A stretch of DNA of 64,000 nt from Pseudomonadota bacterium (GTDB taxonomy: Bacteria > Pseudomonadota > Gammaproteobacteria > Burkholderiales > JAKAFK01), in NCBI GenBank assembly GCA_021788645.1, contig JAJYKK010000008.1:2072-66071 (forward strand), read 5' to 3'. The notes beneath the pieces are model-generated. The model was not told where the DNA came from and did not search any database. It saw only the letters and a program-made list of their open reading frames with translations. Shown piece by piece: positions 1 to 64,000 of this stretch. The position numbers were made by a program, and so were the translations under genes. Each line of letters opens with the position of its first letter. Position 1 is the first letter of the stretch.

Positions 1-123
1 CGCGGGTCTTGCCTGATCCTCGCCCGAGAGCCGGGAAAAGCCAAAGAACGCCCCGTTGGCGAGAACCAGGCATCCGAAGATCCAAAGCCAGACCCCGCGC
101 TTCCCACGTTGTGTGCTGTTCAT
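1..123 (-). CDS. N-terminus of a membrane-anchored protein, probably SPOR-domain (partial, runs off window)
   Basis: ATG at 123 reads MNSTQRGKRGVWLWIFGCLVLANGAFFGFSRL..., a TM anchor with L-x-N-x-x-F-F; a SPOR-domain gene commonly follows birA-coaX in Proteobacteria. Not in the ORF track. Confidence 0.6.
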   Translation of the reverse strand, partial: MNSTQRGKRGVWLWIFGCLVLANGAFFGFSRLSGEDQARPA

Positions 124-168
124 CCGCTCAAACCCGCCCGATGCGCCGAGCCCCACCCACCTGCGGCC

Positions 169-891
169 TCAGGCCTGCGCGAGCTGGATGAGACCCCCAA
201 GGACGAGATTATCTTCCACGCGCAGCGGGATGTTCAAGAGCGGGCGCAGGACTTCCGCATCGCCCCCATGCAGGATGCACAGCACGTTGCCGCCCTCCGT
301 CTCCATGGTGGCGCGGAACATGCGATCGATGGCCCCGGCGACCGCGAGCCAGGCGCCGGTGAACACGCCATCGGCGGTGCTGGTGGGAAAGCGCTGCAGC
401 GTGCCTTTGGCCGGCGCGACGGACGCGGTCCGCCGGGCCAGGACATCGAACATCAGATCCGGGCTCGGGAGAATGATGCCGCCCAGAAATTCGCCTTCCT
501 TGGTCAGGACATCGCACGTCACGGCCGTGCCGATCCCCACGACCAGACAGCTGCCCCCGTGCAGATGGCGCGCCGCCACCAGCGCGGCCCACCGGTCCGA
601 CCCCAATTGGGCCGGCCTCGCGTAGCGGTTGATCACGCCCCCCTCGGCGGCTGTCGGGGTCACCCAGGTCGCCTCCTTGTGCCAGTGCGAAATGAGCACG
701 GTCAACGCGGAGCGCGCCTTCTGCCCTGCCACGTTGGAGATGATCACCTGGTTCGGGACGGGGAAGGGCCGCCAAGCCTCGGCCAGCCGAACCATGTCGA
801 CATTGGCCACGGCGCCTTGCGCCAGCCAGGCCCCGCGCTGGTACAAGCCCCACTTGACCCGAGTGTTTCCTGCATCGATGGCGAGTATCAT
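169..891 (-). CDS. coaX: Type III pantothenate kinase
   Basis: MILAIDAGNTRVKW N-terminus, LGSDRW, GTAVTCD, GGIILP and DNLVLGGL motifs; follows birA. Confidence 0.93.
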   Translation of the reverse strand: MILAIDAGNTRVKWGLYQRGAWLAQGAVANVDMVRLAEAWRPFPVPNQVIISNVAGQKARSALTVLISHWHKEATWVTPTAAEGGVINRYARPAQLGSDRWAALVAARHLHGGSCLVVGIGTAVTCDVLTKEGEFLGGIILPSPDLMFDVLARRTASVAPAKGTLQRFPTSTADGVFTGAWLAVAGAIDRMFRATMETEGGNVLCILHGGDAEVLRPLLNIPLRVEDNLVLGGLIQLAQA

Positions 892-975
892 CAGAAGACT
901 CTTGCCCCAGCCTGCGGCCATGCAGCACGGGACATCCTGGCTGCCCCCCATGCCGGCCGGCACGATCCAACCCCC

Positions 976-1953
976 TTACCTCGGCGCATCCGAGGCGGCG
1001 CGCAAGGTCATCTCGCCTGCATTGATGCGCAGCAACTCGCGCCCTCGCAGGAGCAGCAAGGCGCCGTCCTCGGTGATGCCCTCCACGCGTCCCGGCAGGA
1101 CATCGCCCCCCGGCAGCACCAGACGCACCGGTTTGCCCTGGTAGGCATGCGCCGCAAGCCACTCCTCGCGCAGCCCAGCGAACCCGTTCGCCTCGAACTC
1201 GCGCAGCACCGCGCCCAGGTCCCGGAGCACCTGATGCAGCAAGGCGTTTCGGCTCGGTACCTGCCCGACGATGGTCGCAAGATCGATCACCGCCTGGTCG
1301 ATCGCATCGCGCGTGCGCGCACCCAGGCGCACATTGAGGCCGATGCCGATCACCGCGGTTGTCGGTCCCAGCGCATCACCTTGCAGTTCGATCAGAATCC
1401 CCGCAAGCTTACGGTACTGATATAGCACGTCGTTGGGCCATTTCAAAGCCGCCCCCGCGATCCCGGCAGCCTTGAGCGCCCGGGACAAGGCGACGCCCAC
1501 CGCGAGGCTCAATCCGGACAAGGCGACCGCGGGCTGGTCGAAGCGCCAGAGCACCGAGAACAGCAGCGAACCCCCGAGCGTCGCGCGCCATGCGCGGCCA
1601 CGCCGCCCACGGCCCCCCGTCTGCAGCTCGGCCACCACCAGCCGCCGGTGCACCGCGCCCTGGTCGGCGCCCCGGAAGCATACGCTGTTGGTGGAATCGA
1701 CCACATCGAGCACCTGGGGGTTGAGCTCGGGAAAAGCCTGCGCCAGGCGCGCCGCGTCGATCCACTCGATCGGGCGCTCCAGCCGATAGCCGCGCCCGGA
1801 AATCCGGGCGAGATCCACATCCCAGTCCTTGATCTCCGCGAGCGCGTTGGAGACGGTCGCGCGCGAAATGCCGAGTTCGCGCGCCATTTCCTCCCCGGAA
1901 TGGAAGGTGCCGTCGGACAAGCGGCGCAGCAGGGCAAAGGTAAGGGGCTTCAC
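976..1953 (-). CDS. birA: Bifunctional biotin--[acetyl-CoA carboxylase] ligase / repressor
   Basis: N-terminal HTH (FHSGEEMARELGISRATV), DSTN, QTGGRGRRGRAW, KWPND, KLAGILIE; GTG start at 1953. Confidence 0.95.
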   Translation of the reverse strand: MKPLTFALLRRLSDGTFHSGEEMARELGISRATVSNALAEIKDWDVDLARISGRGYRLERPIEWIDAARLAQAFPELNPQVLDVVDSTNSVCFRGADQGAVHRRLVVAELQTGGRGRRGRAWRATLGGSLLFSVLWRFDQPAVALSGLSLAVGVALSRALKAAGIAGAALKWPNDVLYQYRKLAGILIELQGDALGPTTAVIGIGLNVRLGARTRDAIDQAVIDLATIVGQVPSRNALLHQVLRDLGAVLREFEANGFAGLREEWLAAHAYQGKPVRLVLPGGDVLPGRVEGITEDGALLLLRGRELLRINAGEMTLRAASDAPR

Positions 1954-2035
1954 GGCAGAAAAAGGACCGGCGTCTCGACAATGACGCCGCCAGTGTACCA
2001 GAACCGCACGGCCCCGCCGCAAGAGGACCGCGCGC

Positions 2036-3397
2036 TCAGATTCCGTATTTCTTGATCTTGTACCACAGCGAACGCTCGCTGATCTCCAGCAGGCGCGCGG
2101 CCGCGGACTTGTTGTCGCCGGCCCGGCTGAGCGCCTCTTCGATGAGGCCCCTCTCGAGCTCGGCCACTTGCGGCTCCATGGCCAGCGCTTGCGGCCACTT
2201 CGCGCGCGATTCGCCCGAGGAGGCCCCCAGGAAGGGCTTGAACAGGGCCTCGGGCAACAGGGTCGAGCTGATGGTCTCCCCTCGGCTGAGCACCGCGGCG
2301 CGCTCCATCATGTTCTCAAGTTCCCGGATGTTGCCCGGCCAGCGGTACTCATCCAGACGCCGCAAGGCGCTCGCGTCAAGCTCGGGCACGCGACGGCCCA
2401 GCTCGCGGCAGTGTTTCGCCAGGAAATGCCGGGCGAGCAGCGGGATGTCTTGCCGGCGCTCGCGCAATGCCGGCACATCCAGGCGCACCACGTTGAGGCG
2501 GAAATAGAGGTCCTGGCGCAAAGCGCCTTCCGCGACGGCTTCCTGGGGATCCCGGTTGGTGGCCGCCACCACGCGCAAGTCGATCGCGACCGGCCTATGG
2601 CTGCCCAGGCGCTCCACGCTGTTTTCCTGCAGAACACGCAACAGCTTGGCCTGCAGCGCCATGGGCATTTCGGTGACCTCGTCGAGAAACAGCGTGCCCC
2701 CGCTCGAGGCCTCGAACCGCCCCATCCGGTCCCTGTCCGCACCGGTGAAGGCGCCCTTGCGGTGGCCAAACAGCTCGCTTTCCAACAGGTCGGCGGGAAT
2801 CGCGGCACAGTTGATCGGGACGAAGAGCCCGCCGCGGCCGGATTCCTGGTGGATCGCCCGGGCGACGAGTTCCTTGCCGGTGCCCGTCTCGCCGATGACG
2901 AATACCCCGCTGCGCGTGGGCGCCACCTGCCGGATCAGCTCATACAAGGCGAGCATCGCGGGGCTTTGGCCGACGAACTCACCGAAGCCGCGCCCCATCT
3001 CCTCGCGCAGAAAGCGGTTCTCGCGGTCCATGTGCGCCACGGCGAGCGCGCGCGAGACGGCGAGCTCGACCGCAGACATTTCGAACGGCCGGATGATGTA
3101 GTCGATGGCCCCGAGCTTCATGGCCTCGACCGCGCTCGTCACGCTGCCGTGCGCGGTGAGGACGACGACCGGGACGGCTTCGCCCCGCTCGCGCAAGGCG
3201 CGCAGCAGGCCGAGGCCATCGAGCTTCGGCATGCGCAGGTCCGTCAGCACGAGGTCGCACGGCGCCTCGGCGAATCGATCGAGCGCTTCCACGCCGTCGG
3301 CGGCGTGCACCACCTCATGCCCCATGGCCAGGAGCGCGATCTCCAATATCCTGCGCATCTTGTCTTCGTCGTCGACCACAAGGATGCGGTTCGTCAC
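2036..3397 (-). CDS. Sigma-54-dependent response regulator (NtrC/AtoC family: REC-AAA+-Fis HTH)
   Basis: ILVVDDE...DLRMP receiver; GETGTGKE, ESELFGH, GAFTGA, LFLDE, WPGNIRELEN; C-terminal HTH NKSAAARLLEIS. Confidence 0.95.
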   Translation of the reverse strand: MTNRILVVDDEDKMRRILEIALLAMGHEVVHAADGVEALDRFAEAPCDLVLTDLRMPKLDGLGLLRALRERGEAVPVVVLTAHGSVTSAVEAMKLGAIDYIIRPFEMSAVELAVSRALAVAHMDRENRFLREEMGRGFGEFVGQSPAMLALYELIRQVAPTRSGVFVIGETGTGKELVARAIHQESGRGGLFVPINCAAIPADLLESELFGHRKGAFTGADRDRMGRFEASSGGTLFLDEVTEMPMALQAKLLRVLQENSVERLGSHRPVAIDLRVVAATNRDPQEAVAEGALRQDLYFRLNVVRLDVPALRERRQDIPLLARHFLAKHCRELGRRVPELDASALRRLDEYRWPGNIRELENMMERAAVLSRGETISSTLLPEALFKPFLGASSGESRAKWPQALAMEPQVAELERGLIEEALSRAGDNKSAAARLLEISERSLWYKIKKYGI

Positions 3398-5204
3398 GTG
3401 AGTTCTCCTTGTCGTTCGGGCGCGAACACGACGGCAAATCCCGCGCCCCCCAGGGGGGACGCCCCCGCCGTGATCTCGCCGTGGTGCGCATGGACAATCT
3501 GCTGCACGATCGTGAGCCCGAGGCCGACACCGCCTTGCCGCCGGGTAAAAAAGGGATCGAAGACCCGATCCCGCTCGTCCGGCGCAATGCCCGGGCCATC
3601 GTCGTCGACCCGCACGACGAGGGTCTGCGCCCCGTTGACGTGCTCAATCGGATCCGCCCGCCTTCCGGCACATGCTGAAGGGCGTTGATCACCAGGTTCA
3701 GAACCACCTGCACCATCTGTTCCCGATCGCAGGCCAGCACCGACTGCCGCGCCGCCAGCCGGGCGTCGAGCCTGATGCCGTTCTTATTCGCCTTGCTCGC
3801 CGTCAGGGAAAGCACGTGCCGGATGATCTCGTGCACGTCCCGGGGTTGGAACGCGGGCGCGCGCGGGCTCGCGCACTCGAGCAGCGTGGTGACGAGGCCG
3901 TTCAGCCGATCCGTTTCGCTCACGATGAAGCCGGCCAGCTCACGGTCCGACGCCGTCAGGCCGGCGCAACGCTCCAGCATCTGTCCCGAGGACTTGAGGA
4001 TCCCCAGCGGGGTCCGCACCTCGTGCGTCATGATGGCGGCCATCTCGCCGACCACGGCGAGCTTGCCCGCACGCACCACGTGCTCGCGGGAGCGCTCGAG
4101 CGCCTCGATCATGTCGCCGAAGGCCTGGTTGAGCTCGCTCACTTCGCTGATACGGGTCTGCACGACGGGCGCAGAGGCCTTGCGGCCGCGCCGAAAACCC
4201 CGGGCGAACTCGGTCAGGTGCCCGATGGGCGAGGCGAGCCGGCTCGAGAGCCGCATGGATAGCCATGCCGCCACCGCAAGGCTGAAGAGGAGCCCGCCCA
4301 GCATGGCCCAGGCCAGGCGCCACACCGGCGCGAAGGCGACCCGGGTGGGCTCCACGACCACGATGTGCCAGCCGAACCCCGAAAAGTGCTCGTACCCGGA
4401 AGAGGCCGCCGCGCCCACCAACAGCTCGCCGATGCCCGCCACATCGGTCTGCGCGTTGCCACGGCGCGCAGCCGCGCCGCGGCGGAGCGGCGGCACCGGA
4501 AAGGCTCGTGCCTCGAGCCGCGCCGCCAAGCCTCCCGCCGCCGCGATGGCTCGGTTTCGGCTATCCAGGAGCAAGGCGGTGCGACCGCTCCCCGCCACAT
4601 CATCGGCGAGGAAGCCGGATACCGCCTTCCAGTTGAGCTCGGCGTAAAGGTAGCCCAGATTTCCACCCCCGAGCAACGAAGGCACCATCGTGCGCAAGAC
4701 ATAGCGGGGACCCGGCGCGGCCACGCCGCCCGGCCTTTGCTCAAGAACGACCGGGGCGTTCGACGCCTGGCTCGCGTCCGGCATCGCGGGCGCCGGCTGC
4801 CGTATTTTCCCCAGCAGGCGCAAATCGGTGGAAGCAACCACGCGGCCGGCCAGGTTCGTGCAGTACAGCACCTGGTAGACGTCGCCGTGGCCGGCCTTGA
4901 GATCGCTCAGGAACCGCGCCACGCGCTTGTCCACATCCCCGACGCGGATGTCCTGCATGAGTTCCACGCGGCGCCATTCGCGCATCTCCTCCTGGCGCTC
5001 GAAGAAGAACATGTCGATGCGCTGCAGCAGCCCGGAGGCGCTGTTGCCCAGGTTCTCGGCAATCTCCGACTGGAAGGCCCGGCGCACCGCGATGAAGGAC
5101 AAGGCCCCGCTCAGCACCACCGCCGTGACCACCAACACCAGAAACCCGCGCAGGATCGCCGCGCGAATGGTGATCCCGCGCCGCTCCCGGGTTACGGGCG
5201 GCAT
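3394..5204 (-). pseudogene. Membrane sensor histidine kinase (periplasmic sensor, HAMP, HisKA, HATPase) interrupted by a -1 frameshift near 3630-3640
   Basis: ATG 5204 with AGGAG upstream; two TM helices, H-box THEVRTPL and N-box NLVINALQ in one frame; DDGPGI, FDPFFT and GVGLGL boxes in the frame ending at TGA 3394, which overlaps the regulator GTG. Could be a true lesion or a sequencing error. Confidence 0.85.
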
Positions 5205-5240
5205 CGCCTCTCCTGGGCATCCTCCCGCCGGATGGAAAAC

Positions 5241-5249
5241 TGGTACACT
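5241..5249 (+). promoter_or_regulatory. Candidate extended -10 (TGnTACACT) for the beta-barrel/PBP-like operon
   Basis: TGGTACACT in the divergent spacer between the kinase and the beta-barrel gene. Confidence 0.35.
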
Positions 5250-5379
5250 CTTGCCTCTTGCGCGTGCCGACGGGAGCGATCCCGCCGACACAGTCAAACA
5301 ACGATTCAAAGGGTTATGGATGCGAAGGGGGGCGTTGTTGCGACAACAATCCGCAGACCCGACCGGCGGAGATCATAGC

Positions 5380-6486
5380 ATGCCGCCCGCTCGCCGCCCC
5401 AGCGAAGACAGTGCCGATGCGCCGCGGGCGCGTCGGGCAGGCCATCTGCGGCGGCTCCTGCTCGGCCTCCTCATCGCATCGAGCTGGCCCGGCCTGGCGC
5501 ACGGCTACGAACTGGGCCATGGCTATCCCCTGCCCTTCCTCGGGCTGTCGGCGGGAGGCTACTACAACATTCAGGCCGCCTCGCTTGCGGGCGAGCCGAC
5601 CAGGGCCTCGCTCCAGGTCTTGAGCCTCTTCCTCCACGGCAATCCGCGGCCGGACTGGCATTTCTTCACGGAAATCGAGGCGAACAACGTGCTCACGTGG
5701 TCCGAGGGGAACGCGCACAGGCCCGAGGCGGACCTCGACGTCGAACGCTTCTATCTCGACCACAACCTCAGCACGCGCAGCACCGTGCGCTTCGGCAAAT
5801 TCCTCACGCCGATCGGCCGCTGGAATCAGATTCACGCCGACCCCCTGGTGTGGACGGTCTCGCGGCCCTTGACCACCATCGCGGCCTTCGCGCCGAGCGC
5901 CTCCGGCGCCCAGCTCTATGGCAGCTGGCCGGTGCGCAAGGCCGCCATCGACTACCAGCTCTACGTGGACGACTCGGCCCAACTGGATCCCACCATCGGC
6001 CACGAAGAAACCTATCCGGATCTGGCGGTGCGACCCAACCCCCAGAATGCCTTCAACCAGGGCGTGGGCGCCCGCCTGCGCTACCGCAGCTTCAACGACG
6101 ACCTGCAACTGGGTCTGTCCATCGCCCATTTCGCGTTGCGAGAACTGCAGGGCTACAAGAATCTGGTCGGCGCCGATCTCTTCTACACCCGCCACGAGGC
6201 CGAGCTGACCGGAGAAATGGTCTATCGTCGGGACGACAATGGCGGCGGCAAGGAATGGGGAGGCTTCCTGCTGCTCGCCGTCCCCCTGTGGGACCATGTC
6301 TATGGCGTCGCCTATCACGAACGCTTCAAGGCCGAGCTCTTCAGCGTTCCGGTCGACACGACCAGCGTGGGGATCACCTACCGTCCGACCCCGCCATTTT
6401 CGATCAAGATCGAGCACCGCCAGTCCACCGGCACCGCAAGCCTCGCGCCCACGGGGTGGCTGTTTTCCGTGACGGCCCTGTTTTGA
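5380..6486 (+). CDS. Outer-membrane beta-barrel (porin-like) protein
   Basis: Signal peptide (LLLGLLIASSWPGLAHG), alternating amphipathic strands, RFGKFLTPIGRWN motif, C-terminal Phe (WLFSVTALF). Start uncertain. Confidence 0.75.
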   Translation: MPPARRPSEDSADAPRARRAGHLRRLLLGLLIASSWPGLAHGYELGHGYPLPFLGLSAGGYYNIQAASLAGEPTRASLQVLSLFLHGNPRPDWHFFTEIEANNVLTWSEGNAHRPEADLDVERFYLDHNLSTRSTVRFGKFLTPIGRWNQIHADPLVWTVSRPLTTIAAFAPSASGAQLYGSWPVRKAAIDYQLYVDDSAQLDPTIGHEETYPDLAVRPNPQNAFNQGVGARLRYRSFNDDLQLGLSIAHFALRELQGYKNLVGADLFYTRHEAELTGEMVYRRDDNGGGKEWGGFLLLAVPLWDHVYGVAYHERFKAELFSVPVDTTSVGITYRPTPPFSIKIEHRQSTGTASLAPTGWLFSVTALF

Positions 6487-6974
6487 CGGCGCGCGCCTTG
6501 ATCCGGCTCGCATTGGTGGTGCTCTTGCTCTGCCGCGCCGGCGTAAGCCTCGGCGAGGACACCATCGCCGTGATCGTGGGGGATGCGCCCCCGCACATCG
6601 CGCTCGACCGGTCCACGCTCGCGGATATTTTCCTCAAGCGCATAGAGGTCGACAACGACGGGAAGGCCATTGTCCCGCTCAATCTGTCGTCGACCAATCC
6701 GCTTCGGATCGCCTTTTCCCTGGCCTTGTTCGGCAAAGGGCCGCAAGGCCTCCAGCGCTACTGGACGGAGCGCTATTTCCAAGGGGTTTCGCCCCCATAC
6801 ACGGTGGCCTCCCAGGAATCCATGCTGCGCTTCGTGGCCCGTACGCCGGGCGCCATCGGATACGTCGCCGCCTGCCGGGCCGACGCCCGCACCAAGGTCG
6901 TGGCCCGACTTCCCGTCCCGCCCGCCCTCGCTTCCGTGCTCCGCAGGCTGTGCGGGCGCGGCGCTTCACCCTGA
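6483..6974 (+). CDS. Small exported periplasmic-binding-protein-like protein (PstS-like single domain)
   Basis: TTG start overlapping the upstream TGA; signal peptide; IAVIV...LADIFLK, YW..RYFQG.SPP and FVARTPGAIGYV motifs. Confidence 0.75.
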   Translation: MTARALIRLALVVLLLCRAGVSLGEDTIAVIVGDAPPHIALDRSTLADIFLKRIEVDNDGKAIVPLNLSSTNPLRIAFSLALFGKGPQGLQRYWTERYFQGVSPPYTVASQESMLRFVARTPGAIGYVAACRADARTKVVARLPVPPALASVLRRLCGRGASP

Positions 6975-7142
6975 CGCCGCCACGGCTTGGCGGGTCCTTG
7001 CACTTAGACTGGACATCCCATTTGGGCGTTCCCCGGGCCTCGCACGCCCGATTTTCCCGATAGCACGCGGCCTGATCGACTCCCGTGGCGGCCCTGCCCT
7101 GCCCGGTTCGCCCCCCGAATCCTCATCGCAATGCGCATCCCG

Positions 7143-7190
7143 TGCAGACAATTTTTGCGCACTCGCTCAATCTTGCGCACTCGCGAATGC
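7143..7190. promoter_or_regulatory. Candidate enhancer (UAS) for a sigma-54 activator
   Basis: Direct repeat TTGCGCACTCGC at 7155-7166 and 7173-7184, plus TGCA/TGCGCA dyads, ~55-90 bp upstream of the -24/-12 element. Confidence 0.5.
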
Positions 7191-7236
7191 GCCATATTCG
7201 CCACACTGTTATTAATAATCAGAATGGTACGAGTCA

Positions 7237-7252
7237 TGGCATGAATCTGGCT
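7237..7252 (+). promoter_or_regulatory. Sigma-54 (-24/-12) promoter
   Basis: TGGCATGAATCTGGCT has GG-N10-GC spacing, is preceded by an AT-rich tract (7208-7225) and lies 40 bp before ATG 7292. Confidence 0.65.
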
Positions 7253-7291
7253 CATGCGGGAGGACGCTTATCGCCGAGGTCCATCCCGCAC

Positions 7292-8023
7292 ATGATCACC
7301 GACACCCCGTTCGTCGACACCCACGTCGATCCGCTGCTCGCGGAAATCCCGGCCCACTTCTCCCTCGATCTGGCCGGCCCGTCACACCCCGCCCGCCCCG
7401 CGCTCGAAGCCTTCGTGGCCGGCGTATTCCTGCGCGCCTATGGCGCCCGACTCGACCGCTTTTACGCCAACCTTCTCGCCTTCGGCATCGGCGGAAGGCT
7501 GCAGGCGGTGGTGGGCGCGCGTTGCGCGCAATCGACCCGCTTGTTCGCCGAGCAATACCTCGATGGCCCGGCGCAGGAGCTGGCGAGCGCGCGGCTCGGC
7601 CATCCGATCAGCCGCGCCAGCATCGTGGAAGTCGGGAATCTCGCCATCGGCTCTCCCGGGCAAGCGCGCTTGATCATTGCCGCAAGCACCGCCTTCATGG
7701 CGGCAGCCGGATACCGCTGGGTCCTCTTCACCGCCGTCCGGCCGCTCGCCAACGCATTCGCGCGCCTGGGCCTGCGGCCCATGGCCCTCGCCGACGCCGA
7801 TCCTCGCCGCCTACCGGATGGCGGCATGTCGTGGGGCACCTATTACCGGGCCTCGCCCAAGGTCTATCTGGGCGACATCCTCGCGGGCCATCGTAAACTC
7901 TTTGGCGGCGTCGCCCGCCACCCCCAACTGAGGAGCCTCCTCCAATCCGCCGGCAGGCTGGGGACCGGCGCGCACCTCGCTGCGTGCGCATGGACGTGGC
8001 CAATCGCGGAGGCACGCCCATGA
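7292..8023 (+). CDS. 'Thermostable hemolysin' family protein (function unverified)
   Basis: R..LEAFV...F..AYGA, LFAEQYLDGP, IVEVGNLA, WVLFTA, WGTYY motifs; first gene of the cluster. Confidence 0.85.
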   Translation: MITDTPFVDTHVDPLLAEIPAHFSLDLAGPSHPARPALEAFVAGVFLRAYGARLDRFYANLLAFGIGGRLQAVVGARCAQSTRLFAEQYLDGPAQELASARLGHPISRASIVEVGNLAIGSPGQARLIIAASTAFMAAAGYRWVLFTAVRPLANAFARLGLRPMALADADPRRLPDGGMSWGTYYRASPKVYLGDILAGHRKLFGGVARHPQLRSLLQSAGRLGTGAHLAACAWTWPIAEARP

Positions 8024-9507
8024 AGGTCCTTCTGGAGCGCGTCCGCGCACACGCCAGTCACCGTCCACGCCAGTTGGCCCTGCGGGACGAACAGGGGGAG
8101 CTGGATTACCCAGGGCTTCTCGCCGAGGTCGAGTGCCTTCGGGCACTGGTTCGCGGACAACGGGTCGGCCTGTTGCTGGACAATGGTCTCGCCTGGGTCT
8201 GCCTGGATCTGGCCGTTCTCGCGCACGGCGGCATCGCGGTTCCCCTCCCGACGTTCTTCTCCGACGGGCAGTTGAGCCACGTGCTGAACGATGCCGGCGT
8301 GACGCGGGTCATCACGGATCAGCCGGAGCGTGTCGCGGCGCTGCTCAATGCCCCGCCCGACACCGTCATCGCGGTCGCCGGGCGGGGCCTGGGCTTGTTT
8401 CGGCGCAGGTGCGGCGATCCGCCAAGGCTCCCCGCCGATACCGCGAAAATCACCTACACCTCGGGCTCCACGGGCGCGCCCAAGGGCGTGTGCCTGTCCG
8501 GCGAGACGCTGGCCGGGGTCACGCAGGCGCTGTGCGAGGCCGTGCGAGGCACGGCGAACGACCGTTGCCTGTCGGTCTTGCCCCTGTCCACCCTCCTGGA
8601 AAACATTGCCGGCGTCTATGCGCCGCTCTGGGCCGGCGGATTGAGCCAGGTGCCCTCCCTGTCTTGCTGCGGCGTATCCGGCTCCTCCGGGGTGCGCGTC
8701 GAGGCGCTGTTCAGGGTGATGCACTGGGCCGCTCCCACCATTACCGTCCTCGTCCCCCAGTTGCTCAAGGCCGTGGTCGGCGGCGCTACCGGCGGGCTGA
8801 GCGTGCCGGCGTCGCTGCGTTTCGTCGCCGTGGGCGGCGCGCCGCTCGCCGCACCTCTGGCGGCGCAGGCGCGCCGGCTGGGCCTGCCGGTATTCGAGGG
8901 CTTCGGCCTGTCCGAGGCCGGCTCCGTGGTGTGCCTCAACCTCCCGGACGCCGAACGCCCCGGCAGCGTGGGCAGGGCACTGCCCCACGTGCAGGTGCGC
9001 ATCCACGCGAGCGGCGAGGTCATGGTCCGCGGAGCGGTGTTTCAAGGCTACCTGGGCGGCGCTTGCGGCCTGGCGTCGGGCGAGCTCGCCACCGGCGATC
9101 TGGGCTACCTGGATGCGGACGGATTCCTTTTCCTGACCGGGCGCAAGGCGACGTCCTATTCCACCGCCTTCGGGCGCAACGTCGCGCCGGAATGGCTGGA
9201 GGCACTGCTCGCCGGCCATCCCGACATTGCCCAAGCCGCGGTGTTCGGCGCGGGGAGGCCGTTCAACGTCGCCGTCGTGGTGCCCGGGCGGGGCGCGTCG
9301 CCCGAGGCCGTGGGACAGGCCGTGACCGCGATCAACGGCGGGCTGCCCGACTATGCGCAAATTGGTGCGTGGGTGGTCGCCGACGAACCCTTCTCCGGCG
9401 CCAACGGCCTGCTCAACGGGGCGGGCTGCCCCATGCGGGCGGCCATCGCGGCGGCCTATCGGACGCCTATTGCGCAAAAGTACGAGGAAGCCCATGACGT
9501 TCTATGA
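8020..9507 (+). CDS. AMP-binding (adenylate-forming, acyl-CoA synthetase-like) enzyme
   Basis: ITYTSGSTGAPKGV P-loop, GFGLSE, TGDLG, TGRK, GRNVAPEWLE; ATGA overlap with the upstream gene. Confidence 0.9.
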   Translation: MKVLLERVRAHASHRPRQLALRDEQGELDYPGLLAEVECLRALVRGQRVGLLLDNGLAWVCLDLAVLAHGGIAVPLPTFFSDGQLSHVLNDAGVTRVITDQPERVAALLNAPPDTVIAVAGRGLGLFRRRCGDPPRLPADTAKITYTSGSTGAPKGVCLSGETLAGVTQALCEAVRGTANDRCLSVLPLSTLLENIAGVYAPLWAGGLSQVPSLSCCGVSGSSGVRVEALFRVMHWAAPTITVLVPQLLKAVVGGATGGLSVPASLRFVAVGGAPLAAPLAAQARRLGLPVFEGFGLSEAGSVVCLNLPDAERPGSVGRALPHVQVRIHASGEVMVRGAVFQGYLGGACGLASGELATGDLGYLDADGFLFLTGRKATSYSTAFGRNVAPEWLEALLAGHPDIAQAAVFGAGRPFNVAVVVPGRGASPEAVGQAVTAINGGLPDYAQIGAWVVADEPFSGANGLLNGAGCPMRAAIAAAYRTPIAQKYEEAHDVL

Positions 9508-10156
9508 CCACCTGGTCGTGCAGACCGCGCAGGCGCGCGACCGGATGCGCGCCTGCCCCCTCGTCACCCGCGCGCTCGCAGGCGAGGTGTCCCTTGCCGA
9601 ATACCGGCTTTTTCTGGAACAGGCCTATCACCACGTCAAGCATACCGTTCCGCTCCTCATGGCTTGCGGCGCCCGATTGCCTGAGCGCCTAGCCTGGCTG
9701 CGCACCGCCATCGTCCGCTACATCGGGGAGGAAGACGGTCACGAGACATGGATTCTGGATGATCTTGCCGCAATAGGCGGCGACCCGAACGCGGTGCGCG
9801 GCGGCTTGCCGCTCACGGCCACGGAACTCATGGTGGCCTATGCCTACGACACGATCCACCGGGGCAATCCGGCGGGCTTCTTCGGCATGGTCTACGTCCT
9901 GGAAGGCACGAGCGTCGCCCTCGCCCATGCAGTGGCCGGCGCGCTCCAGCGGCACCTGCGGTTGCCGGATCAAGCGCTTCGCTACCTCACGTCCCATGGG
10001 AGCGTGGACCAGGGGCATGTCCGCTTCCTGGAAACGCTGCTCAATCGCCTGGAGTCGGAGGAGGACCAGGCCGCGGTGCTCCATGCCGCGCAGGTGTTCT
10101 TCCGCCTCTACCGGGAGATGTTCGGCGCGATCGGCGCGTATTGTTTGTCTTGTTAG
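9494..10156 (+). CDS. Heme-oxygenase-like diiron ('iron-containing redox') enzyme, TenA/PqqC/CADD fold
   Basis: QAYHHVKHT, EEDGHETW, VLEGTS and SHGSVDQGH supply His/carboxylate metal ligands. Confidence 0.85.
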   Translation: MTFYDHLVVQTAQARDRMRACPLVTRALAGEVSLAEYRLFLEQAYHHVKHTVPLLMACGARLPERLAWLRTAIVRYIGEEDGHETWILDDLAAIGGDPNAVRGGLPLTATELMVAYAYDTIHRGNPAGFFGMVYVLEGTSVALAHAVAGALQRHLRLPDQALRYLTSHGSVDQGHVRFLETLLNRLESEEDQAAVLHAAQVFFRLYREMFGAIGAYCLSC

Positions 10157-10167
10157 GAGAGCACTTC

Positions 10168-10842
10168 GTGAAGAGATATTTTCTGCCCCTCGCCTTGACC
10201 GCGGCGCTGGCGGGCCCGCCCCCCCATGCGGCAGCCGCACCGCTCGATCAGGCGATTTCCGCCGTGGCGCAGCAGTGGGCGCACATCAACTACCAGCTGC
10301 CCCCCGGCCGGCAAGCGGCGGCCTTCGGCGCCCTCGTCAAACAAGAATCCGCCCTGGCCGCGCGCTACCCCGGGCGTGCGGAACCCCTGATCTGGCGCGG
10401 CATCACGCTGAGCTCGCTCGCCGGCGTCGAGGGCGGATTGCACGCACTGGAACTCGTCAAGGAAGCCCGACGTGACCTGCGCGCCTCGCTCAAGATCGAC
10501 CCGACGGCGCTGCAAGGCTCGGCCGACACGTCCCTGGGCGCGCTGTACGACAAGGTCCCGGGCTGGCCCCTGAGCTTCGGAAATGACCGGAAGGCCGAAG
10601 GCTACTTCAGGAAGGCCCTGCAAATCGATCCGAGGAGCATCGACGCCAATTATTTTTACGGCGATTTTCTTTACGGCAAGCACCACTATGCCCAGGCGCT
10701 CGCCGCGCTGCGGCGCGCCCTGGCGGCGCCTCCCCGCCCTGGCCGGCCGCTCGCGGATCAAGGCCGGCGGCAGCAGATCCTTGCGCTCATGGCCAAGATT
10801 CGCGCCCACGGCGGGGGCGTCCTGACTTCGACGGAGCGCTGA
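10168..10842 (+). CDS. Exported TPR-like protein
   Basis: AGGAG then GTG; signal peptide; LGALYDKVPGWPLSFG, KALQIDP..IDANYFYGDFL helical repeats. Confidence 0.8.
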   Translation: MKRYFLPLALTAALAGPPPHAAAAPLDQAISAVAQQWAHINYQLPPGRQAAAFGALVKQESALAARYPGRAEPLIWRGITLSSLAGVEGGLHALELVKEARRDLRASLKIDPTALQGSADTSLGALYDKVPGWPLSFGNDRKAEGYFRKALQIDPRSIDANYFYGDFLYGKHHYAQALAALRRALAAPPRPGRPLADQGRRQQILALMAKIRAHGGGVLTSTER

Positions 10843-10846
10843 AACC

Positions 10847-11656
10847 ATGGACTTCAAAAACCGACGCATCCTGTTGACCGGCGCCGGGGGCGGCATCGGG
10901 CGCATCCTGAGCGAACAGCTTGCCGCCGAGGGCGCGCGGTTGTGTCGCCTGGTGCACTGTTCGCGCGTCAGCGGCGCGGCAGGGCAGCTCGCCAGCGAAG
11001 GCGGCGGGGAAATTTTGACGCTCGCGTGCGATGTCACCCAAAGCGCCGAACGCGAGGACGCGGTCCTCGCGGCGGAAGAAACCTGGGGGGGCGTCGACAT
11101 GCTCATCAATCTGGCCGGCGTCCTCGACTTCAAGCCGTTCCAGGCCATGGAACCGGGCATGCTCCATCGCATGCTGGCGGTCAACATCGAGGCGCCCATG
11201 CAGTTCGCCCGGCTGCTGCTGCCGGGAATGCTGGCGCGCGGCCACGGGCATCTCGTGAACGTGGGCTCCATGTTCGGCAGCATCGGCTTCCCGTTCTTCT
11301 CCGCCTACTCGGCCTCCAAGTTCGCGCTCCGGGGCTTTTCCCAGGCCCTGCGCCGGGAGCTGGCGGGCACCGGGGTGCGGGTGACGTACGTCGCGCCCCG
11401 GGCGGTGAAGACCCCGCTCAATCCGCCGATCGTCCACGAGATGGCCGCGCAAGGCTTGATGACGATGGACGACCCCGAACCGGTCGCGCGCGCCATCCTG
11501 CGCGCCATCGCGCGAGAGCGCGGCGAAGCCTATCTGGGGTTCCCCGAGAGCGTTTTCGCGCGCCTCAACGCGATTTTTCCGGCGCTGGTCGATAAGGCCC
11601 TCGCGAAGCAGACACCGACGCTCGCGCGGTACGCCACGAGCCGCGCCTCCCGCTAA
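10847..11656 (+). CDS. SDR family oxidoreductase
   Basis: TGAGGGIG, NLAG, catalytic S...YSASK. Confidence 0.92.
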   Translation: MDFKNRRILLTGAGGGIGRILSEQLAAEGARLCRLVHCSRVSGAAGQLASEGGGEILTLACDVTQSAEREDAVLAAEETWGGVDMLINLAGVLDFKPFQAMEPGMLHRMLAVNIEAPMQFARLLLPGMLARGHGHLVNVGSMFGSIGFPFFSAYSASKFALRGFSQALRRELAGTGVRVTYVAPRAVKTPLNPPIVHEMAAQGLMTMDDPEPVARAILRAIARERGEAYLGFPESVFARLNAIFPALVDKALAKQTPTLARYATSRASR

Positions 11657-11689
11657 TCCCGTCTTTCACTTTTTGTCCAAAGGAGCGCT

Positions 11690-12313
11690 ATGAACATCAA
11701 GAAAATCCTCCCCCTGGCCGTGGCCCTCGTCAGCGTCAACGCATTCGGCGCGGGCTTTTACGTGGCGGGCGAAGTCACCCACTCCAACGACACGCTGGGC
11801 ACCGCGCATGCCGAGCACGCCTTGACGCAAGCCGGCGCCACCGGAGTCGCGGCCAGCGCAAGCGGCAGCAGCAACCAATGGCGCTTGCAGCTGGGCTATC
11901 GGTTCAATCGCCATTTCGCCGTCGAAGGGGGGTATATCGATTTCGGCCGCGCGAACTATTCCGCCACGTACGCCGGCGGGACGGCGAACGGCACCGTCAA
12001 GGCGGGCGGGGTCGACCTGGCCGCCTTGGGCTTTCTGCCGCTCACGAAGCGTTTTTCGGTGTTCGGCAAAGCGGGACTCGTGGCGGCCCGCGTGACCGAC
12101 GACTTGAGCGCTTCCCCGCCCGCCGGCGCGGCCGCCTCCCACACGGCCACCACCGCGGTCCGTCCTCTGCTCGGCGTCGGGGCAACCTACCGGGTGAGCC
12201 GCACGGTCGACCTCCGGGCGGATTTCGACCACGCGAGCAATCTGGGGAAATCCGGGAAGACCGATGCGCTGACGAGCAACATGCTTTCGCTGGGGGTCGC
12301 GTACAAGTTCTAA
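11690..12313 (+). CDS. Small outer-membrane beta-barrel protein (OmpA-like transmembrane domain)
   Basis: AAGGAG SD; signal peptide; GYRFNRHFAVEGGYIDFG; ends LGVAYKF. Confidence 0.88.
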   Translation: MNIKKILPLAVALVSVNAFGAGFYVAGEVTHSNDTLGTAHAEHALTQAGATGVAASASGSSNQWRLQLGYRFNRHFAVEGGYIDFGRANYSATYAGGTANGTVKAGGVDLAALGFLPLTKRFSVFGKAGLVAARVTDDLSASPPAGAAASHTATTAVRPLLGVGATYRVSRTVDLRADFDHASNLGKSGKTDALTSNMLSLGVAYKF

Positions 12314-12407
12314 ACCACGCGGCGGCATCGCTTGCGCGGGCCGCCGCGGCCTGCTAGTCCGGCTTTATCCCGCACATTGCACGGCACCACCAGACAGGAG
12401 CCAAGAT

Positions 12408-13046
12408 ATGGGGCAAGCGCTGAGGAAAAAGGTCGTCCGTGGCGGCGTGATCATCTGGCTTGCGCTCTTCGCGAGCGAGTCGTTCGCCAACAACGGGCCC
12501 TTCGGCATCGACCACCGCTGGCATTACGACAACAGCGGCATCTGGAAGCGAAGCTACCAGCTGGATCTGCTCGACACCATGATCGTGGGCGAATTTGCCG
12601 GAGGCCTCTACGAGGGCGGCCACAACCGCCTCGGGCGCACCTATTGGCAAGCGATCGATTCCTCCATCCTCGCCGGGGCGTCGGCGCAGGTCCTCAAATA
12701 TGTCTTCACCCGCGCGCGCCCTGCCCAGAGCAACGATCCCAACAAATTCTTCCAGGGCGGCAGCCACTACAGCTTCCCGAGCGGCGAGGTCGCGGGCGTC
12801 ACCAGCATCGTCACCCCGTTCGTGCTCGAGTACCGGCACGAGTATCCGGCGATCTATGCCCTGGAAGCGCTCCCGCTTTATGACGCGGTCGCCCGCATGA
12901 AGGTCCAGGGGCACTGGCAAAGCGACGTCCTGGCGGGCTTTGCGTTGGGTACGTTGACCGGCTGGTATGCCCACTCCAGAAAACACCCGTTCTTCTTGAG
13001 CATTCTCCCTGGCGGCGTCGCCGTCGGCCTGAAGAAACGGTTCTAG
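12408..13046 (+). CDS. PAP2-family phosphatase-like protein
   Basis: K-x6-RP (KYVFTRARP), SFPSGE, R-x5-H-x3-D (RMKVQGHWQSD); AGGAG SD. Confidence 0.85.
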   Translation: MGQALRKKVVRGGVIIWLALFASESFANNGPFGIDHRWHYDNSGIWKRSYQLDLLDTMIVGEFAGGLYEGGHNRLGRTYWQAIDSSILAGASAQVLKYVFTRARPAQSNDPNKFFQGGSHYSFPSGEVAGVTSIVTPFVLEYRHEYPAIYALEALPLYDAVARMKVQGHWQSDVLAGFALGTLTGWYAHSRKHPFFLSILPGGVAVGLKKRF

Positions 13047-13502
13047 GCCCGGCGCGCGGGGCGCACCCCGGCTACAGCGCGGCCCCGCCACCCTGGTCCC
13101 GGCGGGACGTCCCCTTCTTGGGGTGGATGACGGCCACTGCCTCGCCGCGCTCCGGGCGCGCGCCTGTCAGGGCAGGCGCCGCCCCCGCCGCCGATCCCGG
13201 AAGATGGGGCAGCACGGCGCCCACCCCCACGGCGAGGAGAACCGCGTGGCAGAAGACTTGCCATCGCGCGGGCCTACCGCCCGCGCGGCGAGGCCCCTGC
13301 CGCACGAAAAGACGCCGTCGGAAGGCGGGCGCCATGCGCCCATTCGAGCTGAAGACAACGCCGCAGGCCCTGGCGACTCTCCCCATCAACGCACCGCTCA
13401 AGGCATTCTCGCACCCCGGCCCCGTCATGACAGATGAATTGGGGATCGGCGACTAGCAAAACGGCCGCGGCGGACTCGCGCGTAGGAGTGGGCGTCGCCC
13501 GG

Positions 13503-13536
13503 AAAAAACAAACCCCCGTTTTTAGGCGGGGGTTTG
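13503..13536 (-). terminator. Intrinsic terminator of the rrn operon
   Basis: CAAACCCCCG..CGGGGGTTTG hairpin followed by a T-tract on the minus strand, just after 5S. Confidence 0.85.
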
Positions 13537-13547
13537 AGGGAGGGGGA

Positions 13548-13661
13548 GCCTGGCGGTGACCTACTTTCGCATGGGAGACCACACTATCATCGGCGCGCAA
13601 CCGTTTCACTTCCGAGTTCGGGATGGGATCGGGTGGGTCCAGCTGGCTATGGCCGCCAGGC
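13548..13661 (-). rRNA. rrf: 5S rRNA
   Basis: GCCTGGCGGCCATAGC...CCCGATCCCATCCCGAACTCGGAAGTGAAAC...CCGCCAGGC. Confidence 0.97.
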
Positions 13662-13745
13662 ATAAGGGTTGGGCCGGGGCTAAGGCCCCGGCCTGGCAAA
13701 GGGGAAGGGTACAAGGGTATTGATGTTGAGGCTGCTTAAGGTTAT

Positions 13746-16630
<2,885 letters not shown>

Positions 16631-16737
16631 TATAACCTTAAGAAGCCTCAAGGCCATAAGTACTTAAGCGTTTGCCATACAATCAATACCCGTCCCGCCC
16701 CCCTCTCGGAGAACAGGACTTCTTGTACTTCTTCCAC

Positions 16738-16751
16738 TTTGTTAAAGAACG
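16738..16751 (-). promoter_or_regulatory. Spacer boxA antiterminator
   Basis: GTTCTTTAACAA on the minus strand between tRNA-Ala and 23S. Confidence 0.7.
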
Positions 16752-16805
16752 CAATCCCAAAGGATTCAACTGAAGGCAACGCCCTCACTTCAACCCTCTG
16801 GCTCC

Positions 16806-16881
16806 TGGTGGAGGTGAACGGGATCGAACCGATGACCCCCTGCTTGCAAAGCAGGTGCTCTCCCAGCTGAGCTACACCCCC
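16806..16881 (-). tRNA. tRNA-Ala(TGC)
   Basis: GGGGGTGTAGCTCAGCTGGGAGAGCACCTGCTTTGCAAGCAGG...TCCACCA. Confidence 0.97.
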
Positions 16882-16890
16882 CCTCAAACC

Positions 16891-16967
<77 letters not shown>

Positions 16968-17080
16968 CACGCCACGCGCGAGGGGCCACCCCCTCCTTGC
17001 GCTCACTCACACAGCCGATAAGTTGTGGGCACCCATCCCCGAATTCGAGGCCTCGGGTTTCCCCTCGTCCCCTGTCTCTT

Positions 17081-18619
<1,539 letters not shown>

Positions 18620-18730
18620 ATTCCTAACTCGCTCACCTAAATATTACAGGCTCGCAAGCACTTCATCTCTCTTAACACCACGGCTTCCACCGTGGCTCGG
18701 AAACAAGTGCCCACACTTATCGGCTGTGCA

Positions 18731-18743
18731 TTGTTAAAGAGCG
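18731..18743 (-). promoter_or_regulatory. Leader boxA antiterminator
   Basis: CGCTCTTTAACAA downstream of P2. Confidence 0.75.
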
Positions 18744-18786
18744 GTTCTGCTTGCGCAGTCGCTGCGTCGCCGCAGCAAAGACGTGC

Positions 18787-18814
18787 ATTATACAAGCAGC
18801 TCGGAGTTTGTCAA
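18787..18814 (-). promoter_or_regulatory. rrn promoter P2
   Basis: TTGACA-N16-TATAAT. Confidence 0.88.
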
Positions 18815-18893
18815 GGTTCTGACGAACGTTTTGGGCATCCCCTGCTGCGTCCGAACTCCGCGTCCTTCGCCGCATTGCAGCGAAGGAGTGCGC

Positions 18894-18921
18894 ATTATAC
18901 AGGGGTGATCGCGGGGGTCAA
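18894..18921 (-). promoter_or_regulatory. rrn promoter P1
   Basis: TTGACC-N16-TATAAT with GCGCAC discriminator and an upstream A-rich UP-like tract (18928-18946). Confidence 0.88.
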
Positions 18922-19073
18922 CACCTTTGTGAAACTTTTTTGAAACAGGGGCACACAGGCTTGTTTTTATGGGCAACGTCGCTCCCGCCCCAGACCGCCG
19001 AAACCAGGCGGATGGCTGCTTGATCTGATGCGGATGGGGGATGCCTTCTGCGCGGGTCTCAAGAGCTGCCTCC

Positions 19074-19405
19074 TTATGCTGTCCACGGTCGGGCGAAGGC
19101 CAAGGACGCCTGGAGGGAGACCGCCCGGGTCTCGGGCAGAACGCCGAACAGTTGATCAAGCGAGGCCACGAGACCGCGGTGAGTGAAGAGGTTCATGCGC
19201 TGGCGCGCCACGAGGTCGGCCAGGCTCCAGCCGAAACGGGAGGACCGTTGCGGATCGCGCAGCAGCAGGCATGGCGATCAACGCCGTCCAGATCTTGCAC
19301 TTGACCGCAGGGGCCGAAATCCCGGCAAAGATCTTGATCTTCAGGTTCTGGCTGGGTGCCTTGAAGAACAGCGCGATCTGCCCGCGGTCCTTGCAGATCG
19401 CGGCG
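19074..19405 (-). mobile_element. Decayed IS4-family transposase 3' remnant
   Basis: Manual translation: AAICKDRGQIALFFKAPSQNLKIKIFAGISAPAVKCKIWTALIAM / (frameshift ~19269) LLLR...FGWSLADLVARQRMNLFTHRGL, matching the IS4 C-terminus (Y-x2-R-W-x-I-E-x-F-F-K). Confidence 0.8.
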
Positions 19406-19906
19406 CAGGCAGCATGATGCCTTCACGCTGCCTCTCCTCTGGTCAGGCGCGGAATGGGTTTGGCGATTCACCAACACCTTACCCCTTTCGGATGACCCAA
19501 CGTCATCGGCGGTTTTGGCCCGGAGTGAAGCAAATAGCCTTTATTAGGTGGAAAATAATCGGCGCACGCCCGCATGCCGCGCTGGGGCGCCTCGGGGCAC
19601 CCGTTGCGCGCGCCCTGCCGCCGCCACCGCCCGGATCCGAATGAAGCCCAACCGCATGGACATTGCCGTTCGCTCGCCCCCCCTGCGGAGCCGGAAGACT
19701 CCCCGGCGGCGTTGCCAACCCGGACGCGCGCCGCTGAGGATGCAAGGGTCGGCGCGCAGCCCGAAAAAGCACCGCGAGCGGGCGATGGGAGGGCGCGACG
19801 CGGCGCCCACGATCGACTTCCCGGCAGGCGTCTTTGCAACATTCCCCTCAGGATCCCGCAGGACATGCCGTTATCTGCTGTAGCGCGCACCCTTGAGGCG
19901 GAAGAC

Positions 19907-20158
19907 ATGATGGCGACAACGATGACCAACCCAGCCGAACGGTCGCTCCTGGAGCAGACATTCCCCCGGATCCTGGAGCGCATCGCGCTCCTCTGGCCGA
20001 GTCCGATGCTGGAGACCTACTTCACGGAACTGCTGCTCGACCAGCGCGGCGACCGTGCCGGATTTCCGCCGGAGGTGATGGCCGAACTCATGTTCCTCCA
20101 CGAACTCTATCTCAACGTGCTGCGCCCCGGGGTGGGCTTTCACCCACGCTGGTTTTGA
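19907..20158 (+). CDS. Conserved hypothetical small protein (~83 aa)
   Basis: SLLEQTFPRILERIALLW...YFTELLLDQRGDRAGFPPEV..EL motif; strong GC3 codon bias; GAGG SD. Confidence 0.75.
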   Translation: MMATTMTNPAERSLLEQTFPRILERIALLWPSPMLETYFTELLLDQRGDRAGFPPEVMAELMFLHELYLNVLRPGVGFHPRWF

Positions 20159-20170
20159 TCCCGGCGGGAC

Positions 20171-21370
20171 TCAAATCAGCGTGATTCTCGCCACGCGCCG
20201 CTTGCCCACCTGCAAGATGATGCTCTCGCCCTTGGCGATCTGGGCCGCGCGGTCGCAGACCTTCTCGCCGTTCAGCCGCACGCCGCCCTGCTCGATCGCG
20301 CGAATCGCCTCGGAGGTGCTGGCGGTCAGCCCCGCCTGCTTGAGCACCTGAACGACCGGCAGGCCATCCCCGTCGGCCGGCACCCTCACCTCGGGCAACT
20401 CGTCGGGCAAAACCCCTTTCTGAAAGCGCGCGATGAACTGCGCATGCGCGCCCTCGGCGGCGACGCGCCCATGGAAGCGCTCCACGATCTCCAAGGCGAG
20501 CTTGATCTTGACGTCCCTTGGGTTGGCGCCTGCCGCCACCCCTTCGCGCAACTGCGCGATCTCTCGCCCGCCGAGAAAGCTCAGCAGATCGAAATAGCGC
20601 CACATCAGGTCGTCCGAAATGGACATGAGCTTGCCGAACATCTCGGGAGGGGGCTCATTGATCCCGATGTAGTTGCCCAGCGACTTCGACATCTTCTGGA
20701 CCCCGTCGAGTCCTTCCAGGATCGGCATCGTCAACACGACCTGGGGAGGCTGGCCGAAATGCTTCTGCAGTTCGCGCCCGACCAGCAGATTGAATTTCTG
20801 ATCCGTGCCCCCGAGTTCGACGTCGGCATTGAGCGCGACGGAATCGTAGCCTTGAATCAAGGGATAGAGAAACTCGTGGATGGCAATGGGCTGCCCTCCC
20901 TGGTAGCGCTTGTGGAAGTCGTCGCGCTCGAGCATGCGCGCCACCGTGTGGCGCGCGGCAAGGCCGATGAGATCGGCCGCGCTCATCTCGCCCATCCAGC
21001 TCGAATTGAACATCACGAGGGTTTTCTCCGGATCGAGGATCTTGAAGATCTGCGCCTCGTAGGTGCGCGCGTTCTCGATCACATCGTCGCGGGTCAGGGC
21101 CTTGCGCGTGGCGCTCTTGCCCGTCGGATCGCCGATCATCCCGGTGAAGTCGCCGATCAGGAAAATCGCCTCGTGGCCGAGCGTCTGGAACTGGCGCAGC
21201 TTGTTGAGCAGCACCGTGTGCCCCAGGTGAAGGTCGGGCGCCGTCGGATCAAATCCCGCCTTGATGCGCAGCGGCCGGCCGAGACGGAGCCTTTCCTTGA
21301 GCTCGGATTCCACGAGCAATTCGTCGCAGCCTTTGGTTATGAACCCGAGCGCCTCATCCATGGCCAACAT
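20171..21370 (-). CDS. tyrS: Tyrosine--tRNA ligase
   Basis: [27 protein letters not shown]-terminal S4 domain. Confidence 0.97.
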
Positions 21371-21515
21371 CGTCCTTGCGATCCTTATGCTTCAACACGC
21401 CCGACCCGGGAAATCCCACCCAAGGCCCGCGGCAGGCCACGGGCGGCCGTTTGGCGATCCTTCACTTTTCTGCTAAAGTTCCGCTACGGTGAAATAGCAC
21501 GGGACTTCGACAGCA

Positions 21516-22832
21516 ATGAATGAGGACAGGGGCGCTATTCTAGCGCAAAAGGCGCACGAGCCGAAACCGAAGCTGCGCTGGCTCATCGCCTTGGCGACCG
21601 TCCCCTTCCTCGGCGTCGCCGTCGCCTTCGGCACGGCGCCGGACACGCAGACCGCGCCCGTCAGCATCGAGACGGTCATTCAGCATTTGCCCTCGCCCCA
21701 GCTGCAACTCGCCCCCGACAATGCCCATGACGGGGTCTATTGGGACGAAGCGCGCATCGAAGACGGCGACACCCTGGCCGACGTGCTGAGCCGTCTCGAC
21801 GTCCATGATCCGGCCCTCCTGCGATTCGTCGACACCGCCCCGCAGGCGCAACCCCTGTTCGAGCTCGCGCCCGGGCGGACCTTCACGGCCGAGACGTCCG
21901 CCGGCGGACGTCTCCTGGCCCTCCAGTACCTCACCGCCGACAACCATCTCCTCGTGGTGCGGCGCAACGGCGACGCCTTCACCGCAACCTCCACCCCGGC
22001 AACCCTCAAGCCGACCCTCGTCCGCTGCGCGGGCAGCATCGGCACTTCGTACTATGGCGCGCTGGATGCCGCCGGCGTTCCCGCCCGCATCGCGCGGCAG
22101 ATGGTCGAGATCTTCTCGACCAAGGTCGACTTCCACCAGCCGTTCCAGCCCGGCGACCATTTCGCGCTCATCTACCAGCGGCTGGACTATCAGGGCCAGC
22201 TCGTGGCCCTTGGCCATATCCTGGCGGCCGAACTCGTTCATCGCGGCAAGGACTACCGCGCGGTCTATTTCCAGGACAAGGACGGGCAGGGAGGCTATTA
22301 CACGCCGAGCGGTCATGCCTGGGGAGTCGCCTTCCAGCGGTTTCCTCTGCAGTACACCGACATCACGTCCCCGTACGGGATGCGCTTCGATCCAGTCGTG
22401 CACCGGTGGGCGCTGCACGCAGGGGTCGATTTCGGCGCCCCCATCGGCACCCCCATCCATGCCACCGCGAACGGCACGGTGGCCTTCGCCGGGCAAGAGA
22501 CGGGCTACGGGAACATCGTCGTGATCGACAACGAGCCCCCCTACAGCACGGCATTCGCCCACATGTCTCGATTCGCCAAGGGCCTGCATCGCGGCACGCG
22601 CGTGCATCGCGGCGAAGTCATCGGCTACGTCGGCGAAACGGGGTGGACGACCGGTCCCCACCTGCACTATGAGGTGCGCATCGACGGCGTTGCGCGCAAT
22701 CCCATGACGGTCCGGCTGCCAAACGCCCGCCCCATCGCGGCCGGGGGCCGCACGGCCTTCCTCGCGACCGCGCGACCGCTCGAGGCGAGCCTGGGCGCCC
22801 TGCGCAATATCAGCGTCGCGAGCATCGACTAA
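21516..22832 (+). CDS. M23 family peptidoglycan DD-endopeptidase (MepM-like)
   Basis: HAGVDFGAPIGTP, GYGN, HMS, TGPHLHYE; N-terminal anchor; typical tyrS/anmK context. Confidence 0.92.
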   Translation: MNEDRGAILAQKAHEPKPKLRWLIALATVPFLGVAVAFGTAPDTQTAPVSIETVIQHLPSPQLQLAPDNAHDGVYWDEARIEDGDTLADVLSRLDVHDPALLRFVDTAPQAQPLFELAPGRTFTAETSAGGRLLALQYLTADNHLLVVRRNGDAFTATSTPATLKPTLVRCAGSIGTSYYGALDAAGVPARIARQMVEIFSTKVDFHQPFQPGDHFALIYQRLDYQGQLVALGHILAAELVHRGKDYRAVYFQDKDGQGGYYTPSGHAWGVAFQRFPLQYTDITSPYGMRFDPVVHRWALHAGVDFGAPIGTPIHATANGTVAFAGQETGYGNIVVIDNEPPYSTAFAHMSRFAKGLHRGTRVHRGEVIGYVGETGWTTGPHLHYEVRIDGVARNPMTVRLPNARPIAAGGRTAFLATARPLEASLGALRNISVASID

Positions 22833-22865
22833 CCGTTCGCGCCCGCGCGACGCCCGCTCACCGCC

Positions 22866-23990
22866 ATGGCCGTCCAGCCGGAATACTACGTCGGGCTCAT
22901 GTCGGGCACCAGCCTGGACGGCATCGACTGCGCCCTGGTGGCGTTCGGCACGGGCCGTCCGCGCCTGGAAGCCACCCATTTCGTCCCCTATGCCCCCTCC
23001 TTGCGCGAGCGGCTGCTTGGGTTGCACACCCCGAGCCGGGACGAGCTGCACGCCGCCGCCCTCACGGCCAACGAGCTCGCACGGCATTACGCCCAGGCGG
23101 TCCTCGACCTGCTGCGACAACACGGCCTGCCGCGCTCGCGCGTGCAGGCCATCGGCTGTCACGGCCAGACGATCCGGCACCGCCCGGACGCCGGCTACAC
23201 GGTGCAACTGGGCAATGCCGCGCTGCTGGCCGAACTCACGGGAATCACCACGGTCGCCGATTTCAGGAGCCGCGACATCGCCGCCGGCGGCCAAGGCGCC
23301 CCCCTCGTGCCCGCCTTTCACGCCGCCATGTTCGCCGCCGCCGCGCACCGGGTCATCGTCAACATCGGCGGCATCGCCAATCTGACCGATTTGCCGCCCG
23401 GCGGTACGGTAAGCGGGTTCGACTGCGGACCCGGCAACCTGCTCATGGATGCCTGGGCGTTCCACCAGTTGGGGAAGGCCTATGACGAGGACGGCGCCTG
23501 GGCCGCGCAGGGGCGGGTCCTGCCCCGCCTTCTCCAGGCGCTGGCGGCCCATCCGTTCTTCCTCGAGGCGCCGCCCAAGAGCGCCGGGCGCGAGACCTTC
23601 AACCTGCCCTGGCTCATATCCCATCTGGACGGCGCGGAAGCGCCGGCCGACGTGCAAGCGACCCTGCTGGCGCTCACCGCGCGCACGATCGCACAGGCCG
23701 TCCGAACCCGCGCCCCCGCGCGCGGGGAAGTCTACTTATGCGGCGGGGGCGCGAGAAACCGGGCATTGCGCGAGGCAATCGCCCAGGCGTTGTCTCCCAT
23801 GCCGGTGGCGCTCACGGATGATCTCGGGGTGGATGCGGACTGGGTCGAGGCATTCGCCTTCGCGTGGCTGGCGCGGCAGTCGCTTCTGGGCGAACCGGGC
23901 AATCTCCCGGCCGTCACCGGGGCGCGGCATCCATGCGTGCTGGGGGCCATCCACCGCGCCGAAGGCGGATCGGGCCGCCCGACCGATTGA
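22866..23990 (+). CDS. anmK: Anhydro-N-acetylmuramic acid kinase
   Basis: GLMSGTSLDGID, GCHGQT, GGQGAPLVP, FDCGPGN. Confidence 0.96.
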   Translation: MAVQPEYYVGLMSGTSLDGIDCALVAFGTGRPRLEATHFVPYAPSLRERLLGLHTPSRDELHAAALTANELARHYAQAVLDLLRQHGLPRSRVQAIGCHGQTIRHRPDAGYTVQLGNAALLAELTGITTVADFRSRDIAAGGQGAPLVPAFHAAMFAAAAHRVIVNIGGIANLTDLPPGGTVSGFDCGPGNLLMDAWAFHQLGKAYDEDGAWAAQGRVLPRLLQALAAHPFFLEAPPKSAGRETFNLPWLISHLDGAEAPADVQATLLALTARTIAQAVRTRAPARGEVYLCGGGARNRALREAIAQALSPMPVALTDDLGVDADWVEAFAFAWLARQSLLGEPGNLPAVTGARHPCVLGAIHRAEGGSGRPTD

Positions 23991-24006
23991 GGCGGCGCAG
24001 CCGCAT

Positions 24007-24031
24007 AAAACGAAGGCGCCCGAGGCGCCTT
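24007..24031 (-). terminator. Intrinsic terminator after erpA
   Basis: AAGGCGCC-tcg-GGCGCCTT hairpin then CGTTTT; sits between convergent anmK and erpA. Confidence 0.65.
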
Positions 24032-24059
24032 GCGGAAGGTACTGCTGAGAGCAAGCTGT

Positions 24060-24410
24060 CTAGGCGGAAAACGAGGAGCCGCAACCGCAAGTGGACGTCG
24101 CGTTCGGATTCTTGATGACGAACTGCGCGCCTTCCAGGCCTTCCTGATAATCGATCTCCGCACCGACCAGATACTGGAAGCTCATGGGATCGATGAGCAG
24201 GGTCACGCCGTTTTTCTCCATCGCCGTGTCGTCTTCGTTGATCGCCTCATCAAAGGTAAAGCCATACTGGAACCCGGAACATCCGCCGCCGGTCACGAAG
24301 ACGCGCAGCTTCAAATCGGGATTGCCTTCCTCTTCGATCAACTGGCGCACCTTGGTCGCGGCGCTGTCGGTAAAGATCAGCGGGCTTTCCATTTCGGTTG
24401 CTGCATTCAT
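24060..24410 (-). CDS. erpA: Iron-sulfur cluster insertion protein
   Basis: [19 protein letters not shown]. Confidence 0.96.
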
Positions 24411-24442
24411 TGTCGTACTCCTTAAGATAGCTTCAAAACCGC

Positions 24443-24473
24443 ATTATTCGATCCCGAACGACCCAGGTCAAAC
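24443..24473 (-). promoter_or_regulatory. erpA promoter, possibly with an overlapping IscR-type site
   Basis: TTGACC-N17-AATAAT; the plus strand ATCCCGAACGACCCAGGTCAA loosely resembles IscR type-1 boxes. Confidence 0.4.
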
Positions 24474-24682
24474 GGCCTGGCGTCCGCCCGGTGGCTGAGC
24501 GATACCGTCGACGACGAGCCCAGCGGAACTCCGAATAAGACCCAGGCATCCCGCGCGAAGTTCCTTCCCCGCATCCCCCTCGCGCCCGCTGCCGAACCGG
24601 CGATCGACCCAGGGGCACGCCCCCGCCTGTCTGCGACCTGGCTTCGAGACAGCATAGTCCATTCCATGGCGCGAGGCAAACC

Positions 24683-25711
24683 TCACGGCATGAGGGGCAG
24701 ATGATCCAGCCCGGTGCGCTCGGGCAGGCCGAACATCAGGTTCATGTTGTGGACCGCCTGCCCGGACGCGCCCTTGACCAGATTGTCGATCACCGACAAG
24801 ACGACAACGGTATCGCCCCCCTGCGGGCGGTGAACCGCCAGGCGGCAGGTATTCGCACTGCGCACCGAGCGCGTCTCGGGATGCGAACCGGCCGGCAGCA
24901 CGTCGACGAACGGTTCGTTTTGATAGCGCGTCGCAAAAAGCGACTGCAGGTCGACCTCTCGCGTCAGGCGCGCATACAAGGTCGCATGAATGCCCCGGAT
25001 CATGGGGGTGAGATGCGGCACGAAAGTGAGCCCCACCGGCGCCCCGGCCGCGCGTGCGAGCCCTTGGCAAATCTCGGGAAGATGGCGGTGGCCCGCCACC
25101 CCATACGCCTTGAAGTTGTCCGAGGCCTCGGCAAACAGCGTGTGGACCTCGGCCTTGCGCCCTGCCCCGCTCACCCCGGATTTCGCATCGGCGATGAGCA
25201 TCCCGACATCCACCACGCCCGCCTCGATGAGCGGCAGGAAACCGAGCTGAACCGCCGTGGGATAGCAGCCGGGATTGGCCACCAGGCGGGCGCCGCGGAT
25301 CGCTTCCCGGTTCACTTCCGGCAGTCCGTAGACGGCTTCTTGGACGAGCGCCGGACAGGCATGCCGCATCCCGTACCACTGCTCCCAGACCGCCACGTCG
25401 CGAATCCGAAAGTCGGCGGCCAGATCGATCACGCGCACGCCGGCGTCGAGCAGCGCCCGGGTCTGTTCCATCGCGATGCCGTTGGGCGTCGCGAAGAACA
25501 CCACCTCGCAGGCGCCGAGGGGGGCCGCCTGCGGGTCGCTGAACGCAAGGTCCACGCGGCCGCGCAGGCTCGGAAACATGTCCGCGACCGGCATCCCGGC
25601 TTCCTTGCGGGAAGTGATGCACAGGAGTTCGGCCTCGGGATGTTGCGCGAGCAGCCTGAGCAGTTCCACGCCGGTGTATCCGGTGCCGCCGACAATGCCG
25701 ATCCTGACCAT
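24683..25711 (-). CDS. argC: N-acetyl-gamma-glutamyl-phosphate reductase
   Basis: [26 protein letters not shown]. Confidence 0.97.
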
Positions 25712-25815
25712 CCATGAATCCTCGCGAGGACGCCGCTGCGTTCAGGACGACGGAATGGCCCGCAGTCCACGCAGGGCGCCGAGGGATCGATGAGGCCCCA
25801 AACCGCCTCGCCGAT

Positions 25816-25840
25816 AAAAAAGCCGCCCGGAGGCGGCTTC
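25816..25840 (-). terminator. Intrinsic terminator of rplM-rpsI
   Basis: AAGCCGCC-tccg-GGCGGCTT followed by a T-tract. Confidence 0.8.
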
Positions 25841-25861
25841 GTGGCGCAGCTGCAACGCCGC

Positions 25862-26254
25862 CTAGCGCTTGGAGAACTGCTTGCGTCGGCGGGCCTTGTG
25901 CAGGCCGACTTTCTTGCGTTCGACTTCCCGCGCATCCCGAGTCACCAATCCCGCGCTCCGCAGGACCGTCTTCAGGCTCGGATCGTATTCGATCAGGGCG
26001 CGGGTGATGCCATGGCGAACGGCGCCCGCTTGGCCGGATTCGCCCCCGCCTTCCACATTGACGAGAATGTCGAAGGCGCTTTCATTCTTGGTGAGCTCCA
26101 GCGGTTGGCGCACGACCATGCGGCCCGTCTCGCGAGAGAAGTAGACATCGACCGGTTTGTCGTTGACGACGATGTTGCCGCGTCCCGGCTTGATGAAGAC
26201 CCTGGCGACCGCTTCCTTGCGCCGTCCGGTTCCGTAATGGTATTTTCCGATCAT
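25862..26254 (-). CDS. rpsI: 30S ribosomal protein S9
   Basis: GTGRRK...[19 protein letters not shown]. Confidence 0.98.
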
Positions 26255-26266
26255 GGCTTCGCGTCC

Positions 26267-26695
26267 TCAGATTTCCAATGCCTTGGGCTGTTGCGCCGCG
26301 TGCGGATGCTCGCCCCCCTTGTAGCACTTGAGCTTCTTCAGCATCGCGTAGCCCAGCGGGCCCTTCGGCAACATGCCCTTGACGGCCTTTTCCAGCACAC
26401 GTCCCGGGAAGCGCGCCTGCAGCTTGGTGAAGTTGGTCTCGAAGATCCCGCCCGGATAGCCGCTGTGGCGATAATACATCTTGTCCTGAGCCTTGTTGCC
26501 GGTGACGCGAAGCCTCTCGACGTTGACCACCACGATGTAGTCGCCGGTATCAACGTGCGGCGTGAATTCAGGTTTGTGCTTTCCGCGAAGACGGTGGGCA
26601 ATCTGGGCAGCCAAACGCCCGAGCACCTTGTCCGTGGCATCGACCACGTACCAGTCCCGCTTCACTTCGTGCGGTTTTGCAGAAAAGGTTTTCAT
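26267..26695 (-). CDS. rplM: 50S ribosomal protein L13
   Basis: LGRLA...[15 protein letters not shown]...HPHAAQQP. Confidence 0.98.
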
Positions 26696-26737
26696 GGTGA
26701 AACCCCGGTAACCAAATGTCTTGAGAGAAAGAGCGGC

Positions 26738-26767
26738 ATTTTATGCGGAGATGGCGGCCGCTGTCAA
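26738..26767 (-). promoter_or_regulatory. rplM-rpsI sigma-70 promoter
   Basis: TTGACA-N18-TAAAAT followed by a GC-rich discriminator. Confidence 0.65.
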
Positions 26768-26898
26768 CGATAGATTGCTACCGCTTCCGGTGATCAGGGC
26801 CATGGCGGCGGGACACCTTACCTCTCATCTTACCAGAACCGGCCCCAGGTGCGCGCCCTGCCCTGTCGACGTGCGCCACCGACGCCGCGCCCAGGCAT

Positions 26899-26997
26899 AA
26901 AAAAGGCGCGGTTCAAATATGACCGCGCCGAATCCACCAAAGAGGAGGATGGAGGAGACACATCGTGAACGCCTGAGCAGCCAAACGCTCACCATGT
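26899..26997 (-). ncRNA. Small RNA with a CU-rich anti-Shine-Dalgarno seed (resembles the Betaproteobacteria toxic sRNA family)
   Basis: 5' hairpin GTGAGCGTTTG/CAGGCGTTCAC, core TGTCTCCTCCATCCTCCTCTTT, terminator GGCGCGGT..ACCGCGCC-T6, and its own promoter. Confidence 0.75.
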
Positions 26998-27003
26998 ATA
27001 AGC

Positions 27004-27032
27004 ATCCTAGAATATAAGCATCTAATAGGCAA
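27004..27032 (-). promoter_or_regulatory. sRNA promoter overlapped by GATGCTTATA direct repeats
   Basis: TTGCCT-N17-TAGGAT; 10-bp repeat at 26997-27006 and 27013-27022. Confidence 0.65.
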
Positions 27033-27346
27033 GTTTCGCGTGTCGAGAACATAGAGAACAAATACACCGCCCGGGTCTGGCGCCAGTGATCTGGCCGGTT
27101 TTATGCTTTGTCCGGGGCGGCACGGCCCGCACGCGATCGAGAGGCCCTCTCGGCCGTCCAGTCGGTTGCCCGGGAGTGCGTTGCGCCTTGCGATGCATGC
27201 CCGGAAGGAACGCAACGCCTTGCGCCGTCCGGCGCGACATAGTCCCTTGTAATACTATATATTTCTATAAGGGATCCCATTCTCTTCAAACGCCTGCGCC
27301 CCACTCGCGGAAGCCGGGCGGCCAGAAGGCCGGGCCAGGGGAAAAC

Positions 27347-29824
27347 GTGACACCATCGTCCAACGCTGCCGACACCGGCCGTGCGGCCTCTGCGCGGCGC
27401 TCGGCCTTCCGTCGGGTGCTCTCGGGCACCATTGCAGGCGTCCTCTCGCTCAACCTCTTCGTCATCGGGCTCGCGGTCTACACGCTCCATCGCAGCAGGG
27501 AGCTGTATCTCCGTCAGACCGAGGTCAACGTCAAGAATCTCTCGACGATTCTCGCAGCGGACGTCGGGGGCCTCATGGGGGACATCACCCTGACCTTGCA
27601 GAACATCGGCGACGAAGCGCAGCGCGAACTCGCGAGCGGCGGCCTAAGCGGTCCCGTCATGACCGCCTTCCTCCGGCGCGCGGCCGCGCGCCTGCCCCAG
27701 GCCAGAGGGCTGTGCCTGGCCGATGCGCAGGGACGGCTGCGCTATTCGGCTCACCGCCTGGTGCCGCCCACTCCTCCGGTCACCCGCCGGCCGTTCTTCG
27801 CTTATGCGCGCACCCACGCCGAGCCGCGCGTGTTCATTGGGCATCCGGTCCAAGGGCGCCGAGCCGGGCAATGGGTCCTTCTGGTGCCGAGCCGCTTCAC
27901 GGCGCCCGACGGCGCGCTGGGCGGCGTCGTGGTGGCATCGATCCCGGCCGCCGATCTTTTGCATCGGCTGTCCGAGATCGACGTCGGCGCCCATGGCGTG
28001 GTGGTCCTCTTTCAGATCGATGACGGTCGGCTGCAGATCCTCGCCCGCCATACGCCCATCGCCCCGAACGGCAGCGTGCTCGGTCAAGCCAAGGTCGCCC
28101 CGATGTTGCTCTCGCTCCTCGCGGCGGGCAAGCAGTGGGCCGTCTATCACACGCACTCGGGCGCCGACCACGTGCTGCGGACACTCGCCTTCCGCCGGAT
28201 CCCCGGGCTGCCGCTTCTGGTCGTGGTCGGCATCGCCGACCAGGATGCGCTCGCGGCCTGGCGGCGTGAGGAAGTCGTGGTCACGCTCTATGCGGCGTTC
28301 TTCGTTCTCGGCACCGTCCTGGTCAGCGGCCTGTCCCTGCGTGGATTCCGCCAGCGGCTCGCCGCCCGCGACATCGCCTCGCGCAAGGCGGCGAGCTACA
28401 TGGCCGCCTTGCAGGAGGCGAGGGCCGAGTCCGAAGCGGCGCGACTGCGCAGCGAGCTCATCCTCGCCTCGGCCGGCGAAGGTATCTGCGGCATCGACCC
28501 TCGGGGCAACGTCATGTTCAGCAACCCGGCGGCCCAAGCGATGTTCGGTTGGGAAGACGATGGCGCGGGACTCGACCTGCATGAGGAAACGCACCATCAC
28601 CACCCCGATGGCACGGCCTACCCGGCCTCGGAGTGCCTGATTCTGCAAACCCTGCGCGATGGGCAAACGCGGCGTGTCCACGATGAGCTTTATTGGCGCC
28701 GCGATGGCTCGTCCTTTCCCGTGGAATACACCTCGACGCCGATCATCCAGGAAGGCATGATCCGGGGCGCGGTCAATGTGTTCCGCGACGTGACCGTCGC
28801 CAAAGCCGTGCAGGATGAGCTCGCGTTCACCAACAACAGCTTGCGCCTCCTGAGCGAATTGGCCACCTTGAGCGACCTCGGCCAGACGCGCAAAATCGCC
28901 CTGGCCCTCGACAAGGCCCGCCGCCATCTGGGTCTCGAGATCGGCGTCATGAGCCGCGCGGCGGACAGCGGGTTCATCGTCGAAGAATGCGTCGGCTCCC
29001 CATGCCCTGAGGGCAAAGGAACCCGCATCAGCACGCTGGACGCCGACTGCTCGCCCCTTCAGGAGAAAGGCGTCCTCGCCCTCCGCGCCATCGCGCAGGG
29101 CGCACCCGCAGGCGTGCCCACCGCGCCGCGGCCCTGGGCCGCCTACATCGGGGTACCCCTGGACGTGCACGGACGCGTCTACGGCGTGCTGGGTTTTGCT
29201 TCCACCACGCCGTTTCCGCGCGAGTTTACGGCGGCTGACCGGGAATTCATGCGCCTTCTGGGGCGCTGGGTGGGCTCGACCCTCGCGGAAGAGGAAACCC
29301 GCGCCCAGCTCGAATATCTCGCCACCACCGACGAGCTGACGGGGATCGCCAACCGGCGCCGCTTCATGGCGCTGGCGCAGCGCGAGTTCGAGCGCTCGCG
29401 GCGCTATGGCCGATCCCTCGCGCTCCTGATGCTGGACGTCGACTTCTTCAAGGGGGTCAACGACACCTATGGCCATGCCGCGGGGGACGTCGCACTGGCG
29501 GCCGTGACCCAGGCGATCCAGGAGAAGCTGCGCGGCGCGGATGCCTTCGGACGCCTCGGGGGCGAAGAATTTGCCGTGCTGCTCGCCGAAACCGATGCGA
29601 CCGGTGCCTGCGAGTTGGCCGAAAGGCTGCGCGCGGCGGTCGAAGGCCTCGCCATCCCCAACGACGGCGAGACGATCCGCCTGACCATCAGCATCGGCGT
29701 CGCGGAAATCAACGGCGACGAGGATGTCGAGCAACTCCTGCGCCGCGCCGACCTCGCCCTCTATGGCGCGAAGAAGAGCGGGCGCAACCGGGTCGTCGCC
29801 AGCCCGGAGGACAAGGCTTCCTGA
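27347..29824 (+). CDS. Membrane diguanylate cyclase (Cache-PAS-GAF-GGDEF)
   Basis: Two TM helices around a periplasmic domain, PAS (EGICGID...RRDGSSFPVEY), GAF, DELTGIANRR, DVDFFK, RGAD I-site, GGEEF. Confidence 0.92.
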   Translation: MTPSSNAADTGRAASARRSAFRRVLSGTIAGVLSLNLFVIGLAVYTLHRSRELYLRQTEVNVKNLSTILAADVGGLMGDITLTLQNIGDEAQRELASGGLSGPVMTAFLRRAAARLPQARGLCLADAQGRLRYSAHRLVPPTPPVTRRPFFAYARTHAEPRVFIGHPVQGRRAGQWVLLVPSRFTAPDGALGGVVVASIPAADLLHRLSEIDVGAHGVVVLFQIDDGRLQILARHTPIAPNGSVLGQAKVAPMLLSLLAAGKQWAVYHTHSGADHVLRTLAFRRIPGLPLLVVVGIADQDALAAWRREEVVVTLYAAFFVLGTVLVSGLSLRGFRQRLAARDIASRKAASYMAALQEARAESEAARLRSELILASAGEGICGIDPRGNVMFSNPAAQAMFGWEDDGAGLDLHEETHHHHPDGTAYPASECLILQTLRDGQTRRVHDELYWRRDGSSFPVEYTSTPIIQEGMIRGAVNVFRDVTVAKAVQDELAFTNNSLRLLSELATLSDLGQTRKIALALDKARRHLGLEIGVMSRAADSGFIVEECVGSPCPEGKGTRISTLDADCSPLQEKGVLALRAIAQGAPAGVPTAPRPWAAYIGVPLDVHGRVYGVLGFASTTPFPREFTAADREFMRLLGRWVGSTLAEEETRAQLEYLATTDELTGIANRRRFMALAQREFERSRRYGRSLALLMLDVDFFKGVNDTYGHAAGDVALAAVTQAIQEKLRGADAFGRLGGEEFAVLLAETDATGACELAERLRAAVEGLAIPNDGETIRLTISIGVAEINGDEDVEQLLRRADLALYGAKKSGRNRVVASPEDKAS

Positions 29825-29936
29825 CGCCGCCGGGCCCATCCAAACGACGCGTCCCGAGAGCGCCCGAGCCACCCAAGAACCCCGTCTGCCGCCGAATCTG
29901 CTACCATTGGGCGACAAGAACAGGGGGAATCAAGCC

Positions 29937-30353
29937 ATGCATGCACGCGTCAAATGGGTGGAGGGGATGTCGTTCCTGGGACAATCGGAGAGCGGGCACT
30001 CCGTTTTGATGGACGGTGCGCCGGAGGCCGGCGGCCGGAACATGGGGCTGCGCCCGATGGAGGCGGTCCTGATCGGCACGGGCGGATGCACCTCCTTCGA
30101 CGTCGTGCATATCCTGAAAAAAGCGCGCCAGGAGATTACCGACTGCATCGCGGAAATCGATGCGGAACGTGCCGAGACCGATCCCAAGGTGTTCACCCGC
30201 ATCCACTTCCATTTCATCGTCAAGGGCAAGAACCTGAAGCCCGAACAGGTCGAACGCGCGATCCACCTGTCGGCAGAAAAATATTGTTCGGCGTCCATCA
30301 TGCTCGGCAAGACCGCCGCCGTGACGCACGACTTCGAGATTGTCGAGAGCTGA
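29937..30353 (+). CDS. OsmC/YhfA family protein
   Basis: RPME..LIGTGGCTSFDV, SAEKYCSASIML. Confidence 0.92.
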   Translation: MHARVKWVEGMSFLGQSESGHSVLMDGAPEAGGRNMGLRPMEAVLIGTGGCTSFDVVHILKKARQEITDCIAEIDAERAETDPKVFTRIHFHFIVKGKNLKPEQVERAIHLSAEKYCSASIMLGKTAAVTHDFEIVES

Positions 30354-30400
30354 CGATTCGCCTGCCGCGTCGCTCACCCGCACCGCTTGGCTTGCGACCG

Positions 30401-30431
30401 AAGAGAGACTCAACCCACCGGGTTGAGTCTC
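30401..30431. terminator. Perfect 12-bp hairpin, probable (bidirectional) terminator
   Basis: GAGACTCAACCC-acc-GGGTTGAGTCTC between convergent transcription units. Confidence 0.7.
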
Positions 30432-30727
30432 GTTGGATCATCGCATGCCGCCCATGAAGTTCGGCGGCTGGGTCTTCTTGCCGGTGAGTTTGCCGTTCCC
30501 GAGGCTTTCGACCGAATAGGTAGCAACGAGGTTGCCGTCAAGCGGAGGCGGGGCCGGTACGGAGGGCCTGGCGCTTTTCCGGCACCTTCGCCGCGGCGAT
30601 CCGGATAGGACGGCGACGCGATCGCCCGAACGGTTCGGAACCCAACCCGCGCGAAGCCGAGCGAGTCGGCGGCCCTCAACCCCCAAGATATGCCAACCGC
30701 GCGCGAAATCCGCGTCGGCGCAGGAAC

Positions 30728-31354
30728 TCACACCCAAAACGCGGTTTTCGTCATCACCTTGGAGCCAAGCTTCATGGCGAGCGTCACGGGCAGCGGCAGC
30801 GGCGCGCCCCCCAGGGCGCGCGCGGTGTCGGCATGTCCCCGCTCGTCGAGCTTCATCTGCTGCAAGACCGCCTGGCTCTTGGCATCCTCGCGCGGCAGAC
30901 GCGCCAAATGGCGTTCCAGATGGCGCTCCACCTGCCGCTCGGTTTCCGCCAGAAAACCCAGGTTCCACTGGTCGCCCAGCGCCCCGGCGGCGGCACCGAC
31001 GGCAAGCGAGGCGCCATACCACAGCGGATTCAAGACGCTTTTGCGCCCCCCCAGGGCCGCGATGCGCCGCTCGCACCACGCCAGATGCTCCGTTTCATCC
31101 CAGGCCGCCTTCTCCAGCGCCGTCTGGATCCGGGGCTCGCGCGCGGTCATCGCCTGGCCCTGATAAAGGGCCTGGGCGCACACCTCCCCAGCGTGATTCA
31201 CCCGCATCAACGCCCCGGCAAGGTGCCGCTCATCCTCCGTCAGGGCAGGTTCCGGCAAGTCCTCGCCGGGCATGCCGCGCACGGTGCGCGCCGGCGCAAA
31301 CAGGGTACGCAGCCCCTGATCGAAGTGCATGATGAGTCGGTCGATAGCTAGCAT
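30728..31354 (-). CDS. coq7: Demethoxyubiquinone hydroxylase (diiron)
   Basis: [38 protein letters not shown]. Confidence 0.95.
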
Positions 31355-32559
31355 CGTCCTTTGAATCCCAAGGTCTGTGCGATCAACGTGACGGGGTGCA
31401 CCACCGGAAGGTCGAGCCCGCGCGCGGCGAGGCCGTGCGCCAGCCAAACCCGGCACCCCACGTTCGCGGTCACCACGTATTGCGCCCCGCTTTTGGCAAT
31501 CGCTTCTATTTTATCATCCCGCAACCGGCCCGCCATCGCAGGCTCCGTCAGGAAGTACGTCCCCGCCGCCCCGCAGCACTGGTCGTTCCCCTCGAGAGGC
31601 ACGATGCGCGCGCCGGGAACGCGCCCCAGCAGCCCATAGACATGCGATTCCCCGCGCAAGACATTGCGGAGCGTGCACGGCTCATGGACCGCAATGGTCG
31701 CCGAGAGCGGCGCCCGTTCGATGCCCTCCCATCCTTCCGAGCGATCCAGGAAGGCATGAATGTCCATGTGGGAAAAGGCACCCGCGGCACCCTTGCCCTC
31801 GTATTCGGAGAGGGTGGCCCCGCAACCGGAAGCCGTGGATAGAACGGGAAGGCCGGCATCCGCAAAAACGGAGCGATTTTTCTGGGCGAGCGCATGGGCC
31901 TGCGCGAGTTCCCCGGTATGCTGGTGCAACGCCCCGCAGCAGACCTGTCCTGGCGGAACGACCACGGTGTAGCCCAGGCGATTGAGGACAAAGACGCTCG
32001 CCGAGAGCGTCTCGGCGTCCCAGGCACGGGCCACGCAGCCCAGAAACAGCGAGACTCGGCCGCGCTCCGGACCTCGCGCAGGATAATTCGCTCGCGTCGG
32101 CATGCGCGCCCCCCGGCCCCAAGCATCCCGATTGCCGGGAAGTCCCACCCGGCGCCCCAGGCGCGAGCCCGACAATACGCGTGCGCCGCGCGAGAGCAGG
32201 GCCAACCGGGCAGGACTCGCGACGAAGCGCTTCAAGAGCCGAACGGACCACGGCCGGCGAGGCCGCAGCGTCTGTTCGATGCGTTCGCGCACCCCGTCCA
32301 CCAGCGAACCGAAGGCGACCCGCGAGGGACATGCCCGCTCGCAGGCGCGGCATGTGAGACACAATTCGATATGCTGGACAAAGCGCGCATTGAGGGGAAG
32401 ACGGCCTTCCAGCACGCCCTTCATGAGCATCACCCGGCCACGCGGCGAATCGGATTCCAAGAGGGTCTGGCGGTAGGTCGGACACCTTGGGACACACAAT
32501 CCGCAGGCCACGCAACGATTCGCCTCAGCAAGGAGCGCGTCGGTTTCCGACAGGGACAT
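31348..32559 (-). CDS. GlcF-like Fe-S oxidoreductase (2x[4Fe-4S] plus two CCG domains)
   Basis: [36 protein letters not shown] (twice), HEPC. Confidence 0.9.
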
Positions 32560-32800
32560 GGGGCAAGCCTTACCGGCAGAATCGGGACAAGAAGAAGCGG
32601 TGCGCCGGGCGCGGCCATCCGCCCCGCCCCGCCGCACGCATCGAGGCCATGCCACGGCGGCGACGATGCCTTGCGCGGGCACGCTTCCCCGACGCATGGG
32701 CACCACAATATCAGGGGGTCTTCCGCATTGCAAGGCACGGCCCTGCCGAGCGCCCGTGCAGCCCTGCAGCCCTGCAGCTCGCGCGCACAGGCGGCCCCCG

Positions 32801-32830
32801 AAACAAAGACGGGCGCCCGAAGGCGCCCGC
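32801..32830 (-). terminator. Intrinsic terminator of the porin gene
   Basis: CGGGCGCC-ttcg-GGCGCCCG then TCTTTGTTT. Confidence 0.75.
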
Positions 32831-32869
32831 CGAAACGATGCTAACTCAGCTTTTTGTTGTTAAGCCAAC

Positions 32870-33982
32870 TTAGAACGTGTGGATCATGCCGACGCCGAAG
32901 CCATGCGCGCTCTGGCCTTGCACGATTCCGGGGTTGTCGCCGAAGCCGCCGCCAAACGGGGTGATGCCAACGGTGGCCGCATGCGTTTGTGCTTGCGCGT
33001 AGTTGACATAAAGCGTCGTCCGCTTGGACATGAGGTGATCGTAGCCGAGGGCCCACACGGCACCGCCGGAGTTCGACACACCGCTCTCATCGTTGGCACG
33101 GTAGTACTGCGCCTTCAGGACATTGTCCGGCGTCGCATTGAAGGAACCGCCCAGACCCCAGGTGTTGGCGCTCTTGGTGCCACCGCCGATGTTGCTTTGC
33201 CGTTGCCACAGGGCGACGACCTTGAACATTCCAAAGTCGTAGCCGCCGGCCAGACGCCAGGCATCAGGGTTGGAGGTCGCACCGACGCTCGCACCCTTGA
33301 AATTATGGCTTTCGTAAGCCACACCCGCGAAAATCGGGCCGTTGGAATACAAGGCGTTCAGCGAGTAGGCGCTCAGGTCATTGACGCTGTTGGCTGCCGT
33401 GAACCCATCCGTGCCGACGGGAATGCCGCAGCTCGTGCAGTTCGAGACATAGGCCGCGGTGACGGTCAGGCCGCTGAAGTCCGGGCTGATGTAGGCCACG
33501 GCGTTGTTGGTGCGCAGATCCCACGACTCGTAGGAGTCAAGGGCGCCACGGGAATCGCCGAGTTCGTTGTTGAAGAGATCAACCTTGCGGCTCAGGGTCT
33601 TCATCGGGGTGTCGGACTTGCCGGCAACCACCGCACCGAACGGGGTCGCCATCCCCACATAGCTCGTGCCGTTCGACAGGCCATCGGTATTGACGGTGTC
33701 GGTATTGCCCGTTCCGCCGAAGGAAATGAAGGATTGCACCTGCCAGATCGCCGCATAACCGTTGCCCAGATCTTCCTTGCCGGCCAGCACGATGTTGGAG
33801 GTGTTGCTGGACACGTTGGTCATGCTGCTGTTGTCCGTGGCGGTCGGGGAGGACTTGCCCTTCAGGCTGCTGACGGACATGTTCAAGTAACCGGAAATCG
33901 TCACGTTGCTGGTGTCGGCGTGCGCGGCGACAGGCAGTGCGATCGCGCTTGCAACGGCCACAGCAAGCAATTTCTTGTTCAT
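32870..33982 (-). CDS. Gram-negative general porin
   Basis: MNKKLLAVAVA signal peptide, GKEDLGNG, YISPDFSG, LGYDHLMSKRT, ends GMIHTF. Confidence 0.93.
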   Translation of the reverse strand: MNKKLLAVAVASAIALPVAAHADTSNVTISGYLNMSVSSLKGKSSPTATDNSSMTNVSSNTSNIVLAGKEDLGNGYAAIWQVQSFISFGGTGNTDTVNTDGLSNGTSYVGMATPFGAVVAGKSDTPMKTLSRKVDLFNNELGDSRGALDSYESWDLRTNNAVAYISPDFSGLTVTAAYVSNCTSCGIPVGTDGFTAANSVNDLSAYSLNALYSNGPIFAGVAYESHNFKGASVGATSNPDAWRLAGGYDFGMFKVVALWQRQSNIGGGTKSANTWGLGGSFNATPDNVLKAQYYRANDESGVSNSGGAVWALGYDHLMSKRTTLYVNYAQAQTHAATVGITPFGGGFGDNPGIVQGQSAHGFGVGMIHTF

Positions 33983-34168
33983 GCGTTTCTCCTTGATATT
34001 TGACTTTCTAGAGTATGCGCTGCGCAAAACTCAAAGCTTCCTTAAGCCTCAACCTCTCATGCGAGAAGTTGAGGCCATTCTGCCAAAGGGTCAAAAGATC
34101 TGACAAGCTTTTATGGAGAATTTCGCAACAAAAAATATTTTTCTGTTGCGTTTTTACAACAATCTTCT

Positions 34169-34957
34169 TTACGCGAAGAAGGCTTCCAGGGCGCGCCCCG
34201 GGTTCGCCGCCCGCATGAACGCCTCGCCGACCAGGAAGGCGTCGACGCCGTGCGAGCGCATGAGCACCACGTCCTCGCGGGCGAGGATCCCGCTTTCGGT
34301 GACCACGAGCCGGCCTTCCGGAATACGCGGCAGCAGCTCCAGCGTGGTCGTCAGCGCGGTTTCGAAGGTGCGCAGATTGCGGTTGTTGATGCCGACGAGC
34401 GGTGAAGCCAGCGCGAGCGCGCGGTCCAGCTCGGGGCCGTCATGCACCTCGACAAGAACGGCAAGCCCCAACTCGTGGGCAAGCGCTTCCAGGTCCCGAA
34501 GCCGCCCCCCTTCGAGCGCGGCCACGATGAGCAAGATGGCATCCGCGCCTGCCGCACGCGCTTCATAGACCTGATAGGGATCGACCATGAAATCCTTGCG
34601 CAGCACGGGGAGGCGGCACACCCGCCTCGCCTCCTCCAGGAACGCAAGGGCGCCGCGGAAGAACTGTTGGTCGGTGAGCACCGACAGGCAGGCCGCGCCG
34701 CCTTCCTCGTAAGAGCGGGCGATGGCGGCAGGATCGAAGTCCACCCGGATAAGCCCCTTGCTGGGGCTCGCCCGCTTGATCTCGGCGATCACGGCAGGTC
34801 GCCCCTGAGCGATCGTTGCGCGCAGCGCCCCCACGAAGTCGCGCGCGGGCGCGCCCTGTTCGGCGTCCTGGCGCACGCTCGCGAGCGACCGCGCCTTCCT
34901 GGCGGCGGCCACCTCGTCTTTTTTCACGGCCAGAATCTTGTTCAGAATATCGGACAT
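34169..34957 (-). CDS. trpC: Indole-3-glycerol phosphate synthase
   Basis: [28 protein letters not shown]. Confidence 0.97.
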
Positions 34958-35022
34958 CGCATTCTCGATAAAGAAACCGCCCCCCCCGGAACGCCGGGCA
35001 GCCGCGGGACCGCCCCCTCGTC

Positions 35023-36042
35023 TTAGAGGGCGTTCGTCAGCCGAACGAGCGCATCGAGCTTCGCCAAAGCCTTCCCCGAGTCGATCGCCTCAACCGCCCG
35101 CCGCACGCCTTCGCGGTGCGAAGCGCACAGCCCGCCCACATGGATCGCGGCACCCGCATTCAACGCGACGATGTCGCGCGCGGGTCCGGGCTTTCCGCCG
35201 AGCGCGGCGCGCAGCAGCGCCACCGCCTCGTCGGTGTTATGCACCACGAGCCGCTCGGACGGCTGCCGTTCGAACCCGAACGCCTCGGGTGTCAGGACAT
35301 GTTCGCGAATGACCCCATCGCGAAGCTCGGCCACGAAGGTCTCGCTGCCCAGCGAGATCTCGTCCAGCCCATCGGCGGCATGCACGACCATGACGTGGCG
35401 GCTGCCCAAGGCCTGCAGAACGGCCGCAAGCTTGGGAACCAGATCGCGGTGGAAGACCCCCATCACCTGATTGGCGGCCCCCGCCGGATTGGTCATGGGG
35501 CCGAGCAGGTTGAACAGCGTGCGAACGCCGAGCTCGCGCCGCACCGGCGCGGCGAAGCGCATGGCACTGTGGTGGCTGGGAGCGAACATGAACCCCACGC
35601 CCAGCTGCTCGATGCAGGCCGCCACCTGCTGCGGGTCGAGATCCACCTTGACGCCCAGGGCCTCCAGCACATCGGCGCTCCCGCAGGTGCTCGAGACGGA
35701 TCGCCCGCCGTGCTTGGCCACCCGCACGCCGACCGCCGCCGCCACGAGCGCGGCCGCCGTGGAAATGTTGAACGTATGCGCGCCATCGCCTCCCGTGCCG
35801 CAGGTGTCGACCAGATGCCCGAGATGCGAGGCGGGCACCTTGGTGGAGAGGTCTCGCATGACCGTCGCCGCCGCCGCGATTTCCGTGACCGTCTCGCCCT
35901 TCGCGCGCAGGCCGACGAGGAGGCCGGCGATCTGGACCGGTGTCAGTTCGCCCCCCATGATCTGGCGCATGACGGAGAGCATCTCCTCGCGCGACAAGTC
36001 GCGCTTGTCCAGGAGGGCCTGAAGGGCGGCCTGCGGGGTCAC
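35023..36042 (-). CDS. trpD: Anthranilate phosphoribosyltransferase
   Basis: [26 protein letters not shown]. Confidence 0.97.
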
Positions 36043-36611
36043 GCTCGCGCCCCCTTGAGGAAGTTCTCCAGCATTTCATGGCCGTGCTGGGTGAGGATCG
36101 ACTCCGGATGAAACTGCACGCCTTCCACCGCCATCGTCTTGTGGCGAACCCCCATGATCTCCTCGTCGTCCGTCCAGGCCGTGATCTCCAGCCCCGCCGG
36201 CAGAGTCTTCCGCTCGATCACCAGCGAATGGTAGCGGGTCGCCTCGAAGGGATTGGGCAGTCCTTTGAACACGCCCACGTCCTGGTGAAAAATCTCGGAG
36301 GTCTTGCCATGCATCACCTGGCGCGCATGGACGATGCGCCCCCCGAATGCCTGGCCGATCGCCTGGTGCCCGAGGCAGACGCCGAGAATCGGGATGCGAC
36401 CTGCGAAGCGCTGGATGAGGGGCACGGAAATGCCCGCCTCGTTGGGCGTGCACGGCCCGGGCGAAATCACGATATGCGCGGGCGCGAGCGCCGCCACCTC
36501 GTCCAGCCCGATCTCGTCGTTGCGGCGGACGAGCACGTCCTCCCCCAACTCCCCGAAATACTGCACCAGGTTGTAGGTGAAGGAATCATAGTTGTCGATC
36601 ATCAGGAGCAT
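36039..36611 (-). CDS. trpG: Anthranilate synthase component II (glutamine amidotransferase)
   Basis: [29 protein letters not shown]. Confidence 0.95.
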
Positions 36612-36749
36612 GATCCATCTATCCTTTTTCAGTGCGCCGGGGACACCGGGCTCTCGCGTCTGACGCCACGCGGCGGCGCCGAAGGGCGCGCCCCCGGGGT
36701 CGTTCGCGTCGTCGGCCCGCACGTCGGGTCTCGCGCATAGGCTGCAGGC

Positions 36750-38228
36750 CTAGTCCTCGACCATCTCGTCAAAGCCCGCCTGCGCCATCTGCGCCGCGCG
36801 GAGCACCGCCCGCGCCTTGTTCTGGGTCTCGATCCATTCGCTTGCCGGCACCGAATCCGCGACGATCCCCGCGCCCGCCTGCACATAGAGCGTCGAATCC
36901 TTGATCACGGCCGTGCGGATGGCGATGGCGACGTCCATATCGCCATTGAACCCCAGGTAGCCGACGGCGCCCGCGTAGACCCCGCGCCTCGCGGGCTCGA
37001 GCTCGTCGATGATTTCCATGGCGCGCACCTTCGGGGCGCCGGACACCGTCCCTGCCGGGAAACTCGCCCGGAGCACGTCGATCGCCCGCTGCCCTGGCCG
37101 CAAGCGGCCCTCCACGTTGGAGACGATGTGCATCACATGGGAATAGCGCTCGATGATCATGCGCTCGGTCACCTTGACCGAGCCGACCTCGGCCACCCGG
37201 CCCAAATCGTTGCGCCCCAGGTCCATCAGCATGACATGCTCGGCACGTTCCTTGGGATCGGCCAGCAGTTCCTCCGCCAACCGCTCGTCGGCTTCGCGCG
37301 TCAGCCCCCGCGGACGGGTTCCGGCGATCGGGCGCACGGTGATGTCCTCGCCTTCCTTGCGCACCAAGATCTCGGGAGAGGCGCCGACGACGTGGAAGCC
37401 CCCCATGTCGAAATAGAACATATAGGGGGAGGGATTGAGCGTGCGCAGCGCCCGGTAAAGGGCAAGCGGCGATGCGTCGTAGGGCTGGCTCATGCGCTGC
37501 GAGAGCACGACCTGCATGATGTCGCCGTCGGCGATATAGCGCTTGGCACGCACGACCGCGGCCTCGAACGCCTCCTGCCCGAACGCCGAGCACACAGCGA
37601 CGTCCTGCAGGCGCTCTTCGCGAGGACTCGCGACCGGCTGCCTGAGACGCCTGGCCAGCGCATTGAGGCGCGCCTGCCCCTTGGCGAAGGCGTCGGGCTC
37701 GAAGGGATCCGCATAGACGATGAGATAGAGCTTGCCCGCGAGGTTGTCGACCACGGCGAGCTCCTCCGACAGGAGGAGCAGAATGTCGGGCGTGCCGAGG
37801 TCGTCGGCCTTGGGGTGCCTTTTCAGGCGCCGCTCGATGTAGCGCACGACGTCGTAGCCAAAGTAGCCGACCAGCCCGCCGCAAAAGCGCGGCAGGCCGG
37901 CATGGGGCGCGACCTTGAAGCGGTCGAGAAAGGCGTCGACGAAGGCGAGCGGGTCCTCGCTTTGATGCGACTCGAGAACGCCGTCATCCCCCTCGAGGGT
38001 GACCAGATGCTCGTGCACGCGCAGGCGGATTCTTGCGGGCAGCCCGATGAACGAATAACGGCCGAAGCGCTCGCCCCCCTGCACGGATTCCAGCAGATAT
38101 GAAAAAGGCGCGTTCGCCAGCTTGAGATACACCGACAGCGGCGTATCGAGGTCCGCCAGCAGCTCCTTCACCAGCGGAATACGGTTGAAACCCAGCCCTA
38201 CGAGTGCGTTGAATTCCTGTTCGGTCAT
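36750..38228 (-). CDS. trpE: Anthranilate synthase component I
   Basis: [45 protein letters not shown]. Confidence 0.96.
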
Positions 38229-38303
38229 GGCTACCCCCACAGAGATCGAAGTCCGCGGTCGCGCGGCCATCGAAACGAGGCCCGCGCGCAAGAGGCGATC
38301 GCG

Positions 38304-38390
38304 TTACGCGATCGCCCGCTGTCCGGACTTCCGCCATCGGGCAAGCCCAGCCTTGCGGCGAGCCGCTGCGGCGCCTGTGGGATCCATCAT
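38304..38390 (-). CDS. Candidate trp leader peptide (28 aa, one Trp)
   Basis: MMDPTGAAAARRKAGLARWRKSGQRAIA*; start overlaps the gph stop; TAA lies in the loop of a 10-bp hairpin. Confidence 0.45.
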   Translation of the reverse strand: MMDPTGAAAARRKAGLARWRKSGQRAIA

Positions 38391-39145
38391 CTCAAGCCTT
38401 TCACGATCAGCGTCGCGGCCTGCGCAACATCGCGCACGACCGCATCCGCATCGAGTTCACGCACATCCTGCCCGCGATTATAGCCATAGGGCACGCAAAA
38501 GACACGCATCCCGGCGGCCCGCGCCGCCTCGACATCATTGACCGAGTCCCCGATCAGCAGCAGTTCGCCGGGCGCCACCCCGAAGGTCTGGGCCACATGG
38601 AGAAGCGGCATGGGGTCGGGCTTCTTGCGCGGCAGGCTATCGCCCGAGACGACCGCCTCGAAGTACCCGGCCAGCCCCGTATCGCGCAGCAAGGGGCGCG
38701 TGAACTTCTCCGCCTTGTTGGTGACGCAGGCGAGGCGCAATCCCCCGGAGCGCATGGCCTCCAAGCCGTCCACGACCCCGGGATAGGGACGGCTTTGCGC
38801 GCTCACGCACGCGGCATAGTGCTTCTCGAAGACCACGAGCGCCTGCCGGGCGGCGTCGGCATCCGGCTCGCCGTCCATCGAGCCGCTCAACACCCGCTTG
38901 ACGAGGCGCGAGATGCCGTTGCCGATGTAGGTCTTGATCACCTCGGCATCGGGAACCGGCAAACCGAGATCGGCCGCCATCCGGGTCGCCGCCGTCGCAA
39001 TGTCGGCGGCGGTGTCGAGCAAGGTGCCGTCGAGATCGATGACGACCCCCTGGACGGGCACAGGAAACGCAAGGCCTGGCCTCGCCTGCAAGGGAGGCTC
39101 GACGGACCGCTTCCCGCCCTCTGGGCTCAATGGTTCGAGACCCAT
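38387..39145 (-). CDS. gph: Phosphoglycolate phosphatase
   Basis: HAD motifs DLDGTLLD, VTNK, KKPDP, IGDSVND; rpe-gph-trpE synteny; start uncertain. Confidence 0.93.
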   Translation of the reverse strand: MGLEPLSPEGGKRSVEPPLQARPGLAFPVPVQGVVIDLDGTLLDTAADIATAATRMAADLGLPVPDAEVIKTYIGNGISRLVKRVLSGSMDGEPDADAARQALVVFEKHYAACVSAQSRPYPGVVDGLEAMRSGGLRLACVTNKAEKFTRPLLRDTGLAGYFEAVVSGDSLPRKKPDPMPLLHVAQTFGVAPGELLLIGDSVNDVEAARAAGMRVFCVPYGYNRGQDVRELDADAVVRDVAQAATLIVKGLR

Positions 39146-39149
39146 GGCC

Positions 39150-39821
39150 TCAGCGCCCTGCCCGGGCCAACTGCGCGCGCATGGCATCGACCGTGGCCTT
39201 GTAGTCCTCGGTGCCATAGATCGCCGAACCCGCGACGAAGGTGTCCGCCCCGGCCGCGGCAATTTCGGCGATATTGTCGACCTTCACCCCGCCGTCGATC
39301 TCCAGCCAGATGTCGCGCCCGGACGCCTCGATGCGGGACTTGACCGCGCGCAGCTTGTTGAGTGCCTCGGGAATGAACTTCTGGCCCCCGAAGCCGGGAT
39401 TGACCGACATGATGAGCACCATGTCGAGCTTGTCCAGCACGTGGTCGAGGTAATTGAGCGGGGTACCCGGGTTGAACACGAGCCCCGCCTTGCAGCCGCT
39501 GTCGTGGATCAGGCCGATGGTGCGGTCGATGTGCTCGGAGGCTTCCGGGTGGAAGGTGATGATGTCGGCGCCGGCCTTGGCAAAATCGGGGATGATCCGG
39601 TCGACCGGCTTCACCATGAGGTGGACGTCGATGGGCGCGGTGATCAGAGGACGAATCGCCTCGCACACCAAGGGCCCGATCGTGAGGTTCGGGACATAAT
39701 GATTGTCCATCACATCAAAATGGATGATGTCGGCCCCTGCCGCGATCACCGCCGTGACTTCCTCGCCCAGCTTGGCGAAATTGGCCGACAGGATGCTCGG
39801 CGCGATTCGATGCTGCGTCAT
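39150..39821 (-). CDS. rpe: Ribulose-phosphate 3-epimerase
   Basis: [34 protein letters not shown]. Confidence 0.97.
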
Positions 39822-39951
39822 GACCTTCCCCCGGTAATGTATAAAGTTTTCCATTCTAACCGCAAATGAGTGATGCCACCATATGCCCGCCGGGCCTCCG
39901 GTTGCGCGCGAACGGCTTGCGATCCGCGCGAAAATCGTGTGCAATAGCGGG

Positions 39952-40335
39952 ATGGCCGAAAGCAAGAAGTACGAGATTACCGTCACGGCGCGCGCGTCGT
40001 TCGTCCCGGAACAGTCCGAGGAAGCGCAGTCGCGCTATGTGTTCGCCTATACGATCGAGATCGCCAACACGGGTACCGTGGCGGCCCAGCTCATCAGCCG
40101 GCACTGGCTCATCACCGACGCCGCGGAGCATGTGCAGGAGGTGAAGGGCCTCGGGGTGGTGGGCGAGCAGCCGTTCCTCAAGCCGGGCGAGCGCTTCGAA
40201 TACACGAGCGGCGCCGCCATCGCTACGGCCGTCGGCACCATGCGGGGCACCTATCAGATGGTGGCCGAGGACGGCACCCGGTTCGACGCCGAAATCGCCC
40301 CTTTCACCTTGAGCATACCGCGCACGCTGCATTGA
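39952..40335 (+). CDS. apaG: ApaG protein
   Basis: [31 protein letters not shown]. Confidence 0.95.
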
Positions 40336-40397
40336 CGACGCCGCGCCCTTGGCGCGTGGGCGTGCCGCTGCAACTTCCCATGCGGGCAGACGTTTCC

Positions 40398-41591
40398 ATG
40401 GCAATGCAAGAAATGCCGAAAAGCAAGCGCCCTGCGCTTCGCGTCCTTCTCGCGCCGCTCCTGCTCGCGCTCATCATGGTCGCCTGCGCCCCCGTTCCTC
40501 CGAGAGTCGCGCCGCCCCCGACGGCGCATCCACCGTTCAGCCCAGCCCGATGGGAAGACCTTCCCGGCTGGCCCGGCGCCCAGCCGGCCAACGCCTGGAA
40601 GGGCTTCCTGGACAGTTGCCAAGCCCTTGAGGGCCAGAGCGCCTGGGAAGCCGTCTGCCAGGACGCGGCCTTGCTGCCGCACCCCACCGATGCCGAGGTA
40701 CGGGCCTTCTTTGAGACGCACTTCAGCCCTTTCCAGGTGACCAACCCGGACGGCAGCACGCAAGGCCTGATCACGGGCTACTACGAGCCGCTGCTGCACG
40801 GTTCGCGCACCCGCTCCGCCCGCTACGCCTATCCGCTGTACGGCGTGCCGCCGGATCTCCTGACCATCGACCTGGCGAGCGTCTACCCGGCGCTCAAGGG
40901 TCTCAGGCTGCGCGGGCGGCTCGACGGGCGCCGCGTGGTCCCCTACTACAGCCGCTCGCAGATCGACGACGGGGTGCCCTCGCTCAAGGACCATGTCCTC
41001 TTCTGGGTCGACGACCCGCTGTCTCTCTTCTTCCTTCAGATCCAGGGCTCCGGCCGCATCCAGCTGGACGACGGCCAGACGGTGCGGGTGGGCTACGCCA
41101 ACCAGAACGGCTATCCGTATCGCGCCATCGGCCGCGTCCTGGTCGAGCGCGGCGCGCTGTCTCCGGCGCAAGCCTCCATGCAAGGCATCCGGCAGTGGGC
41201 CAAGGCCCATCCGAAGGATCTGCCGGGGCTTCTTGCGACCAATCAAAGCTACGTGTTCTTCAAGGTGCTGCCCGACGATCCCGGCGGTCCGCCCGGCGCC
41301 CTGGGCGTACCGCTCACCGCGCGGCGAAGCCTCGCGGTCGACCCGAAGGTCATCCCTCTCGGCGCCCCGGTCTTCCTCGCCACCACGCTGCCCGGCTCCG
41401 CCGCACCCTTCGACCGCCTCATGCTGGCGCAGGACACGGGCGGCGCCATCCGCGGCGCGGTGCGGGCGGATGTCTTCTTCGGTTTCGGCGATCGGGCCGC
41501 GGACCTGGCCGGGCGCATGGAAGACGCCGGCAGTCTTTGGGTGCTGCTGCCCAATCCGCCGCAAGCCGGAATCCCGCCCCCCTCCCACTGA
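40398..41591 (+). CDS. mltA: Membrane-bound lytic murein transglycosylase A (lipoprotein)
   Basis: Lipobox-like MVAC, TGYYEP, LQIQGSG, SLAVDP, QDTGGAIRG..RAD; start uncertain. Confidence 0.93.
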   Translation: MAMQEMPKSKRPALRVLLAPLLLALIMVACAPVPPRVAPPPTAHPPFSPARWEDLPGWPGAQPANAWKGFLDSCQALEGQSAWEAVCQDAALLPHPTDAEVRAFFETHFSPFQVTNPDGSTQGLITGYYEPLLHGSRTRSARYAYPLYGVPPDLLTIDLASVYPALKGLRLRGRLDGRRVVPYYSRSQIDDGVPSLKDHVLFWVDDPLSLFFLQIQGSGRIQLDDGQTVRVGYANQNGYPYRAIGRVLVERGALSPAQASMQGIRQWAKAHPKDLPGLLATNQSYVFFKVLPDDPGGPPGALGVPLTARRSLAVDPKVIPLGAPVFLATTLPGSAAPFDRLMLAQDTGGAIRGAVRADVFFGFGDRAADLAGRMEDAGSLWVLLPNPPQAGIPPPSH

Positions 41592-41665
41592 AACCGGCAC
41601 GCGCGGCAGGGCAATGCCCTGTTGCCGAGACCTGGCCGCGCGCCGCGACTCCCCTTCCGATCCGT

Positions 41666-42322
41666 TCAGCGGCGCACCGAAAGAGGATATTCCCGCGCGG
41701 CCGTGAAATGAACGCGCACCAGGAAGCGGCTCGCGACCTCGCGCCCGTCTTTCTGCCCGGGATAGAACGCCGGGCGGGGGCCGGCGTGGCCGAAGGCATC
41801 CAGCACCGACTGGTCGAAGATCCCCTTAGGCACCGCCTTCACTACCGATTCCTTCACCACGACGCCGTGCGCATCGACCAGAAGCAGAAGCGTGACCGTC
41901 CCGCTCGTGTTCCCCGCCCCGGGCGGATAGACCGGATGGATCGGCGCCCGCGGACGCGGCCGGACGTCCAGCGCGCTCAATGGATAGAAAATGGCATCGT
42001 CCGGCACCGCGAGGCGAACACCCGCCTTGCGGGAAAGCGTCCCGGGCGGTTTGGGCTGCGCGCGCCCGGGCGCGGCGGCTTGGGCTTGGCGGGCGCCGTC
42101 CCGATGCGCGCGAACGCGCGGACGGCGGATCGTCCGGTGCGCCGTGCCGCTCCCGGCGGGCAAGAGGGTCGCCTGCAGCCCGCGATCACCGCCGCCTCCC
42201 GCCCCACCAGGGCGACCCACGGGCAGGAAATTCCAGATGAGCGCATGCACGCCGAGCGAGACCGCAAGGGCGACCCCCAGGCGGATGGCGGAGACGCGCA
42301 GCGGCTCGGATACCGGGACCAC
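41666..42322 (-). CDS. TonB-family energy transducer-like protein
   Basis: TM with S-x3-H (SLGVHAL), Pro/Ala linker, C-terminal PVYP...GTVTLLLLVD..G.V...FD..V. Confidence 0.7.
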   Translation of the reverse strand: MVPVSEPLRVSAIRLGVALAVSLGVHALIWNFLPVGRPGGAGGGGDRGLQATLLPAGSGTAHRTIRRPRVRAHRDGARQAQAAAPGRAQPKPPGTLSRKAGVRLAVPDDAIFYPLSALDVRPRPRAPIHPVYPPGAGNTSGTVTLLLLVDAHGVVVKESVVKAVPKGIFDQSVLDAFGHAGPRPAFYPGQKDGREVASRFLVRVHFTAAREYPLSVRR

Positions 42323-42336
42323 CGACGGCTTCGCCT

Positions 42337-42951
42337 TTAGGCTTGGGGCTTCTGCGCCACCATGTCGATCAAAGCAGACATGCCGTGATGGTGCGTGCCC
42401 TCGGCGATGAAATCTTCATGCGTGTGCAGGTGAAGGATTTCCAGCTCGCCAAAGGATTCCCTCAGCAGCGATTCGGTATAGAGGTTCTCGGCCAGCGGCG
42501 GCCCGCCGGTCTTGAATTCGAGCTGCTTGGGCGTATAACCCTGCAAAAGGATGAGCCCGCCCGGCTTGAGCGCCTCGATCATGCTGCGGAATATCTGCGC
42601 GCGCCCCCCGGGGCCGACAAACTGGATGAAGATCGCGGCGATCAGGTCGAAGCGGCCCACGCCCCACGCCCAGGCCAGCAGGTCGGCGCATTCGAAGCGC
42701 ACCGACACCCCACGCGTATGCGCGAGTCTTTTGGCTTTCTCGATCGCCAGGGCCGAGATCTCGACCGACGTCACATCGAGCCCCTGTTCGGCGAGCCACA
42801 CGCCGTTTCGGCCCTCGCCGTCGGCCACTGCCAGGGCACGCATACCGGCCTTCAGGCGATCCCTTTGCGAGGCCAGGAATGCGTTGGGCTGCGTCCCGAA
42901 GATGTACTCCGGCGCCGAATAGCGTTCGTCCCAGAATTCTTTGGTCGTCAT
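42337..42951 (-). CDS. Class I SAM-dependent methyltransferase
   Basis: FWDERY, ALAVADGEGRNGVWLA, LKPGG, TGGP. Confidence 0.9.
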   Translation of the reverse strand: MTTKEFWDERYSAPEYIFGTQPNAFLASQRDRLKAGMRALAVADGEGRNGVWLAEQGLDVTSVEISALAIEKAKRLAHTRGVSVRFECADLLAWAWGVGRFDLIAAIFIQFVGPGGRAQIFRSMIEALKPGGLILLQGYTPKQLEFKTGGPPLAENLYTESLLRESFGELEILHLHTHEDFIAEGTHHHGMSALIDMVAQKPQA

Positions 42952-43170
42952 GGGGAGAGACACCTTTAAAATCTGCCGCGCATGACGGATGCTGCGCGTT
43001 GGCCAGTGGTAGCGGTCGCCCGGACACGGGCCGCCGCGAAATAATCGCCGCCGCATCGCTGCGGCGAGGGATCGCGCCCCGTCGCCGTTGGGGTTCCGTC
43101 AGGAACCGGCCACGCCCCAGCCGCGCCGTCAGAAACCCGTCCGTTTCGGCGCATCCGGAATCTCGCGCCA

Positions 43171-44331
43171 TCAGCTCAGGGCATGGCGCACGAGCGCGTT
43201 CTTGAGCCAGTCCTGGCGGTTGGTGAGATCGAGCCCGAGATTGCGCCCCCAGCGGACGAGAGGATGGCGCATCCTGAACAGCCTCTCCAGTCCGTCCGTG
43301 ACGAGCTGCATGGCAAGAATGTCCTCCTTGCGCGCCCGGTCGTAACGCCGCAACCCGAGATAATCGCCGCAATCGCGCTCGTGCCCCGCCGCCTTGAGCG
43401 TGGCCGCGAGGCATCGTGCGTCATGAAAACCCAAGTTGACGCCTTGTCCTGCCAACGGATGGACATTATGGGCGGCATCGCCGATGAGCGCAAGACGCGG
43501 GCGCACGAGCGAGGAAAGACGCAGCAGGCGAAGCGGGAACCCCGCAGGCGGCGTCAGCAGGCTCAGCGCGCCGAGCGCATCGTGACCCGCCGCGCGCACG
43601 CGCTCGCAAAAGGCCGCCTCGCCGAGTGCGAGGAGCGCACGCGCATGGGGCTCGGGAGTCGACCAGACGATGGAGATGCGGTTGCCCGGCAGGGGCAGGA
43701 AAGCGAGGATCCCGTCCCCGCGGAACCATTGCCGGGCGAGATGGCCGTGCGGCTTCTCCGTCTCGAAATTCGCCACCACGCCCAGCTGGCCATACGCGCG
43801 CGGCTCCGCCGCGATGCCCGCCGCCGCGCGCACCCAGGAACGCGCGCCATCGGCGCCCACGATGAGCCGCGCGGTGAGATGCCGCCCGTCGGAGAACGCG
43901 ATCGTCGCGTGGGCGTCCTCGAAGCGCAGCGCCTGGGGCCTGGCCCCGCCAAGGCGCGTCAGGTTGCTCTGCTGCTCGAGGCCGCGCCAGAGCGCATGAC
44001 CCAATTGGCCCCCCTCGAGAATAAACGCCAGTTCGGGCAACCCCGCGCCCAGGGCATCGAAACGAAGCCGGCCGCCGCCGTCACCACGCACGTCCATCCC
44101 CTGCACCGGCGCCACGCGCGTGTCCGGCACTCGCGTCCACGCGCCGAGGCGGGCGAGGAACGCCTGGTTCCCCGGGCTAATGGCGTAGACCCTGACGTCC
44201 CAGTCCTGCGTCGACGGCGGCTGCGGCGGCTGCGCCTCCACCAGCGCCACGTCGAAGCCGCTGTCCTGCAGGGCGGCGGCAAAGGCCGAACCCACCAGCC
44301 CCCCGCCCACCACGATCACGTCGAAATCCAT
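43171..44331 (-). CDS. UbiH/UbiF/UbiI family FAD-dependent ubiquinone hydroxylase
   Basis: GGGLVG, GADGARSWVR, GDAAH..HPLAGQGVNLG. Confidence 0.92.
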   Translation of the reverse strand: MDFDVIVVGGGLVGSAFAAALQDSGFDVALVEAQPPQPPSTQDWDVRVYAISPGNQAFLARLGAWTRVPDTRVAPVQGMDVRGDGGGRLRFDALGAGLPELAFILEGGQLGHALWRGLEQQSNLTRLGGARPQALRFEDAHATIAFSDGRHLTARLIVGADGARSWVRAAAGIAAEPRAYGQLGVVANFETEKPHGHLARQWFRGDGILAFLPLPGNRISIVWSTPEPHARALLALGEAAFCERVRAAGHDALGALSLLTPPAGFPLRLLRLSSLVRPRLALIGDAAHNVHPLAGQGVNLGFHDARCLAATLKAAGHERDCGDYLGLRRYDRARKEDILAMQLVTDGLERLFRMRHPLVRWGRNLGLDLTNRQDWLKNALVRHALS

Positions 44332-44338
44332 CGTCCCC

Positions 44339-45520
44339 TCAGAATCCCCGCGCGCCGAACATCATGCGGCGGGCGACGAAGTGCTTGACCGGCGGCAAGC
44401 CATCCAGGACGCTGAGCAGCAGGCCCCGCCCATGACCGATCGCGCCCGGATCGCTGGAGAAGAAGCGCACCAGGGCGTCCGTGAAAAAGATGCCCCCGGC
44501 CGTGTCGAGCCGGCGGCGCGCCGCATAGCGCGCCAGCATCGGGGCGGTTCCCAGCGCATCAGGCGGGCTCGCAAGGATTTCCCCCGCAAGATCCCAGGCA
44601 TCGCGCAGGCCCAAGTTGAATCCCTGGCCGGCCACCGGATGCAGGGTCTGCGCCGCATTGCCCAGCGCCACCGTGCGCACCCCGGTCACCGGCCGAACCG
44701 TCTTGAGGCTCAAGGGAAAGCTGGCGCGCGGACCGACCTCCAGGAAACGGCCGAGACGGTCGCCGAAATGGTCTTGCAGCGCATCCAGAAAAGCCGGCGC
44801 CGCCATGGCCATCAGCGCTTGCGCACGCGTCGGCGACGCGGTCCACACCAGCGAGACGCGGTCCTGCCAAGGCAGCAGGGCCACCGGACCGCTCGCCGCG
44901 AAGCGCTCGTAGGCCACCTGAGCGTGCGGACGCTGCGTGCGCACGGTCGCCACCACCGCCGCCTGCCCATAATCGCGTATCCTGGCAGGCGCGGCCTCGG
45001 GCGGCACGCAGCCGCGCCCGCCGTCGGCAATCGCCACGAGCCGCGCCGTCAGGCTCCCAGAATCCGTGGCCGACACGGTATCCAAGGAGACCTCGGTCCC
45101 TGTCGCCCGGAAACCGGTCACGCGGCTTCCCCACGCCACGGGCACGCCTTCGGCGCGCAACGCCTCATGCAGGGCGCCATCGAGATCGGCATAGTCGACC
45201 ACATAGCCCAGCGCGGGCAGGCCTTCCTCCACGGCACGCATGCGCGCACGCCCAAGGCTGCCCTTCTGCGAGACATGAATCTCCGTGATGGGCGTGGCGG
45301 CGGAAAGCCTCGCCCAGATCCCGAGGCGTTCGAGCATCAGGCGGCTGCCATAGGACAAAGCCAGCGCCCGCGGATCCGCCTGGCCGGCCCTTGGGCTTCT
45401 TTCCTCGAGCACCCTCACCGCAGCCCGACGGCCGCCGCCCGCCCCCTTGGCCAGCGCCAGTGCCGTCGCCGCACCGACGGGGCCGCCCCCGATGATGACG
45501 ACATCCGCCTGCTCAGCCAT
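44339..45520 (-). CDS. ubiH: 2-octaprenyl-6-methoxyphenol hydroxylase-like FAD monooxygenase
   Basis: GGGPVG, AYERF...GP.ALLP, GNAAQTLHPVAGQGFNLG; follows pepP. Confidence 0.85.
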   Translation of the reverse strand: MAEQADVVIIGGGPVGAATALALAKGAGGGRRAAVRVLEERSPRAGQADPRALALSYGSRLMLERLGIWARLSAATPITEIHVSQKGSLGRARMRAVEEGLPALGYVVDYADLDGALHEALRAEGVPVAWGSRVTGFRATGTEVSLDTVSATDSGSLTARLVAIADGGRGCVPPEAAPARIRDYGQAAVVATVRTQRPHAQVAYERFAASGPVALLPWQDRVSLVWTASPTRAQALMAMAAPAFLDALQDHFGDRLGRFLEVGPRASFPLSLKTVRPVTGVRTVALGNAAQTLHPVAGQGFNLGLRDAWDLAGEILASPPDALGTAPMLARYAARRRLDTAGGIFFTDALVRFFSSDPGAIGHGRGLLLSVLDGLPPVKHFVARRMMFGARGF

Positions 45521-46817
45521 CGCGCATCAGGGCCTCGATCTCGCTCGCCCGCTTGGGCGCCTGATGGGTCAGCACTTCATGCGCGGTCGGCGTCACGACG
45601 ACGTCATCCTCGATGCGGATGCCGATGTTCCAGAAGGCCTCGGGCACATCGGGCGCCGCTGCGATGTAGCAGCCCGGCTCGACGGTGAGCACCATGCCCG
45701 GGACCAGCTCGCGCCATTGCCCGCCCACCTTGTAGTCCCCCACGTCGTGCACATCGCGCCCCAGCCAATGGCCCGTGCGGTGCATGTAGAAGCGCTTGTA
45801 CTCGCCCGATTCGATGACGCCATCGCGCGTGCCGCGCAAAAGCCCCAGGTCGATGAGCCCCTGCGCGATGACGCGCACCGCCGCCTGATGGGGCGCATCC
45901 CACCCATTGCCGGGGCGAATCTCGCCCATCGCCGCCGCCTGCGCCGCGAGCACCATCGCGTAGACATCGCCCTGCGCGGCGTTGAACCGCCCGCTGACGG
46001 GCAGCGTGCGGGTGATGTCCGAGGCGTAGCCATCGAGTTCGCAGCCGGCATCGATCAGCAGGCAATCCCCGTCCTGCAACGCGCCATTGTTGGCGACATA
46101 ATGCAAAACGCAGGCATGCGCCCCCCCGGCGACGATCGGCGTGTAGGCCGGCGCCTGCGCGCCGTGCCGCCGGAACTCGTGCAGGAGCTCCGCCTCGATT
46201 TCGTGCTCCCAGCGGCCCGGACGGACGGCCTTCATGGCGCGGATGTGCGCGCCGCCTGAGATTTCGGCGGCACGGCGCATGACAGCCAACTCCTCCGGGC
46301 CCTTCACGAGCCGCATCTCGTCGAGCGCCACCCGCACGTCGCGGATCTCCGAGGGGGCCGCGACCCCTGCGCGCGAGTGCCCGCGCACGGCATTGAGCCA
46401 GCCCAGCACCCGCGCGTCCCAGGCAGCATCGGCGCCGATGGCAAAGAACAACGCCGGTTGATCGGCCAGCCATTGGGGTCCCCGCGCATCCAGTTCGCGC
46501 ACCGAATAGGCCTCGTCGACGCCAAAGCGCTCGCGCGCCGCCGCCGGGCCGTGTCGGTAGCCGTCCCAGACCTCCCGCTCGGGATCCTTGTCGCGGCACA
46601 GCAGGATGCTCTGGGGCGACCCGCCCGCCACGAGCACCAGGACGGCCTCCGGCTCGTCGAAGCCGGTCAGGTAATGAAAATAGCTGTCGTAACGGTAGGG
46701 ATAGTGCGCATCCCGGTTGCGCACCCGCTCGGGGGCGGTCGGAATCACCGCCACGCCTCGCCCCATGATGGCGGCGAGCCGCGCTCGCCTTTGCGCATAA
46801 ACTGTCATGTCGGTCAT
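45513..46817 (-). CDS. pepP: Xaa-Pro aminopeptidase
   Basis: YLTGFDEP, LHY, DAGCE..GYASDITRT, GHWLGRDVHD, TVEPG, IRIEDD. Confidence 0.95.
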   Translation of the reverse strand: MTDMTVYAQRRARLAAIMGRGVAVIPTAPERVRNRDAHYPYRYDSYFHYLTGFDEPEAVLVLVAGGSPQSILLCRDKDPEREVWDGYRHGPAAARERFGVDEAYSVRELDARGPQWLADQPALFFAIGADAAWDARVLGWLNAVRGHSRAGVAAPSEIRDVRVALDEMRLVKGPEELAVMRRAAEISGGAHIRAMKAVRPGRWEHEIEAELLHEFRRHGAQAPAYTPIVAGGAHACVLHYVANNGALQDGDCLLIDAGCELDGYASDITRTLPVSGRFNAAQGDVYAMVLAAQAAAMGEIRPGNGWDAPHQAAVRVIAQGLIDLGLLRGTRDGVIESGEYKRFYMHRTGHWLGRDVHDVGDYKVGGQWRELVPGMVLTVEPGCYIAAAPDVPEAFWNIGIRIEDDVVVTPTAHEVLTHQAPKRASEIEALMRDG

Positions 46818-46841
46818 CGGTATCGGTCTCGCCGCTCGCCG

Positions 46842-47279
46842 TCAATCCGGCTCGTCTTCCTCGAAATACTGTGCGTCCAGCAGAGCCGCCCAGGCCTGCT
46901 CCAGCCCTGCCAGCGGCCCGGCGATATCGTCCTGCAGCGCCCCCAGGCGCTGCCGGAACACGGCAAGCGCGGCGCCCCCATCGGCCTCGCCCGCCGCACG
47001 ATCCAATTGCGACAGGGACTCTTTGAGCGTATACGAAGACGCGAGGGCATGCTTGAGCCGCTCGCGCGGGCGCGTAAGCCATTCCCGGCTTCCCGTGAGC
47101 GCGCGCAGCTTCTCCCCCACGTCGAGGACGCGCTTGCGGATGCGCCCCATGGCGCCCAGCCTCGACGAGCGCAGATCGCCGAAAACGGCCAGATCCATCA
47201 GGCTCAGCCAGCCCGCATGCAACCGCTCGACCCATGCCCGGTCGAGCGCCAAGGCCCGCCTGACGTCCTCGGCCTCCAA
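46842..47279 (-). CDS. Hypothetical alpha-helical protein
   Basis: 145-aa ORF tightly packed between murU and pepP, co-oriented, with an acidic tail; TTG start. Confidence 0.7.
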   Translation of the reverse strand: MEAEDVRRALALDRAWVERLHAGWLSLMDLAVFGDLRSSRLGAMGRIRKRVLDVGEKLRALTGSREWLTRPRERLKHALASSYTLKESLSQLDRAAGEADGGAALAVFRQRLGALQDDIAGPLAGLEQAWAALLDAQYFEEDEPD

Positions 47280-47285
47280 GGCAGG

Positions 47286-48997
<1,712 letters not shown>

Positions 48998-49065
48998 GTG
49001 TGCTCGCGTTGCCTAAAAGGTCGAAGTGTGCGATTTTATCACGTCCCGCGAACAACCAAACCATA

Positions 49066-51372
49066 ATGCGCCCCCTACGTCTACACCCCATCGCCTGGGC
49101 GATCGCCTGCCTGGTCCCGACCGGCGCGCTTGCAGGAACCGGCCTGCCGCCGCTTCAAGTCGATCCCGCGCTGCTCGGGGCCTCCCCGCCGCCGGCCCGG
49201 CCGCCTGCTCCCGCCCCGGCGGCGGGAACGGCGTCCCCGACGACGAAGGCGCCCGGCCCGCCCGCGCCACCCCTGGCCCCCGCCGCCCCCGCCGGCCCGC
49301 AGACGATCACCCTCCAAGCCGACCGGTTGCGCGGCATCCAGGGCGTGCAGATGCAGGCGATCGGGAAGGTTGCGGTGCATCAGGGCGCGCGCGCCCTGTT
49401 TGCCGACAAGCTGACGTTTTTCCAGGCCCAGGATCGCGTCGTGGCCGAAGGCCATGTCCGGCTGTACGAAGAGAACGCAAGCGTGTTCGGGCCCTTGCTC
49501 AATCTCAAGCTCGACACCAACCAGGGCTTCATGGACCTGCCCACCTACCTGTGGGGACCGACCCATGGGCGCGGCCAGGGAACGCGCCTGCTGTTCAAGG
49601 GCCAAGGCCGCTATCGGGTGGAGAAGGGCAGCTACACGACATGCCCGGTGGGCAACAATGACTGGTTCCTCCATGTCAGCGACCTCGACCTCGACCGTAC
49701 CACCCAGGTCGGCACGGCATACAACGGCTACATCGACTTCAAGGGCGTGCCCATCCTGTACGTCCCGTGGTTCACCTTTCCCTTGAGCCGGGCGCGCAAG
49801 TCCGGCTTCCTGACGCCCAGCCTCGGCACCTCGGGCAATAATGGCGCCCAGATCACGACGCCGTACTACTTCAACATCGCGCCCAACTTCGACGACACGC
49901 TCACGCCCACCATCATGGCGAAGCGCGGGCTGCTGCTGGGCGACCAGTTCCGCTACCTGGAGCCCACGTATTCCGGCGTTTTCGAAGGCCAGGTCCTGCC
50001 GAACGACCGGATCACGGGTACCACCCGCTACCTCCTGGACTTCCAGCACACGCAGACGCTGGCGCCCGGCTGGGCGGCTTACATCAATGCGGAGAAGGTG
50101 TCGGACGCCACCTACTTCACCGACTTGAGCACCAACCTCGCCAACATCGCGACGGTCACGCTGCCGCAGGCGGCCTCGGTGGTTTACACGGGCGGCGGCT
50201 GGTGGAGCTTCTCGGGCCTGTTCCAGCGCTACCAGACGCTGCAGCTGCCCAACGCGCCGGTGGTGCCGCCCTACACCACCGCCCCCCAGCTTGCGCTCGG
50301 GGGCACCGACTACAATGGCCCGTTCGGGACGACGTTCGCCTTCACCGCCCAATACGACAATTTCGTACACCCCACCCTGCCCAGCGGGCAGCGCCTCGTC
50401 GTCAATCCGAGCGTGAGCCTGCCCCTGGAAAACAGCTTCGCCTATGTCACCCCGAAGATCGGCCTGTGGGCCAGCGATTACGCGCTCAACCGGACGACGT
50501 CGCCGCTGCCTGACGCCCACTTCGCGGTGCCCATCTTGAGCGTCGACAGCGGGGTAACGTTCGAGCGCGACACCAGTTTCCGGGGCACCCGGTATGTGCA
50601 GACCCTGGAACCCCGGCTCTATTACCTCTATGTCCCCTACCACAACCAGGACAACATCCCGCTGTTCGACACCACGGCGGCCGACTTCAATTTCGTCCAG
50701 ATGTTTTCGGACAACCAGTTCACCGGCTACGACCGCATCAACGATGCCAACCAGGTCACGGCCGGCCTCACCTCCCGCTTCCTCGAGCGCGCGACCGGAA
50801 TCGAGCGGCTGCGCGCGTCCGTCGGGCAGATCTTCTATTTCAAGAACCAGCAGGTGGGTCTTCCCGGCATCCCGTTGCGCACGCGCCATACCTCCGACGT
50901 CCTCTCGGAAGTCAGCGGCCCGATCACGACCATGTGGAACCTTTATGGACTGTGGGAATACAACCCCCAGGTCCGGGGGACCGCGCAATACGACATCGGG
51001 ACGCACTTCACCCCGGCGCCGGGGCGCGTCATCAACTTCGACTACCGGTACAGCGCCGCGACCCTGTTGCCGACGCCCGCCATGCGGATGATCGACGTTT
51101 CCAGCGAATGGCCCATCACCCGCCGGATCACCGGCCTCATGCGCTGGAACTACGACTTCCTCGGCGCAAGACTTTTGGAAGGCCTCGCCGGCATCGAGTA
51201 TAATGGCGGCTGCTGGGCCTTGCGGCTCGTTGCGAATCATATCCAGACGACCACCTCGCAGGCGAGCAATTCGTTCTTCGTGCAACTGGAGCTCAACGGC
51301 CTGAGCATCGGCGAGAATCCCCTCGACGTCCTACGCAGCAACATCGCAGGCTACGCCAAGACAAATGACTAA
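49066..51372 (+). CDS. lptD: LPS-assembly outer-membrane protein
   Basis: YTTC, RKSGFL.P, PYYFNIAPN.D, TLEPRLYY, DRINDAN, GCW, QLELNGL. Confidence 0.96.
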   Translation: MRPLRLHPIAWAIACLVPTGALAGTGLPPLQVDPALLGASPPPARPPAPAPAAGTASPTTKAPGPPAPPLAPAAPAGPQTITLQADRLRGIQGVQMQAIGKVAVHQGARALFADKLTFFQAQDRVVAEGHVRLYEENASVFGPLLNLKLDTNQGFMDLPTYLWGPTHGRGQGTRLLFKGQGRYRVEKGSYTTCPVGNNDWFLHVSDLDLDRTTQVGTAYNGYIDFKGVPILYVPWFTFPLSRARKSGFLTPSLGTSGNNGAQITTPYYFNIAPNFDDTLTPTIMAKRGLLLGDQFRYLEPTYSGVFEGQVLPNDRITGTTRYLLDFQHTQTLAPGWAAYINAEKVSDATYFTDLSTNLANIATVTLPQAASVVYTGGGWWSFSGLFQRYQTLQLPNAPVVPPYTTAPQLALGGTDYNGPFGTTFAFTAQYDNFVHPTLPSGQRLVVNPSVSLPLENSFAYVTPKIGLWASDYALNRTTSPLPDAHFAVPILSVDSGVTFERDTSFRGTRYVQTLEPRLYYLYVPYHNQDNIPLFDTTAADFNFVQMFSDNQFTGYDRINDANQVTAGLTSRFLERATGIERLRASVGQIFYFKNQQVGLPGIPLRTRHTSDVLSEVSGPITTMWNLYGLWEYNPQVRGTAQYDIGTHFTPAPGRVINFDYRYSAATLLPTPAMRMIDVSSEWPITRRITGLMRWNYDFLGARLLEGLAGIEYNGGCWALRLVANHIQTTTSQASNSFFVQLELNGLSIGENPLDVLRSNIAGYAKTND

Positions 51373-52702
51373 GCACATCTGCCGCCCGAATGCGGGCCCT
51401 TTCCTCGGAACGGTTCTCCTGGCCGGCGCGCTCTTCCTGCTCGCCGGGACGGTGCGCGCCGCCGCGAGCCCCGCGCCGGCAGTCGTCCCCATCGACCGCA
51501 TCGTGGCGGTGGTCGACAACAGCGTCATCACCCAGGTCCAGCTCGACGACCAGGTGACGCTCATTTCCAAGCAGCTGGAGGCGCGCGGGACGCCGCTGCC
51601 GCCGCACGACGTCCTGGAACGGCAGATCTTGCAGCGGATGATCAACGACACGGTGCAGCTCGAATTCGCCAAGCGCTCCGGCATCCACGTCGATGGCAGC
51701 GAGCTCGACAGCGCCATCGGCCGCATCGCCGCGCGCAACCACATGAGCACCGCCCAGTTTCAGGCGGCGCTGAAGGGGCAGGGGGTCGACTGGACGTCGT
51801 TTCGCAAGGAAATCCAGAACGAGATGATCATCGGACGCCTGAAGGAGCGCGACGTGGATAGCCGCGTCGTCGTCTCCGACGCGGAAATCGACAATTTCCT
51901 GCGCAAGCAGGCCGCCTCCGGCGGGGATATGCAGTACAACCTGGACAACATCATCGTGTTCGTGCCGGAAAACGCGAGCCCGGCGCAGATCGCTCGCCAC
52001 CGCGCGAAGGCTCAGGCCGCCCTCGACGAACTGCGCCAGGGCACGGATTTCGGGCAGGTTTCCGCATCCTTCTCGGACGCGCCGAACGCCATGCAGGGCG
52101 GACAGCTCGGGTGGCGCTCGGCCGCGCAACTGCCCGAGTTCTATCTGGCCGCCCTCAAGACCATGCATCCCGGGGACATCAGCGGTCTGCTGCGCGGACC
52201 CAACGGCTTCAACATCATCAAGCTCCTCGGGGAGCGCGGGGCCGATGCGCCCACCTTCGTCGAAGAGACGCACGTGCGCCAGATCCTGCTTCGCCCCGAC
52301 GCGCTGCTCTCGAGCGCCCAGGCCAAGGCCAAGCTGCTGCAGCTCAAGGCGCGCATCGCGCACGGCGAGCATTTCTCGACCCTCGCGCGGCAGTATTCGC
52401 AAGACGGCAGCGCGGCCAACGGGGGCGATCTGGGGTGGGTCTCCCCGGGCGAGACGGTGCCCGATTTCGAGAGCGCGATGAACGCGCTCAAGCCGGGCGA
52501 GATCAGCAATCCGGTCCACACCCAATTCGGCTGGCACTTGATCCAGGTACTCGGCCGGCGAAAGGTGGACGTGACGGCGCAACGCAAGCGCGATCTCGCG
52601 CGCGAAGCCATTCGTGCCCGCAAGGCGGACGAGGCCTACGAGGAGTTCGTGCGCGAGCTGCGCGACCAGGCCTACGTCAAGATCCGCCTGGCGGGCGAAT
52701 GA
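51365..52702 (+). CDS. surA: Periplasmic chaperone/PPIase
   Basis: IDRIVAVV, two parvulin domains (GGQLGW, GGDLGW, FGWHLI). Confidence 0.95.
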
Positions 52703-52736
52703 GCGCGCCGCGCCACCGGCCAGCGCCAAGCCCCGC

Positions 52737-53732
52737 ATGCAGGATCGACATCCGCCTCGCCCGATCGCGCTGACCGCCGGCGAGCCGGCGGGCATCGGGC
52801 CCGATCTCCTGGTCCTCGCGGCCCAGAAGGCATGGCCCGTTCCGCTCGTCGCCGTCGCCGATCGCGACCTCCTGGCGGCGCGCGCCGAGCGCCTTGGGGT
52901 GCCGCTCGCGCTCAAGCCGTTCGATCCGCAACGCCCCACCCCGTCCACTCCGGGCGTCCTGGACCTCCTCCCCGAACCCCTCGCGGTGCCGGCGACCCCG
53001 GGCCGCCTCGATGCGCGCAACAGCCGCTATGTCCTCAACACCCTGGAGCGCGCCGCCCAAAGCTGCCTGGGCGGCGCGTGTGCCGCCATGGTCACGGCCC
53101 CGGTGCACAAGGGCATCATCAACGACGCGGGCATCGCGTTCACCGGCCATACCGAGTTTCTCGCCGAGCAGACCGGGACCTCCGACGTGGTCATGATGCT
53201 CGTCGGCGGCGGCCTTCGGGTGGCGCTCGCCACCACCCATCTCGCGGTCAAGGACATCGCATCGGCCATCACCGAGGACGGCCTCGTGCGTACGGCCACC
53301 ATCCTCCATGAGGCGCTGGTCGGCCGATTCGGGATCCCCCGCCCGCGCATCCTGGTGGCCGGGCTCAACCCGCACGCCGGGGAATCCGGGCACCTCGGGC
53401 GGGAAGAGATCGAGGTCATCGCACCCGCCCTCGCGCGCCTGCGGGGCCAAGGCCTGGACCTGCGGGGCCCGTTGCCGGCCGACACGCTGTTCACCCAGAA
53501 GCACCTCGCCGGATGCGACGCAGTGCTTGCCATGTACCATGACCAGGGACTGCCCGTGCTCAAATACGCCGCCTTCGGCCACGGCGTGAATGTCACTCTC
53601 GGGCTTCCCCTCATCCGCACCTCGGTCGACCACGGCACGGCCCTGGACCTCGCCGGAACCGGGCGCATCGACGAGGGCAGCCTCGCGGCGGCGATCGAAC
53701 TCGCCATCGGGCTCGCCAGGGCCGCCGGCTAA
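52737..53732 (+). CDS. pdxA: 4-hydroxythreonine-4-phosphate dehydrogenase
   Basis: [36 protein letters not shown]. Confidence 0.96.
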
Positions 53733-53734
53733 CC

Positions 53735-54523
53735 ATGCCTGCCCATACACCGCGGCGGCGATTCGGGCAGCATTTCCTGACCGATGCCGAAATCATCGCC
53801 CGTCTGGTCGCGGCGATCGGGCCTGCTTCCGGCGACTGCATGGTCGAGATCGGTCCCGGCCTGGGCGCCCTCACGCGCCCGCTCCTGCAGACGCTGAAGC
53901 GCCTCCATGCGGTCGAGCTCGACCGCGACATCGTCGCGCGGCTGGGCCGCGAATTTCCCGCCGAGCGTCTCGTCGTGCATGCCGCCGACGCGCTGACGTT
54001 CGATTTCTCGCGCATCGGCGCGCGATTCCGGGTGGTGGGGAACCTGCCCTACAACATCTCGACGCCGCTGCTCTTTCATCTGGCCCGCTTCGCGGACGCG
54101 ATCATCGACATCCACGTCATGCTGCAGAAGGAAGTCGTGGATCGCATGGCGGCGGACCCCGGCACCAGCGACTACGGACGCCTGAGCGTCATGCTGCAAT
54201 ACCGCTTCTCGATCGAAAAGCTCTTCGACGTCCCCCCCGAGGCCTTCCGCCCGCCCCCCAAGGTGGATTCCGCCGTCGTCCGCCTCACCCCCTTCGCGCG
54301 CCCGCCCTATCCGGCGAAGGACGAGCGGCTGTTCGCCACCCTGGTCGCGGCGGCCTTCAGCCAGAGACGCAAGACGCTGCGCAATACCCTGAAAGGCTAT
54401 CTGGGCCCGGAGGATCTGACCCGCCTCGGCATCGATCCGCAACTCCGGGCAGAAAACCTGTCGGTAGAGGCGTTCGTGCGGGCGACGAATCATCTCAGCG
54501 CACACGCCGCGCCCACCCGTTGA
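53735..54523 (+). CDS. rsmA: 16S rRNA m6,2A dimethyltransferase
   Basis: RFGQHFL, EIGPGLG, NLPYNIS, PPPKVDS. Confidence 0.96.
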   Translation: MPAHTPRRRFGQHFLTDAEIIARLVAAIGPASGDCMVEIGPGLGALTRPLLQTLKRLHAVELDRDIVARLGREFPAERLVVHAADALTFDFSRIGARFRVVGNLPYNISTPLLFHLARFADAIIDIHVMLQKEVVDRMAADPGTSDYGRLSVMLQYRFSIEKLFDVPPEAFRPPPKVDSAVVRLTPFARPPYPAKDERLFATLVAAAFSQRRKTLRNTLKGYLGPEDLTRLGIDPQLRAENLSVEAFVRATNHLSAHAAPTR

Positions 54524-54700
54524 GCCTGCGCGCCCCCCCAGCGGCGGCTACCGACCCCCGGCACGACGCCGGAGGAATCCGCAAGGCATGCAGCCGCGCC
54601 CCATGGGGATGGTCGTCAGCGTCAATCCGGCGGGAAACCGGCCACGCCTGAACCTCGCCATCGGCGGCAGGCCTGCGCCGCCCAACGGCGCGCCACGGGC

Positions 54701-55429
54701 TCAGACGATCCCGTAGCGGGGAGCGCTTAACCGCAAGGCCTTGCGCACCCGCGCATAGTCCGGGAAGATCCGCCCCACGAGCGCCCAGAAAGCCGGAGAG
54801 TGGTTCATCTCGAGGAGATGGGCGAGCTCGTGGGCCACCACATAATCCAGCTGCTCCTGCGGCGCCATGATGAGTCGCCAGTTGAGGCGCACCTCCCTGC
54901 GCGCGTTGCAGCTGCCCCAGCGGGTCCTTGCGTTGGACAGCAGGACGCGGGGGCGCAAGACGCCCAGCCGGTCGCTGTAAATCGCGACGCGTTCGGCAAA
55001 GCACGCATGCGCCTGCGCACGATACCAGCGCACGACGGCCTGCTCGATGTCGCGAGCGTCGCCCTGCGCGGCCCTGCCCACGCGCAACTCGCCGTCCACC
55101 AGCACCGGCTGCGGGACATGAACGAGGGGCGCGAAAGACAGGCGAAGCTCGCATCCGCGGTAGGGCAGGCGCGCGCCCTCCCGCCAGTCGATCGGGGTCG
55201 GCTGGCGCGCGGCGACGGCCGCAAGGTGCTTCAGTATCCACGCGCTTTTTTCCAGCAGGACCGCCTCGACTCGCGTCTGCGGCACCCCGCGGGGCATGCT
55301 GACCGCAAGGCCGCGCGCGCTCACGGTCAGGCGAATGTTGCGCGAACGCGCGCAGACACGGGCGGTGTAGTCCGTTTCCTGCCCCGCCAGGACGATGGTG
55401 CGCCGCAGCCGCAGGGCCCGCGGCTTCAT
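54701..55429 (-). CDS. YgjP-like zinc metalloprotease/hydrolase (DUF45)
   Basis: RWGSC, LNWRL, DYVVAHELAHL.EMNHS..FW. Confidence 0.9.
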   Translation of the reverse strand: MKPRALRLRRTIVLAGQETDYTARVCARSRNIRLTVSARGLAVSMPRGVPQTRVEAVLLEKSAWILKHLAAVAARQPTPIDWREGARLPYRGCELRLSFAPLVHVPQPVLVDGELRVGRAAQGDARDIEQAVVRWYRAQAHACFAERVAIYSDRLGVLRPRVLLSNARTRWGSCNARREVRLNWRLIMAPQEQLDYVVAHELAHLLEMNHSPAFWALVGRIFPDYARVRKALRLSAPRYGIV

Positions 55430-56169
55430 GGGACCTGCGGCTGCGGGCGGCCGGCGGCCTTCGCATGAGGCAGCCTGCTCACTTCCGCTTCGATCCATGC
55501 CTCGATCCGCCGGGTGAGTTCCGATGCGCTCACGCCGTTCGGGTCGATCGGGGGACCGATGCTCACCGTGACGGTCCCGGGCCGCTTGAGAAAGCCGTTC
55601 TTGCCCCAGAATTCGCCGGCATTATGGGCGACCGGCACGACCGGCACGCCGGCATGGATCGCCAGATGCGCCGCCCCGATCCCGTACTTGCCTCGGGTGC
55701 CGGGCAGCATCCGCGTGCCCTCCGGGAAGATGACGACCCAAAAACCCCGCCGGAGCCGGTCAACGCCTTGCGCCGCGATTTCCTTGAGCGCGCCGCGGCC
55801 GTCGCGGCGGTTGATGGCGATCGGGCTGAGCATGGCAAGCCCCCATCCGAAAAACGGAATCCGCAGCAGCTCGCGCTTGAGGACCCATACCTGCGGCGGA
55901 AAAATGCACTGAAAGGCGAGCGTCTCCCAGGCCGATTGGTGCTTGGAGGCAATGACGGCGGCGCCGGCCGGCACGTTCTCCACGCCCAGGACGCGATAGT
56001 CCGTCCTGCACAGCAGCCGCAGCAGTGCGATCATCGTCTTGGCCCAGCCCGAAATGACGCGGTAGCGCACCATGGGGGGAAACGGAAACGTGAGGGTCGC
56101 GACGACGGCGTAGATGGGCGTCACCACCACCATGCAGAGCGCAAAAAGCGCCGAGCGCAACACGATCAT
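55426..56169 (-). CDS. plsC: 1-acyl-sn-glycerol-3-phosphate acyltransferase
   Basis: KHQSAWET, FPEGTR; gmhB-plsC synteny. Confidence 0.9.
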   Translation of the reverse strand: MIVLRSALFALCMVVVTPIYAVVATLTFPFPPMVRYRVISGWAKTMIALLRLLCRTDYRVLGVENVPAGAAVIASKHQSAWETLAFQCIFPPQVWVLKRELLRIPFFGWGLAMLSPIAINRRDGRGALKEIAAQGVDRLRRGFWVVIFPEGTRMLPGTRGKYGIGAAHLAIHAGVPVVPVAHNAGEFWGKNGFLKRPGTVTVSIGPPIDPNGVSASELTRRIEAWIEAEVSRLPHAKAAGRPQPQVP

Positions 56170-56711
56170 GCGGCGGCCGCGCCGATGAGATGCTCCGCCG
56201 CCTCTTGCAGGCTGGCAAACACCAGCGTCCGGGCCGGGAGGTTGCCTTGCGCGAAGGTCTGCTCGCCCTTGCCCGTGGTCACCAGAATCGGCTGCGCGCC
56301 CACGGCGTCGGCCGCTTCAAGGTCACGCAGCGAGTCGCCGATCGCCGGCACGCCGGCGAGATCCATGTTGTACCGGCTCGCGATTTCGTTGTACATCCCC
56401 GGCTTGGGCTTGCGGCACCCGCAGTCGGAATCGGCCGCATGCGGGCAGTAGAACAACGCGTCGATGCGCCCGCCGTGGGCGGCCAGCGCCTTGTGCATCT
56501 TATCGTGAATGGCGTTGAGCGTCGCCATGTCGAACAAGCCCCGTCCGACGCCCGACTGATTGGTCGCGACCACCACCCGGAACCCGGCCTGGTTGAGCCG
56601 ACCGATGGCTTCGAGACTGCCCGGGATCGGCTTCCACTCATCCGGGCTCTTGATGAACTTGGCGCTGTCGAAGTTGATCACGCCGTCACGGTCGAGAATC
56701 ACGAGTCTCAT
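56166..56711 (-). CDS. gmhB: D-glycero-beta-D-manno-heptose 1,7-bisphosphate 7-phosphatase
   Basis: LDRDGVIN, TNQSG, CPH...C.CRKP, GDSLRD. Confidence 0.95.
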   Translation of the reverse strand: MRLVILDRDGVINFDSAKFIKSPDEWKPIPGSLEAIGRLNQAGFRVVVATNQSGVGRGLFDMATLNAIHDKMHKALAAHGGRIDALFYCPHAADSDCGCRKPKPGMYNEIASRYNMDLAGVPAIGDSLRDLEAADAVGAQPILVTTGKGEQTFAQGNLPARTLVFASLQEAAEHLIGAAAA

Positions 56712-56764
56712 CAGCTTGCCCCACCCCTTGCGCTGCCCGCGCCGCGATCGGCGCAGCCTTGCGC

Positions 56765-58831
56765 TCAGACCGCGAGCCTGGAGAGGTCCGCGACCTGGTT
56801 CATGAGTTCTCCCAGCCAGGCCAGGAGCGCCAGCCGGTTATGGCGAACGGCTTCGTCGTCCGCCATCACCAGCACGTCCTCGAAAAACGCGTCCACCTGC
56901 GCGCGCACCCCGGCCAACGCCTTGAGCGCGCCCTCGTAGTCTTCATTCTCCACCAGAGAACGCACCCTCGGCGACAGGGTGTTCACGGTGTCAAACAAGG
57001 CGCGCTCGGCCCCGGCCTCAAGAAGCGCCACGTCCGGCTGCCCGACGGGCGGCGGCGCCTTCTTCAATATATTGTGGATGCGCTTGTGGGCCGCGGCAAG
57101 CGCCTGCGCCTCGGGCAGGCCCTTGAAGCTTCGGACCGCCTGCAATCGCGCGCCCACGCGGTCGACGCGCGTGGGCCGCTGGGCCACCACGGCCTCCACC
57201 TCGTCGGGTTCGAAGCCTTGTTCGCGCAACCAATATCTGAGGCGCTCCAGAATGAAGTCGTGGAGGTCGACCACCACCCCATCATTGAGCGTCTGGTCGG
57301 CGAACTGCGCCGAGGCGGCCGTGAGCCACTGGACGAGATCGAGCGGGAGCGGCGTCTCGACCAGGATGCGCAGCACCCCCAGCGCATGCCGGCGCAGGGC
57401 GAACGGGTCTCGGTCCCCGGTGGGCACGAGCCCGACCCCGAAGATGCCGACCAGGGTGTCCAGCTTGTCCGCCAGCGCGAGGCTGGCGCTCACGTCGTCC
57501 GCCGGCAGGGTATCGCCTGCGAAGCGCGGATGGTAATGGCCTTCGATGGCCCGCGCCACGGTTTCGGGTTCGCCGTCATGGCGCGCGTAGTAGGCGCCCA
57601 TCACGCCCTGCAGCTCGGGGAACTCGCCGACCATGTCGGTCAAGAGGTCCGCCTTGCACAGCCATGCGGCCCGCGAGGCGGCCTCGGCGTCGGCCCCCAG
57701 GGCCAAGGCGATCTCCCCCGCAAGCTTGGCTATCCGGCGCACCCGCTCGAGCTGGGTGCCGAGCTTGTTGTGATAGACCACATCCCCCAGGCGCTCGACC
57801 CGCGCCTCAAGGGGTTGTTTGCGGTCCTGATCGAAGAAGAATTTGGCGTCCGACAGGCGCGCGCGCAAGACGCGCTCGTTGCCATGGATGATCTCGGCCG
57901 GCTGGTCCGTGGGGAGATTGCTCACCATGAGAAAGCGCGGCTCGAGCCGGCCGGCGGCATCCTTGAGCGGGAAATACTTCTGGTGGCTTTTCATGGACAG
58001 CGAAAGACATTCCTGGGGAACGCTCAGGAAGTCCGGGCTGAAGCGCCCCTCATAGATGGCCGGATATTCCACCAGCGCCGTGACTTCGGTGATGAGATCG
58101 GCGGGATCGTCCAGCGCGGACGGATGCGCCGCCGCCACCAGGCGGCGCTCGATCTCCTCGCGCCGCGCCTGGAAATCCGCCAGCACCCGCCCTTGCGCCT
58201 GCAGGATCTGCTCGTACTGGTCGCCATGGGGGATGGGGATCGGGCCGGCGGTCAGGAAGCGGTGCCCGCAGGTGGTCGCGCGCGACGCCACCCCCAAGAC
58301 CGTGCCCGGCACCAGACGGCGGCCGTGGAGCATCACGAGCCCGTGGACCGGCCGCACGAATTCGACCTCGCGCTCGCCCCAGCGCATCAGCTTCTGCACC
58401 GGCAGCGCCTTGAGCGCCGCTTCGACGAGCCGCGCCAGGTGATCGTGCAGCGGTTCGCCCGGCTTTTGCGTGCGGAAAACGAAGTATTCGCCCTTGGCGT
58501 CGCGCTCGCGTCCCAGGCCGTCCACCTCCACGCCGCACGAGCGCGCGAATCCCGCCAGGGCGGGGGTAAGGTTGCCGGCCGCATCGAAGCCCGCGGCCAC
58601 CGCCGGTCCCTTGCGCTCAACCAGGCGGTCCGGTTGGCGATCCAGCACCTGTTCGACCCACACGGCCAGACGGCGCGGCGTGGCAAAGGCACGGGTCCGC
58701 GCCTCGCCGGCCAGGAAGCCTTCCTTCCGCAGCCCCGCGACGAGGTTTCGGTGAAAGGCCTCGGACAGGCGGGCAAGCGACTTGGGCGGCAATTCCTCGG
58801 TCAGGAGTTCGATCAGGAGGCTATCGGCCAT
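56765..58831 (-). CDS. glyS: Glycine--tRNA ligase beta subunit
   Basis: ELLTEELPP, TPRRLA, FVRPV, GNERVLRARLSDA, EFPELQG. Confidence 0.97.
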   Translation of the reverse strand: MADSLLIELLTEELPPKSLARLSEAFHRNLVAGLRKEGFLAGEARTRAFATPRRLAVWVEQVLDRQPDRLVERKGPAVAAGFDAAGNLTPALAGFARSCGVEVDGLGRERDAKGEYFVFRTQKPGEPLHDHLARLVEAALKALPVQKLMRWGEREVEFVRPVHGLVMLHGRRLVPGTVLGVASRATTCGHRFLTAGPIPIPHGDQYEQILQAQGRVLADFQARREEIERRLVAAAHPSALDDPADLITEVTALVEYPAIYEGRFSPDFLSVPQECLSLSMKSHQKYFPLKDAAGRLEPRFLMVSNLPTDQPAEIIHGNERVLRARLSDAKFFFDQDRKQPLEARVERLGDVVYHNKLGTQLERVRRIAKLAGEIALALGADAEAASRAAWLCKADLLTDMVGEFPELQGVMGAYYARHDGEPETVARAIEGHYHPRFAGDTLPADDVSASLALADKLDTLVGIFGVGLVPTGDRDPFALRRHALGVLRILVETPLPLDLVQWLTAASAQFADQTLNDGVVVDLHDFILERLRYWLREQGFEPDEVEAVVAQRPTRVDRVGARLQAVRSFKGLPEAQALAAAHKRIHNILKKAPPPVGQPDVALLEAGAERALFDTVNTLSPRVRSLVENEDYEGALKALAGVRAQVDAFFEDVLVMADDEAVRHNRLALLAWLGELMNQVADLSRLAV

Positions 58832-58849
58832 GGAGCGTCTTTCGGCGAG

Positions 58850-59737
58850 TTAGGACGGCGCGTGCTGCCGCGCGAGCATAGGAAAGCCCAGCGCCTCGCG
58901 GGAGGCGAGGTAGCTTTGCGCCACCGACCGGGCCAGCGCGCGCACCCGCGCGATGTAGGCGGCGCGCTCGGTCACCGAAATGGCGCCGCGGGCATCCAGG
59001 AGATTGAAGGTATGGGAACAGCGCATCACCATCTCGAACCCCGGCAGCGGGAGCGCCAGTTCCAGCAGCCGCTTGGCTTCGGCTTCGAGGGCGTTGAACT
59101 GCTCAAGCAGCCAGTTCACATTGCTGTGCTCGAAATTGTAGCGGGACTGCTCGACCTCGTTCTGATGATAGACGTCTCGATAGGTGATGCCCGGCGTCCA
59201 GACGAGGTCAAACACGTTCTCGACCCCCTGAAGATACATCGCCAGGCGCTCGAGCCCGTAGGTGATCTCCCCGAGCACGGGCTTGCACCGGAGCCCGCCC
59301 ACTTCCTGAAAGTACGTAAACTGCGTCACTTCCATCCCGTCGAGCCACACTTCCCACCCCAGCCCCCACGCCCCGAGGGTGGGCGATTCCCAGTCGTCCT
59401 CGACGAAGCGGATGTCATGGACACGGGTATCGATCCCGAGCGCGCGCAGCGAATCCAGGTAGAGCTCCTGGATGGCGTCGGGGGAGGGCTTGAGGACGAC
59501 CTGGAACTGGTAGTAATGCTGAAGGCGGTTGGGATTGTCGCCGTAGCGGCCGTCCTTCGGCCGCCGCGAAGGCTGCACGTAGGCGGCCCGCCAGGGTTCG
59601 GGACCCAGGGCGCGCAGGAAAGTGGCGGTATGGAAGGTCCCGGCACCGACTTCCATGTCGTAGGGCTGCAGCAGGGCACATCCCTTTTCGCCCCAATAGG
59701 ACTGCAGCTTTAAGATGATTTCCTGAAATGTCAGCAT
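58850..59737 (-). CDS. glyQ: Glycine--tRNA ligase alpha subunit
   Basis: [32 protein letters not shown]. Confidence 0.98.
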
Positions 59738-59840
59738 GGCTTTCCGAGGCAAAAATAAATCGGGGCCGCCGCGGCACTCACCCCGATTGTTCGCCCATTT
59801 TAACCGATTGCGCGCGCCCGAGAAACCGCGGGCAGGGGAT

Positions 59841-61448
59841 TCACCGGGCGGGACGCCGCCTGCGGCCGCCGACCAGGCTCAAGGCCAGGACGCCTGCGGC
59901 CAGCCCCGCGACCGCGTGATCCCCGAAGCGCACATAGGGGGTACGACCGGCGTAGCCTCGAACCTCGCCGTTGAGCGCCCCCACCTTGAACAGCGGCAGT
60001 GCGGCGGTGACCCGTCCGCGCGGGTCGACGATCGCCGTCACCCCGGTATTGGTGGCCTGCACCTCGTAGCGCCCGGTCTCGAGCGCGCGCATCTGGGAGA
60101 TCTGCAGCTGCTGATACGGGGCCGCCGAATCGCCGAACCAGGCATCGTTGCTCACGTTGACGAGCATCGTGGCGGCGGGCAGCTGGCGGATGATTTCCCG
60201 TCCGAAGGCGTCCTCGTAGCAGATGTTCACGGCCACCCGCTGTCCCGCGACCGCAAGCGGCTTCTGCACGCGCGGCCCGCGGGAGAAGTCGGACATGGGG
60301 ATATGCAGGAGATGATGGATCACCCACCCGAACACGGATTTCAGCGGAATATATTCGCCAAAAGGCACCAGGTGCGATTTGCGGTAGACCTGCGTAGGCG
60401 AGCTGCCGAGGCTGAACACGCTGTTGTAATAGTCTTGGGTGTTCCCGTCGGGGACCCTTTCCGGAATGCCCGCCAGGATATCCCCGTGCAAGGCCCTCGC
60501 ATGGCGGGCGAGCGCCGCCAGGTAGCCGCGCGGCAGGTCCGTGTAGAACAGCGGCAAAGCGGTCTCGGGCAGGACGATGAGACGCGAGCGCGACGCGTCC
60601 ACGAGCCGCGCATAGGTGCTCAGCGTGCTGGCGACATGGTCCGGGTTCCACTTGACGTCCTCGCCCATGTCGCCTTGCAGGAGGCTGATGGTCAAGGGCG
60701 CGCCGGCCGGGTGGGTCCATGGGATGCGAATCGCCGCCCCCGCCGCAAGCCACAGCACGGCAAGCCCCACCAGACAGGCGGCGCGCGCGGACCGCGCACG
60801 CGCTGCGGCCGCCGAGCGCACGAGCGCGCTGCTCGCGACCACCGCCCACGACACGCCGTAGACCCCCAGGACGGGGGCCAGTGCGCGCAACGGGCTGTCC
60901 GGCACCTGGGAGTACCCCAGCGCCAGCCAGGGAAAGCCCGTGAACAGCCACCCGCGCACCCATTCCGAGAGTGCCCAGGCCGCAGGCGTGAAAACGAGCG
61001 CCCTGGGCACGGCCTTCAGCCGGCAACCCGCGTGCAGGAAACCGACCAGCGCGGGAAACAAGGCCAGGAATGCACAGAAGATGAAGGTCGCAAGCCCGGC
61101 GAGCCAGGGCGACATCGCACCGAACTCGTGCAGGCTCACATAGACCCAGCTCACGCCCCCGCCGAAGAAACCGAGTCCCCACAGGAAGCCGAGGCGGGCG
61201 GCTGCGCGCCGCCCTGCGGCGCGGTCCCAGGCCCACAGGAGCCATGCCATGCTCACGATCGGGGCCGCAAACCAGTCCAGCGGAGCAAAGCCCAGTACCG
61301 CGGCCAACCCCGCGACCACGGCGCCTCCGCTCACCACGAGCGGGCGCAGGGCCGCCGTCGCGCCCAGGGCAGGGGGATTCATCGAATCTCGGACCTGCGC
61401 GAGCGGGGCCGCGAGCACGGCACTTTCGCGGCGAGAGGGAGCCGTCAC
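59841..61448 (-). CDS. lnt: Apolipoprotein N-acyltransferase
   Basis: [33 protein letters not shown]; start could be 61382. Confidence 0.94.
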
Positions 61449-61451
61449 GGT

Positions 61452-62300
61452 TCAGGCCAATGGGGGGAGCATGCCTTCGCGATCGGCGAGGCGTTCGACG
61501 AGAAGCGTGTGGAGCCTGCGGCTGTCCGCGCGCAGCACCTGGAACCTGAGGGCGTCAATGGTCACCTGCTCGCCGCGCTTGGGAAGGCGTCCGAACTTGC
61601 TGACCACCAGGCCGCCCACGGTATCGTAGTCGGCATGGCTGAACTGCGTGCCCAGCGCTTCGTTCAAATCCTCGATCTCGGTCAGCGCCTTGACGCGGTA
61701 GCGGCCGCTGCGGTCGCGAATGATGTTATCCTCCGCTTCGTCGAAATCGTACTCGTCTTCGATTTCGCCCACGATCTGCTCGAGCACGTCCTCGATCGTC
61801 ACGAGCCCCGCGACCCCGCCGTATTCGTCGACCACGATCGCGATGTGATTGCGGTTCGAGCGGAAATCCTTCAGGAGAACATTGAGACGCTTGGATTCGG
61901 GGATGAAGATGGCAGGCCTCAGCATATCGCGCACGTTGAATTCCTCGCCGGCATAGTAGCGCAGCAGGTCCTTCGCGAGCAGGATGCCGATGACGTCGTC
62001 CTTCTGCCCGTCGACCACCGGGAACCGCGAGTGGGCCGTCTCGATGACGAAGGGAATGAATTTCTCGGGGGGATCCTTGATGTCGATGATGTCCATCTGC
62101 GAGCGCGGGATCATGATTTCCCTCACCTGCATCTCGGAGACCTGCATCACGCCCTCGATCATGCTCAGGGCGTCCGCATCCAGCAGGTTGCGCTCATAGG
62201 CGGAGTGCAACAACTCGATCAATTGGCTGCGGTCCTCCGGTTCACGCAGCAATAGCGCACCCAGTCGTTCCAGCCAACCCGGTTTCGCAGGCTCATCCAT
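61452..62300 (-). CDS. corC: CBS-domain Mg2+/Co2+ transport-associated protein
   Basis: VREIMIPRSQM, HSRFPV, VVDEYGG, IEDVLEQIVGEIEDE. Confidence 0.93.
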   Translation of the reverse strand: MDEPAKPGWLERLGALLLREPEDRSQLIELLHSAYERNLLDADALSMIEGVMQVSEMQVREIMIPRSQMDIIDIKDPPEKFIPFVIETAHSRFPVVDGQKDDVIGILLAKDLLRYYAGEEFNVRDMLRPAIFIPESKRLNVLLKDFRSNRNHIAIVVDEYGGVAGLVTIEDVLEQIVGEIEDEYDFDEAEDNIIRDRSGRYRVKALTEIEDLNEALGTQFSHADYDTVGGLVVSKFGRLPKRGEQVTIDALRFQVLRADSRRLHTLLVERLADREGMLPPLA

Positions 62301-62365
62301 CAAGGTTCGCTTCCTCCGGTACGTACGCGCCGCATGGGCTGCTCGCCCCACTCGCGGCGCCAGGG

Positions 62366-62857
62366 TCACGCTGCGGCATAAGGATCAGGGTAGCCCAGCT
62401 TCATGACGATTTGAGACTCGAGCGCCTCCATCACCGCCGCCTCGCTTTCCGTCTCGTGATCATAGCCTTGCATGTGCAGCACGCCATGCACCACGAGGTG
62501 GGCGTAATGCGCCTCGAGGCGCTTGTGCTGCTCGTCGGCCTCGCGCTCCACCACCGGGGCGCACAGCACGATATCCGCGCAGTGGGCAAACTCGGGCGCA
62601 GCCGCTCCTTCCAGGCTGAAGGTCAGCACGTTCGTCGCGTAGTCCCTGCCGCGGAACCGGCGATTGAGCTCGCGGCCTTCCGGCTCGGCTACGATCCGGA
62701 CCGTGACGGCTGCCGAATCGCCCAGCGCCGCGCCCGCCCAGCGGCGAATCTGGGCCCGCGTCGGAGCCTGCCCCGGGGGCGCCGCGGCGGCGTACTGGAC
62801 GGACAACGAAAGCCGCGCGGGCGCACGCGGGCGTGGCTTACGCGTTGCGGCGACCAT
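62366..62857 (-). CDS. ybeY: rRNA maturation endoribonuclease
   Basis: LN..FRG.DYATNVLTF, HGVLHMQGYDH. Confidence 0.95.
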   Translation of the reverse strand: MVAATRKPRPRAPARLSLSVQYAAAAPPGQAPTRAQIRRWAGAALGDSAAVTVRIVAEPEGRELNRRFRGRDYATNVLTFSLEGAAAPEFAHCADIVLCAPVVEREADEQHKRLEAHYAHLVVHGVLHMQGYDHETESEAAVMEALESQIVMKLGYPDPYAAA

Positions 62858-63001
62858 GTCTCGTGCCGATCCTCTGGGTCCATGTTGCCCCGGTCAAACC
62901 GAAAGCGCTCCCTCAATCATTTTTAGATTACCACGTCCCCGCGCGGCGCCCGCCCCCGTCTCTCCCGGCGCACGCCGTCACGCGGCGCGCCGCCCGGGAG
63001 A

Positions 63002-63943
63002 CTAGGAACGGCTATCCCGCCGCTCGTAGGCGTTCACAATCTGCAACACGAGCGGGTGACGGACGACATCGTCGCTCTTGAAGAAGGTGAAGGCGATGCC
63101 GCGAACCCCCTCCAGGACGCCCCTCGCATCGACGAGGCCGCTCAGTTGGCCACGGGCCAGGTCGATTTGCGTGACATCGCCGGTGATCACCGCCCGCGTG
63201 CCGAAGCCGATGCGGGTCAGGAACATCTTCATCTGTTCGGGCGTCGTGTTTTGCGCCTCGTCGAGAATGATGAAGGAGTGGTTGAGCGTGCGCCCGCGCA
63301 TATAGGCGAGCGGGGCGATCTCGATGGTGCCGCGCTCGAAGAGCCTTCCGACCTTCTCGAACCCCATGAGGTCGTACAGCGCATCATAAAGCGGGCGCAG
63401 ATACGGATCGACCTTCTGCGCCAGATCGCCCGGCAGGAAACCGAGGCGCTCGCCCGCCTCGACGGCCGGACGCACCAGCACGATGCGCTTGACGAGATCG
63501 CGCTCCAGGGCATCGACGGCGCTGGCCACGGCGAGATAGGTCTTCCCGGTGCCGGCCGGCCCGATGCCGAAGGTGATGTCATGCGCCTGGATCTGATGCA
63601 GGTACTGCTTCTGGCGCGGCGTGCGCCCATGCAGGTCGGACTTGCGCGTCAGCAGCACCGGGGTGGCAAGCTCCTCATAGGGCGACTCCTGGCGCTTGCC
63701 CACTTCCACCAGCCCGAGCTGAATGTCCTCGACGCCCAGCGGGTTCTCCGACCTGTCGTAGAACGAGCGCAAGGCGGCGGCCGCCAGTTTCGCCTGCGCC
63801 GCCTTGCCCTTGATCAGGAAGGTCTCGCCGCGGCGCGCGATGACGACGTCGAAGGCCGCTTCGATCTGGCGCAGATTCTCGTCCAGGGCGCCGCACATGT
63901 TGGCGAGCCGCGCATTGTCCACCGGCGTGAAGGAGACGTCCAC
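63002..63943 (-). CDS. phoH: PhoH-like ATPase (YbeZ)
   Basis: GPAGTGKT, RPAVEAGERLGFLPG, RGRTL, DEAQN, VVRHPLV. Confidence 0.94.
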   Translation of the reverse strand: MDVSFTPVDNARLANMCGALDENLRQIEAAFDVVIARRGETFLIKGKAAQAKLAAAALRSFYDRSENPLGVEDIQLGLVEVGKRQESPYEELATPVLLTRKSDLHGRTPRQKQYLHQIQAHDITFGIGPAGTGKTYLAVASAVDALERDLVKRIVLVRPAVEAGERLGFLPGDLAQKVDPYLRPLYDALYDLMGFEKVGRLFERGTIEIAPLAYMRGRTLNHSFIILDEAQNTTPEQMKMFLTRIGFGTRAVITGDVTQIDLARGQLSGLVDARGVLEGVRGIAFTFFKSDDVVRHPLVLQIVNAYERRDSRS

Positions 63944-63944
63944 C

Positions 63945-64000
63945 TCAGGCGCCCGCCCCGGCCAGTTCCCCGCGCAGCGAATGCGGCATGGCCTCGGTGA
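63945..64000 (-). CDS. miaB: 3' end of a probable tRNA methylthiotransferase (TRAM tail; partial)
   Basis: Minus strand reads ...TEAMPHSLRGELAGAGA*; miaB-ybeZ-ybeY-corC-lnt synteny. Confidence 0.7.
   Translation of the reverse strand, partial: TEAMPHSLRGELAGAGA

Follow-up and report, generated by a model that had tools for sequence, protein, structure and literature searches.

NtrC-family two-component systems with periplasmic sensing include DctB/DctD, AtoS/AtoC and PgtA/PgtB/PgtC, in the last of which PgtC is a periplasmic accessory protein. In LuxP/LuxQ a binding protein works with the kinase in signalling. Two-component systems also lie beside the signal synthase in CqsA/CqsS and PhcB/PhcSR, an OmpR-type system shares its operon with an envelope-modifying enzyme in pmrCAB, and in PEP-CTERM/exosortase systems an N-acyl amino acid synthase and an acyl-CoA ligase are under the sigma-54 pair PrsK/PrsR. 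The window (the whole 64,000-nucleotide stretch analysed) holds an island that shares features with several of these systems. It is built of three layers: a sigma-54 sensory cassette, a five-gene enzyme module and two lineage-specific tail genes. All eleven genes lie, as the original prediction described, between birA (976–2022, minus strand), which flanks the regulator gene, and the end of an rrn operon (13548–18618, minus strand), which is separated from the last island gene by a terminator-like hairpin (13536–13509). The prediction that these genes are non-core is borne out only in part: GC content is even across the region, and in a genome of the same genus (G001) the regulator (95% identity) also adjoins birA (92%), at a contig end.

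The regulator (2036–3397, minus strand) is an NtrC-type sigma-54-dependent response regulator with REC (Response_reg, 2.5e-27), AAA+ (Sigma54_activat, 1.4e-67; GAFTGA at residue 215) and HTH_8 (5.3e-12) domains, and rpoN was found in the genome. NCBIfam models for AtoC and NtrC, the top names, and for PgtA matched it, all below their cut-offs (AtoC, 488 bits vs 714). The adjacent sensor histidine kinase (about 3394–5204, minus strand) has a transmembrane segment, a periplasmic dCache-like domain, a second transmembrane segment, HisKA and HATPase_c; the hydrophobic segments span ORF residues 45–78 and 329–354, and HisKA was matched, with a weak match to dCache_1. As assembled, the kinase ORF is one base short and frameshifted at 3636/3637: HATPase_c positions 37–107 are encoded in another frame (3633–3397), and a relative's kinase aligns to the region in two frames. 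Because Logan contigs from four of four sequencing runs have one more base here, as does G001, the frameshift is an assembly error, and the kinase is intact in the read-derived contigs. With rpoN and the GAFTGA motif, the set of regulatory components is complete. Like DctB/DctD, AtoS/AtoC and Pgt, the cassette pairs a REC–AAA+–HTH_8 activator with a membrane-bound kinase whose periplasmic domain is of the Cache type, and it comes with an upstream site and a -24/-12 promoter. Unlike them, it also contains a porin of the OprO/P-like family and a PstS-like protein with a single lobe; our literature search found no described system with both, and we know of none.

The outer-membrane porin-like beta-barrel (5380–6486, plus strand) has, as read from its sequence, a signal-peptide-like N-terminus and a C-terminal Phe. 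The window protein itself had no Pfam or NCBIfam match, and we place it in an OprO/P-like family from matches of its relatives (n = 23; Porin_O_P matched by 11 and BBP2 by 9 at E ≤ 1) and from the closest Atlas clusters, which are porins (score 0.98). The next gene, whose TTG start overlaps the barrel stop, encodes a small periplasmic protein of 163 aa (6483–6974, plus strand) that phmmer related to PstS 1a54 (E 0.0075). Foldseek matches to its AlphaFold2 model (pLDDT 91.8) were, down to about E 0.01, all PstS-type phosphate-binding proteins, with alignments of about 115–130 residues to target chains of 241–334 residues; model and Foldseek together indicate one lobe, about 139 residues long. 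Since there is only one lobe and the SGT anion-binding loop of PstS is not conserved in it, ligand binding by this protein stays putative. The neighbouring genes for a sensor kinase and a periplasmic protein of PBP fold recall LuxP/LuxQ and TorT/TorS; however, those binding proteins are two-lobed, whereas here there is one lobe and binding to the kinase is putative.

The GG-N10-GC promoter and upstream repeats that had been predicted are both present. The sigma-54 -24/-12 promoter TGGCATGAATCTGGCT (7237–7252, plus strand) lies 40 nt upstream of the ATG of the T_hemolysin gene, the first of the module. The putative upstream activator sequence (7148–7192, plus strand) comprises ACAATTTTTGCGCA and two exact copies of the 12-mer TTGCGCACTCGC (7155–7166 and 7173–7184), which occurs nowhere else in the 3.06-Mb assembly. 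Upstream of T_hemolysin, a sigma-54 promoter match of at least 9 of 11 consensus positions was found at 16 of the 17 loci linked to a cassette vs 5 of the 93 others. The motif ACAATTTTTGC, allowing one mismatch or none, was present in 14 of 21 sigma-54-type promoter regions vs 1 of the 93 remaining regions upstream of T_hemolysin, counted in the sequences from which it was derived, several of them from closely related loci. Promoter type goes with regulator type. Two genomes (G152 and G300) have the cassette and module unlinked, yet the module there is preceded by a sigma-54 promoter and by a motif resembling this one. Because sigma-54 promoters and a common upstream motif track the cassette even when unlinked, the regulatory wiring of cassette to module is well supported at the sequence level.

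The conserved module is formed by the first five of seven co-oriented genes; the last two, for an OmpA-like barrel and a PAP2-family phosphatase, are the lineage-specific tail. T_hemolysin (PF12261, 175 bits vs a cut-off of 27; 7292–8023, plus strand) is a predicted GNAT acyltransferase with invariant polar residues in the GNAT fold. The best Foldseek matches to its AlphaFold2 model (pLDDT 84) were TofI, LasI, RpaI and FeeM, and VIA-align Z scores were 13.8–15.1 for AHL synthases and FeeM vs 11–13 for generic GNATs. Its best structural neighbours include the CoA-dependent AHL synthases BjaI, RpaI and MesI and the N-acyl amino acid synthase FeeM; structural alignment to AHL synthases and FeeM covered 157–182 residues at 9–14% identity. 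The original description of the island as lacking LuxI holds by sequence, with no Autoind_synth Pfam match at E ≤ 1, but calls for a qualifier, as AHL synthases and FeeM come nearest to this protein in predicted fold. Unlike AHL synthase systems, the island has no LuxR-type gene among its eleven genes and, unlike AHL synthases or FeeM, this enzyme comes with an oxidase, a dehydrogenase and a TPR protein.

The second gene, which starts in an ATGA overlap with the T_hemolysin stop, encodes an ANL-family acyl/aryl-CoA-type ligase (8020–9507, plus strand; AMP-binding, 4.9e-47); among solved structures, MenE, FadD13 and oxalate-CoA ligase come closest to it (E 1e-22 to 1e-24). Pairing T_hemolysin with a CoA-type ligase of its own is in keeping with acyl-CoA as the donor. 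The ligase is followed by a haem-oxygenase-like diiron oxidase (HDO; 9494–10156, plus strand; Haem_oxygenas_2, 1.2e-33), whose profile aligns with CADD 1rcw and 3dde and whose metal ligands (E79/E80-x-x-H83, E137, H168, D172 and H175) are invariant in 11 of 11 aligned sequences. The fourth product matches TPR families (10168–10842, plus strand; GTG start at 10168 with AGGAGA upstream) and has a signal-peptide-like N-terminus without a Cys lipobox, suggesting a periplasmic protein. The fifth is a short-chain dehydrogenase/reductase (SDR; 10847–11656, plus strand; adh_short, 4e-47; NF006565, 279 bits, above the cut-off of 238). These enzymes fit an acyl-transfer pathway because of the AHL-synthase/FeeM-like fold, the CoA-ligase-like ligase and the invariant HDO ligands. 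Export of the product is plausible given the N-terminus of the TPR protein and the exporter-type genes (HlyD-type and ABC/ABC-2) downstream of the module in a Zetaproteobacteria locus (L114). We found no characterised product for this gene set in the literature; what emerges is a widespread operon built round a quorum-signal-synthase-like fold, with a product that is probably exported. As under PrsK/PrsR, a ligase and a GNAT, here a putative N-acyl synthase, are linked to a sigma-54 two-component system; unlike PEP-CTERM systems, there is no exosortase gene among the eleven, and TIGR03098 (101 vs 592 bits) and TIGR02915 (373 vs 503 bits) both fall far below their cut-offs.

A circuit of this kind would be called into question if its sensing and enzyme halves failed to co-occur elsewhere, but they recur together, and on this count the proposal is not refuted. 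Cassette and module were found together in 4 of the 12 barrel loci fetched (the barrel matched in 18 genomes) and in 5 of 80 loci from genome contigs, and the cassette was present at 7 of 32 module loci in a class-wide sample. In most other modules the place of the cassette is taken by an unrelated OmpR-type two-component system with 2CSK_N, whose regulator genes lie within the module operon. Regulator type switched at least six times on the ligase tree, which was built with FastTree only and in which some genomes are represented by two rows. Conversely, two 100%-complete genomes of one genus (G140 and G225) have the cassette and no PF12261 match; there the cargo is glycosyltransferases, an ABC exporter (ABC_membrane, ABC_tran) and a histidine phosphatase. 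The cassette is portable and has repeatedly been joined to the module.

On balance, and with moderate confidence, we favour a model in which a cue in the periplasm or outside the cell is sensed by the sigma-54 cassette, which then induces the five-gene operon, whose product would be N-acylated and exported. Gene content, predicted folds, the conservation of promoter and motif, and co-occurrence are observations, whereas we infer the binding, the chemistry, the export and the nature of the cue as follows. The porin, the PstS-like protein and the dCache kinase would together sense the cue, and the kinase would phosphorylate the regulator, which would bind the repeated motif at 7148–7192 and activate the promoter at 7237. 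The ligase would activate a carboxylic acid, probably fatty, and T_hemolysin would pass the acyl group on to an acceptor, by our guess an amine or an amino acid. The diiron oxidase and SDR may tailor the product, roles that are likewise guesses, and the TPR protein may handle it once it has left the cytoplasm. As the likeliest product we envisage a small molecule or lipid that is N-acylated and exported. For the cue, an environmental source is favoured over the operon's own product, because the cassette drives glycosyltransferase/ABC cargo without PF12261 and regulator type has switched so often. The earlier proposal that barrel, binding protein and kinase capture a ligand that drives the operon is supported in part, in that these genes and the regulator form a conserved cassette joined repeatedly to the module. 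The further step, that product and ligand coincide, is not supported, given the other cargo in G140 and G225 and the OmpR/2CSK_N system of most modules.

Autoinduction resembling quorum sensing, in which an exported N-acyl product re-enters through the porin, binds the PstS-like protein and the dCache kinase and induces its own synthesis, is possible but unlikely. The synthase-like fold would suit it, as would the membrane two-component system beside the module in 30 of 32 class-sample loci, an arrangement comparable to CqsA/CqsS and PhcB/PhcSR; LuxP/LuxQ offers a precedent for the sensor, and OmpR-type regulator genes inside the operon allow positive feedback. Against this stand the complete genomes in which the cassette serves glycosyltransferase cargo, and the pairing of one module with sensors of two unrelated kinds (dCache with porin and PstS-like protein, or 2CSK_N), with at least six switches between them. 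We regard as rather doubtful a role in envelope remodelling, with an amino-lipid-like (outer-)membrane lipid made under stress, in this genome in concert with the products of the two tail genes. The cassette's other cargo, the likeness of the porin and PstS-like protein to phosphate-uptake proteins and the pmrCAB precedent are compatible with it, as are the tail genes: an OmpA-like eight-stranded barrel (11690–12313, plus strand; OmpA_membrane, 2.2e-24) and a PAP2-family phosphatase (12408–13046, plus strand; PAP2, 1.5e-14). However, the barrel's match to PagL (19.4 bits) is below the cut-off, the PstS anion loop is missing, and the conserved module has no second acyltransferase, ACP or flippase. 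In the closest relatives neither tail gene was found next to the module: among the fetched loci an OmpA-like homologue adjoins it only in L029 and L169, and a PAP2 homologue in none, so that of the predicted seven-gene operon only the first five genes are conserved parts.

Catabolism of fatty acids or related compounds is very improbable. The module does have an acyl-CoA-type ligase and an SDR, and the available part of a report on P. alcaligenes AVO110 assigns to beta-oxidation (PMC8304167) a cluster that, judged by product names only, is arranged like ours (AMP-binding, iron-containing redox enzyme, SDR, TPR, response regulator). This is the OmpR-type version, and it is inducible, as its genes (A9179_RS08440–RS08460) rose together 38- to 389-fold in fungal-exudate medium in the part of that report available (PMC8304167, Table 4). 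But no acyl-CoA dehydrogenase, hydratase or thiolase occurs in the module at the loci examined, a GNAT, a diiron oxidase and a periplasmic TPR protein do, and exporter genes follow it in L114. It is hardly credible that T_hemolysin is a true membrane-damaging toxin to which the other genes are accessory: it has neither a detectable signal peptide nor a hydrophobic segment, its predicted fold and invariant polar residues are those of an enzyme, its gene is translationally coupled to that of the ligase, and family members are also encoded by free-living iron oxidisers and by a genome from mine drainage. In favour of the toxin reading, the family name derives from Vibrio delta-VPH; the delta-VPH/delta-VFH 'thermostable hemolysin', described as a toxin, is the founder of PF12261, and we take delta-VFH to be a family member by its name. 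According to the portion of the report available (PMC11033176), the recombinant delta-VFH protein shows cytotoxicity and binding to lipids of the plasma membrane, a non-enzymatic reading. [quoted passage not shown]

Flanked by birA (976-2022) on one side and by an rRNA operon (13548-18618, 5S to 16S) on the other, both on the minus strand, the island holds eleven genes, with the content that the original prediction had listed. An NtrC-type regulator (2036-3397; REC, sigma-54-AAA+ and HTH_8 domains by Pfam; GTG start) and a membrane sensor kinase (about 3394-5204; HisKA and a weak dCache_1), whose stop codon overlaps that GTG, occupy the minus strand. The plus strand encodes a 368-aa beta-barrel (5380-6486) and a 163-aa PBP-like protein (6483-6974) that starts at a TTG overlapping the barrel stop; we refer to these four sensory genes as the cassette. 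After a gap of 317 nt come a T_hemolysin gene (7292-8023; PF12261), an AMP-binding ligase (8020-9507) joined to it by an ATGA overlap, a Haem_oxygenas_2 protein that we call HDO (9494-10156), a TPR protein (10168-10842), an SDR (10847-11656), an OmpA-like barrel (11690-12313) and a PAP2 protein (12408-13046). Recent horizontal transfer of the island was considered and rejected, given the even GC (0.65-0.72) across the region and the same left end in the same-genus genome G001, a comparison that covers only this left end, where the G001 contig stops.

By its domains, the regulator is an NtrC-type sigma-54 enhancer-binding response regulator: it combines a REC domain, an AAA+ domain (Sigma54_activat, E 1.4e-67) with GAFTGA at residue 215, and a C-terminal HTH, and it has an Asp in an LTDLRMP context. 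It scored under every NCBIfam equivalog cut-off tried (AtoC 488 versus 714, NtrC 423 versus 559, ZraR 384 versus 760). Sigma-54 itself is encoded in the genome (Sigma54_DBD match, E 5.4e-65, G000:C25). In the kinase, two hydrophobic segments flank a 250-residue periplasmic stretch, weakly dCache_1-like, and HisKA follows. As assembled, the kinase ORF is in the wrong frame from about residue 558 on; the alignment of a relative's kinase to the window is split over two frames, and the other frame at 3633-3397 matches HATPase_c positions 37-107 (E 1.6e-17). At 3636/3637, within the HATPase_c domain, G001 has one base more than the window, and independent Logan contigs from 4/4 metagenome runs, all from one mine-drainage study and one of them possibly the source sample, carry an extra G behind 3636. 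Because G001 and the contigs of all four runs hold a base absent from the window assembly, the frameshift is not real and the kinase is intact in the population. None of the runs listed was an RNA run.

The gap ahead of the T_hemolysin gene contains a predicted sigma-54 -24/-12 promoter, TGGCATGAATCTGGCT, at 7237-7252, and a 12-mer, TTGCGCACTCGC, in two exact copies (7155 and 7173) that occurs nowhere else in the 3.06-Mb assembly, in agreement with the promoter and upstream repeats proposed from the sequence. No conserved sigma-54 promoter was found between the kinase and barrel genes, and 5100-13600 held no sigma-70-like sites (0.8 expected). Counting as a promoter any match to at least 9 of the 11 positions of TGGCAC-N5-TTGCW in the roughly 450 nt that precede the T_hemolysin gene, we obtained matches at 16 of 17 cassette-linked loci versus 5 of 93 other loci; the lone cassette-linked exception, L172, has a different gene order. 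A motif, ACAATTTTTGC, sought with at most one mismatch on either strand in the 230 nt that precede the -24 element, was present in 14/21 sigma-54-type promoter regions versus 1/93 other upstream regions, a contrast that is only indicative because the motif was derived from the same sequences in which it was counted and several loci are close kin. The predicted wiring of the adjacent sigma-54 regulator to the operon is thus backed by the co-variation of both promoter and motif; since promoter type changes with regulator type, which is the main support, control of the operon by the cassette regulator is well supported by comparison.

Seven co-oriented genes had been read as a single operon. The first five form a conserved module, and this part of the reading stands; the OmpA-like and PAP2 genes appear lineage-limited. 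PF12261 occurs once in the window genome; it is also present in 3 of 40 relatives at order level and in 35 of 400 further genomes from the class. Across the fetched loci, the T_hemolysin gene is nearly always followed by ligase, diiron oxidase, SDR and TPR genes, the exceptions being short contigs and L095, where T_hemolysin alone is left; SDR usually precedes TPR, an order that is reversed in the window and its nearest relatives. An OmpA-like homologue adjoins the module at only two fetched loci (L029 and L169), no PAP2 homologue was found beside the module in any fetched locus, and in the closest relatives the operon stops after the SDR or other genes come next. Neither gene belongs to the module. 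The window PAP2 protein has FPSGE in place of the family motif PSGH, begins with a signal-peptide-like stretch and lacks any strongly hydrophobic segment. Between it and the rrn terminator, two overlapping ORFs at 13072-13456 (118 aa, minus strand; 112 aa, plus strand) gave no Pfam match and are probably non-coding.

To survey the module in species genomes, we searched with an HDO alignment and recovered at least 597 stretches with diiron oxidase relatives. Carriers among the matches listed include Pseudomonas, Aromatoleum, Dechloromonas, Hydrogenophaga, Polynucleobacter, Microbulbifer and Pseudoalteromonas, as well as Zetaproteobacteria, Gallionella, Sideroxydans and Thiobacillus (the Zetaproteobacteria, Gallionella and Thiobacillus carriers being MAGs with these labels). 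Variovorax is also among the named carriers, and the public annotation of the V. paradoxus VAI-C cluster gives generic names only, such as 'thermostable hemolysin'. In a Zetaproteobacteria MAG (L114, 11740-17016), genes for an HlyD-type protein, an ABC ATPase and an ABC-2 permease come after the module, and then a further ORF (15898-17016) of similar size; no two-component system is present at this locus.

The T_hemolysin protein matches PF12261 strongly (175.3 bits; cut-off 27), the only Pfam family at E<=1, with no match to Autoind_synth (PF00765) and no solved structure related by sequence; E113 and N116 are invariant. Its AlphaFold2 model (pLDDT 84, pTM 0.83) was closest by Foldseek to the AHL synthases TofI, LasI, RpaI, MesI, BjaI and EsaI and the N-acyl amino acid synthase FeeM (E 2e-6 to 3e-4). 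VIA-align returned BjaI, TofI, RpaI, LasI, MesI and FeeM at Z 13.8-15.1 over 157-182 residues, with the AHL synthases at Z 14.7-15.1 and an rmsd of about 3 Å, versus Z 11-13 over about 130-145 residues for generic GNATs. The model thus points to a GNAT fold of the AHL-synthase type, a predicted fold in common with LuxI-type AHL synthases, although these have the PF00765 sequence match that the T_hemolysin protein lacks. The original prediction of a system without LuxI accordingly holds by sequence and needs a qualification by predicted fold. Outside the window, G000:C5:15823-16116 gave a sub-threshold Autoind_synth-like match (22.7 bits; cut-off 24) in a 270-aa open frame that may encode another GNAT N-acyl synthase.

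The ligase is nearest to MenE, FadD13 and oxalate-CoA ligases. HDO can be assigned to the heme-oxygenase-like diiron oxidases from its Haem_oxygenas_2 (PF14518) score (116.8 bits; cut-off 28.9) and its putative carboxylate and histidine metal ligands, E80-x-x-H83, E137, H168, D172 and H175, invariant in 11/11 sequences. Its profile aligns with CADD (1rcw) and with the unassigned structure 3dde; using what we take to be the CADD metal-ligand numbering, profile segments eeelGhe, vleGts and ltshGsldlehve fall opposite DEENGY, SYESQI and FTEHEEADVRHAR of 1rcw. No clear signal or membrane segment was found in the T_hemolysin, ligase, oxidase or SDR proteins, in which the sole hydrophobic window falls within the ligase fold. 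The TPR protein begins with a signal-peptide-like sequence. From these folds, the localization and the export genes of L114, the module most likely acts by activating an acid, transferring it to an amine, tailoring the product by oxidation and reduction, and passing it out of the cytoplasm. This chemistry is predicted from folds. In these terms the island would combine two familiar kinds of system, a circuit of NtrC type and a cluster of GNAT N-acyl synthase type, with an uncharacterized product.

The window barrel had no Pfam match; of 23 aligned relatives, 11 matched Porin_O_P (PF07396; best 4.5e-6) and 9 matched BBP2 at E<=1, and an Atlas lead for the barrel scored 0.98. The structure model of the PBP-like protein (pLDDT 92) retrieved PstS-type proteins only (Foldseek, to about E 0.01), with one lobe covered: the mature protein has 139 aa, its alignments span about 115-130 residues out of chains 241-334 residues long, and it does not have the two-lobe architecture of PstS. 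The Ser-Gly-Thr loop of PstS, which we take to be the phosphate (anion) binding site, is not kept (profile pvnLpaesplRrafsk opposite vvtREaSSGTRysFes of 1twy). Phosphate, suggested as a cue by the likeness to porins and PstS, is thus without support, since the PBP-like protein is single-lobed and lacks this loop; it is retained solely as part of a less likely reading of the island, in which the module remodels the envelope. A complex prediction for the kinase periplasmic domain with the PBP-like protein scored 0.22 against a mark of 0.32 and counts neither way.

Searching 300 further genomes of the order turned up barrel relatives in 18. Among the 12 loci fetched from these 18 genomes, 8 keep all four cassette genes, arranged divergently as in the window, and the remaining 4 have barrel and PBP-like genes with other kinases. 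The module lies directly downstream of half of the complete cassettes (L028, L029, L032 and L038), and no module follows the others (L027, L030, L031 and L033). The sensing and enzyme halves therefore do recur together, as proposed, at 4/12 barrel loci and at 7 of the 32 module loci of a class sample. In G152 and G300 the module stands elsewhere in the genome, and there too it is preceded by a -24/-12 element together with an upstream motif that resembles the others. Two genomes of one genus, G140 and G225, both 100% complete, have no PF12261 match; downstream of their cassette come a strong sigma-54 promoter and genes for glycosyltransferases, an ABC exporter and a histidine phosphatase. The cassette is a portable sensor, and we found no description of its architecture in the literature searched.

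Several individual loci illustrate this variety. At L030 (11087-18363) and L031, from genomes that lack PF12261, the same cassette and promoter stand ahead of a cargo made up of one GT28-like gene, a pair of GT4 glycosyltransferases, an ABC exporter, one unknown gene and a histidine phosphatase. At L027 (11129-11447), the closest cassette, from G152, the sigma-54 promoter, TGGCACGAGTATTGCT, has nothing after it but a 65-aa ORF that belongs to no known family, and then panD; the G152 module is on a different contig. At L095 (9872-14663), glycolate-oxidase-like genes come immediately after the cassette and T_hemolysin gene, and the ligase, oxidase, SDR and TPR genes are absent; this resembles either a relic or a pared-down version.

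The original prediction had the kinase, barrel and PBP-like protein sensing a ligand and driving the operon; were product and ligand the same, the island would form a quorum-sensing-like loop without LuxI/LuxR. A two-component system does adjoin the module in 30/32 class-sample loci, but the systems are unrelated: 23 loci have an OmpR-type regulator and 2CSK_N kinase, 7 the sigma-54 cassette and 2 neither (one contig-limited). The best 80 of at least 597 oxidase loci, a set that overlaps the class sample through genomes fetched by both routes, comprised 50 OmpR-type, 5 cassette and 25 neither (17 contig-limited). Among cultured bacteria, the OmpR-type arrangement is carried by Pseudomonas capeferrum WCS358, Aromatoleum buckelii and Variovorax paradoxus. 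On a ligase tree (FastTree), the window falls in a 10-row clade with 100% local support that is sigma-54-type throughout (10/10), and at least six changes of regulator type are needed. Nor are the receptor genes confined to genomes with the synthase, as G140 and G225 illustrate. Identity of product and ligand is disfavoured by these two genomes, by the prevalence of the OmpR-type system and by the regulator changes. Because the adjoining systems are unrelated and the cassette has other cargo, the module would fit better as an effector operon under different inputs than as one half of a co-evolving synthase-receptor pair; a quorum-sensing loop at the island is possible but not favoured. We consider it unlikely that T_hemolysin modules, including the Vibrio delta-VPH locus, are an unrecognized, widespread class of cell-cell signalling system, in which a LuxI/FeeM-like acyltransferase, ligase, diiron oxidase and SDR would make a new N-acyl autoinducer read by the neighbouring membrane two-component system (here the sigma-54 cassette with its own porin and half-PBP co-receptor).

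The literature searched on family and cluster gave no product for either, in line with the original statement that none is characterized for this gene set. In a study of Pseudomonas alcaligenes AVO110, fungal-exudate medium raised the expression of RS08440-RS08460 (AMP-binding, iron-containing redox enzyme, SDR, TPR, response regulator) 38- to 389-fold, fadD of this cluster is reported as necessary for growth in that medium, and the authors interpret the cluster as beta-oxidation (PMC8304167). Because VP1729 (thermostable hemolysin), VP1731 (iron-containing redox enzyme) and VP1735 (two-component protein) are reported as network neighbours in V. parahaemolyticus (PMC10469919), the founding Vibrio 'hemolysin' is probably in the same kind of cluster. 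Recombinant delta-VFH is reported to be cytotoxic and lipid-binding (PMC11033176), which runs against a purely enzymatic reading of T_hemolysin.

With at least 597 stretches holding diiron oxidase relatives among species genomes, the module is common. If T_hemolysin is an N-acyltransferase of the AHL-synthase/FeeM type, proteins now catalogued under toxins would instead be enzymes that make a new acylated metabolite or signal. The cassette, as a portable sensor with a conserved operator, could serve as a defined input-output device and would offer a direct route to both cue and product. Further along the window, 26898-26960 (minus strand) matches the Betaproteobacteria toxic small RNA (RF02278) in Rfam (62.3 bits; gathering score 50).
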